Source: Tricharina praecox (taxonomy: Eukaryota). Taken from it: 64,000 nucleotides of DNA. Each line of letters starts with the position of its first letter. Position 1 is the first letter of the stretch. The stretch lies in NCBI RefSeq assembly GCF_024521635.1, contig NW_026250432.1, forward strand, positions 310,001 to 374,000. Reading direction: 5' to 3'. Shown here piece after piece: positions 1-64,000 of this stretch. The notes beneath the pieces were generated by a model. That model worked only from the letters and a program-made list of their open reading frames with translations, had not been told where the DNA came from and ran no database searches. The position numbers were made by a program, and so were the translations under genes.

Positions 1-1923
1 CGCGGATCCGGTTCGACTCACCTATTCCAGTCGGCTCGGATATCGTACCTATTGTCAGTCGGTAGTTACTTGGCGATGGTATTTTGTATATAAGTAACCA
101 CCAAGACCGCCGAGACCGTCGGCTACAGAATGGCATAGCTACGGCGTGTGGCTGGCTCCCTTCCCTCAAGCTCCATGGGACTGCAGTATGTACCGGATGC
201 GGGACGGGGCGGGGCGGTGAGCGATGGTGATCGGCGGTGTGTGATCATTCCCGTGGCAGAACCAACGAAGAAAGGGGAACCTGTGATGTATTTCTTCCTC
301 AGGCATTACATGGAAGGATGGGGTCCCTTCACCGAAGTTCACTGAAGGTACATCTGTTCTCTAGAACAGTGTGTTTTGTTTGCTTGCAATGGTAGCATTT
401 TTGATCATGAGAGCCGGCGGTGTTGCAGGGCCGCGTTTTACCCGTCTTCTGATACTTCGAAGTACTCTATGTACTCACGCCTTATCGTAGCCATGTGGTC
501 AGACAACACAGAAATAAAGCCATCAGGCGGTCGCACAAAATATCCACCTTGGTACATGCGAATCATCATGAGGAACAGACACCGGATCAAAGTATTCGGT
601 TCGAAGCGAGCGACATCATGCCGGTACCTAGCGAACCAGTCATCGTCCAGCTCCCACCACGTTGTGCTCGTTATGGATGCGGAGGTATCGGTATTAATTG
701 GCTCTTATGTCTTTACCCAACCACCACCACCCGCCAATATATACCAGCGCGCCTCCAGCGAACACCCGAGTATTTGCCCCTCGCAGACGGCCGCTCCATA
801 CTTTAGCACGTGCACAGCAATGAGATCTCTGGGGTAGATATGATCATGTATGTATTTACGCATAAATACGGCGAGCTCGGGCCCCCCATGCTGTCTCTCC
901 GTCCCTGCAGCGCGGTGTGCGGCGGCATACGCGCATGCTGTAGCTCAGCACGTCAGATCTCCACGAAAGAGCGACGGGGGGAGGGGAAGGAGGTGCGGGC
1001 ACCCAATCGGAATCGACGATCCAACACGATGGGGAGTCTGTAGGTCCAGGTTCCTCGCGCCCGACCGTTGTGCCTAGGTATTTTACACAAATGTAAGTAT
1101 GTTGGTTGGTAGACATCGCCGACGTGGTCTGGCGGGCGGGCGTGAAGTGGTGGCTGGAGCCTGGAGCCTGGGGGGAACTCCGATGCGGACAAGGTAGAGA
1201 TCTTCGTTTTTCTATCGTGTTGTTCTTTCTTCTAGAGCACATAACTACGGTGCTAGGTGGCAGTCCTTCTTTGTTGCGTTCTCCAGAGTCCAGTGCGGGT
1301 TCTTTCCCCAGCCCCATTTTCTCGCCGGGGCGATGTCGAATGGTCACAAAATCAGGTTCCATTATTACGCCTTCAAGACGGCTCTTGATTGGCTGCCCAT
1401 CACGTCACCTCTCGCTAGCGGCGGCTCTTTGGCACCCCAAAAACTTCGAATCCATGCTACACCACGCAAAATCACTGCCCACGCAGAATCCGCCGACAGG
1501 ATAACAACAGCAACTCGTCGCAGCGGGACGAGAGCAACGCGAGAAATGCCGCTTAGAAACCAGAATCCCAAAAAGAAGAACCGGGGTTGGCAGCGAGGCA
1601 TCGAGCTCGGCGGAACCAGCATGGAGCTCCGGATCCGATCGAAACTCTACTATATGTGGTTATCCAGAGTGTTCTGCACTAGGATATTAGGTTGGAGTCC
1701 GTGTATCAAAACGGCCGCCCTCCCCCTCTCACCTCATCTTGCCCCATAAATTCACTTTCGATCTTTCCGTTATTCCTTCACTGCACTCGCCTGTCCAACC
1801 GTCCCCTCCCCCGCCCTACCGACCGACCGACCGACTCGTGCCAGCCGTGTTGTCGTGGCCGCAGCAAAAGGAAGCCCTTCTCCCCCAGGACCCATCGACC
1901 GCGGTCGCTACAACTACGGCAGT

Positions 1924-4509
1924 ATGGCCAGTCCTTCGCCCCAATCCCCCAAGAAGTTGGGAACGCAGGTAGGACAAGGTCTCGCCAAAGTCCTCGGAAT
2001 CGAGCTCCAGCATGCCACGCCCTACGAGCAACACGTTACCCGTGGGGAGTCGATCTACTCGCTCAACGGGGCAGCAGGCGCTTATATCGAGGCCGAACCG
2101 ACCGTGGTGGAGTACTTCTCGCAGTTCAAACCCAGTGGCAGCGGCATCGGACAGTACTTGCTCGATTTCTTTCCGTTTATCACATGGATCGGGAGGTGTG
2201 TAACTCTTGTCGAGGAATGAAGTGGCTGGAATACCGTTGGCTGATCTAGTGCAGATACAACCTTAAGTGGGCTACTGGAGACTTGACTGCTGGTATCACG
2301 GTGGGATGCGTCGTTATCCCTCAAGGAAGTGAGTGCCATTGGATCTCAAAGTTGTTGGGAGAATTGTCGCTGACCAATGTTAGTGGCCTACGCACAACTG
2401 GCCCAGCTTCCCCCGGAGTTCGGTCTCTACTCTTCGTTTGTCGGTGTGATGATTTATTGGTTCTTTGCGACTTCCAAGGACATCACCATTGGACCAGTCG
2501 CCGTCATGTCGACGCTCGTTGGCAACATCGTTGCGGACCTCCCCGCTGATCAGCGGCCGACTATCGCGTCTGCGCTCTCGTTGATCTGCGGTTCCATCGT
2601 TTTCTTCATTGGACTTTTCAGACTGGGATTCGTAGTCGACTATATCCCGCTGCCTGCTATTGCTGCTTTCATGACCGGATCGGCGCTCAGCATCACGGCG
2701 GGACAGATTCCCAAGATGATGGGAATCAAGGGCTTCAGCACTAGAGGACCGGCGTATGAGATCTTCATCAACACCCTGAAGAATTTGGGCTCTACCAAGA
2801 TCGACGCGGCAATGGGCCTCAGCGCTTTGGTGTTTTTGTACCTCCTCCGATGGATCTTCACTAGCTTCCTGCCCAAGAAGTTCCCGTCGATGCAGAAGAC
2901 GTGGTTCTTCATCGGTACCCTGCGCACGGCTTTCATCATCCTGCTGTACACCATGATTTCGTGGCTGGTAAACATGAACCGACGGGACGACCCGATGTTC
3001 GGCATCCTCGGGTCTATTCCCAGCGGCTTCAAGCATATGGGCGTACCCACGATCGACGGCGACATCATCAGCAGCTTCACTTCGCAGCTACCGGCAGCCG
3101 TCATCGTGCTGTTGATCGAGCACATTGCCATTTCAAAGTCGTTCGGAAGGATCAACAACTACACTATCGACCCCTCGCAGGAACTGATCGCCATCGGCAT
3201 CACCAACATCCTTGGTCCGTTCTTCGGCGCATACCCTGCAACTGGATCCTTCTCCCGTACCGCCATCAAGTCCAAGGCCGGTGTGCGCACCCCCTTCGCT
3301 GGAGTCATCACCGGTGTCGTGGTCCTCCTCGCCATCTACTGCCTCACCGCGGTCTTCTTCTACATCCCCGACGCCTCCCTCTCCGCCGTCATCATCCACG
3401 CTGTGGGTGATCTGATCACACCCCCGAACACCGTCTACAAGTTCTGGCGCGTCTCCCCCGTCGAGTGTGTCATCTTCTTCCTAGGAGTGCTGGTGACCGT
3501 CTTCACCAACATCGAGAACGGAATCTACTCCTCCGTCGGCGCTTCCGGTGCCCTCCTCCTCTTCCGCATCGCCAAAGCCCGTGGCCACTTCATGGGCAAA
3601 GTGAAGGTCCACACCGTACTCGGCGACCACCTGATCGCACCCGAGTCCGTAATCCCCAGCACTACCACCTCCATCACCGGCTTCCCCGGCCTCCCCACCG
3701 CAACCGGCCTCGACACCGCCGCCTCCTCCTCCACCGCCCTCACCATCCCCAAGAACTACGGCGCGATCAACGCCCCCGCCAACAAAAACTACGAGGCCAC
3801 CCGCAACGTCTTCCTGCCGATCGACCACCGCGACGGCTCGAACCCGGCGGTCGACATCGTCAACCCGTACCCGGGCGTATTCGTCTACCGCTTCACGGAG
3901 GGCTTCCTCTACCCGAACGCGTCACACTACACAGAAGCACTAGTCGAGCACATCTTCGCGAACACACGACGTGGGAACCCGCTCTCCCTCGCGACCAAAG
4001 CGGGCGACCGAGCGTGGAACGACGCCGGCCCGAAGAACCCAGAGGCGCAAGCGCAGCTCGAGTCGTCAAGGCCCGCACTGCGCGCGATCATCCTGGACTT
4101 CAGCAGCGTCAACAACGTGGACATCACATCGGTACAGAACCTGCTCGACGTGCGCAACCAGCTGGACCGGTACGCGGAGCCCGACGTGGTGGAGTGGCAC
4201 TTCGCCGCCATCGGCAACCGCTGGACGAAGCGCGCGCTGAGCTCGGCGGGCTTCGGGTTCCCGCCCCCCAGTTCGGGCGGCCGCGAGGGCTGGCAGCCCG
4301 TATTCTCTGTCGCGGAAGTGGGCGGGCATATTGAGCTGGGAGGAGGCGAGATGGAGCGAGAGATCGAGAAGTCGAAGGAGGCGGATCCCGAGGCGGCAAG
4401 AGCGCTCACCGGAAGACGCAGGGTCGTGCCTGTGGGAAGCATTAACCTCCCGTTCTTCCATATCGACCTCGAGGGCGCCGTGGAGAGCGCGATCAGGAAT
4501 GTGCGGTAG
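1924..4509 (+). CDS. SulP/SLC26 sulfate permease with C-terminal STAS domain; exons 1924-2195, 2255-2328, 2384-4509
   Basis: Splicing restores GDLTAGITVGCVVIPQGMAYAQLA; GLYSSF, GSFSRTA and STAS-type ILDFSSVNNVD motifs; canonical GT-AG introns with CTGAT/CTGAC branch points. Confidence 0.95.
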
Positions 4510-5301
4510 TGCGGGGTGGGCAAGATGTGCACGATGTCTCGTTTTGTTTGATTTGCATGGGCGCGGCGTTGTGGACACGGACGGTGGGGTTGTTTTTTTC
4601 TTTTGGGCGACGGTGTATATATCTTGCGCGGGTACTTGGCTTGCTTGGCTACTTGGCTTGCGGTCGGTTGGGTGTAAATAATTATGATGTATCTATCTAC
4701 ATATCTATGGGGAGATTGGTATCTTATCTACTATGAGGAACGGGACTTTTTTCAAAGTGCTTTGATCGGAATGGTGTGTGGCCGAGTGATGGCGGTGATG
4801 CGGACTCGCTTCGACACTTGCTACATACCGGGACTTCACCACTCACCTACATTTATTGGTCCAGATGTAACCTGCTCCCGAGAGAGTGACTACTGGAGAG
4901 ATAATACGCCGCCGAGTGACAGAGGGCGAAGACGGTGGTGTTGTGTATCGTATGCTATCATGTTAAGGGAGATGGTGGTTGCCATTGTCGTTGCGAGGAT
5001 GGAACAGCTTGGAATGATGAGCTGTATGGTACAAGTCGGTAGGTTACTATCGGGGAGATCTAATCTACCTTTGTTATTTAGATATGCCGTGACATTCCAA
5101 GAACAAGGACTGCGGCTTCACTTGTGACTCCACTCTATATCTTGCTGAGCTATTGCGTGTGGTGGTGGGGTTGTGAACTCGAGTAGCTCTCTCTGCGCGC
5201 GCGACCCCCCACTCGTCGTCATCCATGTGAGCGATCTAAAACGGCGCAAGTCCCCCGCGTCCCCCTCCCACGCCCCACCTCATCACCCTCACAACACCAC
5301 G

Positions 5302-6246
5302 ATGACCACCAAGACCGACCCAACGCTCAAGTCCGTCTCGGGGCACTGGTTCACCGCGTTCCCGATCCCGGAGGTCGCCGCCGTCCCACAAACCTACCAG
5401 TTCACCGACCGTACGCTCTCAGCGCAAGTATTCACGCACCCGTCCTTCGCCAACGGCACTGGCCCGCACAACGCGATCCTGAGCTTCGAGGGCGCAACGC
5501 TCATCACCACGCTCGCCACGCTCAACCTAACCGTGCTCTTCCCCGCCACGCCCGTCTCAACCCTATCCGACCTCCGCCTAGCCATAACCTCTCGCGCACT
5601 ACACGCACACCTCTCGCGGGCGCTCTCCCTCCCCTCCCACCTCCGCGCCGCCTCGGCCGACACCGCCAGCACCGAGCGCGCGCAGTCCGAGCTGTTCGAG
5701 GCGTATATTGCGGGGGTGTTCCGGGAGCTGACGGCGGCGCGGTTCGACGAGCTGCGCGCCTACCACCTGCAGCTGCTGCAGCCGTACATTGTCGCGTACC
5801 ACGCGCTGCACCGCTCTGCCGCGCACCACCCCGTCATCCGCGAGAAGCAGCGGAAGCAGGAGATGGCGACGTACACCGTGCGGCTGATGGAGTACGCGGC
5901 CAAGAACCGGCTCGAGCCGCCCGTGTTCGAGTTCACCTCGAATGGCGCACAGGGCCCGCTGGTCCAGTGGGGCTGCCAGGTCATCCTCGGCGGAGTGCAT
6001 GTGGCCAAGGCTGTCGCGGGGAGTAAGAGCAATGCGAAACATCTGGCGAGCGCGGAGGCGTTTAAGGCCCTGCCCGTCCTGGTGGGCGAGAAGGATCCGC
6101 CACATACCACGACGGAGAGGAGGAAGAAGAAGGAGTTCTATAGGGCTGCTGCAAAGACCCGTGCCACTCCCGCACTGTTTGGACAGCCTGGCTGGGCGCC
6201 CTCCAACGCTGCGCATATGGCTACCGCGCCAAGTTGGGGATCGTAG
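5302..6246 (+). CDS. Degenerate RNase III-like domain plus C-terminal dsRNA-binding domain (~314 aa, intronless)
   Basis: VFTHPS...HNAILSFEGA...SELFEAYIAG follows the RNase III pattern LTH-S...NERLEFLGD...ADxFEAxIGA; RLMEYAAKNRLEPPVFEF...W-C-V-LGG...AGSKSNAKHLASAEAFKAL is a typical dsRBD; first ATG at 5302. Confidence 0.75.
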   Translation: MTTKTDPTLKSVSGHWFTAFPIPEVAAVPQTYQFTDRTLSAQVFTHPSFANGTGPHNAILSFEGATLITTLATLNLTVLFPATPVSTLSDLRLAITSRALHAHLSRALSLPSHLRAASADTASTERAQSELFEAYIAGVFRELTAARFDELRAYHLQLLQPYIVAYHALHRSAAHHPVIREKQRKQEMATYTVRLMEYAAKNRLEPPVFEFTSNGAQGPLVQWGCQVILGGVHVAKAVAGSKSNAKHLASAEAFKALPVLVGEKDPPHTTTERRKKKEFYRAAAKTRATPALFGQPGWAPSNAAHMATAPSWGS

Positions 6247-6952
6247 GGGAAGTGGGTGGGGTTGTGGGGCGAGAGCAGCTCGTCCCCCCCCCCCCCCCCC
6301 CCCCTCCCCCCTCTAAATGACTGGGGGTGGGCACAGCGGTGCTCGGGGATTTGGAAGACCGGATGCGGGGAGTTATGGGTATGTTTTGGATTCTTGATAG
6401 GGATGCGTTTTGCGTTTTGCTTGCATGTTTTTTGCGATTACCACTTGGGTAATGTTTCTCTTTTCGATTTCTTTTTTTACCGACGATGTTACAACTGCTG
6501 CCACTTGCTGCCACTAGACTTTGTGGCTGGACTACAATATATGCGAGAGAGGGTATATGCGTGGATGATAATGGTTCATTACTACATGCTATCACGAGTG
6601 TATGTACATAACTCGTACTTGCACTACTGCACTGGGGATCTCCCTTCTTCGCCGCAGCCGCCGCCGGGGGGGGGGAGGCGAATGATATCCCATGGCCGGC
6701 ATCTGCCAACGAACTCGCGACCCCACAGTGACGTGGGCCAACCATCTTGCCGCTCCAGGATTCGCCAGCTCTGCCTTGCATGCGCATGTGCAAGCGCAGT
6801 TGCAAGTGCAATATGGCCGGGTGGGGGTGTATGATAGAGCTGTCCGTTGGCAATCGAGCTCTCCCCCCATAGCTGTAGCCACAGACAGACAGATAAAGAG
6901 CGGGCGCGCACCCATTCTCCGTGGCGGCCGCCATCCGCCGCCGACCACCGTA

Positions 6953-8587
6953 ATGACCTCCTACGCCCCCTACAGCAACGCCATGCGCCTCGGCCAAGGC
7001 TTCAACTCGTACGCGCAGACGATCTGCATCGACAACGCGGTGGTGTTCGACGGCGTATCGAAGAACCCACCGCCGCCGCCTGCCGCCCCCGAAGACGACG
7101 CACAGAAACAGGTCGTCACCTACTCCGCCGGCTTCGTCGATAAGCTCTCCGACGTCGTCGAAGCGACCAACCTCTCCCCCAGCACGTCGATAAAGTCCGG
7201 CAGCATCGGGAACTCGGGCAAGGGCGGCGGCGGGTTTATCGACTGCGACAAGGTCCGCTCCTCCGCCCGTCCCCCCGTCCCCCGTCCCCCCGTCCCCTCC
7301 TCACCCCCACCCGCAGGGCTAACCCCCCGCCTTTAGTTCAAAGAAGCCCACCTCAACTACCTCGTGCACGCCAAAGTGACCGTACAATCCTCCCCCCAAT
7401 CCGGCACGGAGACCCCACGGTTCCAGCGGATCAAATCGCTGCCCCCCCACCTCTTCCACCGCACCTTCGGCGACTGCTTCATTAGCGGCTTCCTAAGCGG
7501 CGGTGAGTTCTCCGCCCTCGTTTCCTTCCGCTTCCTCCCCGGCGTCGATCTGACGCTGGGGCGCAAGCTGGCGATGGCGGCGCTTACGCCGCTGGGCGGT
7601 GACGCGGCGGGAGAGGAGGCGGGAGAGGGGGCAGGAGTGGGGGGGGTGGGGGGAGTGGGTGCGGACGTGCACGTCCTCCGTGCGAGGAGGGAGCTGGCCA
7701 CGAAAGCAGAGGTCAGCGTCACCGTCAGCTGGAGCGGCGGGGGGCAGCGAGTTTTCTCGCCAGCGGCGGGTTCGGGTGCGGGGGGCGGCGAGCAGTGGGA
7801 CATATCCTCGGTGATGCGGGCGGCAGCGCGGTTCCCGTCGGCGGTAGCGAGCTGTCCGCAACGGATCGCGGCGGTGCTGACGCGGTATACTACCCTGAGG
7901 TCGTTTGTGGAGCAGATGCCCGCGGTGGTCCCGCTGGATTATGATAATACAGTCCTGTACTCCGGTGATCTGTTAGATGCGTATATGGAGTATAAACACC
8001 TGGTTAAGCAGCTTAATCTCAGTCCGTCCTCCCCCCCTCCTTGTCCCCCCCACCCCTTCCCCTTAACTAACCCCGACGCAGTGCTCGAAACCCCCCACCT
8101 CTACGCCGAAACCCAGTTACTCGACGAGTCCCGAGAGGAGATCAAGCCGATCCGCCTGCAACTGTCAGAACTCGACGACGCGAAAACCTACTGCCGCCAG
8201 CAGATGCTGCGCATAGTCAAGGAGGTCGATAATATTGCCAAAAACCCCGAGCTCGCGTGCGACGAGGAACACCTCCCGCCGTTCATGAGCGCGGAGCTGT
8301 TTAAGGCTATGATGCCTGTGTTGAGGCATGGGGGGATGGATGGGGGGCTTGGTGGGCATATGAGGATTGGGGGGAGTGGGAGGAGTGGGAGGAGTAGTAG
8401 GGGGAGTGGGGTGGAGGGACGGTTGGGGAAGCGTGATGACGACGGGGAGGAGGAGGGAGTGCTGGTTGCCGCTAGCTCGAGGGGGTATGAAGAGTACTCG
8501 GATGGGGACGGCGAGGGGAGGGCATTAACGGAGGTGGGGCACGAGCAGGAGCATGGGCAGGAGCACGAGCAGGAGGAGGAATTATAG
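6953..8587 (+). CDS. Uncharacterised fungal protein with MACPF-like signature (~496 aa); exons 6953-7252, 7337-8021, 8082-8587
   Basis: Intron 7253-7336 (GTCCGC..GCTAAC..TAG) joins two ORFs in frame; MRLGQGFNSY N-terminus; FGDCFISGFLSGG at 7466-7504 has MACPF signature spacing; acidic low-complexity tail. Confidence 0.65.
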
Positions 8588-9579
8588 AGGAGGACAGACT
8601 GTCAAGCAGTCAGACGGGTAGGCTTCTGTGAGTGATGCACCATGATGGGATATATAGAATCAAACCAGGAAATGTACATACGCACGCTCTCTCTCTTTTT
8701 CATCTCTTCTTTTCATCTAGATTGATGCAGAATGCGGGGAATATTGACGGTCCAATACAAGAGTCCTGCATCACACAATGGAGACGGGAGAGTGAGCTCC
8801 TCGGCGCCGGTTTTTGTCGTTTTCATGCGACTTCGTCTCGGCGCCGAGACGACCACCTAAAGACCGAAAAGTCTGTGCTCGAGTAGATAACTACAACGGC
8901 ATTTCGACGTGGGATGGCTAAGTACACAAACACACTACACACTAGGTACCGCAGTGGGTGCATACGGTAGGTACACGCTCACCGCAAAGCGAGCATGTGC
9001 TCCCGCCTCCATACGCCACATAGGTACACGGTTGCTATGCGGTGGGGTGGGTGGTCCAGACCTCACTCCGTTCTTTTCTTTCTTTTCTTGGGAGCGGCCT
9101 GGTCGCCGCTGCCGGGCTGTGCTGGATGGCAGTTGGGGCTGGGGTTGGGGTTGGGGTTGGACCGTTGGTGGTGGCAAGTGGCAAGCGGCAAGCCACCAGA
9201 GAGCTCCATGTTCGGCTGCGCAGAAGGGCATCTAGTGCGTGAGCCAGCGGGGTGTCGTTGATGCCCTTACCCGGCCTTTCGCCTGTCAGCGCCGCAAGCC
9301 GTAGTTGGGACCAAGTGAAGAGTGAAGAGTCAAGACCTCGCTGCCGTATGTAGAGTACTCTACAGACGGTTCGTTGCCATGTCGCTGCCTCTGCCTACCA
9401 AATCAAAGAGACGGGCACGCCTGATCGGTTCCTCGACCGCTTCTTCCATCGTGGAGATTCCCCTTCCCACGTCCGTCCACTGTCTTTACTTAATCCAGCC
9501 CACGTGGCCGTCCGTTGGATCGCAGTTCTCGAAGAGGAGGTCTGCGCAAGACAGAATGGCGCTTAGTTTTCTACATGGC

Positions 9580-9586
9580 TGACTCA
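9580..9586. promoter_or_regulatory. Candidate Gcn4/CPC-1 site TGACTCA upstream of CPA2
   Basis: Perfect consensus ~1.3 kb upstream of an arginine-biosynthesis gene; a 7-mer can occur by chance. Confidence 0.35.
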
Positions 9587-10137
9587 CAGAGCACTTCTTC
9601 TTTGAAGAGGAGGTCGGCAAGAGAGAATGGCGCTTAACTAGGGCTACCCCACGCCTCACGGGTGACGGAGCAGATATCCGAGTGAGTGAGTGAGCGCTCG
9701 GAAACGTGGTTGTTGGTGCGAGTGCGAGTGACTGCCCGGTGCCCGGGTACCTGTGCTACGGGAGCTTGGAAGGAGCGCACTGGGTCCAAGACTCGATACG
9801 AGGCCAGAGATGCCAGAGATTGTCGGTGGATAGATGTTTCTTTTCTTTGGACACGAAGACATAACGTTTTTGCACCACAGGCCGGGGGGGCGGGATGAGC
9901 ATCCGCCGATCCCAACGATCGCCGGCAACGAGGCTGGCCGCCGCTTCGGCGACTCTCAACCCTCCGAGATGAACGGTGCAGCCGGCACAGGGGAAGAGTA
10001 CGTCAGCGGCGACAGGGATCGTTCTGGCGTATCAAAGTCTGTGTGTTTCTGGTGTTTCTGGCGTTTCGGACCCGGTGTGGGGTAAACGATCTGGAAAGAC
10101 GAGGGCTGCGGGAGGGCGGAGGGCAGAAAGATGGCTG

Positions 10138-10144
10138 TGAGTCA
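10138..10144. promoter_or_regulatory. Candidate Gcn4/CPC-1 site TGAGTCA upstream of CPA2
   Basis: Perfect consensus ~0.7 kb upstream of the CPA2 ATG. Confidence 0.4.
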
Positions 10145-10856
10145 CGGGCTGCGATCCGCGGGCCTTTCCACACGGACTGGCGGCCCAGCGCCGGTGCTAG
10201 TTATAGTTCTTTCCGCCGAGCCGGCCGGAGTGGCCCCAACCCGCCCGCTCTCCCAACAGTCTCCGCTGTCTAGCACCAACCGTCCGTGAAGTCCAAGTCG
10301 CGATCGCGGTGCGCCATACGCGATCCAGGGCCACCGCTAAGCAATCACTCTAAAAAAAATAGATACCCAATTGCCACTCCTGATTGGCTCGCTTAGTGCC
10401 CCAAGTGCGAACGCTTTTTTTTCTCCCACTTCCCACTCCGAGCAGCGAGGAACAAGCCGTCAAACTGAAAAGAAGGGAAGGAAGAAAGAAAGCGGACGGA
10501 AAAAACTTGGAGGGGGACCAGAAGAAAGAGTCACACAAGATACCAAGAGCGGAAAGCCCGCGGCGACTATCTATACCCTCTCTCCGTCCCGCTTCTCTCC
10601 CTCCTCCTCCTCCTCTTCTTCTTCACTCACAACGATATACCACTGTCCTCCCCCTCCCCCCCACATCCCCCCCTCCAGTACCCCACACACCTCTCCCATC
10701 ACCTCAGCTCCGAAAAATTAAAAAGACCACCCCCCACGTGGACTCATCTGGGGCTCAACCTTTCGGTCACCTCCGTCCTTCGTGACCCTCTCCTCCTCCT
10801 CCTCGTTGCTCAATCTACCTCTCCTATAGCGTCCGTAGTCCTACCTTTCGCCCGCA

Positions 10857-13800
10857 ATGGCTTCGTCTCTTCCCCGCCGGTTCGCCCTCTCCTCCTCCTC
10901 CCTCAGACCGGCCCGGACACTACTGCCGTCGTCTTCCACACAGTCCTCGAGGGCTCTGTCATCGCTGTCGAGGCTGCTTCCCCGGGCACAGAGCAGTAAT
11001 GCCGCTTCGAAAACTGTAGGCCAGACCTCCGCGAGGTGGGCGGCCATCCAGCAGGCACGAACATTCACCTCGTCGAGGAAGTTGTTCGCCGACGAGGCCC
11101 CCTCGACCAAGGCCTACATCGCCTCGAACGCGATTGCCCGTGTCCAGGACCTGGTGGATGTCAACAAAGTGTTGGTCATCGGTAGTGGCGGCTTGAGCAT
11201 TGGACAGGCGGGAGAGTTTGACTACTCTGGTACGGACCACTCGATTCTCCCTCATTGCTGGCTCAACTGCTGACGGTGGTGACGAATAGGCTCGCAGGCT
11301 ATCAAGGCACTCAAGGAGGCCGGCAAGAAGTCGATCCTCATCAACCCAAATATCGCGACCATCCAGACGTCGCATTTCTTGGCCGATGAGGTTTACTTCC
11401 TGCCCGTCACCCCGGAATACGTCACGCACATCATTGAGCGGGAAAGGCCAGACGGTATCCTGCTCACCTTCGGAGGACAGACCGCTCTGAACGTTGGTGT
11501 CCAGATGGACAAGATGGGTATCTTTGACCGTTACGGAGTCAAGGTGCTAGGAACCCCAATCAAGACTCTGGAGACCAGTGAGGATCGTGACCTGTTCGCG
11601 AAGGCTCTGCACGGTATGGCGCCTCCCTAGAATCGGTGATGAGCTTGAGACTGACATGCTGTGCAGAGATTGATATCCCGATCGCTGAGTCCATCGCTGT
11701 CAACACTGTCGACGAGGCATTAAAGGCCGCCGAGACGATCGGATACCCTCTCATTATCCGTTCCGCCTACGCCCTCGGAGGTCTGGGATCTGGATTCGCC
11801 AATAACCCCCAGGAGCTCCACGATCTGTCGGCCCGCTCGCTCTCGCTGTCGCCCCAGATCCTGGTTGAGAAATCGCTCAAGGGCTGGAAGGAGGTCGAGT
11901 ACGAGGTTGTCCGTGACGCCATGAACAACTGCATCACCGTCTGCAACATGGAGAACTTTGACCCTCTCGGTGTTCACACCGGTGACTCCATCGTCGTTGC
12001 GCCTTCGCAGACGCTGAGTGACGAGGAGTACCACATGCTCCGGTCCGCCGCCATCAAGATCGTCAGGCACTTGGGTGTCGTCGGAGAGTGCAACGTTCAG
12101 TACGCGCTCCAGCCCGACGGACTCGACTACAGGGTCATCGAGGTCAACGCTCGTCTCTCGCGATCGTCCGCCCTGGCTTCCAAGGCCACCGGATACCCGC
12201 TCGCCTACACCGCGGCCAAGATCGCTCTCGGACACACTCTGCCTGAGCTGCCCAACGCCGTCACCAAGACCACCACTGCCAACTTTGAGCCTTCGCTCGA
12301 CTACATCGTCACCAAGATTCCCAGGTGGGATCTGAGCAAGTTCCAGAACGTCAACCGCGACATCGGCTCTTCGATGAAGTCGGTCGGTGAAGTCATGGCT
12401 ATTGGACGTACCTTCGAGGAGTCCATCCAGAAAGCCATCCGTCAGGTTGACCCTCAGTACCTTGGATTCCAGGGTGCTCACTTCGAGGACTTGGATGAGG
12501 TTCTCAAGAACCCCACCGACCGCCGATGGCTCGCCGTTGGTCAGGCCATGTTGCACGAGGGCTACAGCGTCGACAAGATCCACGACATCAGCAAGATCGA
12601 TAAGTGGTTCCTGTACAAGCTCGAGAACATCGTCGAGATGTACAAGAAGCTCCAGGACATCGGATCGCTCTTCGGCATCAACAGCGAGCTCCTGATGCAG
12701 GCCAAGAAGATGGGGTTCTCCGACAAGCAGGTCGCCATCAGCGTGGGCTGCACCGAAGATGAGGTTCGCGCCAGGCGTAAGTCGTTCGGAATTCACCCCT
12801 GGGTCAAGAGGATCGACACCCTCGCCGCCGAGTTCCCCGCCGAGACCAACTACCTCTACACCACCTACAATGCCACCGAGCACGACGTCAAGTTCGAGGA
12901 CAACGGAGTTGTCATTCTCGGATCTGGAGTCTACCGTATCGGATCGTCTGTCGAGTTCGATTGGTGTGCCGTTTCTTGCACTCTCGCCCTCAGGGAGATG
13001 GGTGTCAAGACCGTCATGATCAACTACAACCCCGAGACCTACTCGACCGATTTCGACACCGCCGACAGGCTGTACTTCGAGGAGCTCAGCTACGAGCGTG
13101 TCATGGATATCTACGAGCTCGAGAACTCTACCGGTGTTGTCGTGTCCGTCGGAGGACAGCTTCCTCAGAACATCGCCCTCAAGCTCAAGAACAAGGGCGC
13201 CAAGGTTCTGGGAACTGACCCCGAGGACATCGACCGTGCTGAGGACAGACACAAGTTCTCCAAGATCTTGGACAGCATTGGTGTCGACCAGCCCGCCTGG
13301 AACGAGTTGAAGTCGGTTGATGAGGCCCGTGTCTTCGCCGACAAGGTCGGATACCCCGTCCTCGTTCGTCCCTCGTACGTGCTGTCCGGTGCCGCCATGA
13401 GCGTCATCCGCAGCGAGTCGGAGCTCGAGGCGAAGCTCAACAACGCCTCGAGCGTGTCCCCCGAGCACCCCGTCGTCATCACCAAGTTCATCGATGGTGC
13501 CATGGAGATCGACGTCGACGCCGTTGCCTCCAAGGGTAACCTGATCATCCACGCCGTTTCGGAGCACATTGAGAACGCCGGTGTCCACTCCGGTGACGCT
13601 ACCCTGGTCCTTCCCCCCGTCACTCTTGACGACAGCATCATGGCCCGTGTCAAGGAGATCGCCGAGAAGGTCGCCAAGGCATGGAAGATCACTGGTCCCT
13701 TCAACATGCAGATCATCAAGGAGGAACTGGAGGACGGCAGCTTTGCGCTCAAGGTCATCGAGTGTAACCTCCGTGCCTCGCGTTCGTTCCCCTTCGTCTC

Positions 13801-14551
13801 CAAGGTCCTCGGAACCAACTTCATCGATGTCGCCACCAAGGCTCTCGTCGACAAGCAGGTGCCTGAGCCCACCGATCTGATGAAGGTGCCCCGCGACTAC
13901 CTGGCGACCAAGGTTGCCCAATTCTCGTGGACTCGTCTTGCCGGTGCCGACCCCTTCTTGGGCGTCGAGATGTCGTCGACCGGAGAGGTTGCCTGCTTCG
14001 GAAAGGACCTGGTCGAGGCCTACTGGGCGTCGATCCAGTCGACCATGAACTTCAAGGTTCCCCAGCCCGGCTCGGGTATCCTTGTTGGCGGTAACACCAA
14101 GAAGCCCGAGATTAAGAAGATCGTCGAGTACCTTGCGCCCATGGGCTACAAGATCTTTGCCACCACAAGTACCACCGCCAACGAGCTCAAGGCCTTGGTC
14201 AGCGGCGTCGAGGTCACTGTCATCGAGTTCCCCAAGACCGACAAGCGCAAGCTCCGTGAGGTCTTTGAGAAGTACGACATCAAGGGTGTGTTCAACCTGG
14301 CGGATAAGAGGGCTGAGGACATGCTGGACGTGGACTACGTCATGCGCCGCAACGCCGTTGACTTCAACGTTCCCCTCTTCATGGAGCCCAAGGTATGTGA
14401 TTCCGACCCCGGATGAGTGGGAACAATGCTGACGATGATATAGACTGCTGTGCTGTTTGCCCAGTGCTTGAGCGAGAAGCTGCCGTTGGGTGAAGGTATC
14501 CCCGCCGAGGTCCAGAGGTGGTCCGAGTTCATTGGCGGAAAGCCTTTGTAA
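10857..14551 (+). CDS. CPA2: Arginine-specific carbamoyl-phosphate synthase large subunit with probable mitochondrial presequence; exons 10857-11229, 11290-11613, 11667-14392, 14444-14551
   Basis: [29 protein letters not shown] after splicing; two ATP-grasp halves ([20 protein letters not shown]); MGS-like C-terminus; Arg/Ser-rich N-terminus; no fused GATase or ATCase domains. Confidence 0.96.
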
Positions 14552-15110
14552 AGGGTCAGTTAGGGACGGTTTGGGGGATTGATTGGGGATTTGAAAGGCG
14601 TGTTGGGGGTTCGGGATAGATGCATTTCTTTTTCTTTTCTTTTTCTTTTTCATATCCTCATGTAAGGTATTGGCTGGTTGTTTCTTTTCTCTTTCCTATT
14701 TTGGTTTTTTCTCTGCGATTATACTCTAGGGTGACGACTTTTTCGCGGGGTTCTGTTGTTTCCTATTTCCTCTTCCTTTTTTTTTCTCTTCTTCTTTGTG
14801 TATAAAGTAGTAGTTGGTGGATTGTGGTCGTGGTGGTGGTGTAGTGCAGGCAAAATATCTCTTCTTTTGGTTCGGAAGTTGAGTGACATGGCTTGATGAT
14901 TGATGATTGATATAATTGCGAAGAGAAGAAAAGAAACCCCGATTTTTTGGCCCACTAAAGGAGCTACATTCAACGATTACCACCCGTGGATCGCAAACAG
15001 GCAAACAGGCAAACAAAGGCACCCGATAAACATCAACATGAACATATAACGAAACCTCCAAAGGAGCAGACATAATTATCATACAGCCGCGCCCCCATCA
15101 ACCGCACTTA

Positions 15111-16277
15111 TCACTCATCATCCTCCAGCTCATTCACCACCGCCTGCACCTCCGCAATGAGTTTCCTGATGTCCGGTCTCTCCGCAGGCTCGATTTTGAG
15201 ACACATCCGTACCAAATTCTTGACCGACTCGCTGACGTCCTTCTCGCCGACCTTCCTGCCGCCCAACCTTCCCGGCTGCGGGAACGAGTAACTGCCAGAA
15301 CAAATCGCAAGGGCCAGACTACCACCACTCTCCTCAGTGGCGAGCTCAAACGGCGAGTGTCCATAGAGTGCGCAGAACAGCGTGCATCCCAGACTCCAAA
15401 TATCGACCTTCTCGTCTATGACGGAGCCGGTCTTGACATCGAACAGCTCTGGCGCGCGGTACGGCATGGTGCTAGTCTCGGCGGCATTGTCTTGCACGGC
15501 GAGCGCCATCGTGCGTGACGTGATGTGGAGGGGAGATGCGCTCAGGCTGCCGAAATCCATCACCACTGGCGTCACCCCGTCGTCGCTGATCATTATGTTC
15601 CCCGGCTTGAGGTCGCGGTGCGCGAATGCCCGTGGTGTGCCCGCCGCCTCCGGAGGCGCCCGCCCGCCCATCAGCGGCGCGGAAGAGTTGCCCGACTGCT
15701 CCTCCCCCTCCCCCGCTCCCTCCCCCGCCCCCGCACCCCCCTCCCCCGCCGGCCCGGAAACAGTATGCTCATGCAGTGCGCGCACGCCCTCACACACGCC
15801 GAGAAACAGCCTCACCAACATCCTCTCCGGAAAATTGGTATGATTAACCAAATTCGCGTTTACCGCATCCTGCAGATTACCCCTCCGATAATACGGCAAG
15901 AGTATATAGACCGTTTTCTCCGCCTGATCTCCCTCGCCATCGCTTCCCACGACCGTTGCGCCCCCCCTCCCACTCGACGTGACTACAGCGTAGTCCACGC
16001 TCGCGATAAGGTTCGGATGCGAGAACTGCCGGTAGCTCTCTGCTTCGCGCACGGCGAGCGAGACGGACTCGCGCCCGAACGGACATCGGATCTTTTTCAA
16101 AGCGTAGATTGAGCCCGAGGATGTGCTGCGCACCAGGTACACGTACGAGAACCCGCCCTCCCCGAGGAGCGAGAGGATCTTGAAGGTCCGCGCGTTGATT
16201 GTGAGGTTCGGGCTCGAGGGGAAACAGGAGATGCAGGTTGTCAAAGAGTAGAGCAGGTCTAGGAGGTATTGCGCCAT
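15111..16277 (-). CDS. ENV7: NAK-family Ser/Thr kinase, Env7/STK16 orthologue (388 aa)
   Basis: LGEGGFSYVYLV, YALKKIRC, HRDLKPGN, MDFGS, TMPYRAPELFDVKTGSVIDEKVDIWSLGC; N-terminal cysteines (CISCF). Confidence 0.88.
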   Translation of the reverse strand: MAQYLLDLLYSLTTCISCFPSSPNLTINARTFKILSLLGEGGFSYVYLVRSTSSGSIYALKKIRCPFGRESVSLAVREAESYRQFSHPNLIASVDYAVVTSSGRGGATVVGSDGEGDQAEKTVYILLPYYRRGNLQDAVNANLVNHTNFPERMLVRLFLGVCEGVRALHEHTVSGPAGEGGAGAGEGAGEGEEQSGNSSAPLMGGRAPPEAAGTPRAFAHRDLKPGNIMISDDGVTPVVMDFGSLSASPLHITSRTMALAVQDNAAETSTMPYRAPELFDVKTGSVIDEKVDIWSLGCTLFCALYGHSPFELATEESGGSLALAICSGSYSFPQPGRLGGRKVGEKDVSESVKNLVRMCLKIEPAERPDIRKLIAEVQAVVNELEDDE

Positions 16278-16505
16278 TGTTGCGGTTGCTGCTGCGAAGG
16301 GAGGGGCGGGGGCGCGGCGATGGGCGGTGGGGTGCGAGTGTGGTTCGTTGGTTGTGCGTCGTTGGGTTGGGGAGCTGTGCAGAGTGTCCGGCAGCTCCTG
16401 GCTGATGAGGCTGAGCTGTCTGTCTGACTATCGGACGCGGGTAAACGGTCGCCGGAGAAGTGGATGTTTGCCATGAGATTGGGTAGGTGAGTTTGCAGAC
16501 ATCAA

Positions 16506-16592
16506 GGTCGCTTAGCTCAGTTGGTTAGAGCGTGGTGCTAATACAACAAGTATGCAACGCCAAGGTCACAGGTTCGACCCCTGTAGTGATCA
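16506..16592 (+). tRNA. tRNA-Ile(AAT) with 13-nt intron at 16544-16556
   Basis: Acceptor stem GGTCGCT/AGTGATC; D arm TAGCTCAGTTGGTTAGAGC; anticodon AAT at 16540-16542; T loop GGTTCGACCC; followed by a T-run Pol III terminator. Confidence 0.95.
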
Positions 16593-16998
16593 TTTTTATT
16601 TTGTTCTGGTGGCGCCGGTGGTAGGTGGTGGGTGTGCTGCCTCGAGGACAATGGGCCGGTTCAGCGACTGGTTTTTTGTTTCATTTACCTTTCATGTGTT
16701 AAACCTGAATGGCCGTCGTTCGTATCCAGCTCGTGGTCACTGGTGATACAGACTCAATCAATCTACGGCTGAAATCGGCTTGTGAAACCTGCACAAACAC
16801 GCTAAACCCCATTCTTTCAGGCTGAGCGGCAATACAAGGCCAGGCGAAGCTCCCATGGATTTCGATATGTGGCATCTTTTGCGACCTCGAATCCGCACCA
16901 CCACCCGCGAGCACTCCTCGTGAGAAACATCCAGCCAAACAACTCGATCACCAGACTGCCCACCGATATAAACCACCCGCACCTAACCTTCTTCCACC

Positions 16999-18260
16999 AT
17001 GGCGAGCAGATCACGCTTGACCCGCTTCGACGCGTTCAGCAAGACGGTCGAGGATGCGCGGATACGCACCACCAGCGGCGGCCTGGTCACCCTCGCGTCC
17101 GTCATCATGGTGCTGTTCCTCGTCGTCGGCGAGATCAGGGACTACCGCAGCGTGCAGGTGCATCCCGAGCTGGTCGTCGACAAGAGTCGGGGCGAGGTAT
17201 GTAAACACCTATGCTGCTGCGCGCACAGACCCGCTGGCTGGTGGGGTGCTGACTGACCGACTGTGGGTAGCAATTGCCGATCAACCTCAACATCACCTTC
17301 CCCGACATTCCGTGCAACCTCCTGACGCTCGACGTCATGGACGTGTCGGGCGAGCAGCAGACGGGGATCACGCACGGCGTGCACCTGACGCGGCTGACCG
17401 CGCACCCGGAGTCGCGGCCGCTGTCGACGGAGCAGCTCGACCTGCACGGGGACGTGGCTTCGCACCTCGACCCGTCGTACTGTGGCGAATGCTACGGCGC
17501 GAAGCCGGCGGGCGAGAAGCAATGCTGCAACACATGCGAGGAGGTACGGGAGGCGTACGCGGCGAAGGAGTGGGCGTTCGGCGACGGATCGGGGGTGGAG
17601 CAATGCGAGCGGGAGCACTACTCAGAGCACATCCGCGCAATGCGCGACGAGGGCTGCAACGTCGCCGGCCACCTCAGCGTCAATAAGGTCGTGGGCAACT
17701 TCCACTTCGCGCCCGGAAAGAGCTTCTCCACCCCGCAGATGCACGTGCACGACCTGCAGCAGTTCTTTGCCTCCCCGAAGGAACACACGTTCTCGCATGT
17801 CATCCACGCGCTCAGCTTCGGCCCCGAACTCCCCGTCGGCAACGTCGACCCAAACCCCCTCGATAAGACGAGCCACTTCACAACCGAGCGCAGCTTCAAC
17901 TACATGTACTTCATCAAGGTGGTGTCGACGTCGTTCCTGCCGCTGGGCGTGCAGCCGGGCCAGCCGGGCGCCATCGAAACACACCAGTACTCGGTGACCA
18001 GCCACAAGCGCAGTCTCAGCGGCGGCAGCGATAAGGAGCACCCCGACACGCTGCATGCCCGTGGAGGCATCCCAGGCGTCTTCTTCAGCTACGATATCTC
18101 CCCCATGAAGGTCGTCAATCGCGAGGTGCGCGAGCGCACGTTCCTCGGATTGTTGACCGGGATATGTGCAATCATCGGTGGTACCCTCACGGTAGCGACG
18201 CTCGTGGATAGGACACTGTATGAGGGCGGCATGAGGATACGGAAGATGCATCAGGGATAG
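16999..18260 (+). CDS. ERV46: ER-Golgi COPII vesicle protein Erv46/ERGIC3; exons 16999-17196, 17271-18260
   Basis: FDAFSKTVEDARIRTTSGG, CGECYGA...CCNTCEEVREAY, GNFHFAPG, GIPGVFFSYDISPMKV; two TM segments. Confidence 0.93.
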
Positions 18261-19148
18261 GAGGGATAGGCAGTGGGCTTCGTCTTGTTTGATTTGCAAC
18301 GGGTTTGCAGGGTGGGGGAATTGGTAGATGTGATTTGTGTTTTCTGTTACCCATTTGTGTGTTTGCTTGCTTGCTTGCTTGCTGTTTCCTTGGGCGTATT
18401 TATCGTGTGTGCTTTTGTGCTCGCGGGCTTGTGGGTTGTGGGTTGTGGGCAGGGCAGCCTCCTTGCAATGGAAGGTTGAGGTTTGATACCATTTTACTCT
18501 TAGGTACTCTTGAGTGAAGGCGGGTTGAGTTGTTCAGTAGGAGTTGCAGGAATGAAAAGTAGTAGAGCCAACTCATTCCACAATCGAGCTCGAACAATGT
18601 GGACTTCCAAGCAGCGACCTACTTCAGAAGAAGAAGAATGGGTTCTTGAGTGCCAATAGCAGCCCACACGTCATCACTCGCTATCAAATATCCACAGAAA
18701 AAAACGAACAGCCCCTCCCAGTTGCTTCAATTGGATATCTAATCCACTACTACTCCTCCCGTCTCCTCCTCGGCCGCAACACCTCTCCCATCCTCACGCG
18801 ACCTCATCACAACCACCACCGTATTGAAAACGTGCCAGCCAGCCGACCAGCGGACCCCCCAGCAGATGTACCCCGCGAGCAAGCGCGAGTTCGCCATCGC
18901 GCCGCCGATGTGATGGGTTTATGTCTCACTCACGATCATGGCTGAGTGGTAGGTGGGCGTTGTGGACGAGAGGCGACTATCTACCGTGAGGTGGACTGCC
19001 GCCCAGTATATGCAATGTAGTATGTATCTTGATGAATCTGTAATTACCCCTGATGTTTATGCACCGTCCCAATGCCATCCCCTCCTTCCCATCCCTCACC
19101 CTCCTCCCATCTATACACCCCCCCCCCCCCCCTTCCCTCCCCTCCCCT

Positions 19149-19718
19149 CTACCCGACCCTAACCCCCTCCACCCCCCTCCTTACACCCATCGCCCAACTC
19201 GCGCACCCGGGATTCCTCACGATAAAATCAACGACCCTCTCCCTGCCCCACGCGGGTGTCTCCGTGCCCTCCAGGACCGCCCTCAGCACGCCCGCAAGCT
19301 CTGCCTTCTGCAGCGGCGAGACCTTCGCCTTCAGCACGCGGTCGCGGAGCAAGCCCATCTCCTTCCGCTTCGCGTCCTCGCCCGCGGCCGCGAATAGCTG
19401 CTCGATAAGCGGCGCAAAGTCATCTTCCCCCGAGACAGAAGAGACGGCTGGCAGCGGCGAGCCGCTGCGGCTGAGAAGTGCCGGCGGAAGGTCGTTCCAG
19501 TGTGATTCGATCGTGCCGGTTTGGTGGGAGCGCGCGGCGGTGCTGGGGGTCAGCGTACCGTCCTTCGGCGGCGGAGTGGGTGGCAGTGGTGGTGCCGGCA
19601 GAGGGATCGTGGGCGGTGGGAACGGCGTCTTGACGTTTGTTGGGGGCGAGGGGAGCGGGATGGTCGGCGGCGGGAGCGGCGGGAGCTCTTTCTTCAGCGA
19701 GGAGGTGAGGGATGGCAT
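19149..19718 (-). CDS. Small proline-rich protein with WNDLPP motif and SRA1/Sec31 C-terminal-like helical domain (189 aa)
   Basis: ATG-initiated intronless ORF; PPP-rich N-terminus, SHWNDLPP, C-terminal SWAMGVRR resembling the SRA1/Sec31 WMVGVKR motif. Confidence 0.65.
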   Translation of the reverse strand: MPSLTSSLKKELPPLPPPTIPLPSPPTNVKTPFPPPTIPLPAPPLPPTPPPKDGTLTPSTAARSHQTGTIESHWNDLPPALLSRSGSPLPAVSSVSGEDDFAPLIEQLFAAAGEDAKRKEMGLLRDRVLKAKVSPLQKAELAGVLRAVLEGTETPAWGRERVVDFIVRNPGCASWAMGVRRGVEGVRVG

Positions 19719-20791
19719 GTTCTTTTCGTGGTCGTGGGGTGGTCGTGGGATGGTCGTGGGATGGTCGTGAAGTGAAGTGGTGAGGGAGGGTGAGGTGAAG
19801 TGGTGAAGGGGGGTGAGGTGTTAAGAAAGAAGGGAGCTGGGAGAAAAGGTATGGGAGCTTGCTTAATGGCTGGCTGGCTGCTCGCCTCTCAGACCCTGTC
19901 GATCGAGTCCGTAAATAGATGGTCGGTAAGTACTACCAGTAACCAAGTAGTAAGTAGGGACCACATGCAGGCTCCACCGCTTCGCAGCTCCCTCCAGAAC
20001 ACCGCTCGCTCTCACGCATGATCACTCACCGGCGACCAAAAGTCTTCAGGCGACGGTTGACAGAACTCCCCCCGGATTGCATTGCGAAGGTGCATCCAAG
20101 TAACGCAGTAAACTCCACTGGGAAAAGAAACGGCAACGAAAAGCCAAAGAAAATCGTCACCTTCCTTCCTTCCATCCTTCCTTCCATCCTATCTCCTCGT
20201 AACTACACGCAGAAATCACAACCTCACGACGCACGTTGAACTGCAGCAAGCACGCACACACACATACCGTAGGTACCCAGTAAGTAGCAGCAGGACGCAA
20301 GCATATAAAGCACAGTCGAAAAAAAAATGATCTGATCTGACGAGAACGAACAATGAACCCCCCCATCCCCTTACAAAAGAAAAAAAGCAAAGAAAAAAGA
20401 ATAAAACGGAGAAAAAACGGAGAAAAAGAAGATGAAGAAAGGAAAACAGAAGGAAGGGAAGGAAAAAAACAAGATTCGCGCAACCAAGGAAAAAGAGAAG
20501 CAAGCAAGCACGTACTAACTTACGTAAGTAAATCAGCACTCACTTAAGCCCCCGTCAAGCCAAAACCTCCCATAGATCCTCTCGCAATCATCATTCCCCG
20601 CGAGAAAAGGAAAAAAAAGCCATTATTCTACACCTTGCCCATTGAAATTGTCATGCCTTCACACCAGAGATATCCGTTTCCCCTTATCGTAGCCTTTCCG
20701 TCACATCCTTCACCAGCTTTTCGTGCGTACAGAGAGAAAGAAAAAAAACAGAAAAGAAAAGACAAAAGATATCGATGTGTCATTCAGAAAG

Positions 20792-23166
20792 CTACGCCTC
20801 AACCTCTTCCTCGGTCTCAGCCTCAGCCGCCTTAGAGTCGGTAGCAGCAGTGGCAGTTTCGCCCTCCTCCTTGTCGGTAGAGGCGGCGGCAGCAGCAGGT
20901 GCGTCTTTCATGGTGACTTCAGTGAGGACGAGAGTCTCTCCCTTGCGCTCAACCACCTCAACGCCAGCCTCAGGAGCGTCAGCAGCTTCCGCAGGGAGTC
21001 CGGCCTTCTCAGCCTCTGTCACCTCCTCCTTCTCAGTCTTGGTCTCCTCGGCCTCAGCCTCAGCCTCCCCGTTGACGCCATTCTCTTTCACCTCCTCATC
21101 TTCCTTAGCAGACTCATCGGCCTTACTCGGCTCCTCAGCCTTAGCGGGCTTGTCGGCGTTGCGGATAGTCTCTACCCACTTCGCATGGAGCGGCTCGGAT
21201 CTCGCCTTGAAGGTATAGGTCTCCTCGAGGGGAATCGCGAAATCAACATTCATGATTCCACGAAGTACCTTGTGAATCTTGGTGGACTGTGAAATAATTA
21301 GCTTCCACTCATTATCCCGCAAAGTGGAGAAATATACCTTGATAAGATCGGCAGGCATGTCATCCCACTCCTCCAGAGACGTGAGCCACTTCGACAGCTC
21401 GGCCATTTCCTAGTCTTGTCAGCGACTGTCAAAGCATCGGGAAAGCAATCTGCATACCTCTTCCATAGGAGGCGTCTTGTCCTTGTTCAAGAACGCCTTC
21501 TGAAGCTTGTGCCGTCGGTGAAGGATGTACTTGTGCTGGTCCTCGGCGGAGAGGGTCCTGGGATCAGTTGAGGACTGCTCTTCCGACTTCTCGGTCTCGC
21601 TCTCCTCTGATTCGACGACCTCCTTGCTCTTCGCAGCAGCGGCCTTCTTCTTCGCAGGCGCAGCCTTCTTCTTGGAAGCAGTCGCCGGAGGAGATGCCTT
21701 GTCCTTGGGTGCAGCAGCACTCTTCTTTGCCGACGCTTTGACGCCATTTGCGGGAGTTTTGGGGGTCTTCGCCTTAGCTGGAGTAGGAGTAACTTTCTTC
21801 GCCGGGGTCTTGCTGGTAGCAGCGGTTTTCGGAGTCTTCGCCTTGGAAGCAGCGGCCTTCTTCGGTGTCTTGGCCGGCTTCTCAGACTCTGCCTCGTCGT
21901 CACTAGCGGACTCGGACTTCTTGCGCTTCTTGCCGCGAGCAGCCTTCTTCTTCTTGGGCTTCTCGTCGCCACTGGCCTCCTCATCCTCGTCTACCTCCAT
22001 CTCATCTTCTTCTGGTGATGGCTCAGCGACCTCAACGTCCTCGTCCTTCGCCTCCTCTTCCTCGTCGACGTCCATGACCTCCTCCTGAAGACCCTTCACG
22101 TCGTCGAGAGAGAAACCTTGAGCAGCCTCGGAGAAGGCTTCATTGAGCTTCTTCGCCTTCTTGGAGGCCGCACCACGCTCAATTTTCTCGGTAGACAGAG
22201 GCTCGAGATCACTGGCGGCAATCCAGGAGCTGTTATGAAACGCGCTTGTCAGCCAACCCAAGAACAAAAAACAGGGATGATAGCCAAACCAGCCATTTCC
22301 TCGATATGAAGGTGATGTGGTTTTTTTTCTTTTGAGGATCAAAGCGCAGGAGGGTGTGCGGAGGCGAAAACCAGTCAAAACTCAGGGGGGAAAAGCAACC
22401 ATCCACGCCCACAATTTTAAGAGCACATTCCTCGCACTCTCGCATGATGCCATAAAAACGGGCAAAGACGGAGGTCCGGAATTTTGACTCCGCTTCCAAA
22501 AATGAGGCCGGTGATGGTTTGGTACAGGAAGAAACACAAGCAGGATGAAAGAAAAACTCACTATTCATATGTTCCCATGTAGAAAATCGGGTATTGAGTA
22601 GTCCAGGCAGCGTCTCCGAGTGACTCCAGCGACTTCGCGTTTCCAGCAGTCGGCTTGACAGCCATGATCTCCGGAAGGAGTTCCTTGCTGAGGATGATCG
22701 CTGGCCACGGGGGAAAACTGCGCATCTTTGCCAGTACGTATTGGCCAATCTCGTACTTGGTATCGGCAGCAGCAGGGCCGCCTGTCGACTTCCGCCTGAG
22801 ATTGGCGAGCGACTTTTTCTTCCCGATCGACTTCAGGGCCCCTTTCTTCTTCTTCGAAGCGGGAGTAGCAGCCGGCTTCTCAGTCTCGGTGGCGACAGCG
22901 ACATCGGCATCGGCAGGCGTCTCGTCCGCAGCCTCCTTGGTCGCGTCATTCTCATCTCCATTGGTCTTGCTCTCCTCAACGGTCTCTTCCTCATTCGCCT
23001 TCTCCTCGACCGGAGCATCCTTCTTCTCTCCGACAGACTTGCTCGCGTCGTCATCGCCAGCGGGCTCAACAGAAGACGCGACCGCGTTATCTTCCGGGGC
23101 TGCCTCAACAGACTGCGCAGGCACCGCGTCGGGCGACTTTCTCGTGGTCGCGTCTTCAGCTGCCAT
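20792..23166 (-). CDS. PWWP-domain chromatin protein; exons 23166-22562, 22229-21458, 21409-20792
   Basis: IGQYVLAKMRSFPPWPAII...YPIFYMGTYEYSWI restored across intron 1; K/A-rich and acidic linkers; helical C-terminal domain (TKIHKVLRGI). Confidence 0.88.
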
Positions 23167-24471
23167 TGGGAATGGTTGTGAGGGTGGGAAGAAGAGGGTT
23201 TTTTTTCCTTCCGCTGCTTTCGTTCGGTCGCGATTGGAACACGCGCTACCAATCAGACCCGATTCCTTTCGCGGGCGACGGTCGGGTTCGGTGGGGATTG
23301 AAGAGGTGGTGTGACGCGGGCAGCTGCGATGAGGTTGGAGAGAGGAGGGTGGTGAGTGTGAGAGGAAGATAGGAAGAGGATGGTGGTGATGATGTGTGGT
23401 GTTGTTGTGGGGTGGTTGGGATGACTTGACTTGGACACGGAGTGAGGGAAGGGATAGGTGGATTGGGCTTGGGTTTTGGTTGGGTGAGAGAATAGGAAGG
23501 AAGGTAGGGGATGGGGTTGGTTGGTAGTGGTGCTGGGAGTTGTGAGTGGTGATGAAGGAGTTCGCGGAAAGAAAGTTGTGTTGCAACGGGAGTTTGGCTG
23601 GTCACTAGGCAGAGTGAGGGCGATCGAGAAGACAGCAGGCGACGGTGTGGTAGTGTGGCAGTGAAAAAGAAGGGGGCAGAAAAGGAGATGGAGACGCTCG
23701 GAAAGAGCAAACAAAGTGTCACAGAAACTTTTCGTCTTCTCTCTCTCATCCTTTCTATCTGTCTCTTCATCAATCCTACTACGGTCATCCTTCACTTTCG
23801 ACCCTCACAATCAACTGTATCGTGAGCCAACCGCCACCATTTGCTTCCCATCGACAACATCATCACGGGATTCGCCACAGCAGGACAGGCAGAAGATCGG
23901 AGGAGTAAATATCTAACATCACCTGTGAAGCAATGTAACAATCGCTAACAAGTATCGACAGAAATCATCAACAAACAGGGGTCGATCATGCCTCATGCTT
24001 CGCGATGATCAGAACACGTTCATCGATACTAGGAGTTTCTGCCGAGAGGCCAGCCTTGGTGCAATTGTGGCCTCCCCCGTGAAAGAAGCGCACGTTACAC
24101 ACATGAGCGAGCATGATCTTGACTTGGATCACAGTGCGATAGGCAGATGAATGTGTCGTATGTATTCCTCTACTCTAGAGGACACAGGCTGCCAGCCGTA
24201 CGACGATACATACGCGGTAGTTACACCCGACCCACACACAGAATACTCATTAGACATATCCACCCGATGCATGAGAAGAGAGGACCGGCTATAGCCTGAA
24301 GGCTACATGCCGTATTATGCGAAGAAGAGAAGAAAACAACAACAGAAAGCAAGTACACGCAAAATACACAAGCATGGTGGTTTGATATCACAATCAGCCT
24401 TACAACTACAATACCCCCGCCATGCCTTACAATTCCTCCCCAGCCCGCCCCGAACACAGTAAGTCGACCAC

Positions 24472-25678
24472 TCAAGCCCTCCTCCACCACTCCTCCTCAG
24501 GCCCAATTTTCCCATCGCCGACGGGACTCGCCGTTCCGTCCCTCGCCTCCTCGTGGTCAGGTTTATGCACGTGCAGCAGATTGAAGAACCAATCCTCGAG
24601 CGGCAGCAGATTCACCAACACGCCGTTGACATGCCAGCCGGCCACGGCAACAAAGAATCCCGCCACAGCGTCGAGCACGAAATGGTTCGCCGTGGCGAGG
24701 ATCGCGATAAGGATCATGGTCGGATACGCCATTCCCGCCGCGATCAGCATTAGCCTGCGGCGGATGTTGGTGGCGCGCACGTTCGGCATCGTGGCAATCG
24801 TTAGCCCGATGATGAATGAATAGCCGAAATGGAGCGATGGCATTGCCGCTCTGGAACGTCGGTGTCAGCAGCGCGCTTGGTGGGGGATACGAAGGATGCA
24901 TGCATGCTTACAGTTGCTGGCAAAACCTGTTGCTTGTCCACACACTCGCAACTTTACCGGTGTGCACGGTGTCCACGAAGCCAAACCCGTCTTCTTCTGG
25001 CAGCAGGCGCGGCGGCATACACGGCCACGACGTGAAGATCACAAACGCTATCAGGTTGCATATCGCCAGGGTCCTCCTGCGGGCCTCGAAAAGCGGCCTG
25101 GGAGCGTAGTGGTACAGACACGCAAGGAACGTGATGGTGCCGGGAATGTGGATGAACGAGTACATGCAGTTAATGATCTTTAGCAAGACCGGACGCGGCA
25201 GGAACCAGTGCTGAACATCCAGCTCGATGAAGAGCCCGAGACGCTTTTCGAGCGAGATGAGTGATAGGGCGTGAAGTCGCGCGATGGGCGTGAGGTCGGC
25301 TTGCAGCGTTAATGCTGTGAAGGCTCGCCCGATTTGGTAGGTCTGATATCGGCCTGTTAGGCTCCAATAAACCGACATAGACACAGACAGAATACGCACC
25401 CAGTACACCAACAACCAGTACCAAACCTCGACCGCGAACGGATATCTCGCAATGAACCTGCTAATCTTGGTGTCCCTCCACACAGCGGTATTCCGACACC
25501 TCACCGTCCGGCCGAACACTTTACGTTCCCGCCACTGCGGCTCCATGTTGGGCAGCAAAGACTCCGACGATGGAGAACGGTAGCCATCCTTCAGGCTAGT
25601 ACTTCGCCGATTAACGTATACTCCGCCGATGAGAATCGTGGCGACGATTATCGGTTCGATGAAAGCGTCGGCACCCAT
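24472..25678 (-). CDS. PAP2-superfamily (Aur1/Ipt1-like) integral membrane protein; exons 25678-25400, 25342-24912, 24850-24472
   Basis: WPCMPPRLL, AAMPSLHFGYS (restored by splicing) and ATANHFVLDAVAG motifs; multiple TM helices. Confidence 0.88.
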
Positions 25679-26698
25679 CTTGGACGATATGATGGGAAGT
25701 AGGCTTGGGCAGAGATGGGTAATAGTAACTTGAACCGATAACAATGTTTATCCGAATCAACGTCCGTCTTCACAGTGCACACGGAGTCGAGAGAGAGGTG
25801 GAGAGAGCTCAAAAATCGACGGAAGCAATGGTGAGCTGTCTGACAAATATGGTGGTCCCCATCCCACCACAGCGGACCAGACGGCATCCGGCCCTTCCCC
25901 ATCCCGTGGGAATTGTAAACATGTGCGGAGAGTGATGCAATAATACATTCGGCGTCGGCCGTCGGCTCGTCTTCTTTCCGATTTTTGCCAAGATATACAA
26001 CACCCACATCACTCATAACCACCGTAAGTTTCCGAAATCTCTGCAGCTGTTGTGTGGTTGTGATGTGACGTGATTCGTTCGTTCGTTCGCCTTGGTGGAT
26101 TGGCAAAACTTGGTTGCATCATGCCGAACGTACCGTACGTGTGGTGTCGCGTGATCCGTATAACGAACCGTATTATCACAGGATTGCCCCGCTGCACCGC
26201 TGCACTGCTGCACTGCAGAAATACGAATCATACCCACCTGCCACGGAGCCTGAGATCGCCGCCCTGCCTAAGTGATCGATATGTGTGGTTTTTGTTCTTT
26301 GTTGTGGTGGGGGGGACAGGGCGGGAGTGCAAGAGTGGGGATCTCGAGGGCATCACCGTGTTCAAGATACCCAACATGTGCACACGACACAGATGATTCT
26401 CGGAGCCCCGTCACTGCCGTCGACGTCGAAAAATATCGCTGGATTTTGCTTACATCGCTATGCTATCCTGCAGCGGGTTCGTTAACTCCGACGACAACCC
26501 TTCACTTAACGTTAACTGCATAGAGATTAGCTGTGGTGGCGGTGTCTGATTGGCACCAAGCCCGATGCTGCTAGTAGACAAGCGTAGATCCTGCATGCTG
26601 GTCCGTGCGTCCAAAAATTATTCCCAACGAACGTTACTCCGAGTAGAGCCCCACGGCCTCCCACCACCAGCAGCACCACCACAACCACGCGCGACACA

Positions 26699-27892
26699 AT
26701 GACGACGCCGATAAAATTCAGCACACATGCGAACCTGCGGCACCGGCTGGTGCTCGCGACGCTGACGGGCACACCGCTGCACATAACTCAGATCCGCTCG
26801 AACTCGTTAACGCCCGGCCTCACACCGTCGGAATTCTCGCTCCTCCGCCTGCTGGACACGCTCACCAACGGCGCCTTCTTCGAGGTGTCCGTGACGGGAA
26901 CAACCTTCCTCTACCGGCCCGGCCTGATCACCGGCAACGGCGGCAAGCCCGTGACCCACGTCCTGCCGGAGACCTGCACGCGCGGTGTCAGCTACTACCT
27001 CGAAGTGCTCGCGCTCCTCGCGCCGTTCTCGAAAGCCTCCTTCTCGGTGACCCTCACCGGCGGAGTGATCACTGCCGCAACCGAGCTCGACGCAAGCGTG
27101 GACACGTTCCGAACCGCGTACCTCCCGCTGTTCGCAAAGTTCGACATATCGCGCGGGCTGGAGCTACGGATCATCAAACGGTCGGCGGGCCCGCACGGCG
27201 CGGGCGAGGTCCAATTCGTGCATGGCCACCAGGTCCGCCTGCCAAAGACGCTGCACCTGCAGACCCCAGGCCGCGTCAAGAAGATCCGCGGCGTGGCGTA
27301 CGCTATCGGCGTCTCCGCCGGGAATAACGCGCGCATGATTGAGGCCGCCCGCGGCGTGCTCAACAGGTTCATCCCCGATGTGTATGTCTTCAGCGACGTT
27401 GCGAAGCCGCAGATCGTCCCTGCGGACTATGGGAAGGAGGGCGCGGCGGAGAGGGCAGGTGGTGTGACGAAAGGCCGTGCGGGGGGGAAGACGAAGAAGG
27501 TCGGCGTCGGCTTTGGCATGAGTCTGCTGGCCGAGAGCGGGACGGGGTGTATATATTCTGCGGATGCCACCGCGGCGCCGAGTGAGCCCGCCGAAGATGT
27601 GGGCCGCAGGGTCGCGTTCATGCTGCTGGAGGAGATTGCGCTCGGTGGATGTGTGGGCCGCACAGGTGCTATGGCGGTGCTGACGATGATGATGATGGGT
27701 GTTGAGGGTGATGTGGGAAGGGTGGTCCTGGGGAAGGACCTCATTGACGACGGCTTCGTGAGCTGTCTGAGGGATATGAAGAAGGTGTTTGGTTCGGAGG
27801 TCGGAATCAGGGACGCCCAGGGTAAGGAGGGTAATGTGATCGTCAGTGTCGTCGGGAAGGGAGTGGGTAATGTGGGCAGGAAGCTGGCTTAA
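26699..27892 (+). CDS. RCL1: RNA 3'-terminal phosphate cyclase-like 18S rRNA biogenesis protein (397 aa)
   Basis: LRHRLVLATLTG, LLRLLDTLTNG, YYLE-L-LLAPFSK, RMIEAARGVLN-FIPDVY, C-terminal G-G-GNVGRKLA. Confidence 0.92.
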   Translation: MTTPIKFSTHANLRHRLVLATLTGTPLHITQIRSNSLTPGLTPSEFSLLRLLDTLTNGAFFEVSVTGTTFLYRPGLITGNGGKPVTHVLPETCTRGVSYYLEVLALLAPFSKASFSVTLTGGVITAATELDASVDTFRTAYLPLFAKFDISRGLELRIIKRSAGPHGAGEVQFVHGHQVRLPKTLHLQTPGRVKKIRGVAYAIGVSAGNNARMIEAARGVLNRFIPDVYVFSDVAKPQIVPADYGKEGAAERAGGVTKGRAGGKTKKVGVGFGMSLLAESGTGCIYSADATAAPSEPAEDVGRRVAFMLLEEIALGGCVGRTGAMAVLTMMMMGVEGDVGRVVLGKDLIDDGFVSCLRDMKKVFGSEVGIRDAQGKEGNVIVSVVGKGVGNVGRKLA

Positions 27893-28092
27893 CGCATATA
27901 TCCTACATCTCTCTGCTTTATCATGTTTAGGGGGTTTGCAAAAGTTTTGTCCTCAGTACCTAATGAATGTATAGCGTTACAATATGGACGGCAAGGGAAG
28001 CCTTTGGATATGATGATCTACCCATTCATCGACAATCAAAAGAAAAGTACATGACCAACCAATCGATCCTACAGTTTTCAATTCCAGCAAAA

Positions 28093-28180
28093 TGATCACT
28101 ACAGGGGTCGAACCTGTGACCTTGGCGTTGCACATCTGATGATATTAGCACCACGCTCTAACCAACTGAGCTAAGCGACC
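28093..28180 (-). tRNA. tRNA-Ile(AAT) with 14-nt intron at 28129-28142
   Basis: Exons identical to the tRNA at 16506-16592 in reverse complement; anticodon at 28144-28146; T-run terminator. Confidence 0.95.
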
Positions 28181-28228
28181 TATACACTGTCTTTCACTCC
28201 GCGCACCTTGAGGCCCACTCCCCCTCTC

Positions 28229-29646
28229 TCACCAGAGAAACTTCTTCCTCTCCACCGCGCTATGCGTATACCTCCTCCCCTCCTCCTCCCTAATACTCGC
28301 CATCCCCACATCCCCATCCAGCTCTGCCATATCCCTTTCGACAACCTCACACCCCGGCCAACTCCCACTCCTCGCGCCCAACCCCGGAAACCTCCTCTTC
28401 TCCCTCCCGCGCACACTAACCAGCCTCCTAACCCTATCCACCACGCCACCAATCGCCATCCCCAGCGACCTCCTGCCCACCACCGCGGCCGTGTTCCCAT
28501 TCCCGTGTCCGTTCCTAACGCTATCATTACAGCTAGTCGCATCATCACTCCACTTGGACTCCAGCGCAGCCTCGAGTTCCAGCAGCTCGCACGCGGCCAC
28601 CTCCAGGTCGAGCCTTGCCATCCGCCGCACCACGCCCACGTCCAACGGCGAGAACCAACTCGGGTGCAGGTGCACCTCTGGGAACGCTGGTGACGACGCT
28701 GCGGAGAATGAGAGCGAGGTGAGAGGTGGGTTGAAGATGTCGAGTGTGGGAGGCAGGATCGCCGGCGGGAGGAGGTCGGAGAGCCGCCGCGAGGAGATGG
28801 AGGGTGTGGGCGAGGGGGGGTGAGGGTAAGGGGCGAGTGGGGAGGGAGGTGTGCGTGGTGCGGAGGGCTGCGAGCTGTACACGCTTGACGAGTCGCTGCG
28901 CGGCAGCGACGCGCTGTGGGCGCTGCGTGCGAACGGGGCGAAGCGCGGGGAGGCGAGGAGGGCCTCAAGGTCGGCGGCGGCGGCGGCACTGGTGGAGAAG
29001 GGGGAGAAGGGCTCGGGGGAGAGGGGGGGTGCGAGGGGGAGCGGTTTTTGCGGCGGGAGAGGGAAGTCGGCTGGACCAGGCCGGATGCGGTCGTTGAAAG
29101 GGCGGTGGCCGGGAACGGGGGGGATGCTGGGCGGCTCGGGTAGGGGCTGTGGGTAGTCCATTCCCATGCCGAGGACTTGTAGGTACTTGTTGGAGCGCTT
29201 GTGCTGCAGCGGACGAGGCCCGCGGGAGCCGATCGGGGAGTGTGGTCGTTGCGGACTGAATAGCGGGGATGAGTCAATGGCTGAGGGGGAGAGGAAGAGG
29301 GCTGACAGCTGGGTGGCTAGGTGTGCTGGCTGGAGGACCAGCTCGTGGCGTCCTAATGTCTGCATTGGTCAGTTCAGTGATGGAAGAGGTCGAGGACATT
29401 AGAGTTATCTACCTGGATATCTTCGACGTCAGCGGCGAAGCCTCTGTTAACAGATTTCGAACGGTACAGCCGCTGCGGTACTTCGAAGCTGACAGAAGTC
29501 GAACGATACAGCCGCGGTGGTGCTTCGTAACCGTGGGCCCGTCGAACGGCGGCCAGATTGTTTGATGAAACTGAGCTCCGTACCTTCAGCGGTGCCGGGT
29601 GTACAGACCGCCTGGAGGAGGAAGCCGTGGTGATAGTAGGATCCAT
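28229..29646 (-). CDS. Hypothetical Pro/Ser-rich protein; exons 29646-29413, 29359-28229
   Basis: 53-nt intron (GTAGAT..CTGAC..TGCAG) joins two ORFs in frame; internal repeat PPRLYRSTSV/PQRLYRSKSV; no recognised domain. Confidence 0.55.
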
Positions 29647-30834
29647 TTCCCGTGAAGTGCAATTTTGGGAGTCGAGATGAAGGAAACGAATAGACGGATG
29701 AGACAATGGGGAATCAAAGAGAATTGGTCCACCATCACCGTTTTCACTTGGGATGCTGGCTGTTGTAGATACATCAGTAGGTAGAACAAAGAATGAAGGT
29801 AAATGTGGATTCCTAAGGGAGAGCACGTGCTATATCTGCTGAGCATTCCACGGGGCACCGGAAATGCCCATCTGTAGCTGTGATATCTGATGTCAGAACG
29901 GAATCGTAAAGTTCAATTCTGATATCGCGAGTGATAGCGCGTGGGGCAACGGGTGGTCCCTTCTGTGGGGTAGATTCTGCACTTGGCCCATGGAAGACAG
30001 CCCCAAAATTCTAATTCGTGCGCTAGAGACATTCTCTGGACGCTGGAATTCTCGGTACGTCCGATAACGGCGATCACTTGCGGTGGTTCGAGCATTCCTC
30101 TCCACCGTCATGGAAATACACTCGCCACTCATGAGTGGCTGAGTGGCTGGTACGATGTTTCACTCCAGTCCGTGAGTTGCTCGGGCCGGAACTCTACGCG
30201 AGGGAAGCCAGGAAAGCAGCCTATGCGGCCGATAACGAAGGCTGGGATGAACAATCTAGCCGATCTCGGCCAGCCGCCAGCGTGTCAACTGCATAACGAA
30301 CATGAGACCAGCCTAAGTGCCAGACTGGCCCTATGTAGCAAGTAACAAGAACACCAGCCATAGAATTCTCCTTGTGTATGTAGATGCCCCTTCTGCCTCT
30401 TGGATAGGTACATAGCTCAGCACGCATAACTATTGATCGCCAGGGAATCGCGATAATTACCAAACTTCTTATCGTTGACTGACCTAAATAACCTACGCTG
30501 AGTACGTACTCTACATAGAGCATCCGCAGCACCATAGTACTCAGCGCAACCCCGGCAACGTGACGAATACGTACCCCGGACACCCATCATCAGCAGAGCA
30601 GAGCACCTCCGACTTGCAGTTCGGCAAGCACAAGCACAAGCTCCAACCGTCTAACGTCTCTCCTTCCCCCCCTCCCCTCCCCTCACTTCAGCGAGCGACG
30701 GAACGGAAAGCGACACAAGCGAAAGGGGAGGAACAAAGGAAAAAGAAGTCTAAGCTGACGGTACGAAACGCAGGACAGATCTACCACCACCACTACCACC
30801 GCAAATAGATTCGTCAAAAAGCGCACTTTGAACC

Positions 30835-33800
30835 ATGTCCTACGACGACGACGAGATCATGTTGTCCTTCGAACCTCTCCCCACGACGACGACGCGCGCA
30901 ACTCCTCCTGCACCGCCACCGCCACTTCCGCTATTACCGGTGGAGAAGAACGAGGAGGTCGAGTACGATGACTTTGGTTTGCCCGTTAGGAAGCGCTCGC
31001 CGTCTCCGGTTTTCGATACCGACGTCTCGGACTCCGACGACGAGCTACCTCCCCCGCCGGCGAAGGTTACCGAGCAGAAGTCGGGTGAATCGATAGAGGT
31101 GGCAAAGCCGGCGAGGGAAGACGTTTCGGTAGCTGTAGCGCCGGTGTCAGTGGAACCGGTACAGCCTCCGGCTTCGAGTGCACCGGTGGTGCCAATTGCG
31201 GAGGAAAGGAAAGCGGAGAGAGAGGTGCCCACAATCACCAAGGAGGAGCCGGAAAGCACACAATATGTCGTCCCGAAATCGAGCCATCAGCGCAACAACT
31301 CGCTCATGTCCCTTCCGGAGGAGGACCGCAAGGACAACGAAGTGCGGATGTTCTCGGAGGACCCCAAGGACCCTCACATGCCGACGGGGATGGGCACGGT
31401 GTCGGAATGGTCGCACCAGCAGATAGTGCCGCGCGGGGGTCGCGCGGAAGGCAAGGGCGACATCGTCAACGACAAAAAGAACGACTCCGAAGACGAGTGG
31501 CAGGCGATGCCGGCGTACGCGCCCTACGACATCTACGACGACGACGACCGTCTGATCGCGCGCGCGCACGTGGACTCGGAAGACGAGGAGGATAGTGGCG
31601 CGGCGAAAGGGTACACGAGGGTGTACGACGACGAAGATGCGGACTCTGTAACCAGTATGGATGAGAATACGAACTACCTTTTTAGAGAGAACGAGGACGA
31701 CGAGGCGGCGAGGAACCCGCTGTCGCAGATGAAGGCGACGAAGGAGCTGTTGACCGAAGGGCAGCGCATCGCGTATGTCGGCGTGTGTAGGCTAGCACTG
31801 ATAGAGATGCTGCGGGATCTGCAGCGGCTACAGGCGAAAGGGCGGGGGGCCAAGAGGAATGTTTCGCAGGCCGTGGACGGAATGATCAAATGGAGCCAGA
31901 AGATAATGGTGCGGCTGTACACGCATATGGAACTATCCCCACCTGGTACGCTTTGCCTTAGATTCTGCAGCTCTCTCCCGGGGAATCGCTTGATTGGGTA
32001 TTGACTCCGTTCTTGAAGAACAAATCATGATAGAACAATTGGCCGGGCATGGCGTATTACCATCGGACCTCACGCCAGCGCTCATGCAGAATTCACGTGT
32101 CCACAATCCCATGGCAGGCGGAGCCGATACTCCTCGGCGGCAGTCGTCCATATTCTCCAACGCCAGTAGCTCCCCCAACCGCGCATCTCAAGCGTCCTTT
32201 GCGCCCGGGGCCCTGGCGGAGTATCAGGACACCGACCTCGAGACCACTAAGACGCTCTCACAGCTCCCGCAAACCAAGACGCTCGACATCGACCTGCGTT
32301 GGACGGTGCTGTGCGATCTCTTCCTGGTGTTAATCGCCGACTCGGTCTACGATGCACGTGCGCGAGTGCTTCTGGAACGTGTTGGAGTGATGTTCGATGT
32401 TTCGTGGCTGGACATATGCAAGTTCGAGAAGCGAGTGACGGACGCGCTCGAGATGCAGGAATCCACAGAGCAGCACTGGGCGGAACAGGAGCACCTGGAT
32501 GCGCGGCGGAAGGCGGCTAGGAACAAGCGTTTCGTCATGCTGGGACTCGCTACCGTAGGTGGAGGCTTAGTTATCGGGCTGAGTGGAGGATTGTTGGCGC
32601 CCGTCATTGGCGCCGGATTGGCTGCTGGGTTCACTACCATCGGTGTGGTGGGAACCAGTGGATTCCTGGCGGGTGCGGGAGGCACGGCTATCATTGCTAG
32701 TGGTGCCGCTATCAGCGGGAGTGTCATCGGTGGGAGGGCGGGTTTCAATCGAATGAAGAGTGTCAGTACATTCGAGTTCAAGCCTCTGCACAACGCCAAG
32801 CGGGTGAACCTGATCATCACAGTTTCCGGGTAGGCCACTCTTCAAGCACTGATATTGATGCCAGCATGCTGACTCTTCCGCGATGCAGATGGATGAACGG
32901 CAAGATCGATGACGTTAGACTGCCCTTTTCAACGGTCGACCCGATCATGGGGGATCTCTTTTCCATTTACTGGGAACCCGAGATGCTGCAGTCTATGGGA
33001 CAGACCATTAGTATCCTGGCTACAGAGGTTCGTGTTGGATCTTTCGTCCTACACGCGCGGCATATGCTAACGGTATTAGGCCCTGACCCAAACCCTTCAG
33101 CAAGTCCTCGGCTCGACCATCTTGATCTCCCTGATGGCTGCCATCCAGCTTCCAGTGGTGTTGACGAAGCTGGCCTACCTCCTCGACAACCCCTGGTCAG
33201 TATCCCTCGACCGGGCTGCCGCCGCGGGCCTGATCCTGGCGGACACGCTCGTCCACCGCAACCTGGGAGTGCGTCCCGTGACATTAGTCGGCTACTCCCT
33301 CGGCGCGCGGGTCATCTACTTCTGTCTCAAGGAGCTCGCGCGGCTCGGCGCCGCGGGGCTAGTTCAGAACGCATACATGTTCGGCTCTCCGGTGGTCGTC
33401 AAGAACGACGAGTACGTGCAGGCGGTGTCGATGGTGTCGGGCCGCTTCGTGAACGGCTACGCCACCAACGACTGGATCCTCGGGTACCTGTTCCGGGCGA
33501 CCAGCGGCGGCATCGGTAGAATCGGTGGCTTAGCCGCTGTGGATATCCCCGGCGTTGAGAACGTCGACGTCACCGCAGAGGTCAACGGCCACATGGCCTA
33601 TCGTGCCGCCATGCCGAAGCTGCTGAGGAAAGTGGGCTGGGAGGTCACCAGCGACGAGTTCTCGGAGATCGAAGATCCGGTGCGTCCCCTCCATCCACCC
33701 ATCCATCCGCCTGTTGGGCCGGTGCTAACACCAAATAGGACCCGGAGAACCACCAGCAGCGCCAACGCGAGCTCATCAACGAGCTCGACGAAGTGCGCAA

Positions 33801-34407
33801 AGAGCTCGAGCGCAGCGGCGGGCAAAAGCGCAAGTGGAACTTCTTCGGCCGCAACAAAGACCCGGTCAAGAAGAAGGACTGGGAGACGTACGATGCCCAT
33901 GCCGCGGCGGCGGCCGCCGCCGCAGGCACGGCAAACTCCAACTCCACTGGCACCCCGACTAACGGCGCCGATCCGAAATCAAACCCCAATCCAAACCTAA
34001 ACCCCAATGTCCTCTTCGACATCGACGCCATCCGCGCTGAGATCGAGGCGAGTTCTCGCGAAGAACAGCTGCCGAAGGATATGGCGGGCGTGAAACTCGA
34101 CTCGAAGCCCCCGGCGGCGGCGACGCTGGCCCCGGAATCAGCCGGGTTGCGGCATACGAAAAGCTTTGATGATCGCCCCTTCGACAGGAAGGACGCCGGC
34201 TCGCGAAGGGGGTATGGTAGTGATGTGGATGAGCGAGGGGGGGAGAAGAAGGATAGTAGTAGCAGTCGGACGGGGTATACGAATGCAAACGCAAACAATG
34301 GCGACGCCGGCGGCGGCTACGATGGATATGGCAGCGGGAAGAATGTTTGGGCGGACTACGATGAGTATGAGGACGGCGAGGGGGAGATGCAGATGACGTT
34401 TGCGTAG
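30835..34407 (+). CDS. DUF726/TMCO4-family alpha/beta-hydrolase-like membrane protein (yeast Mil1-like); exons 30835-31945, 32019-32829, 32889-33027, 33080-33679, 33739-34407
   Basis: DLRWTVLCDLFLVLIADSVYDARAR, glycine-rich hydrophobic segment GLATVGGGLVIGLSGGLLAPVIGAG, RPVTLVGYSLGARVI (GxSxG); four introns keep the frame. Confidence 0.9.
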
Positions 34408-34828
34408 TTGGTGGGCTGTGGTGGGCTGTGGTGCTAAGGTGGGGGGCTGTGGGGGGCTGTGGTGGGGTGCTACGTTGGTGGGGTGTATGCGGAGTCTTAT
34501 TGGTTTGTTTATTAGGTATTCTATTCAATGGGCTGCGGTTGCGGCTTCGGATTATTCGCGTTCTTGCTCTTCTTGGTACTTATACTTGCTGCTTGTGTAC
34601 TGTGGGGGTGAGGGGTGAGGGGTGAGGGCGTTGTTTTGTATGCGTAATTGCAAGGAATAGACGTGGATGGACTCTATGGATCGTGCAGTAGATATTGGAG
34701 GAGAGGATGCTGTGTATAGAGATGCCAGAGAGTACTTACTTAACGTTTATAACTACCACACAACTTTTCCTGAGATCTGATATCCGGCCCGACTGTAGTA
34801 CTCTTGCCAGGTGATAGGCCTCAGCTGC

Positions 34829-35268
34829 GAATCACTCGTGATGCAATCATTGGATAGCTGTTGCAACTTGCGGGCTGTTATTGGTTTATTGGTTCTACCT
34901 ACCTTAGGTAATTACTCTCGACTTTTACAAGCACATGGAGAGTCCAAAGGGTTGTGTGGCTCGAGTGATGATTGAATGGCTGTCAAGCAGATCTTTGATC
35001 TTGGAATCACTCGTGATAGTTGAATGGCGGTTGCGGGATGCTATTGATTCTACTCGCACTCTCTACCTTTCCAAACACATGAAGGTAGGAGGGAATCTTG
35101 GAATCACTCCTGCTGCAATCATCGAATAGCTGTTGTAGTGTTGCAACTTACGTGCTGCCATTACCAATTAACTCTACCTAGCTAATTACCCACCTACTCT
35201 CGACTTCCCCAAGCACCCCAATACTCCCAAGCGCCGAATGGCACGAGTGATAGATGCCCGATCACTCG
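34829..35268. repeat. Degenerate repeat cluster of ~100-150-bp units bounded by ATCACTCG/CGAGTGAT
   Basis: Segments ~34829-34969 and ~35101-35251 align by eye; a third partial copy starts ~35004. Confidence 0.6.
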
Positions 35269-35437
35269 CGATGTGTGCTTTGAACTTTCGGCAAGGCACC
35301 CGTTGGTACGATTTACCGGTATTTAAAGAGGCCCGCGGTCAGAGACGATGGGAGGAAGAGGATTTGCATGCATAACTACTATGATCTGGTAAGGTTGAGT
35401 GCAATGATGATTAGACAAAGATCAAAAAAAAAAATAA

Positions 35438-35802
35438 GGGCCCGTTTGGATGGCACAAAAACTGAGAAAAAAAAAACTGAAACTGTGCGGCTTCGGCGAT
35501 GAAACGGGAACTGACCTCTGGAGGTCTTTTCTTCACCGCCACCACTCAGTACCGCATTTTAACTTCAACCATGGACTTTCCTTACGAAATGCGGGACTAC
35601 AATGTGTCTACTATTTATTAAAGCTCTTGTGAAGCCTATTTACTCAGACTCATGGCTGAGTATCTATACCGAGAACTGCCAAACACTCTGTTCACCTCAA
35701 GGCTTTGCGGAAACTGAAACTGAACAGTAGTCGGTGTCCCGGCGGGGAACTGAATTTGGCTCTAAAACTGGAACTGAAAACTGAGGCCATCCAAACGGGC
35801 CC
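35438..35802. mobile_element. PIF/Harbinger (Tourist-like) MITE, 365 bp
   Basis: Perfect 17-bp TIRs GGGCCCGTTTGGATGGC (35438-35454) and GCCATCCAAACGGGCCC (35786-35802); TAA duplication at 35435-35437 and 35803-35805; no coding capacity. Confidence 0.9.
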
Positions 35803-36550
35803 TAAGATGTATCCATCACTATTTCAGATGCCTAGATGGACTGCACGCTATCAAAGGAATTAGGACAATGTGATGTGTGAAGGGCTACCTGCTCTCAGTG
35901 GTGCCTGGTATTCAAAACCATTACCACCATGCATGAGAGATTTCTCAGTATGCACGAGGAAGCACCACATCACCGGCATCACATCACGACCGCCACGCCA
36001 CGAGTCCGACGATACCACAGCATCAATTTGAGCAAATATACTCAATTCAATTCTCTTCGATTCAATCTTAGTCTACGGCTTCAACATCACGCGAATGGGC
36101 TGGCTAGTAGGCTGGCAGGCGGGCGGGCTGATGGCGTAGCAAGGGCGGGCGGGAACTCGAAACCTGAACCTAATCTATAAATCCAATTAACAATCCATTT
36201 CAACCCAAGAAACGAAAAGTAGTAAAAAAGGATGATAAAGGTAAGGCGTCATGAAAAAATTAGAGTATGTTGCATTTTTAGTCGTCATTGTGATCGGGGT
36301 TAAAAATGTTTTAATCCTCCGCCAAGGGGGTGGGTATAGATATGGTGATGTGTGTGTGTGCATGGAGAAAAGAAATTGCACCGGATGAGGGAGGACTAAC
36401 CATTTGGTTTTGCGATGGGCAGCAGATTTGATCGTTGAGGGTTAGTATCACAGAAATTCACGTTGCGGGGGCTTGTTGGTGGTTCAGCTCTGTATTGTCT
36501 TCGCAAATTTCGGACTACATAGCTGCTTGTATCGGCTGATATCGATGAGT

Positions 36551-37700
36551 TTAGTCAAAGAGACCACCGAAACCACCTGAGAAATGTTAGCCATCTGGCC
36601 GTTCGCACATCGAGGAGCGCAACATACCATCCTCCTCAGACTCCTCCTCCTCGGCGGCCTTCTCCTCCTCAGCAGGCTTGGAGGACTCGGCAGGGCCGGA
36701 AGCGGCGGCAACAGGGGCAGACGAGGCGTACGCATCGGGGTTGGCGATGCGGTCCTTGAGCTCCTCAATAGTATCCCAGCTGTAGTCGGTGGCCAGGGCA
36801 ACAGCAACGGCCTTCTTGTAGGTGTTGACGAGCGAGTGGGCGACCGAAGGCAGGGTGGGGTAGTTGGCGGCGAGCGAGATGCAAGCGATCGCCTTGATGG
36901 CGCTCATGAAGGCCTTGATCAGGTCCTCCTCGGCGATATCGAGGACGGATGAGGCGAAGCACTGGCCGTCGTCGTAGACCTGCGAGATGGACATTCCGTA
37001 GGTGAAGGGCGAGATGTTCAACATGTTGAGCAGGGTAGCCTCGGAAGGTCCGACCTTTCCTCCGGCCTCGACAAGCTTCAAGTCGGTGGTGATCTCGATG
37101 GTACCACGGGCGATCTTGGTGGGGATACCGAGGGCCTGGAAGAAGGCGGTCTTTCCGGGCTCCATACCGGTGTTTCCGGCGGGGACGTAGACGTCGGCGG
37201 GAGCGACGGCACCGGCACGGGCAGGGGCGGCGACCTTGTTGTCGAGGATGACATCGCGAATAACCTTCAGGTCATCGTTGGTGAAGACGAAACCGACGTT
37301 ACCTGCATCGCTAGTTTAGTTTTTGTCTTTCTTTATTTTTTTATATTTTCGTTCCGTAACGACGGGACCAAAGCGGTGGAACGTACCCTTGATGTGGGGA
37401 AGGAGACGCTCGTACTCGGGGAAGTCGGACATCAAGATGCGCACGGCACGACGGACCATGGTGTTCTTTCCCATGAGGACGACACCGCGGCCACGGAGAG
37501 CCTTACGGATCTCGTGCATCTGCTGGGAGGCGACCTAGAAGAGAAGAGTACTGTTAGCATTGCGATTGCCGCGGTTGCGCGCGCATGGAACTGGAGTGGA
37601 GACATGCATTGTTGACGGAGACAATGAAGATGGACTTGTAGTCTTCCAACAAGCCCTTCAGCTTGTTGAAGTACTGCTGCTTATCGGTCTTGACCCCCAT
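36551..37700 (-). CDS. RPP0: 60S acidic ribosomal protein P0 (uL10); exons 37700-37608, 37534-37387, 37302-36628, 36576-36551
   Basis: [55 protein letters not shown]-terminal [15 protein letters not shown]; first intron needs a GC donor. Confidence 0.97.
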
Positions 37701-40285
37701 TTCTTCTTGTTTGTTGAAGAGAGGATTTTTAAGGTGCAAGAGATTGGGTGTTAATGTGGGGGGTGGGTATGAATGCTGGATCGCAAAGTGAACATCGTGA
37801 GAAAGTCTCTGACCAATTTCGCTAAGCCAGCGTGCTAGTGTGTGGGTGTGGGCGGCTCTGCGGGAGCGGACTGCGTAGGGCAACGCCCTTCAGAGCAGGT
37901 CTCTAACCGGCCCGGTGTGGCTCGCCATCGACACATCGCTTATCAGATGTGGCTGTGCTGCTACACCGCCACAGCACGTCGATGACTCAGCGACATGCGG
38001 CTGAGACGGATTCCGTTGCGACATGCAGCATAGCGTGGCCAGTGGCCACACCCACCCACGCAGCGCCCACCCACCCACCCCGCTTAGCGCCAGGCAAGCT
38101 GCTTCGTCCCTACCTAGTCCCCTGACCTGCCTAACAGTAAACTACCTAGCTGCCGACTTCAAGTTGGCAACGGCCAAGCAATCTTGAACGGACTTCACGT
38201 CGTGCTCTCCATGCACGACAGATGTTTCCGTCAGCGTGGTCGCCGGCTATCTCAGCTCGGGGTGCATTCGCTGGCTGGCGTCCGTGCCTGGCAGCCGTAC
38301 ACATAATATCTGCTGGTGCGCCCGTTCCCCGGTGGCCGGATTCCGTGTGGGGCGCCCTCTCCCCTCGCCCCTTCCCCGATCCGAATCCCAGGGTTCCCAA
38401 GACCTCATGTGTAACCGTGACATCCTCGGAGGCCTTGTTCGGTTCGGACGACAGCCACAGCGACAGCCACTGCCACAGCAACAGCGACAGCGCAGCAAAC
38501 GGGTCTGACGTCCGGACTGACTGCTGCCCCCCTCTGCACGCCCCGTTCGCTCCGGTGGCTGGGTCCCTCTTCGTCCGTTTCGCTCGAACCACGACTGAGA
38601 GGTGCCCGCCCCGTGTCGGTATCTAGTCCATGTAGTAGTTTCTCGTTCTGGCTGATCGGCTGTCTGGAATCTCGGCTCCGGCGGAGGCGTCATTTGGTGT
38701 CCAAACGCCCGGCCTTCTCCTTTGCGCTAAAATGCTTCCTTCTGTGCATTTATCTCCTCGTCTCCGCCGCCGCCGCCGCGCTGCTGCTCCTGGCTGGTTC
38801 CGTCCATCTGGCGAAAGAACTCCCTCCGTCATCTCTCGCGATCGTAAGCGCACCACCACCAGTGACCACCACCACCACCACCTCCTCCTCCGTGACATCC
38901 CCGTCCACTCCTCTCCCTTCTCCTACATGGAGTACCCACTGTCCCCCGCTTGATGCTGTTATCCTCCCTCGTACACACCACACAACACACCACTGCTCTT
39001 CTCTTTTGCGGCGGTTATTTATCCACTTCGTCTCTTTCTCCTCGCGTTTGCATAGCGTCTTACATGCTCTGACGGGATCAACCCCATCTTGTCTCGACTC
39101 TCGTTTATCGTCCTTTCCCCGTGCTCACTTATCCTGCCGTCCGTTCTCGCGCATGGAATCCGGCCCTTCTCTCCCCTCCCCCCCTCCCCCCCTTTGCCGC
39201 ATCTAGAGATTCGACGAGCAATTGCTCAGCTCTCAGCTTTGAACCTGTCCGGAGTCCTTGCGGCTGCGGCATATGGCAGCGAAGAAACCCTGCAGGAGCT
39301 GCTGACTAGGTAAGGTCGCCCTCGACTTCTTCCCACCGCCTCTCTGACGGATGGGCTCTCGGATCTTGGGCAGCACCACCTAGAGTTCCAGCCGTAAAGT
39401 TATCTGGCCGGGGGAGAAACACGCTGCTGGGGTGAAGACCTCCGGAGTACAAAACCACACACACACCTCGATATCTCCTCCCCTCCTCCCCCACACACGA
39501 AGAAGGACGGTGGCTTTTGGCGAAGAAAGATCCCTGGGGAAGCTGTGAACTCTCTGCATGCCTGCATGCCTGGAGACAAGAGAGAATCGGGACCCGCAGA
39601 AGGAACGCATTGTTTGACACGCTCTGTTCACGCTCGTCGTTCCCTAGAGTAAAGTTACATCTTACTTTGCCCAAGACTCAGGTGTGTAGTGCATGCAAAA
39701 GCATACATCCATACATCAACTTCTTCTTCTTCTTCCTCTCCGTCCCTCTTCCCCATCACTTCCTCCTTCTCTCCTTTCCCATCTCTCTCACTATCCTTCT
39801 CGGTTTCTCTTTCGTGGGCCTTGCACATCTCGCACATCTCCCACCCCACACCACCCACCGCCAACTAAGCCACGAGCTTATATTCCGCTAATCCCTCCCT
39901 CTTCCTCCCCCCCCCCCCCATCCCGTCAATCCTCCCTTCCTCCCATCCCATCGAATCCCCAACTTCCCGCTCACCCCCGAAACGCAACCCGCATCACTCC
40001 CCACACACCCCCGCAGCGAACCCGCCAACCGCCGCCGGCTGGGCGCGGTCTCTTCGTCCACAACATACCTCCTCCTCCCCTCGCAACAATCTCCACCACA
40101 CCGACCTTCTCTGGCCGCCGTTCTTTGACACGCACCAAAAACCAACTAACCTTCCCTCTGACACCCTCACACCCCCCCCCACTCCTCACCATCCCTCCCA
40201 CCCCCCATTCACCCTCCGCATTGTATTTTGCATTTGACGCCATATAAGTGGGCCGACTGCGTACACCCATTCTGGTCCTCTTTGT

Positions 40286-43200
40286 ATGGCGGACCGTAAA
40301 GGTTCAGTGTCTTCACGAGTCACTACCGCTGCCGTCACCACCCCCGTCACCGCCCCCGTAGACACTCCGCCAACAAACACCACTTCAAACACTGCAGCAG
40401 TTGCAGCAATAGCAGCAATGTCCAACGTACGAGCATCATCACCATATGGGACCCGTTCCCGGAACCGGGGCGCACGGGTGAACTACGCTGAAGACAAGGA
40501 CAACGAAATGGACTTTGAACTCTCAGCCAACTACAATCCCACTCCCCCAACCAGCAAAGCCGCCGGGGATGCGACTGCGAGCGGACCTTCAAGAAGACAG
40601 CCGGCGGCAGCTGCGGTACCAGCTACCGGCAAGGACTCGAAAGACGGGAAGGATGCCGCGCAGACTGCCCCGCCGGCCACGACGACGACGACCAACTCTG
40701 CCGCTGGCAAGAAGAGGAAAGGTGGCGCTGCTGCAGCAGCAGCCGCCGCCCAGTTGGCCATCTCCTCCATGACGAAAGACGCCTCTTTAACGAATATGCT
40801 GAGCTTTGACCGCCCGCACCTCAAGGACGGGAGGTTGATATCTGACGATGGGACTGTTTTCGAAGTTCATGGTACGTAGGAATCTGTCGCGATCTCGCAA
40901 TCGCGACAACCCACCACCCACCACCTACAGCCCACCACCACGCTGCGGCCGCCACCAACCCCCTTCTCGCTTTGGCTCCGAGCCCCACATCTTTTTTGCA
41001 CCACCGGAACGCGAAACGAACTCCAGCATGCTAACCACCATGTCTTTCCAGATCACATTTACCTCGTCTGCGAACCTCCCGGAGAGCCGTATTACCTCGC
41101 CCGAATCATGGAATTCTTGCACGCGAATAACAACGCCTCCCAGCCGATCGATGCGATCCGGGTCAACTGGTACTACCGTCCCAAGGACATCAACAGAAAG
41201 GATCCCGATACACGCGTTCTGTTTGCCTCAATGCACTCGGATACCTGCCCTCTCTCGTCGATCCGCGGCAAGTGCTACATCAAGCACCGGTCGGAGATAC
41301 AGAACCTCGACGAGTTCCGCAAGTGTCGCGACAGCTTTTACTTTGAGCGCATGTTCGACCGGTACATCCAGCGCTATTACGACGTGATCCCCAGTACTTT
41401 TGTGCGCAATGTGCCCGAGGCGATACGCAAAGCATTGGTCGAGCGATGGAAATATCTTCTTGTGGAGCCTCAGCGCGGCAAGGAGCTGTGCAGCCAGATG
41501 AAAGAATGCAAGCGATGCACCGGATATTGTGCGAGGTAAGATTTCTATTTTATTATTATTGCTATTTTCTTTAAGCACACGCTCCCCCCCCCCACTCTTT
41601 ATTTATTATTTTGTGTTTTTATTATCTTAATCGTTTAATTTATTCGCGGGCGATGCTGACGAGTTTCAAAGCGCCGATTCGGTGCACTGCGCTGTGTGTG
41701 GCTCGACGTACCACATGAACTGCGTGCGGCCGCCGTTGCTGAAGAAACCGAGTAGAGGATTTGCGTGGGCTTGTGGACCCTGCAACCGAGCTCAGGAGCG
41801 AAAATTGGAAGCGCGCAACACTCCGACGCTAACCACTCCGGGGGGCGACGTGGAAGAGGACGTCCTCGATGACGAAGAAGACGAGCTGTCGCCGGGCACT
41901 GGAGTGGGAACCGAGACGCCTTCCGAGAGGGCGGCCACGGACGCAAAAACACAGGACCCGACACCGGAGCAACTGTCGTTTGCGCGGATGTGGCAAATGA
42001 GATATCTGGGACAGCATTGCCATGTGGAGGATGCTCTGGATTACGACGATCGCATCTACCCCCGCGCGGCATCGCGACTAGGGTCCCGGCATCAGGCTAC
42101 GGTTCTGCCGTGGCCGGGGCGCCCGGTCGAGTACATCAAGCCACCGGAAAAGAAAAAGACGAAGGGCGGCAGCAAGAGTAAACAGCAGGCCGAAGCCGAA
42201 GCGGCTGCACGAGAAAGGCGGCCGAAATGGATCATGGAGGAGCCTCCCGGGTACATTGAGCGCGGAAAAGACGACGGCACGACATCGATGTTACTGTTCA
42301 AAATCCCTGTCGATGGCCATGACGACGACGCGGAGCGCCAACGCGGAGATCTCATCGCGACCATCGACGCCTACCTCACGTCGACTAAGAGAATCGCGGA
42401 TAAAATGGGCATGAAGCCGTACGCGACGAATTTCGTGGACAAGGCAATCGAGATACTTTATGCGAATTCGTTCAACGAGAAGAAATCGCTCGAGCTGCTC
42501 GCGAAAGTGCAGGCGGTCAGGGATCTCAAGGAACCGCGCCTCAAGCCGGATGAGGTCAAGCGCTTTGAGGAGGGTGTGGCTAAACACGGAAGCGAGCTGC
42601 ATGCAGTGACCAAACATGTCAAGACGCGCAAAGAGGCCGAGATCGTCCGATACTACTACCAGTGGAAAAAGACGCCGAAAGGTCGCGAGATATGGGGCAA
42701 CTACGAGGGCCGCAAGGGAAAGAAGGAAGCCAAGCTTAAGGACAAGGGCGTTGTCGTGTCCAAGCTGGTCGACGATGTTGCCGACGACGAGGACGACTCC
42801 GCTTTCGACGTCGAGAAGGCGGGCGAGAAGAAGCGCGGGTTCGAGTGCAAATTCTGCAGCACCAGGCACAGTCGGCAGTGGCGGCGCGCGCCCGGTGTCG
42901 CGCCGGGCACAGTCATCACAGTCGAGAAGGGCAGCGGCTCGAAACGGAAGAATGCTGAGCCCAGTCAGTACGTCAGTGCGCTCTGTCGGAGATGCGCCGA
43001 ACTCTGGAGACGATATGGCATCAGGTGGGAGGATCCCGACGAGGTTCAGAAGAAGATGAGCCAGGGTGGTGGACGGGCATGGAAGAAGAGGATAGACGAG
43101 GAGCTGTTGAAGGAGCTCACTGCCGCACAGCACGATGCACAGGCAGAGGCTGTCGCTCTCGCTGCGTCCACGACGGCATCTGCTACCCCGCAACCTCCTT

Positions 43201-45800
43201 CCAGTGGTACTGTGACCCCCGAGGGGCCTCCCAAGAAGAAAGTCAAGACCGAAACCAACGGTCAGCCGACGAAGAAAGAGAAGGCTAAAGCTCGGGCCAA
43301 GGAGAAGGAGAGAGAAAGGGAGGAGCTTCTCGAAAAGGGCAAGGAGAAGGAGAGGGAAGAAGTGCTCAAGGAGAGAGAGAAGATGCTGGAAAAGCTCAAG
43401 GAACCACCACCTCCGCCGCCGGAACCACCCAAACCCAAGATCGCCGAATGCGGGGTCTGTAAAGACATCGAGGAGATCGGAAGGCAGCATGCCATCTGCC
43501 GGGATTGTAAGATGATAGTCCACAAACGGTGCTATGGTGTCGGAGAGATGAGGAGCGCCAACAAGTGGGTCTGTGAAATGTGCACGAACGACAAGAACCC
43601 GACCGTGTCGACGGTATGCCCCCTCTCGCCCTACCCCCCGATACGACGGACGGATTGGCTAACTTGATGTAGAATTACGAATGTGTTCTCTGCCCTGAAC
43701 ATCAAGATCCCGACGCGGAACCGGAAAAGAATAACCCCTACCACAAGAGCTCCTACAAGAAGAAGGCTGCCCAGGAAAAGGTGACCAAGGAGTCTCCGGA
43801 ACTCGATGGTCGCAAAGTCAAAGAGGCGGACAAGCACAAGCCTCAGGCTCCACGTGAACCGTTGAAGAAGACTTCCGGAAACTACTGGGCTCACGTGATA
43901 TGCGCCGTATGGACCCCGGAGGTCAAGTTTTCTGATCCGAAGACCATGCGTGTCGTCGAAGGCATCGGTACGATTCCGACACCGCGATACCAGCAGGAGT
44001 GCAAGGTGTGCAAGGTGAATTCCGGTGCGACCATCCAGTGTACCGCATGCCATGCGAACGGTAAGTTCCCGACGACCACTGTTGCCCGCGTATATATGCA
44101 TGCTGACCTGTGGCCTAGTGCATATCAACTGCGCAAATACATCTGGATGGAGAATAGGGTTCGACATCCAACCGGTGAAGGGCTCCAAGAAAGATTCCCC
44201 CAATGTCGTCAAACTCGGCGGCGAGACGGGCCTGATGACCGCCTGCCTCTGGTGTCCCGAGCACGAGATCAAAACGAGGATTCATCGCATCAATGAGATC
44301 GCCGAGGGGACTGATTTGACTGTGCTGGAGCTCTTCTTGCAGACTTACAAGCAGGCAGACCTATCCCTGACCGGAACCGTTCGCAAGGCCAACCTGGTGT
44401 CGATAACGTCAAAGACAACCCCATCGAATCGCCGAAACAGTTTGGTCGCTTCCGGGAAGGAAGGCGCCGATTCGACGAGCCCGGTTATCATCAAAGATGG
44501 CGAAGAGGAGAAGATCGGTGGCGAGGAAGGACTCCTCGATGACCACGTCGGTGGAGACAAGCCAAAGAAGTGCATACAATGCCAGGTGGATGTCAGCCCG
44601 CTGTGGTGGAAGGTTCCATTGCCGGCGACAAATGGTGCTTCCCCGGAACCGCTAACGAACGGCAACGTCAACGGCAACGTCAAAGACAACGACAACGTCA
44701 GCCCCGCCCCAACGAAACCACAGGCAAAGGGATTGATGTGCAATCGCTGTCACACGAAGGACAAAGAGGCTCCACCATTGGCATTTCTCAAGCCGAACGG
44801 TGCAGCAAGGGCTCCCGAATCCAAGTTCACGCCTCTGCCGCCATTGCATGTGTTCCTGGCTCAACAGCACCAAGTCGCGGCGCACCGACAACAGCAGCTG
44901 GCCCAACAACAGGCGCCGCCGCCTGTACCCGTTCAAGCGCCACCACCACCAGCTCCTCCTCCGCCTCCGCCTCCGCCGGTTATGAGATTGCCCGACCCAC
45001 AGCCGGTAACGATACCACCACCAGTGCCATCTCCACAGCGGCCACCACCTCACGCATACATGGCACCGATCCCGCAGCCACCCATGCCTCCGCACGGAAT
45101 GGTGCACGAGGTCCACCATCAACCGCCAATAATGCACCATGCGCCTCAGCCTCACTTACACCAGCCTCACTCACACCAGCCACCACCTCCTATGCCGGTG
45201 CACCACATGTCACGGGTTCCCCCGCTCGTTCATGGACCCCACTCACACCACCCTCATAACCCTCCTCATCATTCTCACAGTCCCCAGTCCAACCACAATA
45301 CCCTCAACAGCCCCCATAACCACAATGGCCACCCCAGCCATCCCGGCCACTCCAACCAAAATGGTCATCCTATGCATAACGGCTACCCAAGTCACAATGG
45401 CCACCTGAACCAAAATGGACACACGAACCATCACAGCCAGCCAAACCACATACACCATAGCTCGCCGCAGGGTCATAACGCCATGCCAAATCGACAATCG
45501 CACATGGTGTCGCAAGCGCCTCTGCATCTGAACCCCCCTCATGGGCATATTCCACCGCGTCACCCTTCACATCCTCATTCATCGCCGCCACCGGTGATGT
45601 CGATGCACCAACAGATGGGGATACACAGGGTGAACTCGACGGGACATGTGCCGACCATGATGCAGCCGCATGGGCCGTCACTGCCGCAGATTGTCCATCA
45701 ACATCATCTACCACCGCCGCAGCCGCCGCCACAGGAGGAGCCGCGAAGAGTGCTGAGTGGAGCATCTGGGAGTCCGGCGCTAGCAAACCTTCTGAGCTAA
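40286..45800 (+). CDS. SNT2: Snt2-like chromatin protein (BAH, PHD, ELM2, SANT, zinc fingers); exons 40286-40871, 41052-41535, 41672-43613, 43673-44060, 44119-45800
   Basis: BAH (DHIYLVCEPPGEPYYLARIMEF...VNWYYRPKDI), PHD (CAVC..YHMNCVRPPLLKKPSRGFAWACGPC), ELM2 (RLGSRHQA), SANT (EIVRYYYQWKKT), further PHDs; His/Pro-rich tail. Confidence 0.92.
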
Positions 45801-46815
45801 ACGAGGGCCTTATTTGTACTGTACGAATGGCGATACAGTTGGTTAGGAGCAAGTTGGGATCTTTTTTAAAATCTGGTTTAGGACTTTTTTTTTACTGTTT
45901 TATCTTCTGTCACCGGTTTATCTCTGGGCGGGGTTTCCTTTTTGTCTTCCTTTCCTTTTTTTGTTTACGGAGTAGGCATTGACGAATTGAATTTTGTTTT
46001 CCGTTTTCTTTTCTTCGCTTTTTTTTCTCTTTCCTTTTTTTCCGTTTCCTTTTGTTTTCATTGCTGAGCTGGCGATCTTTCTTTTTTGCTTGGGCTGGGC
46101 TTAGGGCTTTACTTTTACTTTACTTTGCTTAACTTTTACTATGCTTTGCTTGTTCGCAATTTGTGGTTTTTTTTTTATTCTTCTTGGGGTCTTCAGATAG
46201 GTGAAGCGTGTCTTTGGGTTTTTTTGGGAGCGGAGAGCGCAGAGTGGGGGGCGGAGAGCGGGGGGCGGAGAGCGGGGAAGGGGGGGCTGTACATGCGCAG
46301 TGCAGTGCAGTGCAGTTGCTGGTGATGCTGTATGTACGAAGTATAATAGGTACTTGACGTGCACTGAGTTTTGACAAGTCCATGAAGTTGCATCATTTGG
46401 AAATCTGCAGGAACTGGATGTCTTGGAAGGGCTATGTACTGATAGAGGTCACTCGTCGAATGCAAAATGGTGATCAAATGACTGGCGCTAGTCGTGCTGA
46501 CACATCATCGCGCTGTGCGGATATTGAATCGAATCGACAGGGAACAACCGAACAGGTCCTGACTCCTGAGTAACAAGTAGTAGCTACTCTACAGGATTGC
46601 TAGGATGCGTATCAATCCAGTCAGGATTCCCAGTCCTCGCCCCTCAGCCTGAAACGCTGAAACACCCATCGATCCATCTATCCCTCCGCTTTCCCTGTGT
46701 GTTTGCTTTCCCTGTGTCGCTGCTCTGCGTGTGTAACCCTCCTCGTGCCAAAAAAAAAAAACCTGGAAGCCATAAGTGACAGGTCCCTGTCGATTTGGCT
46801 TCTGGGATGGGCACT

Positions 46816-46867
46816 GTAGATTACATACTGTAGAGTACATACCGGTAGAGTACATACCGGTAGAGTA
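46816..46867. repeat. 15-bp tandem repeat (GTAGAGTACATACCG), about 2.5 copies plus one degenerate copy
   Basis: Units at 46830-46844 and 46845-46859, partial 46860-46867, degenerate 46816-46829. Confidence 0.8.
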
Positions 46868-47266
46868 GGTGAGGTAGGGAGGATTCGCAGATGACGTCGT
46901 TGGCGGCGTCATCTCCTCTCTCTTTCTCTGTCTGTCCAAGGAGAGACGTGATGGAGATGATGGACGGATGCGAAGCTGGGGGCAAGTTGGGGGCGAAGCT
47001 GGGGGGGGAGGGGAGGTTCCAAGGACAGCCATATGACGGAGCCGATGCTGAGGCGAACTGGAACTGGTGAATGAGAATGCAGACAGTGGTCGGTATAAGG
47101 GTGGGTATAAGATCTCACGGCATCCTTCTCGCGAAGCTAATTTTTTAATAACAGCACTCCATCCACAGCCTCCACCTTTTCACACACAGCACAGCACAGT
47201 ACCAAGCACACAGCACATACACAGCACCAAGCACCAAGCACAACCCTCACAACACAGACCAGAAAT

Positions 47267-47656
47267 ATGTCCGACCTCGAACCCTCCGCCGCCCGCGCCT
47301 CCACCGGCAGCGGTTCCGAAAGCGAAGCACCCGCGCCACCACCCCGTCGGCAACGGAAATCCCGCAAATCCCGCCAAAACGGGGGCGGGCCCTTGGGCGG
47401 CGGGCTTCCCACAGACGCCGTAGGCGACGTAGTCGGCAACGCCGTCGACACAGTGGGCAACACTCTGGGGTCTGTGGGGGATACGGCGGGCGGGCTTGTT
47501 GGCGGGGTGACGGGCGCCGTGGGGGGAGGGGGCGGTGGGGGTGGAGGGAAGGAGGGCGGGAAGGATACACTGAGGCTCAGGCTGGATTTGAATCTCGAGA
47601 TTGAGGTCACGCTAAAGGCGAGAATTCATGGCGATTTGACGTTGGCGCTGTTGTAA
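47267..47656 (+). CDS. Small conserved fungal protein (129 aa) ending in LRLRLDLNLEIEVTLKARIHGDLTLALL
   Basis: ATG after a CA-rich leader; Gly/Val repeats (VGDVVGNAVDTVGNTLG) followed by a C-terminal motif I recognise from uncharacterised ascomycete proteins. Confidence 0.8.
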   Translation: MSDLEPSAARASTGSGSESEAPAPPPRRQRKSRKSRQNGGGPLGGGLPTDAVGDVVGNAVDTVGNTLGSVGDTAGGLVGGVTGAVGGGGGGGGGKEGGKDTLRLRLDLNLEIEVTLKARIHGDLTLALL

Positions 47657-48842
47657 GTTGCCCCCTTCTTTGTATTTTGGGTTTTTATGCGCGTACTCCT
47701 CCCCTCCCCCTCCCCCGACGACGAGGTTCTGCTGGCGGGCGGGAAACGGACACTTATGGGTGTTGACACCTATGGCCAGGCAGTAATTGAAACTGAACAC
47801 TGTGTGCGGCGTTAGAACATAGCGGGCGCTACACTACACACTTCTACGCCTTTATTTCGACACGATGCGGATGGTATGGTAATGGGAAAGGTGGAGATGG
47901 AGGTGGCTGGGCTGGTGTGGTGTATTGATATACGGTTTTTCTGGTTTTCTCTCTCGGCTTTTTTCATACCCACGGTTCTAGGGGATATCTTATTGTTCTT
48001 GTTCTTGCTGCGATACCTATGATAGTCTTTTCTTGTATGCATACGAGAGTCTTCGAGTCTTCAACGGGGGGTTGCTTTGGAGCTGCGTCTGCGTCTGCAA
48101 AAAAATAAAGAGCGGTTTTCTTGAACGGTAGTTGGAGTTGCAGTTCTCAGGAATGTTCGATCGTGTGTGATAATATGGAGACCGACACGAAAGGTATGTG
48201 CATTGTGCAGGTTACCTATCTGCCTGAAGTCTACACTATGGGACTCATTGGGTTGCAACTTGGTAAGGCATGCTGCACTTCCGAGAATAACACCATTAGT
48301 TGAAGGGGAAGAAACTGAGAACTTCTCGTGAAGTAAACTTCTTTACCGTATACTCTTTCCACCACCGTCCACTGCAAAAACCGAGTGATGGTCCCTGACT
48401 ACCTAGTCATGCCACCCTCCGTTCCCTTTTTTCTCTCGACATTACAGGGCAAGTAAAAGTAGGCAACCTCCTTCCGACCCTTCCAACTTCCAGAACCTCT
48501 ATTCCCTCTTCCTCCTTGATTGCCTCCCCTGCGTATATAGACACACGGGGATATATATTACCCCGTTACACGGGTGATGTCACGCATGACGATCGCATAT
48601 CCTGGCCCCGGCCCGAATTACGACACGGCCGAGTTGGGAGGTGAAAAGTGGGAAGTGAAGTCAAGAGAATATTCGTCATTGGTACAGAACAAGGAACGAG
48701 GGAGCTGGAGGGGAGGGAGGAAGGGGGTTGGTGGGGGATATATGCGCTGCTCCCCCGAGCTGTTGCTGCTGCTATTGCTGCTGCTGGAAACCAAAAACCC
48801 CACCAGCGTCCTCCCACGAATCTCAACCCATCACTCGCCACA

Positions 48843-50474
48843 ATGCCATCGCGAGCCATCGACATCCCGCGCGCGGGCCAGAGCCAGGGCAAAATGATCG
48901 AGCCCTTCCAGCACCCAGCGCCCAAGCTGGTAATGGAGCCTCCGTCGATGCAGCCGTGGACGATGACGCCGCCGTCGCTGTCGCCGCTGCACATGACGCC
49001 GCCAAACATGGAGCTGCCAAACTTCAGCCCTATACAGGACCACATGCCGCTGCCGACGCTGTCCGCATCGAAGTTCATTCCCCCGCAAAGCTTCCTCACG
49101 TATAAGCACCCGCAGCCGATCTCGGTCGTTAAGTTCTGCAGGCATGATCCTACACTGCTGGTGGCCGGGAGTAGCAACTTGGATCCTGAGGAGGCACGGC
49201 CAGTGCAGGAGGAGGCTACCATCACCGTGTTTAGAGTCGAGGATGTCTCTAGGGAGGTCCGCGGCGATGACAAGATGATCGCTAGAGGCATCTACGAGGT
49301 CCGCCAGAAGATCAGACCGAGACTGTAGGCTCCTCCGCCTTTTCCCCGCCCACAAAAAGCACTGGCTAATACATATGACAGCCACGTTATGGCCACCGTC
49401 AAAACTCCCGGTGCAGTCCTTGACCTGGCCTTCTCCCCGCACGACTCGGAGCTGCTGCTCGCAACCCTCAGCACCGGGCAAATAATCGCCTACCGCACGC
49501 CGCGCGGAAAATACACCATCAAGCAGCTGAGCACCCACACAATCTCCCGCGGCAACCCGATCCACAGTATCACCTTCTCACCCAGCTCACGCACACTCGC
49601 CGCGGCCACCAGCGGGAGCGGCGCAGTATTCCTCCTCAACATCCCCTCCTCCCCGCGCTCCGACAACGCAATCACCCCTCTCGCGAAAATAACCGCCCAC
49701 ACCTCCGCCGTGCTCCACGCGGCCTTCAGCACGGACGGCAAGCGCCTGTACACGGGCGACGAATCGGGCGTTCTGAGCAGCTGGTCCATCACCAAGCCCT
49801 CGACACCAAAACAGAAATGGACGTCGTCAGATGAGCACCCGAAGGGCCTCACGGCGCTGCTCCCGTGGCCCGCGCCCTTTGCCTCCGACATAAACCAGAA
49901 GCGCCGGCTGCTGCTCACCGGTAGCTACGACGGGAACCTACGCGTGCTCGACATGTCATCGCACGTGCGCCCGCCGTACTGCCGGCAGGTGCTGGATCTC
50001 GAGGGGTGTGTCTGGCGCTTCGCGCCGCTGCCGCCGCTGCCGGTCAATGCTGAGATCGGCACGCTCGGGCCGGGCGCGTTCTGTGCGGCCAACCGCCCAG
50101 ATGTTGAGCTGGATCCGGAACAGCAGGGTGTTCTCGCGGCGAGCACCAGGGGTGGTAGTCGCGTGCTTATTCATAAACAGAAGTTTGAGGAGGTTTTCCT
50201 GCCGAGACGCGACGGGAGCGATATTGTCGATTGGACGACGAGTGATGGGGTCAAGATGGATCATGAGGGACGTGAGAAACAGTACTATTGGTATGACCTG
50301 GCGGATATTGAGGAGCATGGCGATAGCGAGGTTTATGCCGGCGATGCCGTCGCCGTGATCGATTATGATCCGCTGTTTAAGGATGCGGGCGAGCAGAGGC
50401 TGCGTAGGGGCTGGAGGCTGGTTAGTGCTAGTAGGGATGGGACTATGTGCTTCTGGCAGGTTTATGTCGAGTAG
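48843..50474 (+). CDS. WD40 protein, Dph7/Rrt2-like but divergent; exons 48843-49324, 49382-50474
   Basis: WD repeats (AHTSAVLHAAFSTDGKRLYTGD, LLLTGSYDGNLRV, LEGCVWR, LVSASRDGTMCFW); intron 49325-49381 restores the frame. Confidence 0.7.
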
Positions 50475-51768
50475 GCAGACGGAGTTTTCTCTCTGGGTTG
50501 TTATTTGGGCATTTATTTTCCGCTTCTTCTTCTTGATGTCTTTGAGCGTACTTGTATTTGTATTTGTATTTGAGCGTTGTATGTAGTTTTGGTTCCCATA
50601 ATAATGTACCTACCATGGCTTTCTTCTCTCAACTCAGCGTGAATTGTGATCAACAGAATCTAGTTTCACTCCTCTACGATACGGTAGTGTTTTTCAGCAG
50701 GTAGTTTATCCGTAAGGATACTGGTTGACCCCAATCATAGCAGAATTTCTGTTTTGTTTTGTTTCATCATCGTAGCATTCGAGCTTTGCAGATCATGGCT
50801 GTGTAAACGTCCGGTTCCACCCCACTGTCTCTAACCGCTGTGCTGAACCACCCGCACGACGTGGAGTGTTGCGATTCTCGGGCGGAACGATGGAACGACG
50901 GAACTTCATTGGTTATCACTCTACCAGTGCAGAATATGCGGGCAGATTAGTCATGTTGGTAATACGCGCGCGTCTTGGGAATCCTGTTTATTCTCATACT
51001 TGCATGTTCTTCTGATGCTTCTGCCTGGTATGTCTAGCTGGCTGTCCACTGTGGTTTTGCGAATAAGTCAAACAATCGAACACACACTCATATTCTCAAC
51101 ATGGAGGGAGAGCAGTGAGCCGAGTGCTACTCCACGCCTGGACTCTCAGCTCGAGGCTGGGTTGGTTCGACTCTTTGACGTAGAATCAATTCCCGGGAAC
51201 TTAAGGCGGAGTTCGCAGTTCCGAGTTATAGAAATGTCAAGAAACCGAACCGAGTGACAGCGGCGGCGGCGAGGGCAGCTTTCATTGCGACAATAATAAG
51301 ACTCAAGAGTACACCTCGGCTTCATCAACCCCGCTTCAACCCTGCTTGCTTTCTTCTCAAATTTTTCTCCGTCGTGTATTTCAACACTACTGATGGTGAA
51401 TAGACAAGTCACAGATGATGAAGAATCTGAAGTATCCGTCACCGTGACCGGGCGGCTGCAACTACCTCATGTGGTAATCCCGGTTGGCCGAGTCGTCGAA
51501 GGCGTCGGCTCCCCTGGACAGACAATATGGCCGAGTTAGGTCGGCTGAACCTAGCGTGAATGGAGTTGAACAACGATTACCAAACAGCCATGTCTACAAA
51601 ATAGGAACTTGCAGCTAACAATGCGGAAACAAAACATCGTATATACCATTCAATCATTACAAAATCTGCCCCGAAAAGAAAAAAAACCTCTCTCCAACCT
51701 CCCCGACACCCATAATTCACGGCACAAACACGACCAAGAACCATTCTTCCCCAGTACACACAGCGCGC

Positions 51769-52287
51769 TCAAGTAAACCCTCCGATAGCGCGAATCTCGC
51801 CCCTCTCCCTACTCAGCCTCATATTCCTGAGCGCCGCCTGCTCAGGCGTGAGATAGACGACCTCAATCTCCTGCTTGCTCGTAAACGCCTCCTTCATCCT
51901 ACGCTTCCACTTCCCTGACGTCGTCTCCTTCGCCCGTTTCGTCTCCGCTAGGGCCTTCTCCCGCGCCTGCTCCTCCTTGTTCCGCTCCAGCTCCGCGACC
52001 TCCTCCGCCGTGATGATGCCGTTGCCCTTCAGTAGGTACGCGGGGATCTGCGACGTCGGCAGCACCGTTGGTGGCACCGTGGCCCCCGCCGATGTCGTGG
52101 GCGCGTAGTTGAGGTTGAACGCCGGGTTGCGGTAGCCCGGTGGTGGTGGTGCGTCCGCGGCCGCCGCGGGGGAGGGGTCGGAGAAGGAGAAGGAGGGGTG
52201 GTGCGGTTGGTATGGCGGGAGGTCCGCCTTGTTGGCAGTGGCCCCCGTGTTGGTCTGTTCGTGTTTTGCTTCTTCGGCCTTGCCCAT
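51769..52287 (-). CDS. Hypothetical 172-aa protein with PY motifs; paralogue of 53606-53869
   Basis: ATG 52287; LPPY and PPGY motifs; C-terminal ~47 aa align with the neighbouring small ORF. Confidence 0.7.
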   Translation of the reverse strand: MGKAEEAKHEQTNTGATANKADLPPYQPHHPSFSFSDPSPAAAADAPPPPGYRNPAFNLNYAPTTSAGATVPPTVLPTSQIPAYLLKGNGIITAEEVAELERNKEEQAREKALAETKRAKETTSGKWKRRMKEAFTSKQEIEVVYLTPEQAALRNMRLSRERGEIRAIGGFT

Positions 52288-53605
52288 TACTTGTTTTTTT
52301 TTCTCTGTGGTGAAGTTGGGGAGAGGGATCAAAGCTTGGTCGTCGAGGGCGAGGTTTATATAATCCAACCTGCGCAGGGGCACCGGTGGAACATCCGCTC
52401 GCTCGCTCGCTTGAGGATGCTGCCACTACGGGTGGCTTTCATGTGCCGCACAACATGTTCGGCCTGGGGCTAATATCGAGACAGACAGACAGACAGTCGG
52501 CTGTGCCTCCGCAACGTTTTGTCGTGGGCGTGCATATATAGCATGCTACCCACTCCCGGTAGATAGCTGGTGGAACCATACGGCCAACCTTAATTGTAGC
52601 GTGAGCGCATCCGTTCGCACGGCGCAAAAACCTGTCGTTTGCGGGAGGCTCTCCGCCTTTTCGTCACACGTCATGGGTGACCGCCTGGAGGGTAGATATC
52701 GGTTGATAACTTTTATACCTCACTTCAGAGATTTCGGGAATCGTATGTACCCTACATGTGTAGCTACTTGCAGCGTCGATTGGGGCGCAGTGGTTGCATG
52801 AGACGATTATCGCCTTGCGCGTGGGTTGGTGGCCTGAATCCTGATCATATGTATGTAGCGTGGTATCATCAGGTACATGCTTGGTATCCAGTGGGAACTT
52901 GGAAGCCCATCCGCGAGTGTCAGGATCTGGCTAAAATGAAGCTTTTCGGCGCAGGGAAAAGCTCACACTCTAAGTAAGTAGAGTACTCCTCGCTTGACCA
53001 GGTAGATCATCAGCGTTCTCTCTTCAGTTTTTCCTCTTTGGGTTTAATCACCAACCGTTTGCTTCGCGGACAATCATGCGGATCACTCGATACATTGTTT
53101 GCAAGCAAGATTTTTGTGGTTGCTCATGAGAAAGACCCAAGCTATTAGGTTGCATGCAATCAATGATTAAACAAAAATATATAAATGAGAAAGACCCAAT
53201 GCGCTCTACTTGTATCGATTAGACAGACGAGGGCGGGGGGGCAAGAGAAGCCACATTGGGCCGCTTGATCTCGGTCAGGTTGGACAGTGGACACGGAAAC
53301 GGTGTGTATTGCCATGATCTCAATAGGTCACGTGCGATTGATGAGTAAAAACAAACGGAAAAAACGAGAAATACCACTCCACCGGGAAATCGCATCACTA
53401 AGAAGCCTTAATTATACAAAGCGCCGCCCCCCTTAGAGATCGTACACACATGCAGTTTACTCCAAGATTCCCCTTCCCCGCTTCCGATCGAATTATCCAG
53501 CAGAAAACCACAGCGACGCAAAAACAACCGCAAAAAGCCCCCCCAAAGGCAGAAACCAAGAAATCCAAGTAAGCTCCGCACTCTGCCTCCCACGCAACAT
53601 CCCCA

Positions 53606-53869
53606 CTACCCCCTGAAACCTTGCATAGAAAACGACCTCGCCTCTTCCCTTTCCCGCACGAGGCATGCTTCCCTCGCCTCTGCCTCGGCGACAGTGAGAT
53701 AGAGCACCTCGGCCTTGCCTGAGTTCAAGAACATCTGGCGGAGCCACCAGATCCAGGACTTTGATTCCGCGGCCTGCGTGTGCTCGGCCTTCGTCTGCGC
53801 GATGGTGTCGATGGTGTCGATGGAGCTGGTGGAGCTGGCGGCCGAGGCGGTGGTGTAGGGAGACGACAT
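53606..53869 (-). CDS. Hypothetical 87-aa protein; paralogue of 51769-52287
   Basis: ACCATG start context; shares the W..(M/L)...F......EV(V/L)YLT...A..R...L.RER.E.R...GF motif. Confidence 0.65.
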   Translation of the reverse strand: MSSPYTTASAASSTSSIDTIDTIAQTKAEHTQAAESKSWIWWLRQMFLNSGKAEVLYLTVAEAEAREACLVREREEARSFSMQGFRG

Positions 53870-55478
53870 GGTGGTTCGGTCCGGCGGTTGGGGCTAGCTA
53901 GCGGGTTCGTGGGGTGGTTCAAGCTCGATGCTTGTTTTGGGTTGAGTTGTATGGAGTAAGATGTAAGATGTAAGTATCGAAGTCTATGTGACCAGGTGGA
54001 AAGTGTAAAGTGTGATAGATATGTGTTTGGGCAGCCTGATGCTCGTAACCTTCCGTGTGATTGTGAATGTCGCGAACAAAGAGCTGCAACATCGGTGCCA
54101 ACAAGCCAACACGCTCTCCCTTATATGCTTGCTCCAGTAGCCGCAGTCGAACGAACGGAGCAATCTCCGGACGTCAGGCGGGGAAACCGGATTTACTTTG
54201 GGGCTTGTACTCCCCGCATGGCCACGAGGCTGGCAGAGCGGATCGCCCACGTCACGGGCGGAGCTGAGGTGTTTGCGCTCTCCAAAAGGAGAATGTACAT
54301 ACACAGGACCATTTACTCTACAATTCTGCAACAGCATGATTGGTGGTGAGATGTAGCCAAGTTTAGTGTGGCTGTGTTCCACCGCCGTGTCGTGTCCCGT
54401 CGCCTTGCGCAGCGAGGAGAGATGGGGTATGTGCAGCCACGATGAGTCGGGCTTCTAGATGCCTCGAGTCCTTTTGGGTAATCATTGGGTGGCCTCCGTA
54501 TCTACTTAATATATTCTTCTTTGAACTCGAGCACGAATTCTCATCGTGAGTCATAGTGCCACTCGAGTGAGATTTTATGGACAGGCGCGAGTCACTTTAG
54601 TAATCTTAATCGCGGCTATTCTGTCTGTGTTTGCTCTTTTCCCGTGTCCTTTCCTTGGGAGCTGCTTACTCTTTTCGTGCTCGGTCAGCGGGCGGGGGGA
54701 GTACTATGTAGTAGGTAAGGTCACTCCGAACGCCAGCACAATGGGGGGCTGTGGGACGGAGCCGTCCCGCGCAGGTTCTCTAGAGGACCGGTCCGTCCAG
54801 TCCGGATACCCTACAGGTACATACAAGGTAGGCATTTGATGATCTTAGCGTGACGAGGGTTCTATTTTCTCGCGGCCCGAAGGCTATTTCGCAATATGTA
54901 GGACAGTAGGAACCGAATCTTCGCCGCGTCGAGCGGAATTTCCGCTGCTGGGAAATCCCATTATCCGCTATATACATATGTAGATGGAGAACATGCTTAT
55001 GTAGAGACGTGGAATAGTGAGGGGCGGACATGCAAATATAAGGCAAGGTTATGGCGGAGTTTGTCCGTCGCGGAGGCATCCATCACTTTATAATTTTCGA
55101 ATTCATATTTCCAGCACGGAAAAAACCCCGCGTGGTCCAGTGGTCTAGGCCATGCGTTTGGCGAGGTGAGTTGAGGGGAGGTTTTGGGCTCAACCTGGAT
55201 GACAGACCTTTGTATTCAGCTTTTGGGGTTTCCAAGCCACCCGGCGGGGGTGGTGATGGTTTTTGTTTTTGTTTTTGGCGTGAACAGAGGGTGCACTAGC
55301 TAGATATCACTTGGTAGTTTCACGTGATACGCCTTTACGCGGCCGGCTGTAGAGGCGAGAATTCATTTTCTCTGCGTCCTGTTCAGGTAATAATCTGTAT
55401 TCAAGTGTCAAAGAAGCGGAACCAAGACGTTACCTCTGATGTGAGTTACTACGGTATCATGTTTAGAACAAATACCTG

Positions 55479-55594
55479 GGTGGATATAGGAAGATATGGG
55501 TGGATATGGGCGGAAATGGATTGATATTGGATTTATGGATTGATATAGTATTATATGGGCGGATATGGATTGATATGGGAGGATATGGGTGGAT
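55479..55594. repeat. Degenerate ~10-bp minisatellite (TGGATATGGG-like)
   Basis: About 11 consecutive imperfect GATAT-cored units. Confidence 0.75.
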
Positions 55595-56794
55595 GGTAGG
55601 CGGGTGTGGTGCTAAAAATTATCCGGTAATAAGTGGGGTAGAAAAAGAATGCAGCCGAGATAGGTATTGCAAATTACCTAGTGTGGCTGGTGAGGGCATC
55701 GTGTACGAGTAACGTGAAGGGTAGATACTGGATCACATTTGAGCACCACGGCGGGATTCTGTACCTTTGCTCGATTTCATGGCTGAGCATTCGGACAGGT
55801 TGAGTGGCACTAGCAGGGTGGCTATGCGAATACCCATGAAACCATCTAGATAGTAGTTTGAGTCATGCTCCGTCAGCTATCAGTGATTCAGTTTGGCTAA
55901 TCATCTTATCTGTTTCGCTCCCTATGGGAGGTGTGCGCACTCACGTACCGAGGCAGTAGTTACCTATCGTACACACCAAGTAATGAGAAACAGCGCCTCG
56001 GATGTGGTTTTTCTTAGCTGTACCGAATCATTTCCATGTTGAACAATGTAGATATATCATTTATGAACGGCCGTCCAAAAGATGGCAGGGATATGCAGGC
56101 ACTCACAGCTAGGCACCAGCCATACGGTACAGCCCTACAACTGGGTGGACTACTCTACTACATAGGTGGGTCTTTAATCCGGTTCCTCCCTGTGGCGAAC
56201 CATGTGTCTCGTCCTGATGACTAGCAAGGGTGCGCCGTAGTCTACCGGTAGATAGGCTCGGTGCGAGAATAGCCTTGAAACCAACCGACCAACCGCGACA
56301 TCTGGAGTGTGGCAATATGTCACCTTGACGTGCCTAGGTATGGTTCATAAAAGTTGGGCAACTGTCATCTCGCTAGGAAACACCATGAACCTGAGGCTGA
56401 TTGCAGAGCGCGCGTGAGCGGATACGCCCCTACAACCATTCATACATACCATCTGGCCAGTGTGTGCCCGGTGTATAGTATTGGAGGTTTCATCGACGCG
56501 TGCCCCGCTTAGGTTGGCCCGGTCGGGGGTGATCCGCACGTATGTGCCGAGCATTCATTAGGTACCTGCCCTTCAACAGCTCGCGGAGTCTTATCGTCCG
56601 GAGTTGCTATTCAGACTCTTCGTTGATTGATCTACTCAAACAGCTGACGAGTGTCGGTTGATGTGAGTTGTTACGCGCCATTCATCCTGAGCGGTTTGTG
56701 TGTTACCCGCATGGGTCCGAGGTGAGCATCGCCTCTCATCGCAACATGTTCCCTCACCACAGGTTCACTCACAACAACACACAATCACTCTGCA

Positions 56795-56874
56795 AGCCGC
56801 GCACTTGCACCCAGATCAACTCCCTGAGCCGCGCACTTGCACCCAGATCAACTCCCTGAGCCGCGCACTTGCAC
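56795..56874. repeat. Perfect 32-bp tandem repeat, 2.5 copies (AGCCGCGCACTTGCACCCAGATCAACTCCCTG)
   Basis: Units at 56795-56826 and 56827-56858, partial 56859-56874; no spacers. Confidence 0.92.
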
Positions 56875-57071
56875 TTCGAATCAACAGCACCCCCCCGCGG
56901 AGCCGTACGGACGAGAGACCCACGCTGCCTAAGTGCGGACTCACGGCGAGATTATAACCCCGAGACTTCCCTCCTGGAATTCCGTCAAGTACTGCCGCAT
57001 ACAAAGTTGCGCGATAGCCTTGAATTCACCACCATCACTGCCTTGCACGATCTGGATAAACGGTGCCCACG

Positions 57072-60000
57072 ATGCACGAACCTCAACCGGATGCCATACC
57101 CAAACCCCAAGCGGATGCCATGCCCGACCCCCAGCCCGATGCCAAAGACTGCCGCTCCACACTCATAAAGAAAAAACTTGACGACAAGAGAAAGGCTATG
57201 TTGACGCAGGCAGGGCATGTTAAGTCCGTGCCACGCTATGAGCCCATCTTCTTCCCAGAAGATCTGATCAAGGACGTTTTGAGCCGGAAAACGGTCAAAT
57301 GGCTTCTGGAATGCGATTGCAGTTGGTGCGAGAAGCACACTAAATATCTATCGCCGCAAATCCACGGGGAGAAGCGGACCGACTACCTCGGATGCATTAT
57401 GGCAGATGCCCTGAAACTGTATGCTCTGCTAGTTTTCATTGAACACCCTGCTATCATTGGCGGCTTCGTGTCCAAGGGCAAATACGATAATATCCTGAAC
57501 GATAAACTTACCCCGGACAATCTGAAAGAAACCCATCTGACAGGAATTGTGTCGGCAACTCGACAGAGAACCAGCGAGATGGAGGATCTTCTCGATTCCT
57601 TTCTGAAAAAAAAGCATTGGTTCTCTCCGCAGTTCTTCAAAGGCCCCTGGTTCGAGGAATTGGATTCGGAGAAGGTTCTGCCTTTCATCAATATCACGTA
57701 CATCGGAGAAGGCGCCTTCGGCAAGGTCTATTCTTTCCAGATCTATCCAGCCTACAAGGGACCAGAATATGGAGATTCGGTGAGCGCTCATGTATCTAAA
57801 TATTTTCACTTATGCATTAAAGTGCTGACATGACACTGGTACAGACAAAGTTCGCGATGAAGGAAGTGTACGCGCCTACAAATACCTGTGGCGCGAATTC
57901 TGCGACGGACAATCCAGAAGTCGATAAGGTGAATTCCGAGGCGAAAAATCTTTTGAAGATTCGCAACGAGCTCGGTGACGAGGAACACATCATCAAGGTG
58001 CTGAAAATATTCCGTCACGGCGAAAATATATGCTTCATATTCCCACTGGCAATTGGAAACCTTGCAAAACTCATGGAGGAGCCTTGGATGCATCTTTCTA
58101 TTCCTGGACATCCGATTTGCCAGCACTCCATCTGGAATGAAGTCCTTGGCATGATGATGGCTCTCGGCAGGTTTCACAACCCACCAAATAAAAACAGTTG
58201 GAGCGGTGTTCATGCAGACATTAAGCGTACATACTACCACTCTGTCACGCCGCAGACAGTCCCTTTTAGATCTCTGGCTGACATGCATCGCACAGCTACG
58301 AATATCCTGGTATTCGAGGACGGCAGATTGGTTATAACCGATTTTGGCCAGTCTTCGATCATGCAAAAGAGAAGTTCTGGTGGGACCAGAAGGGTTAATC
58401 AAACGCCTGGAGAGCAAACATACCGCCCCCCTGAAAACTCCGGCGATACAGACATGGGGCTTGAATATGACTACTGGGCGATCGGCTGCGTTCTCCTGGA
58501 GATTCTTGTGTTTGTGGTCACAGGGACTCAAGGAATTCGGGAGCTGCTCGAAGCAAGAGGGCGCAGAACTTACAGAACCGACTATTACTATCAAGTGGAG
58601 GATGACAAGCGTTTTCTCCATCCTGCGGTTGAAGAAATAATGACACGATTGGAGGAGGGAATGAAGGACCGGCGGTTGGATAGTGGGTTTACGGATGCCG
58701 TTGTGGGTATTGTGAAATCCATGTTGAAGGTGGATCCCAAAAAGCGCCTAGACGTGGTTACAGCGGCAAGAAGGTTAAAGTATAACCTTAAATATTGGAG
58801 GCGCCGAGCAAGTGAAGTTAACCCAGTGAGCTCTTGTGGGGGTAGCTTTACTATACTCAATGTCTCAGATGCTGCCTCCGAAACCGCCTCAAGCGAGGAA
58901 TCGACTACCACAACGGTCGACGCGGAATCCGAGATCAACACTAGTAGGATTGACGACAACGAAAGTCCTTCGATCTCTCAATCCCCAGGTGACACTCTGG
59001 GTAGCAGCTCGCACCCTGAGCACCCTCCCTCAAACCGGGGAGGGGAAATCGCAGCAGGTTCCTCCGACGGTACATCTTCAAGTAGCATCTCGCGAAGACT
59101 TCGTACCATCCCTCAGCCTATCCCAGCTTCAGCCGGCGAGCCCCGCCGGCAGACACCCGACCTCATATCGGTCGACACCCGATCTTTGAGAGACATTCCC
59201 GTGCAACAATTGCCGCCAACATTTGCCCGCACGCGTCCCGCATCAAGCCCGCGGGCTCCTTCGCAGTCCTCGAGTTCGTCCAGCCTGCCTCACCCCATCG
59301 CTGAACGGACAAGTGGTCAATCGATCAGTACATCCATATCCAGTAGTGTGGAGAAGCCCAGGCCGTCTATCGATGGACCGAAGCTTTATGAAAGCGATGG
59401 TGAGATCAACTGGCATCGAGACGAGTCCGATTTGGATGGGAACCCAAGGGAAAGTTACCGACACAAGGTGTGCGTTATGGCTGGAATGGCCCATGGAGGA
59501 CAGCCGAAGATAAAAATGCTCGATAGTGGAGGTGCCATGTATCGAGACTTCTGTGCGTTAAGAGTAGTAGTTGATGCATTTTTCGAATACTAATCTTTTA
59601 CAGTGCTGGGATCGAACCCTGTCATTTTCCCGATATACGCCTTTAAACGGCCCCAGGATGGGGAAAACAGGGAATACCTACTAAAAGTCAACCATGTATC
59701 TTTTGAGTTTCCAGTTGAAAAGGGTCAGTCCACTGCACCATAGCCCTCTTGCATATCTTTTTGCAGAACCGCTGACCGACCAAGCTGTCTATCATCTCCA
59801 GCAGGTCTTGACGGAGCAGAAGATCCATGTCAGGTTAGTCATGTGGCATGGGCCACGTCGGTGGCGAACACACAGTGCTGACCATAAAACGTGAAAGCTT
59901 ACGAGCCACTGTTACGCTCAAAAAGAAAGTAAAACTTTTCCGCTACTCCCCATATCCGTTGGAACAATGCCTTGTGCAACTATGGACCGAAGTCGGGGAG

Positions 60001-60546
60001 TCGATACGCAATCAAGAGGTTATGGCACAAAGCAATGCACCACCGGAATTCGTTAGCCGTTTAGTCTGTTTCAGCACCACCAACACTGACGGAAATGTTT
60101 CATACCATATCTCTTCTATTCCCCGTGAGTGTCCACTTGTTATTCCTTCTCATGAAATATGCTAAATCCCCATTCCCCCAGTGATAAACGGCGAAAATAT
60201 TCTTGAAATGCAGAGTGATACGGTTAATTTCTGCATCAAGATAAGCCGCCGGGAACAGGCCAAAATTGTGGGTTACAAAATGACGGCGTGTGTTACGGAG
60301 CGTCCTCCTGGGATAAGTTTTAAGAAGGAAATGTTCCAAAAACATGAATCCAAGAATAACGAGGAAATATACGCGAATATCCAATTGAAGTTCAAGAATA
60401 TCGAGGGTAAGCAGGTTATGAGCCTAGCATTTACCCACCGAGATGGGCCTGTCTATATGTATAACTAACTAACTCTCTAATGACTGTTGCTAGATTTAAA
60501 CAGTTTCAAGAACTGTTACGATGGACTGAAGAAAGCGGCGCGGTGA
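57072..60546 (+). CDS. Fungal non-RD Ser/Thr kinase (~1006 aa) with Ser-rich linker and unknown C-terminal domain; exons 57072-57779, 57845-58226, 58296-59552, 59604-59723, 59785-59833, 59898-60124, 60182-60406, 60494-60546
   Basis: IGEGAFGKVY, FAMK, HADIKPTNILV (after splicing), ITDFG, YRPPE, DYWAIGCVLLE; seven GT-AG introns give one open frame; 3' exon limits are less certain (alternative acceptor at 59766). Confidence 0.82.
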
Positions 60547-60653
60547 TGTAAAATAATAATAATAAGAAACATTGAGGGGGGCGGGGGAGTTGATGTATAT
60601 ATACGGGTATTCAGAGCTGTGAAAAGACATCATCAGCATCATCATCATCATCA

Positions 60654-62648
60654 TCACGCATTGTAGCCATTCCTTTTCTCCTCCTCGAACTTTTGTGTCT
60701 GTCTTCGCTCCCAGAACTTGCGATAACTTAGCGTCACAACCAGCAAGATTACCGTTAAGAACGTAAAAATCCACATCTCCTCGTCAAGTTCAGGAACGAG
60801 GTACCCATTTTTGGATTTCGTCAATCGTATGTATCCCATCGAAAGCAACGTCTGTAATAATTCCCTATGAGCTTTCCATCGTACTCGGATTACGAGGAAG
60901 AAGGAAATTACTAACCGCGACAAAAGTTGCCGGCAGGTACACGAGCGTCAAAAGCGTGATTGTCTTTAGCGCGCCGCCATCCTGGTGCGCTTTCTGCGAG
61001 AGTTCCAGCATGATCTGACTATCGTAGCGCGCACTCTCGAGTGCTCTAAAGTCGAGGATCGTGCGGAACTATTCCATCCGCTATGGTCAGCATTCTCGCA
61101 GGGCCCACAGCTTGGGGGGGGGGGGGGGGGGGGGATGTATGTACGCACCAACGTAGACACCCCCTCAATCCGCCGCAGCAGGTGCTCCACGCGCTGAGCC
61201 TGCACTGCCGTTTCCCCCAGAAACCTGACGAAGTAATCCGCGAGCGCTGCCTTCGGGTCTGCCGAGCAGGCGGTGAGCGAGGGGCCGGGCACCGCCAGCC
61301 CCGGGAGCCGGTCCCGCAGCCCGCCAAACACCCCCACGTTCAGACGCAGCACATGGTCTAGCAACAGCACTGTGTCCTTGAGTACCTGCAGCCCCTGGAT
61401 GTCTGCAAACGAGACGTGCTCGTCGGGCTCCTCCGCCCCAGGGTCTTTTGAGAGGCTCGTCAGGGCAATGTCTGATCCCCTCATTCCCGCCTCCCGCAGA
61501 CCAGTCAGTGTGCGCGGCGTGTGGTTGCTCAGCTGTGCGAAGTGGTGGCTGGGGACGCTGAGGGACTTGCTTTGCTGTGCCGGTAGTCAGAGGGAAGGCC
61601 GCCGGTAGGAAGGGGAGGGGGGGGCGCACCGTCGTTTCAAACTTCGCTTCAAGGTGGTTGACATACTCCCGCCAGCGGTAGGTCATGGCGTATGTCACAG
61701 CGACATGCAGGTCCATCCAGCGCATGCCTACCGGTGTGCTCTCGTAGGCCTGTAACCAGTGCTGCTGGAACGTGAGGGACGCGTTCACGAGCACGAAGGT
61801 GTGTCCGTGGTTCGGCGCGTCGTAGCCGTGGTACACGCCCATCTGCCGCACAGAATAGATGTCCACCGCCTGCTTTGTGTGTTCGCTGTCGTTCAGCTCG
61901 ACGTGCTTGCTTAGGTAGCACAGACCTGTGAATAGAGTACAGACACCGGTGAGCATATATCCCCTAGGTGTACGGGCATCACGTGGGAGTACGGCGGTGG
62001 CTTACGGAATGAGCCCGACGCTTCCCCTTGGAAGATTGGACGGCTGGCAAAGGTTTCGTCCACAGACGATGTCTTGGTGCCGAAAGCCTGGAGCAAGTCC
62101 ATAAACTCGCTGAAGACACCGAGGCCACTCAACAGAGTCCGACACCCGTCCTCGGTTATCTGGAGCTTGCCCCACGAGTAGCCTTGAACGATGAGACTGT
62201 TTTTCAAATCATCAGTTATGGGGGATCACCAGAGCTACTGTCTAAAAGAAAGAAAAACATACATTATACGAGTTCCTGTGAATGTTGGAAACTTCTAAAA
62301 ACCGCCAGAGCATAAACCGTAAGTCCTCGGGCCACATCTAGTCGTGCTGACAAATTTGCACGGAGCACGATAAGAACTAACCGTGAGGTATTCCTGGATC
62401 TTCAGTTCAGACGTCAGAGTTTCCGCTGCAAGATGTAAGCTGAGCACATGGAAGAAGAGAAGTACTGCATATGTATATAGTAGGGAATAGTGCCGCTCAC
62501 AGTATCCTTTGTCGCAATGTCTAACCCGCACAGCGTTGGTTTTGGAGAACAGACGGGCAGCGTGCGAGCTGAAACGGGAGTCGTACTCGCCGGAATTGAG
62601 GCGGTAGGGGTTGTCGATGTGAGAACTGGCCGGAAATGATGCTACCAT
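60654..62648 (-). CDS. CorA-like membrane protein (~495 aa); exons 62648-62501, 62425-62382, 62294-62263, 62196-62006, 61925-61630, 61574-61149, 61068-60916, 60851-60654
   Basis: Splicing gives one open frame with SWGKLQIT, YSVRQMGVYH, WREYVNHLE, a long helix, then LKTITLLTLVYLPATFVATLLSMG and a second TM helix (MWIFTFLTVILLVVTL), matching the CorA/Mrs2/Alr1 two-TM C-terminus. Confidence 0.8.
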
Positions 62649-62903
62649 GATTCCTAGTACATAGGCAAGCTGAGGAACTAGAGCAAGTAAGGTAATATGT
62701 ACCTATGTAGTTCACGGGGTGGGGAATGGGGGAAGCCAGAGAGGAATAAATTCACGGCAAAGCGAAGCTGTAGAAGATATAGCATAGGTAACCGGCGCCT
62801 TGTTCATTTTGTTCCGCTTGTCATTCTGCCACTGTCACTGTCACTGCGCTTCACTCCGCCTCTTTCCTACACCCCCGCAGTATCAACCACCCACCGCTTG
62901 TGT

Positions 62904-63306
62904 TCACATGAGCACAGCAACCGTAGGGAAACTCATGTCCTGGATGTACCTGATTTCCTCCTGCATTCCACAGCCCCATACGTTAGCGAACCACTCTACT
63001 TAGCGGTATCATGGGTGCTGTTGCGGGCGCCCCGCCGACAGTTACTTACGTCGGTCAGCAGCTGGGGAATATCGAGTTCGAAAATTCCGTTTACGGCCTA
63101 AGACGGTACGGTCAGCCGAACCAGGCACATTTCAGGATCCCCCGTAGTATCCACCCCCAGACGGAGCCCATCATCAACCGCTTAACTCGTGATCACTGGT
63201 CACTCACCCTGGGCCGTGTGTAACAGTTTACCCCAAATAGCTCGTTCAGGCGTTTCTCCAACACGCTGAGCTTGAGATATTTCGCTGTTATAATCTGCCT
63301 CGGCAT
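62904..63306 (-). CDS. Three-exon 67-aa microprotein; exons 63306-63208, 63097-63050, 62960-62904
   Basis: Donors GTGAGT and GTAAGT, branch points GCTGAC and GCTAAC, acceptors TAG and CAG give MPRQIITAKYLKLSVLEKRLNELFGVNCYTRPR-AVNGIFELDIPQLLTD-EEIRYIQDMSFPTVAVLM*. Confidence 0.75.
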
Positions 63307-64000
63307 TGTTTTCCGTGTTGATAGGGGGTATGTACGTTCGGTTCGGAGGTGGGTTGTGGTTAACCGGTAATTTGAGATCACAGGTGGAGAAAGAGTAAAA
63401 GAAACACCTTTCTCCTCAGGCTATATACTATCTACCATATCAGTGAAGCACAACTTTTTTTAAGGCAGCATCACCATCCCCACCACCATGCGCAGGCAGT
63501 TCCGCCAATCAGCGGAGCGAGATCACAGCCGGGGCCCAGACAAACGGACAGACGGACGCAATCTCCATGGTCCCCTACGGTGCCAGGATTCACATTTCGC
63601 GTGCGCACGCACTACTCTGCATTCTGCACTCTGGAAGGTGCGCACCCCGACACCGCTCCAGCGCAGCAGGGTGGCATCCCCCGTATCTACATACAATATA
63701 TTTTTATATAGGTAGTCCGATAATCGGAGAAAAAAAGGGAATATCATATGTACAAACAGACCTACGTACGAAAGGACTGGCTGCGGCCTGGATACCCCGG
63801 CACTGAGGCTGATTGATTGGTTGGTTGGGAAATCACCTTCGGTGCCTACCTTATAGTGGTATCTACATGCTAACTGACTATACCTACCACACCTACTCTT
63901 TGGCCAGGCCAGGCAGCCGCTCAAAGTTCACAACATCGTCCTCCCCACGCAACGTGCGCGAGCCCAGCTTCCCCTGCCCGATCAAGATGGCCAGTGATGG

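Follow-up and report, generated by a model that had tools for sequence, protein, structure and literature searches.

A conserved cluster of kinase, CorA-like and small-protein genes in the fungus Tricharina praecox

Three spliced genes at one locus

The region 57072..63306 of the window (the whole 64,000-nucleotide stretch of Tricharina praecox DNA analyzed here) holds three transcribed, spliced genes, which encode a kinase, a CorA-like protein and a small protein. These had been described beforehand from the DNA letters alone as three packed, intron-rich genes; spliced contigs confirm the gene models, and the proposed spacers of 107 bp and 255 bp are exact. In the public annotation they appear as three separate genes with consecutive accessions (ending in ...325, ...326 and ...327), in gene order.

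A single contig in each of two public runs, X1 and X2, spans the locus (5375 or 5373 nt). Its approximate extent is 56845..63378, and it merges plus- and minus-strand transcripts, so it does not represent one mRNA. The contigs were anchored at window position 56900, which corresponds to position 5320 of record 1 (5375 nt), and at site 63330, which lies 48 nt from the end of the X2 contig. All 16 introns (seven in the kinase gene, seven in the CorA-like gene and two in the small gene) are spliced out in the contigs from both runs, and GT..AG or CT..AC ends were found at the 15 intron joints listed, of 16. Because these introns, which lie on both strands, were precisely removed, we took X1 and X2 to be RNA-derived. 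The two runs, which possibly represent one strain, differ at one site across the locus.

The kinase and CorA-like genes converge on a 107-bp spacer between their stop codons (60547..60653), through which the RNA contig is continuous and at which a (CAT)n run is located (60628-60656). A spacer of 255 bp (62649..62903) separates the stop codon of the small gene from the CorA-like ATG and lies inside an uninterrupted piece of the RNA contig (62501-62959). Upstream of the kinase, some 3 kb (about 53.9-57.07 kb) are, as the preliminary description stated, without recognizable genes, with no ORF longer than 156 aa, no Rfam match and only short tandem repeats. On the other side, the small gene lies 694 bp from the end of the window, and a comparison of flanks is possible on one side.

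The same description had guessed by eye that the kinase is less GC3-biased than other genes, and the computed values bear this out: GC3 is 0.55 for the kinase, 0.72 for the CorA-like gene and 0.66 for the small gene, vs. 0.62-0.87 in 11 large exons of other genes of the window. A similar difference is seen in the metagenomic relative L003 (kinase exons 0.52-0.61, CorA-like exons 0.78-0.85). The sharp gap between the kinase and CorA-like genes does not suggest shared expression, which counts against functional coupling.

A divergent non-RD kinase with its own flanking domains

The kinase gene (57072..60546, plus strand) has eight exons (57072-57779, 57845-58226, 58296-59552, 59604-59723, 59785-59833, 59898-60124, 60182-60406 and 60494-60546) and encodes 1006 amino acids, with the TGA ending at 60546 and the splice joints read in the RNA contigs. 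The public model of 858 aa misses the intron 59834-59897 and stops early, and the RNA-supported protein of 1006 aa corrects it. A 43-nt version of intron 4 (59724-59766) was ruled out, as the spliced contigs show 59724-59784.

The protein begins with a domain (residues 1-205; 57072..57686) that belongs to a family without a Pfam match above threshold. This domain was found in P0001, P0002, P0004 and P0005 by alignment, and L003 DNA matches it at 39% identity; P0003, a partial gene call, lacks it even though L003 DNA matches that domain. The protein kinase domain follows (residues 208-517; 57693..58756), with two introns inside and the motifs GEGAFG, AMK, HADIKPTN and DFG. The Pfam Pkinase family (PF00069) matched P0001 with 84.5 bits, against a cut-off of 31.7, and the catalytic residues of eukaryotic protein kinases (the Gly-rich loop, the Lys, the catalytic Asp and Asn, and the DFG) can all be read. 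The catalytic loop has HAD rather than HRD, in agreement with the earlier designation of the kinase as non-RD, and this feature is common to all five aligned family members (HAD in P0001, P0002, P0003 and P0005; HSD in P0004). The protein is a divergent non-RD (HAD) Ser/Thr kinase.

A Ser/Thr/Pro-rich linker (about residues 540-720; 58823..59362), whose counterpart gap in L003 (11589 to 12011) is much shorter, connects the kinase domain to a C-terminal domain (about residues 720-1006; 59363..60543) that is spread over six exons; the two largest exons of this domain (74-75 aa), each scanned alone, had no Pfam match. Conservation with the L003 kinase spans residues 788-985, and most of the domain is missing from the 858-aa model. 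A kinase tree leaves the five family members in a polytomy and does not tell orthologous copies apart.

Non-RD kinases include those of innate immunity, of the IRAK, RIPK and Pelle type. The window kinase resembles them in that the Arg before the catalytic Asp is absent, and ScRIPK (8ho6) is among its best PDB sequence matches (E about 7e-8). However, it resembles all solved kinases only very distantly (Nek7, PKR and CDK2 score level with ScRIPK), and Pfam shows no relation between its flanking domains and death, TIR or RHIM modules.

A CorA-type protein without the Gly-Met-Asn motif

The CorA-like gene (62648-60654, minus strand) encodes a 495-aa protein (P0010) in eight exons, which are defined by the spliced contigs (62648-62501, 62425-62382, 62294-62263, 62196-62006, 61925-61630, 61574-61149, 61068-60916 and 60851-60654). 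An alternative model, variant A, with the donor GTATAA, was ruled out by these contigs and by P0010.

The AlphaFold2 model of this protein (pLDDT 85.7, pTM 0.74) predicts a cytoplasmic alpha/beta domain, a long stalk helix and two C-terminal membrane helices. A Foldseek search against the PDB returned 74 chains at E <= 0.001, the best of which was CorA of Thermotoga maritima (E 2.6e-10, about 450 aligned columns). The likeness to bacterial CorA (T. maritima; 5jrw, 4i0u, 3jcf) extends over the whole chain, with a TMt of about 0.6 at 9-12% identity. The differences concern three features. The membrane hairpin region (residues 404-478; 60708..60996, minus strand) consists of helix 1, a short beta-hairpin loop (438-452) and helix 2 (455-478), and the first helix ends in YLPATFVATLLSMGY at the place where CorA has its GMN filter, so that the Gly-Met-Asn motif is absent; TLLSMGY is common to P0163 and the L003 CorA-like protein as well. 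In addition, PF01544 reaches 19.5 bits, under its gathering cut-off of 27 bits, and covers residues 404-471 only, and an extra insert, disordered in the model, occupies residues 245-292. Without the Gly-Met-Asn filter, the protein is unlikely to act as an ordinary Mg2+ channel.

Our analysis placed P0010 in PF26616, a family restricted so far to Ascomycota and comprising 774 representative clusters at E <= 0.001. P0010 has a precomputed match to PF26616.1; local Pfam scans gave no PF26616 match for P0010 or its relatives. Whether features (0.97) or structures (TM 0.67-0.81) are compared, the nearest Atlas clusters are Ascomycota clusters in which 60-95% of the members carry the PF26616 domain, and a 69-sequence alignment revealed a YLPAxFVA motif common to P0010 and its PF26616 relatives. 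Our literature search found no function or partner for the CorA-like transporter domain, PF26616 or IPR058257. A kinase domain was present in none of the 24 CorA-like relatives scanned (mostly the longest of 150 listed, plus P0163 and P0011), and no fusion proteins were found.

A conserved 67-residue protein

The small gene (63306-62904, minus strand; exons 63306-63208, 63097-63050 and 62960-62904) encodes the 67-aa protein P0160. Single-sequence AlphaFold2 (pLDDT 78) predicts a beta-alpha-beta-beta-alpha-beta fold, with strands at residues 4-9, 29-35, 38-43 and 64-66 and helices at 13-24 and 49-57. The L003 small protein has equal length and aligns without gaps, with 37 of 67 residues identical and 53 of 67 similar, and both introns interrupt the same codons. 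Its conservation as a separate gene across two species indicates that it is not a reading-frame accident.

Pfam assigned P0160 to no family, HMA included, even at E <= 10, and no similarity was found to the N- and C-terminal parts of the kinase or to the CorA-like protein (best E 1.6). In Foldseek searches of the PDB there were no matches at E <= 0.001 (best E 0.12); GlnK and ACT were among many ferredoxin-like matches, with the PII and ACT folds matching only weakly, at E of about 0.13. The Atlas structure neighbors include HMA domains of heavy-metal ATPases (TM 0.54-0.62). P0160 has no CxxC motif, and no Cys or His is conserved between the two orthologues.

Linkage and duplication of the genes

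To the small and CorA-like genes of L003 corresponds a kinase on the same stretch of DNA, and all three genes lie inside 9.5 kb with changed order and orientation: the CorA-like gene at 3223-5103 (plus strand), the small gene at 5881-5562 (minus strand) and the kinase, which has the same C-terminal domain as the window kinase, at 10001-12754 (plus strand). A tblastx comparison of the 64-kb window with the 22-kb L003 sequence placed all HSPs of at least 40 bits within 57.2-63.3 kb of the window, the best HSP outside this interval reaching 31.8 bits, and no other gene recognized in the window had a counterpart in the 22 kb of L003. It should be noted that the cross-species linkage rests on one outside genome, L003, so that ordinary microsynteny together with block duplication could give the same picture.

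T. praecox also encodes another CorA-like protein, P0163, with 59% identity to P0010, and another kinase, P0002, with 51% identity to the first. Their accessions (ending in ...334 and ...336, on a contig equal in length to that of the window) place them one gene apart and about seven genes beyond the trio of the window; this adjacency, and the shared contig, are judged from accession order rather than from DNA. The existence of a diverged second pair indicates that the pair survived duplication and long divergence. The two T. praecox CorA-like proteins are 58.8% identical to each other vs. 48.6% and 49.5% to that of L003, suggesting that the duplication may postdate the split from the L003 lineage.

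At the kinase locus L002, whose sequence is truncated on the downstream side, neither a CorA-like nor a small gene was found within the 5 kb upstream, and the DNA upstream of the kinase in L002 and L001 has no match to the window. Trichophaea hybrida has a CorA-like protein with 36% identity, and none of the nine kinase matches comes from this species, which counts against linkage. The linkage of PF26616 to a kinase and a small protein was seen here in this subfamily only.

Weakly predicted binding between the small and CorA-like proteins

A structure-based complex test of the small and CorA-like proteins gave a score of 0.48 (runs of 0.48, 0.13 and 0.48), vs. 0.00 for the best of three controls; at least 66% of contacts are shared between the runs, and the partner pLDDT is at least 72. 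Of 78 solved complexes, 51 reach the mark of this test, as do 2 of 108 mismatched pairs; at scores of 0.60 or under it is reached by 5 of the 78 solved complexes and by all four passing mismatches (of 180). According to the tool's own grading, 0.48 falls in a range where most predictions are wrong, except for pairings that were already likely. The test gives weak support for binding between the small and CorA-like proteins.

Interpretation of the cluster

We regard the locus as a conserved, lineage-restricted and previously undescribed three-gene cluster of a Pyronemataceae-type fungus. Since these genes recur close together in another fungus and, as a CorA-like/kinase pair, nearby in T. praecox itself, they may work together, and our tentative first choice, plausible at a little under an even chance, is a trio whose products act together, and are functionally coupled, at the membrane. 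The proposal of a co-inherited unit in the preliminary description has real, if limited, support, from the trio found together in L003, the duplicated CorA-like/kinase pair and the weakly predicted binding. What the trio would do mechanistically is speculative. The 67-residue ferredoxin-like protein would most likely bind the CorA-like protein as a small cytoplasmic subunit or regulator, and the kinase, with intact catalytic residues and N- and C-terminal domains of its own, would be the likely regulatory input, phosphorylating the CorA-like or the small protein. An analogous arrangement is that of GlnK (PII), a small ferredoxin-fold regulator encoded beside the AmtB channel, which it plugs. 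By analogy, the window also has a small beta-alpha-beta-beta-alpha-beta protein encoded beside what may be an oligomeric channel-type membrane protein. GlnK differs, however, in having about 112 aa and a T-loop, for which a protein of 67 aa has no room, and the two have no sequence relation; binding, moreover, is only weakly predicted here.

The adjacency could instead reflect descent only, the three genes being unrelated, fast-evolving accessory genes that happen to be neighbors and were copied together by a local segmental duplication, with residual microsynteny accounting for L003 and no functional coupling. We consider this quite possible, if on balance doubtful. As local block duplication predicts, accession order puts the two T. 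praecox copies into a stretch of about 11 genes on a single contig, and the comparison covers one other genome. The differing codon usage of the kinase and CorA-like genes points the same way, as does the lack of fusion proteins among the 24 CorA-like relatives; PF26616 is, besides, so large (774 representative clusters at E <= 0.001) that its members would be common chance neighbors. Descent alone accounts less readily for a linkage that has outlasted changes of order and orientation while no other gene seen in the window occurs in the 22 kb of L003, for a pair of which neither member was lost while the copies diverged to 51-59% identity, and for the predicted, if weak, binding of the small and CorA-like proteins. 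A PF26616 subfamily that stays with a kinase and a small protein through duplication and rearrangement offers a first handle on the role of the family, with two candidate partners. If the proteins do act together, they would represent a new type of kinase-controlled fungal membrane protein complex; if they do not, the locus is a clean example of a block duplication mimicking a module.

Two further readings concern the physiological role. The genes might form a cell-death or allorecognition module, in which the non-RD kinase would detect non-self or danger and in response open a CorA-like pore, with the small protein as inhibitor or adaptor. The non-RD catalytic loop, the CorA fold without its ion filter and the expansion and fast evolution of PF26616 in Ascomycota are compatible with such a role, and the CorA effectors of type III CRISPR systems offer an analogy, although these belong to a prokaryotic CRISPR-Cas context, whereas the genes here are eukaryotic and intron-bearing, with no such context in the window. 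A fungal precedent is het-B of Podospora anserina, where a HET-lectin gene (Bh) and a PII-like gene (Bp) are adjacent, with clustering conserved and relative orientation varying (PMC10890737). The likeness lies in adjacent fungal genes that include a small ferredoxin-fold protein and keep their clustering while orientation varies; the precedent is of such a protein beside a death-domain gene, the difference being that a HET domain is present there and absent here, where the partners are a kinase and a CorA-like protein. Pfam scans of the exons and full proteins found no HET, NLR, HeLo, gasdermin or TIR domain, and likewise no patatin, so that the tie to allorecognition and immunity drawn in the preliminary description was not borne out. 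Our literature search found nothing that ties CorA-like proteins to kinases or cell death in fungi, the X1 and X2 contigs differ at one site (two runs, maybe the same strain), and P0160, with 67 aa vs. the roughly 100 residues typical of PII-like proteins, matches PII/ACT only at E of about 0.13. We therefore consider a cell-death role improbable. The same low probability applies to its fullest form, a self-contained, duplicating, three-part membrane-attack or conflict module made of a GMN-less CorA-type pentamer pore, a 67-residue subunit and a dedicated non-RD kinase. In such a module the ferredoxin-fold subunit would hold the pore closed or sense a small molecule, and the kinase would trigger the pore, reading a signal through its private N- and C-terminal domains; if real, it would parallel, in a eukaryote, the CorA effectors of bacterial defence and the PII-like partner at het-B. 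A unit for metal-ion homeostasis, in which an altered ion selectivity would make the CorA-like protein a different cation transporter and the small protein would be an HMA-like metallochaperone, appears less probable still. It would fit the CorA fold and the HMA domains among the structure neighbors of P0160 (TM 0.54-0.62), but the ferredoxin-like fold is generic, the GMN motif is missing, and P0160 has neither a CxxC motif, nor a Cys or His conserved between the two orthologues, nor a Pfam HMA match at E <= 10.

A further observation concerns the transcripts of the small and CorA-like genes. The unbroken RNA piece between them prompted us to consider whether the small ORF is a uORF in the CorA-like mRNA. 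We rejected this as the whole story because in L003 the small gene follows the CorA-like gene and has the reverse orientation; in T. praecox, read-through or overlapping UTRs between the two genes are possible.

Gene models and transcript support

The region 57072-63306 carries three intron-bearing genes, whose hand-built models were checked against public spliced contigs. They encode a kinase (57072-60546, + strand), a CorA-like protein (60654-62648, − strand) and a small protein (62904-63306, − strand), and their closest protein matches are annotated Tricharina praecox (Pezizomycetes) proteins: a kinase-like protein of 858 aa (P0001) and hypothetical proteins of 495 aa (P0010) and 67 aa (P0160), respectively. 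The GenBank accessions of this trio are consecutive (KAI5844325, 326 and 327), in the same order as the genes in the window. One spliced contig from each of two public sequencing runs (5375 and 5373 nt) aligned to 56900-63500 with every predicted intron removed, and the splice joints (15 tabulated and one not shown) read GT..AG for the + strand gene and CT..AC for the − strand genes. Both runs carry only a guessed "RNA?" label; we infer an RNA origin from the clean removal of sixteen introns across both strands. The contigs place a kinase intron at 59724-59784 and select a CorA-like model identical to the deposited P0010. The tight packing of three intron-rich genes noted in the preliminary description is supported by the contigs for all three, and its spacings hold exactly, at 107 bp separating the convergent stop codons and 255 bp from the small-gene stop to the CorA-like ATG.

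The spliced contig extends across the convergent gene pair as well as the spacer separating the two − strand genes. It therefore shows that transcripts overlap or abut; a single mRNA is not demonstrated. One unbroken piece (62501-62959) connects the last exon of the small gene with CorA-like exon 1 across the 255-bp spacer, and could reflect transcriptional read-through, UTRs that overlap, or a bicistronic transcript, among which the contig cannot discriminate. A (CAT)n microsatellite (60628-60656) lies in the 107-bp convergent spacer and overlaps the CorA-like stop codon, and a 21-nt homopolymer (G on the + strand) is found within a CorA-like intron (61114-61134).

A non-RD kinase with a further C-terminal domain

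The deposited kinase P0001 (858 aa) leaves the intron at 59834-59897 unspliced, runs into a stop and ends early; the spliced contigs back four further exons (59834-60546 region) and a product of 1006 aa, the last ~290 residues of which form a further, conserved C-terminal domain. The protein matches Pfam Pkinase (84.5 bits), and its catalytic features are all in place (Gly-rich loop, AMK lysine, catalytic Asp and Asn, DFG). Directly ahead of the catalytic Asp it carries Ala, and each of the five aligned family members has Ala or Ser there, making it a non-RD kinase. It is very remote from all solved kinases (best E ~5e-8: Nek7, PKR, ScRIPK and CDK2), and a word-based search retrieved nine proteins at E <= 0.001, five of which make up one narrow family. 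Neither its 205-residue N-terminal domain nor its C-terminal domain, the latter scanned as its two largest exons, matched a Pfam family. An in-frame 69-nt intron (58227-58295) separates DIK from PTN in the catalytic loop, and occupies the same position in relatives (approximately 11023-11091 in the metagenome locus L003). Three family members from metagenome contigs (P0003-P0005) read "DIKR..." where intron-blind gene calling ran through it. An imperfect 24-bp repeat (57079-57144) codes for PQPDA-type repeats at the kinase N-terminus.

The CorA-like and small proteins

P0010 was modeled by AlphaFold2 with a pLDDT of 85.7 (69-sequence alignment), and Foldseek matched Thermotoga maritima CorA over the whole chain (E 2.6e-10), with 74 chains at E <= 0.001. 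The CorA profile reached 19.5 bits, under its cut-off of 27, and the GMN filter site reads YLPATFVATLLSMGY, with no GMN; TLLSMGY is retained in the T. praecox paralogue P0163 and in the L003 relative. P0010 has a precomputed PF26616 match, its closest Atlas clusters are Ascomycota PF26616 "CorA-like" proteins, and an exhaustive HMMER search returned 774 representative clusters at E <= 0.001 (153 at E <= 1e-10). Based on the whole-chain fold match, the missing GMN, the PF26616 match and neighbors, and the family size, P0010 belongs to a large, uncharacterised family of fungal proteins that have the CorA fold but lack its filter. Metagenome and ENA fragments on a 3505-bp contig (P0057 and P0166) and a 3981-bp contig (P0021 and P0027) are 54-88% identical to parts of P0010; closer relatives of this gene therefore exist, on short contigs.

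The small protein P0160 matched no Pfam family even at E <= 10. Its single-sequence model (pLDDT 78) has a beta-alpha-beta-beta-alpha-beta fold, for which Foldseek gave only generic ferredoxin-like matches (best E 0.12), including ribose-5-phosphate isomerase subdomains, GlnK/PII and ACT. Its Atlas neighbors include Ascomycota hypothetical proteins of 66-75 aa, at scores (0.87-0.88) that make them a lead only. The L003 counterpart is also 67 residues long and aligns without gaps (37 identical, 53 similar), with both introns at the same codons; because length, residues and intron positions are kept, the small protein is encoded by a separate, conserved gene.

Recurrence of the gene set

A kinase-family scan of metagenome contigs yielded six loci, among which L003 (22.2 kb from a contig of 114,944 bp) carries relatives of all three genes: a CorA-like gene (3223-5103, +; 49% identical overall to P0010), a small gene (5881-5562, −) and a kinase including the C-terminal domain (10001-12754, +). 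The order is kinase (+), CorA-like (−), small (−) in the window, versus CorA-like (+), small (−), ~4 kb and kinase (+) in L003. When the whole window was compared with L003 by tblastx, all HSPs >= 40 bits fell within 57.2-63.3 kb, the best elsewhere reaching 31.8 bits; the other genes named in the window are housekeeping genes, and the L003 flank holds an amino-acid permease. A terminal open frame (L003:21038-22219) with faint RVT_3 (reverse-transcriptase-like, E 0.006) and LPD15 (E 0.0012) matches may be what is left of a mobile element close to the cluster.

T. praecox itself encodes another CorA-like protein (P0163, KAI5844334; 494 aa), which shares 58.8% identity with P0010, and another kinase (P0002, KAI5844336; 50.9% identical), both reported on a contig of the same length, 481,516 bp. 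Since the trio accessions run in gene order, we read accession order as gene order, which should place this second pair about seven genes past the window end, separated by a single annotated gene. This order matches that of L003, where the small gene is the one in between, and the intervening gene is predicted, perhaps at somewhat better than even odds, to be a small-protein paralogue.

Functional coupling and alternative explanations

The component families are already known, and the cluster is a conserved fungal one in which a membrane protein is paired with an enzyme of signalling type; our literature search found no paper on the cluster and no partner described for PF26616 proteins. That the three products are functionally coupled is a tentative reading, somewhat short of an even chance. 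Under such coupling, the CorA-like protein would probably oligomerize into a membrane channel or pore with non-Mg2+ properties, and the small ferredoxin-fold protein would probably dock on its cytoplasmic domain and regulate it. In functional terms the nearest analogy is GlnK with AmtB, a small protein regulating a membrane channel. The kinase, non-RD with intact catalytic residues, would probably supply control, its private domains serving for docking or sensing. Pairwise complex modelling, proposed in the preliminary description, gave "weak support" for the small and CorA-like pair, with a score of 0.48 (runs 0.48, 0.13 and 0.48) that exceeds the best of three controls (0.00) but lies in the range (<= 0.60) where most passes are wrong unless the pairing is likely beforehand.

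In favour of the proposed co-inheritance of the trio stand the recurrence of all three genes in L003, the second T. praecox pair and the complex score. Against it, the 5 kb upstream of the kinase in locus L002 contain no partner gene, although the downstream side of that locus is cut. Adjacency by descent alone is a possible reading too, if a little more doubtful than coupling, as local block duplication copies neighbors irrespective of joint function. Also against a unit, the outside evidence comes from one genome, the window shows one flank of the cluster only, the kinase tree is a polytomy, the codon bias of the kinase and CorA-like genes differs (GC3 0.55 vs 0.72), none of 24 CorA-like relatives scanned has a kinase fusion, and Trichophaea hybrida has a CorA-like protein 36% identical, yet contributes none of the nine kinase matches. 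The cell-death or allorecognition module originally suggested has a precedent at Podospora het-B, where a small PII-like protein gene clusters with an adjacent death-domain gene, the clustering being conserved and the orientation variable (PMC10890737). In the trio, however, Pfam scans found no known death or recognition domain, and we consider such a module improbable. A role in metal homeostasis is slightly more improbable still.

Codon bias and surroundings of the cluster

The lower GC3 bias of the kinase, previously judged by eye, was borne out by computation: 0.55, versus 0.62-0.87 in eleven exons of other window genes, with 0.72 for the CorA-like gene and 0.66 for the small gene. The contrast between kinase and CorA-like gene recurs in L003. 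Pfam analysis of window 1-53000 identified ordinary housekeeping genes, all with GC3 above that of the kinase, including a sulfate permease, an RNase III/dsRBD protein, the carbamoyl-phosphate synthase (CPSase) large chain, a conventional kinase, ERV/ERGIC, PWWP, PAP2, RNA 3'-phosphate cyclase (RTC), DUF726, a PHD/Myb protein and a WD40 protein.

In both loci, 3-4 kb without a recognisable gene precede the kinase (window 53900-57071; L003:5900-10000), with no sequence conserved between the two stretches; they might represent extended promoters or leaders, or non-coding transcripts missing from the annotation. The window stretch contains a degenerate 10-bp tandem array (55477-55594; TGGGTGGATA, ~12 copies), and a perfect 32-bp tandem repeat of 2.5 copies (56795-56874) is located roughly where the kinase transcript contig has its 5' end.
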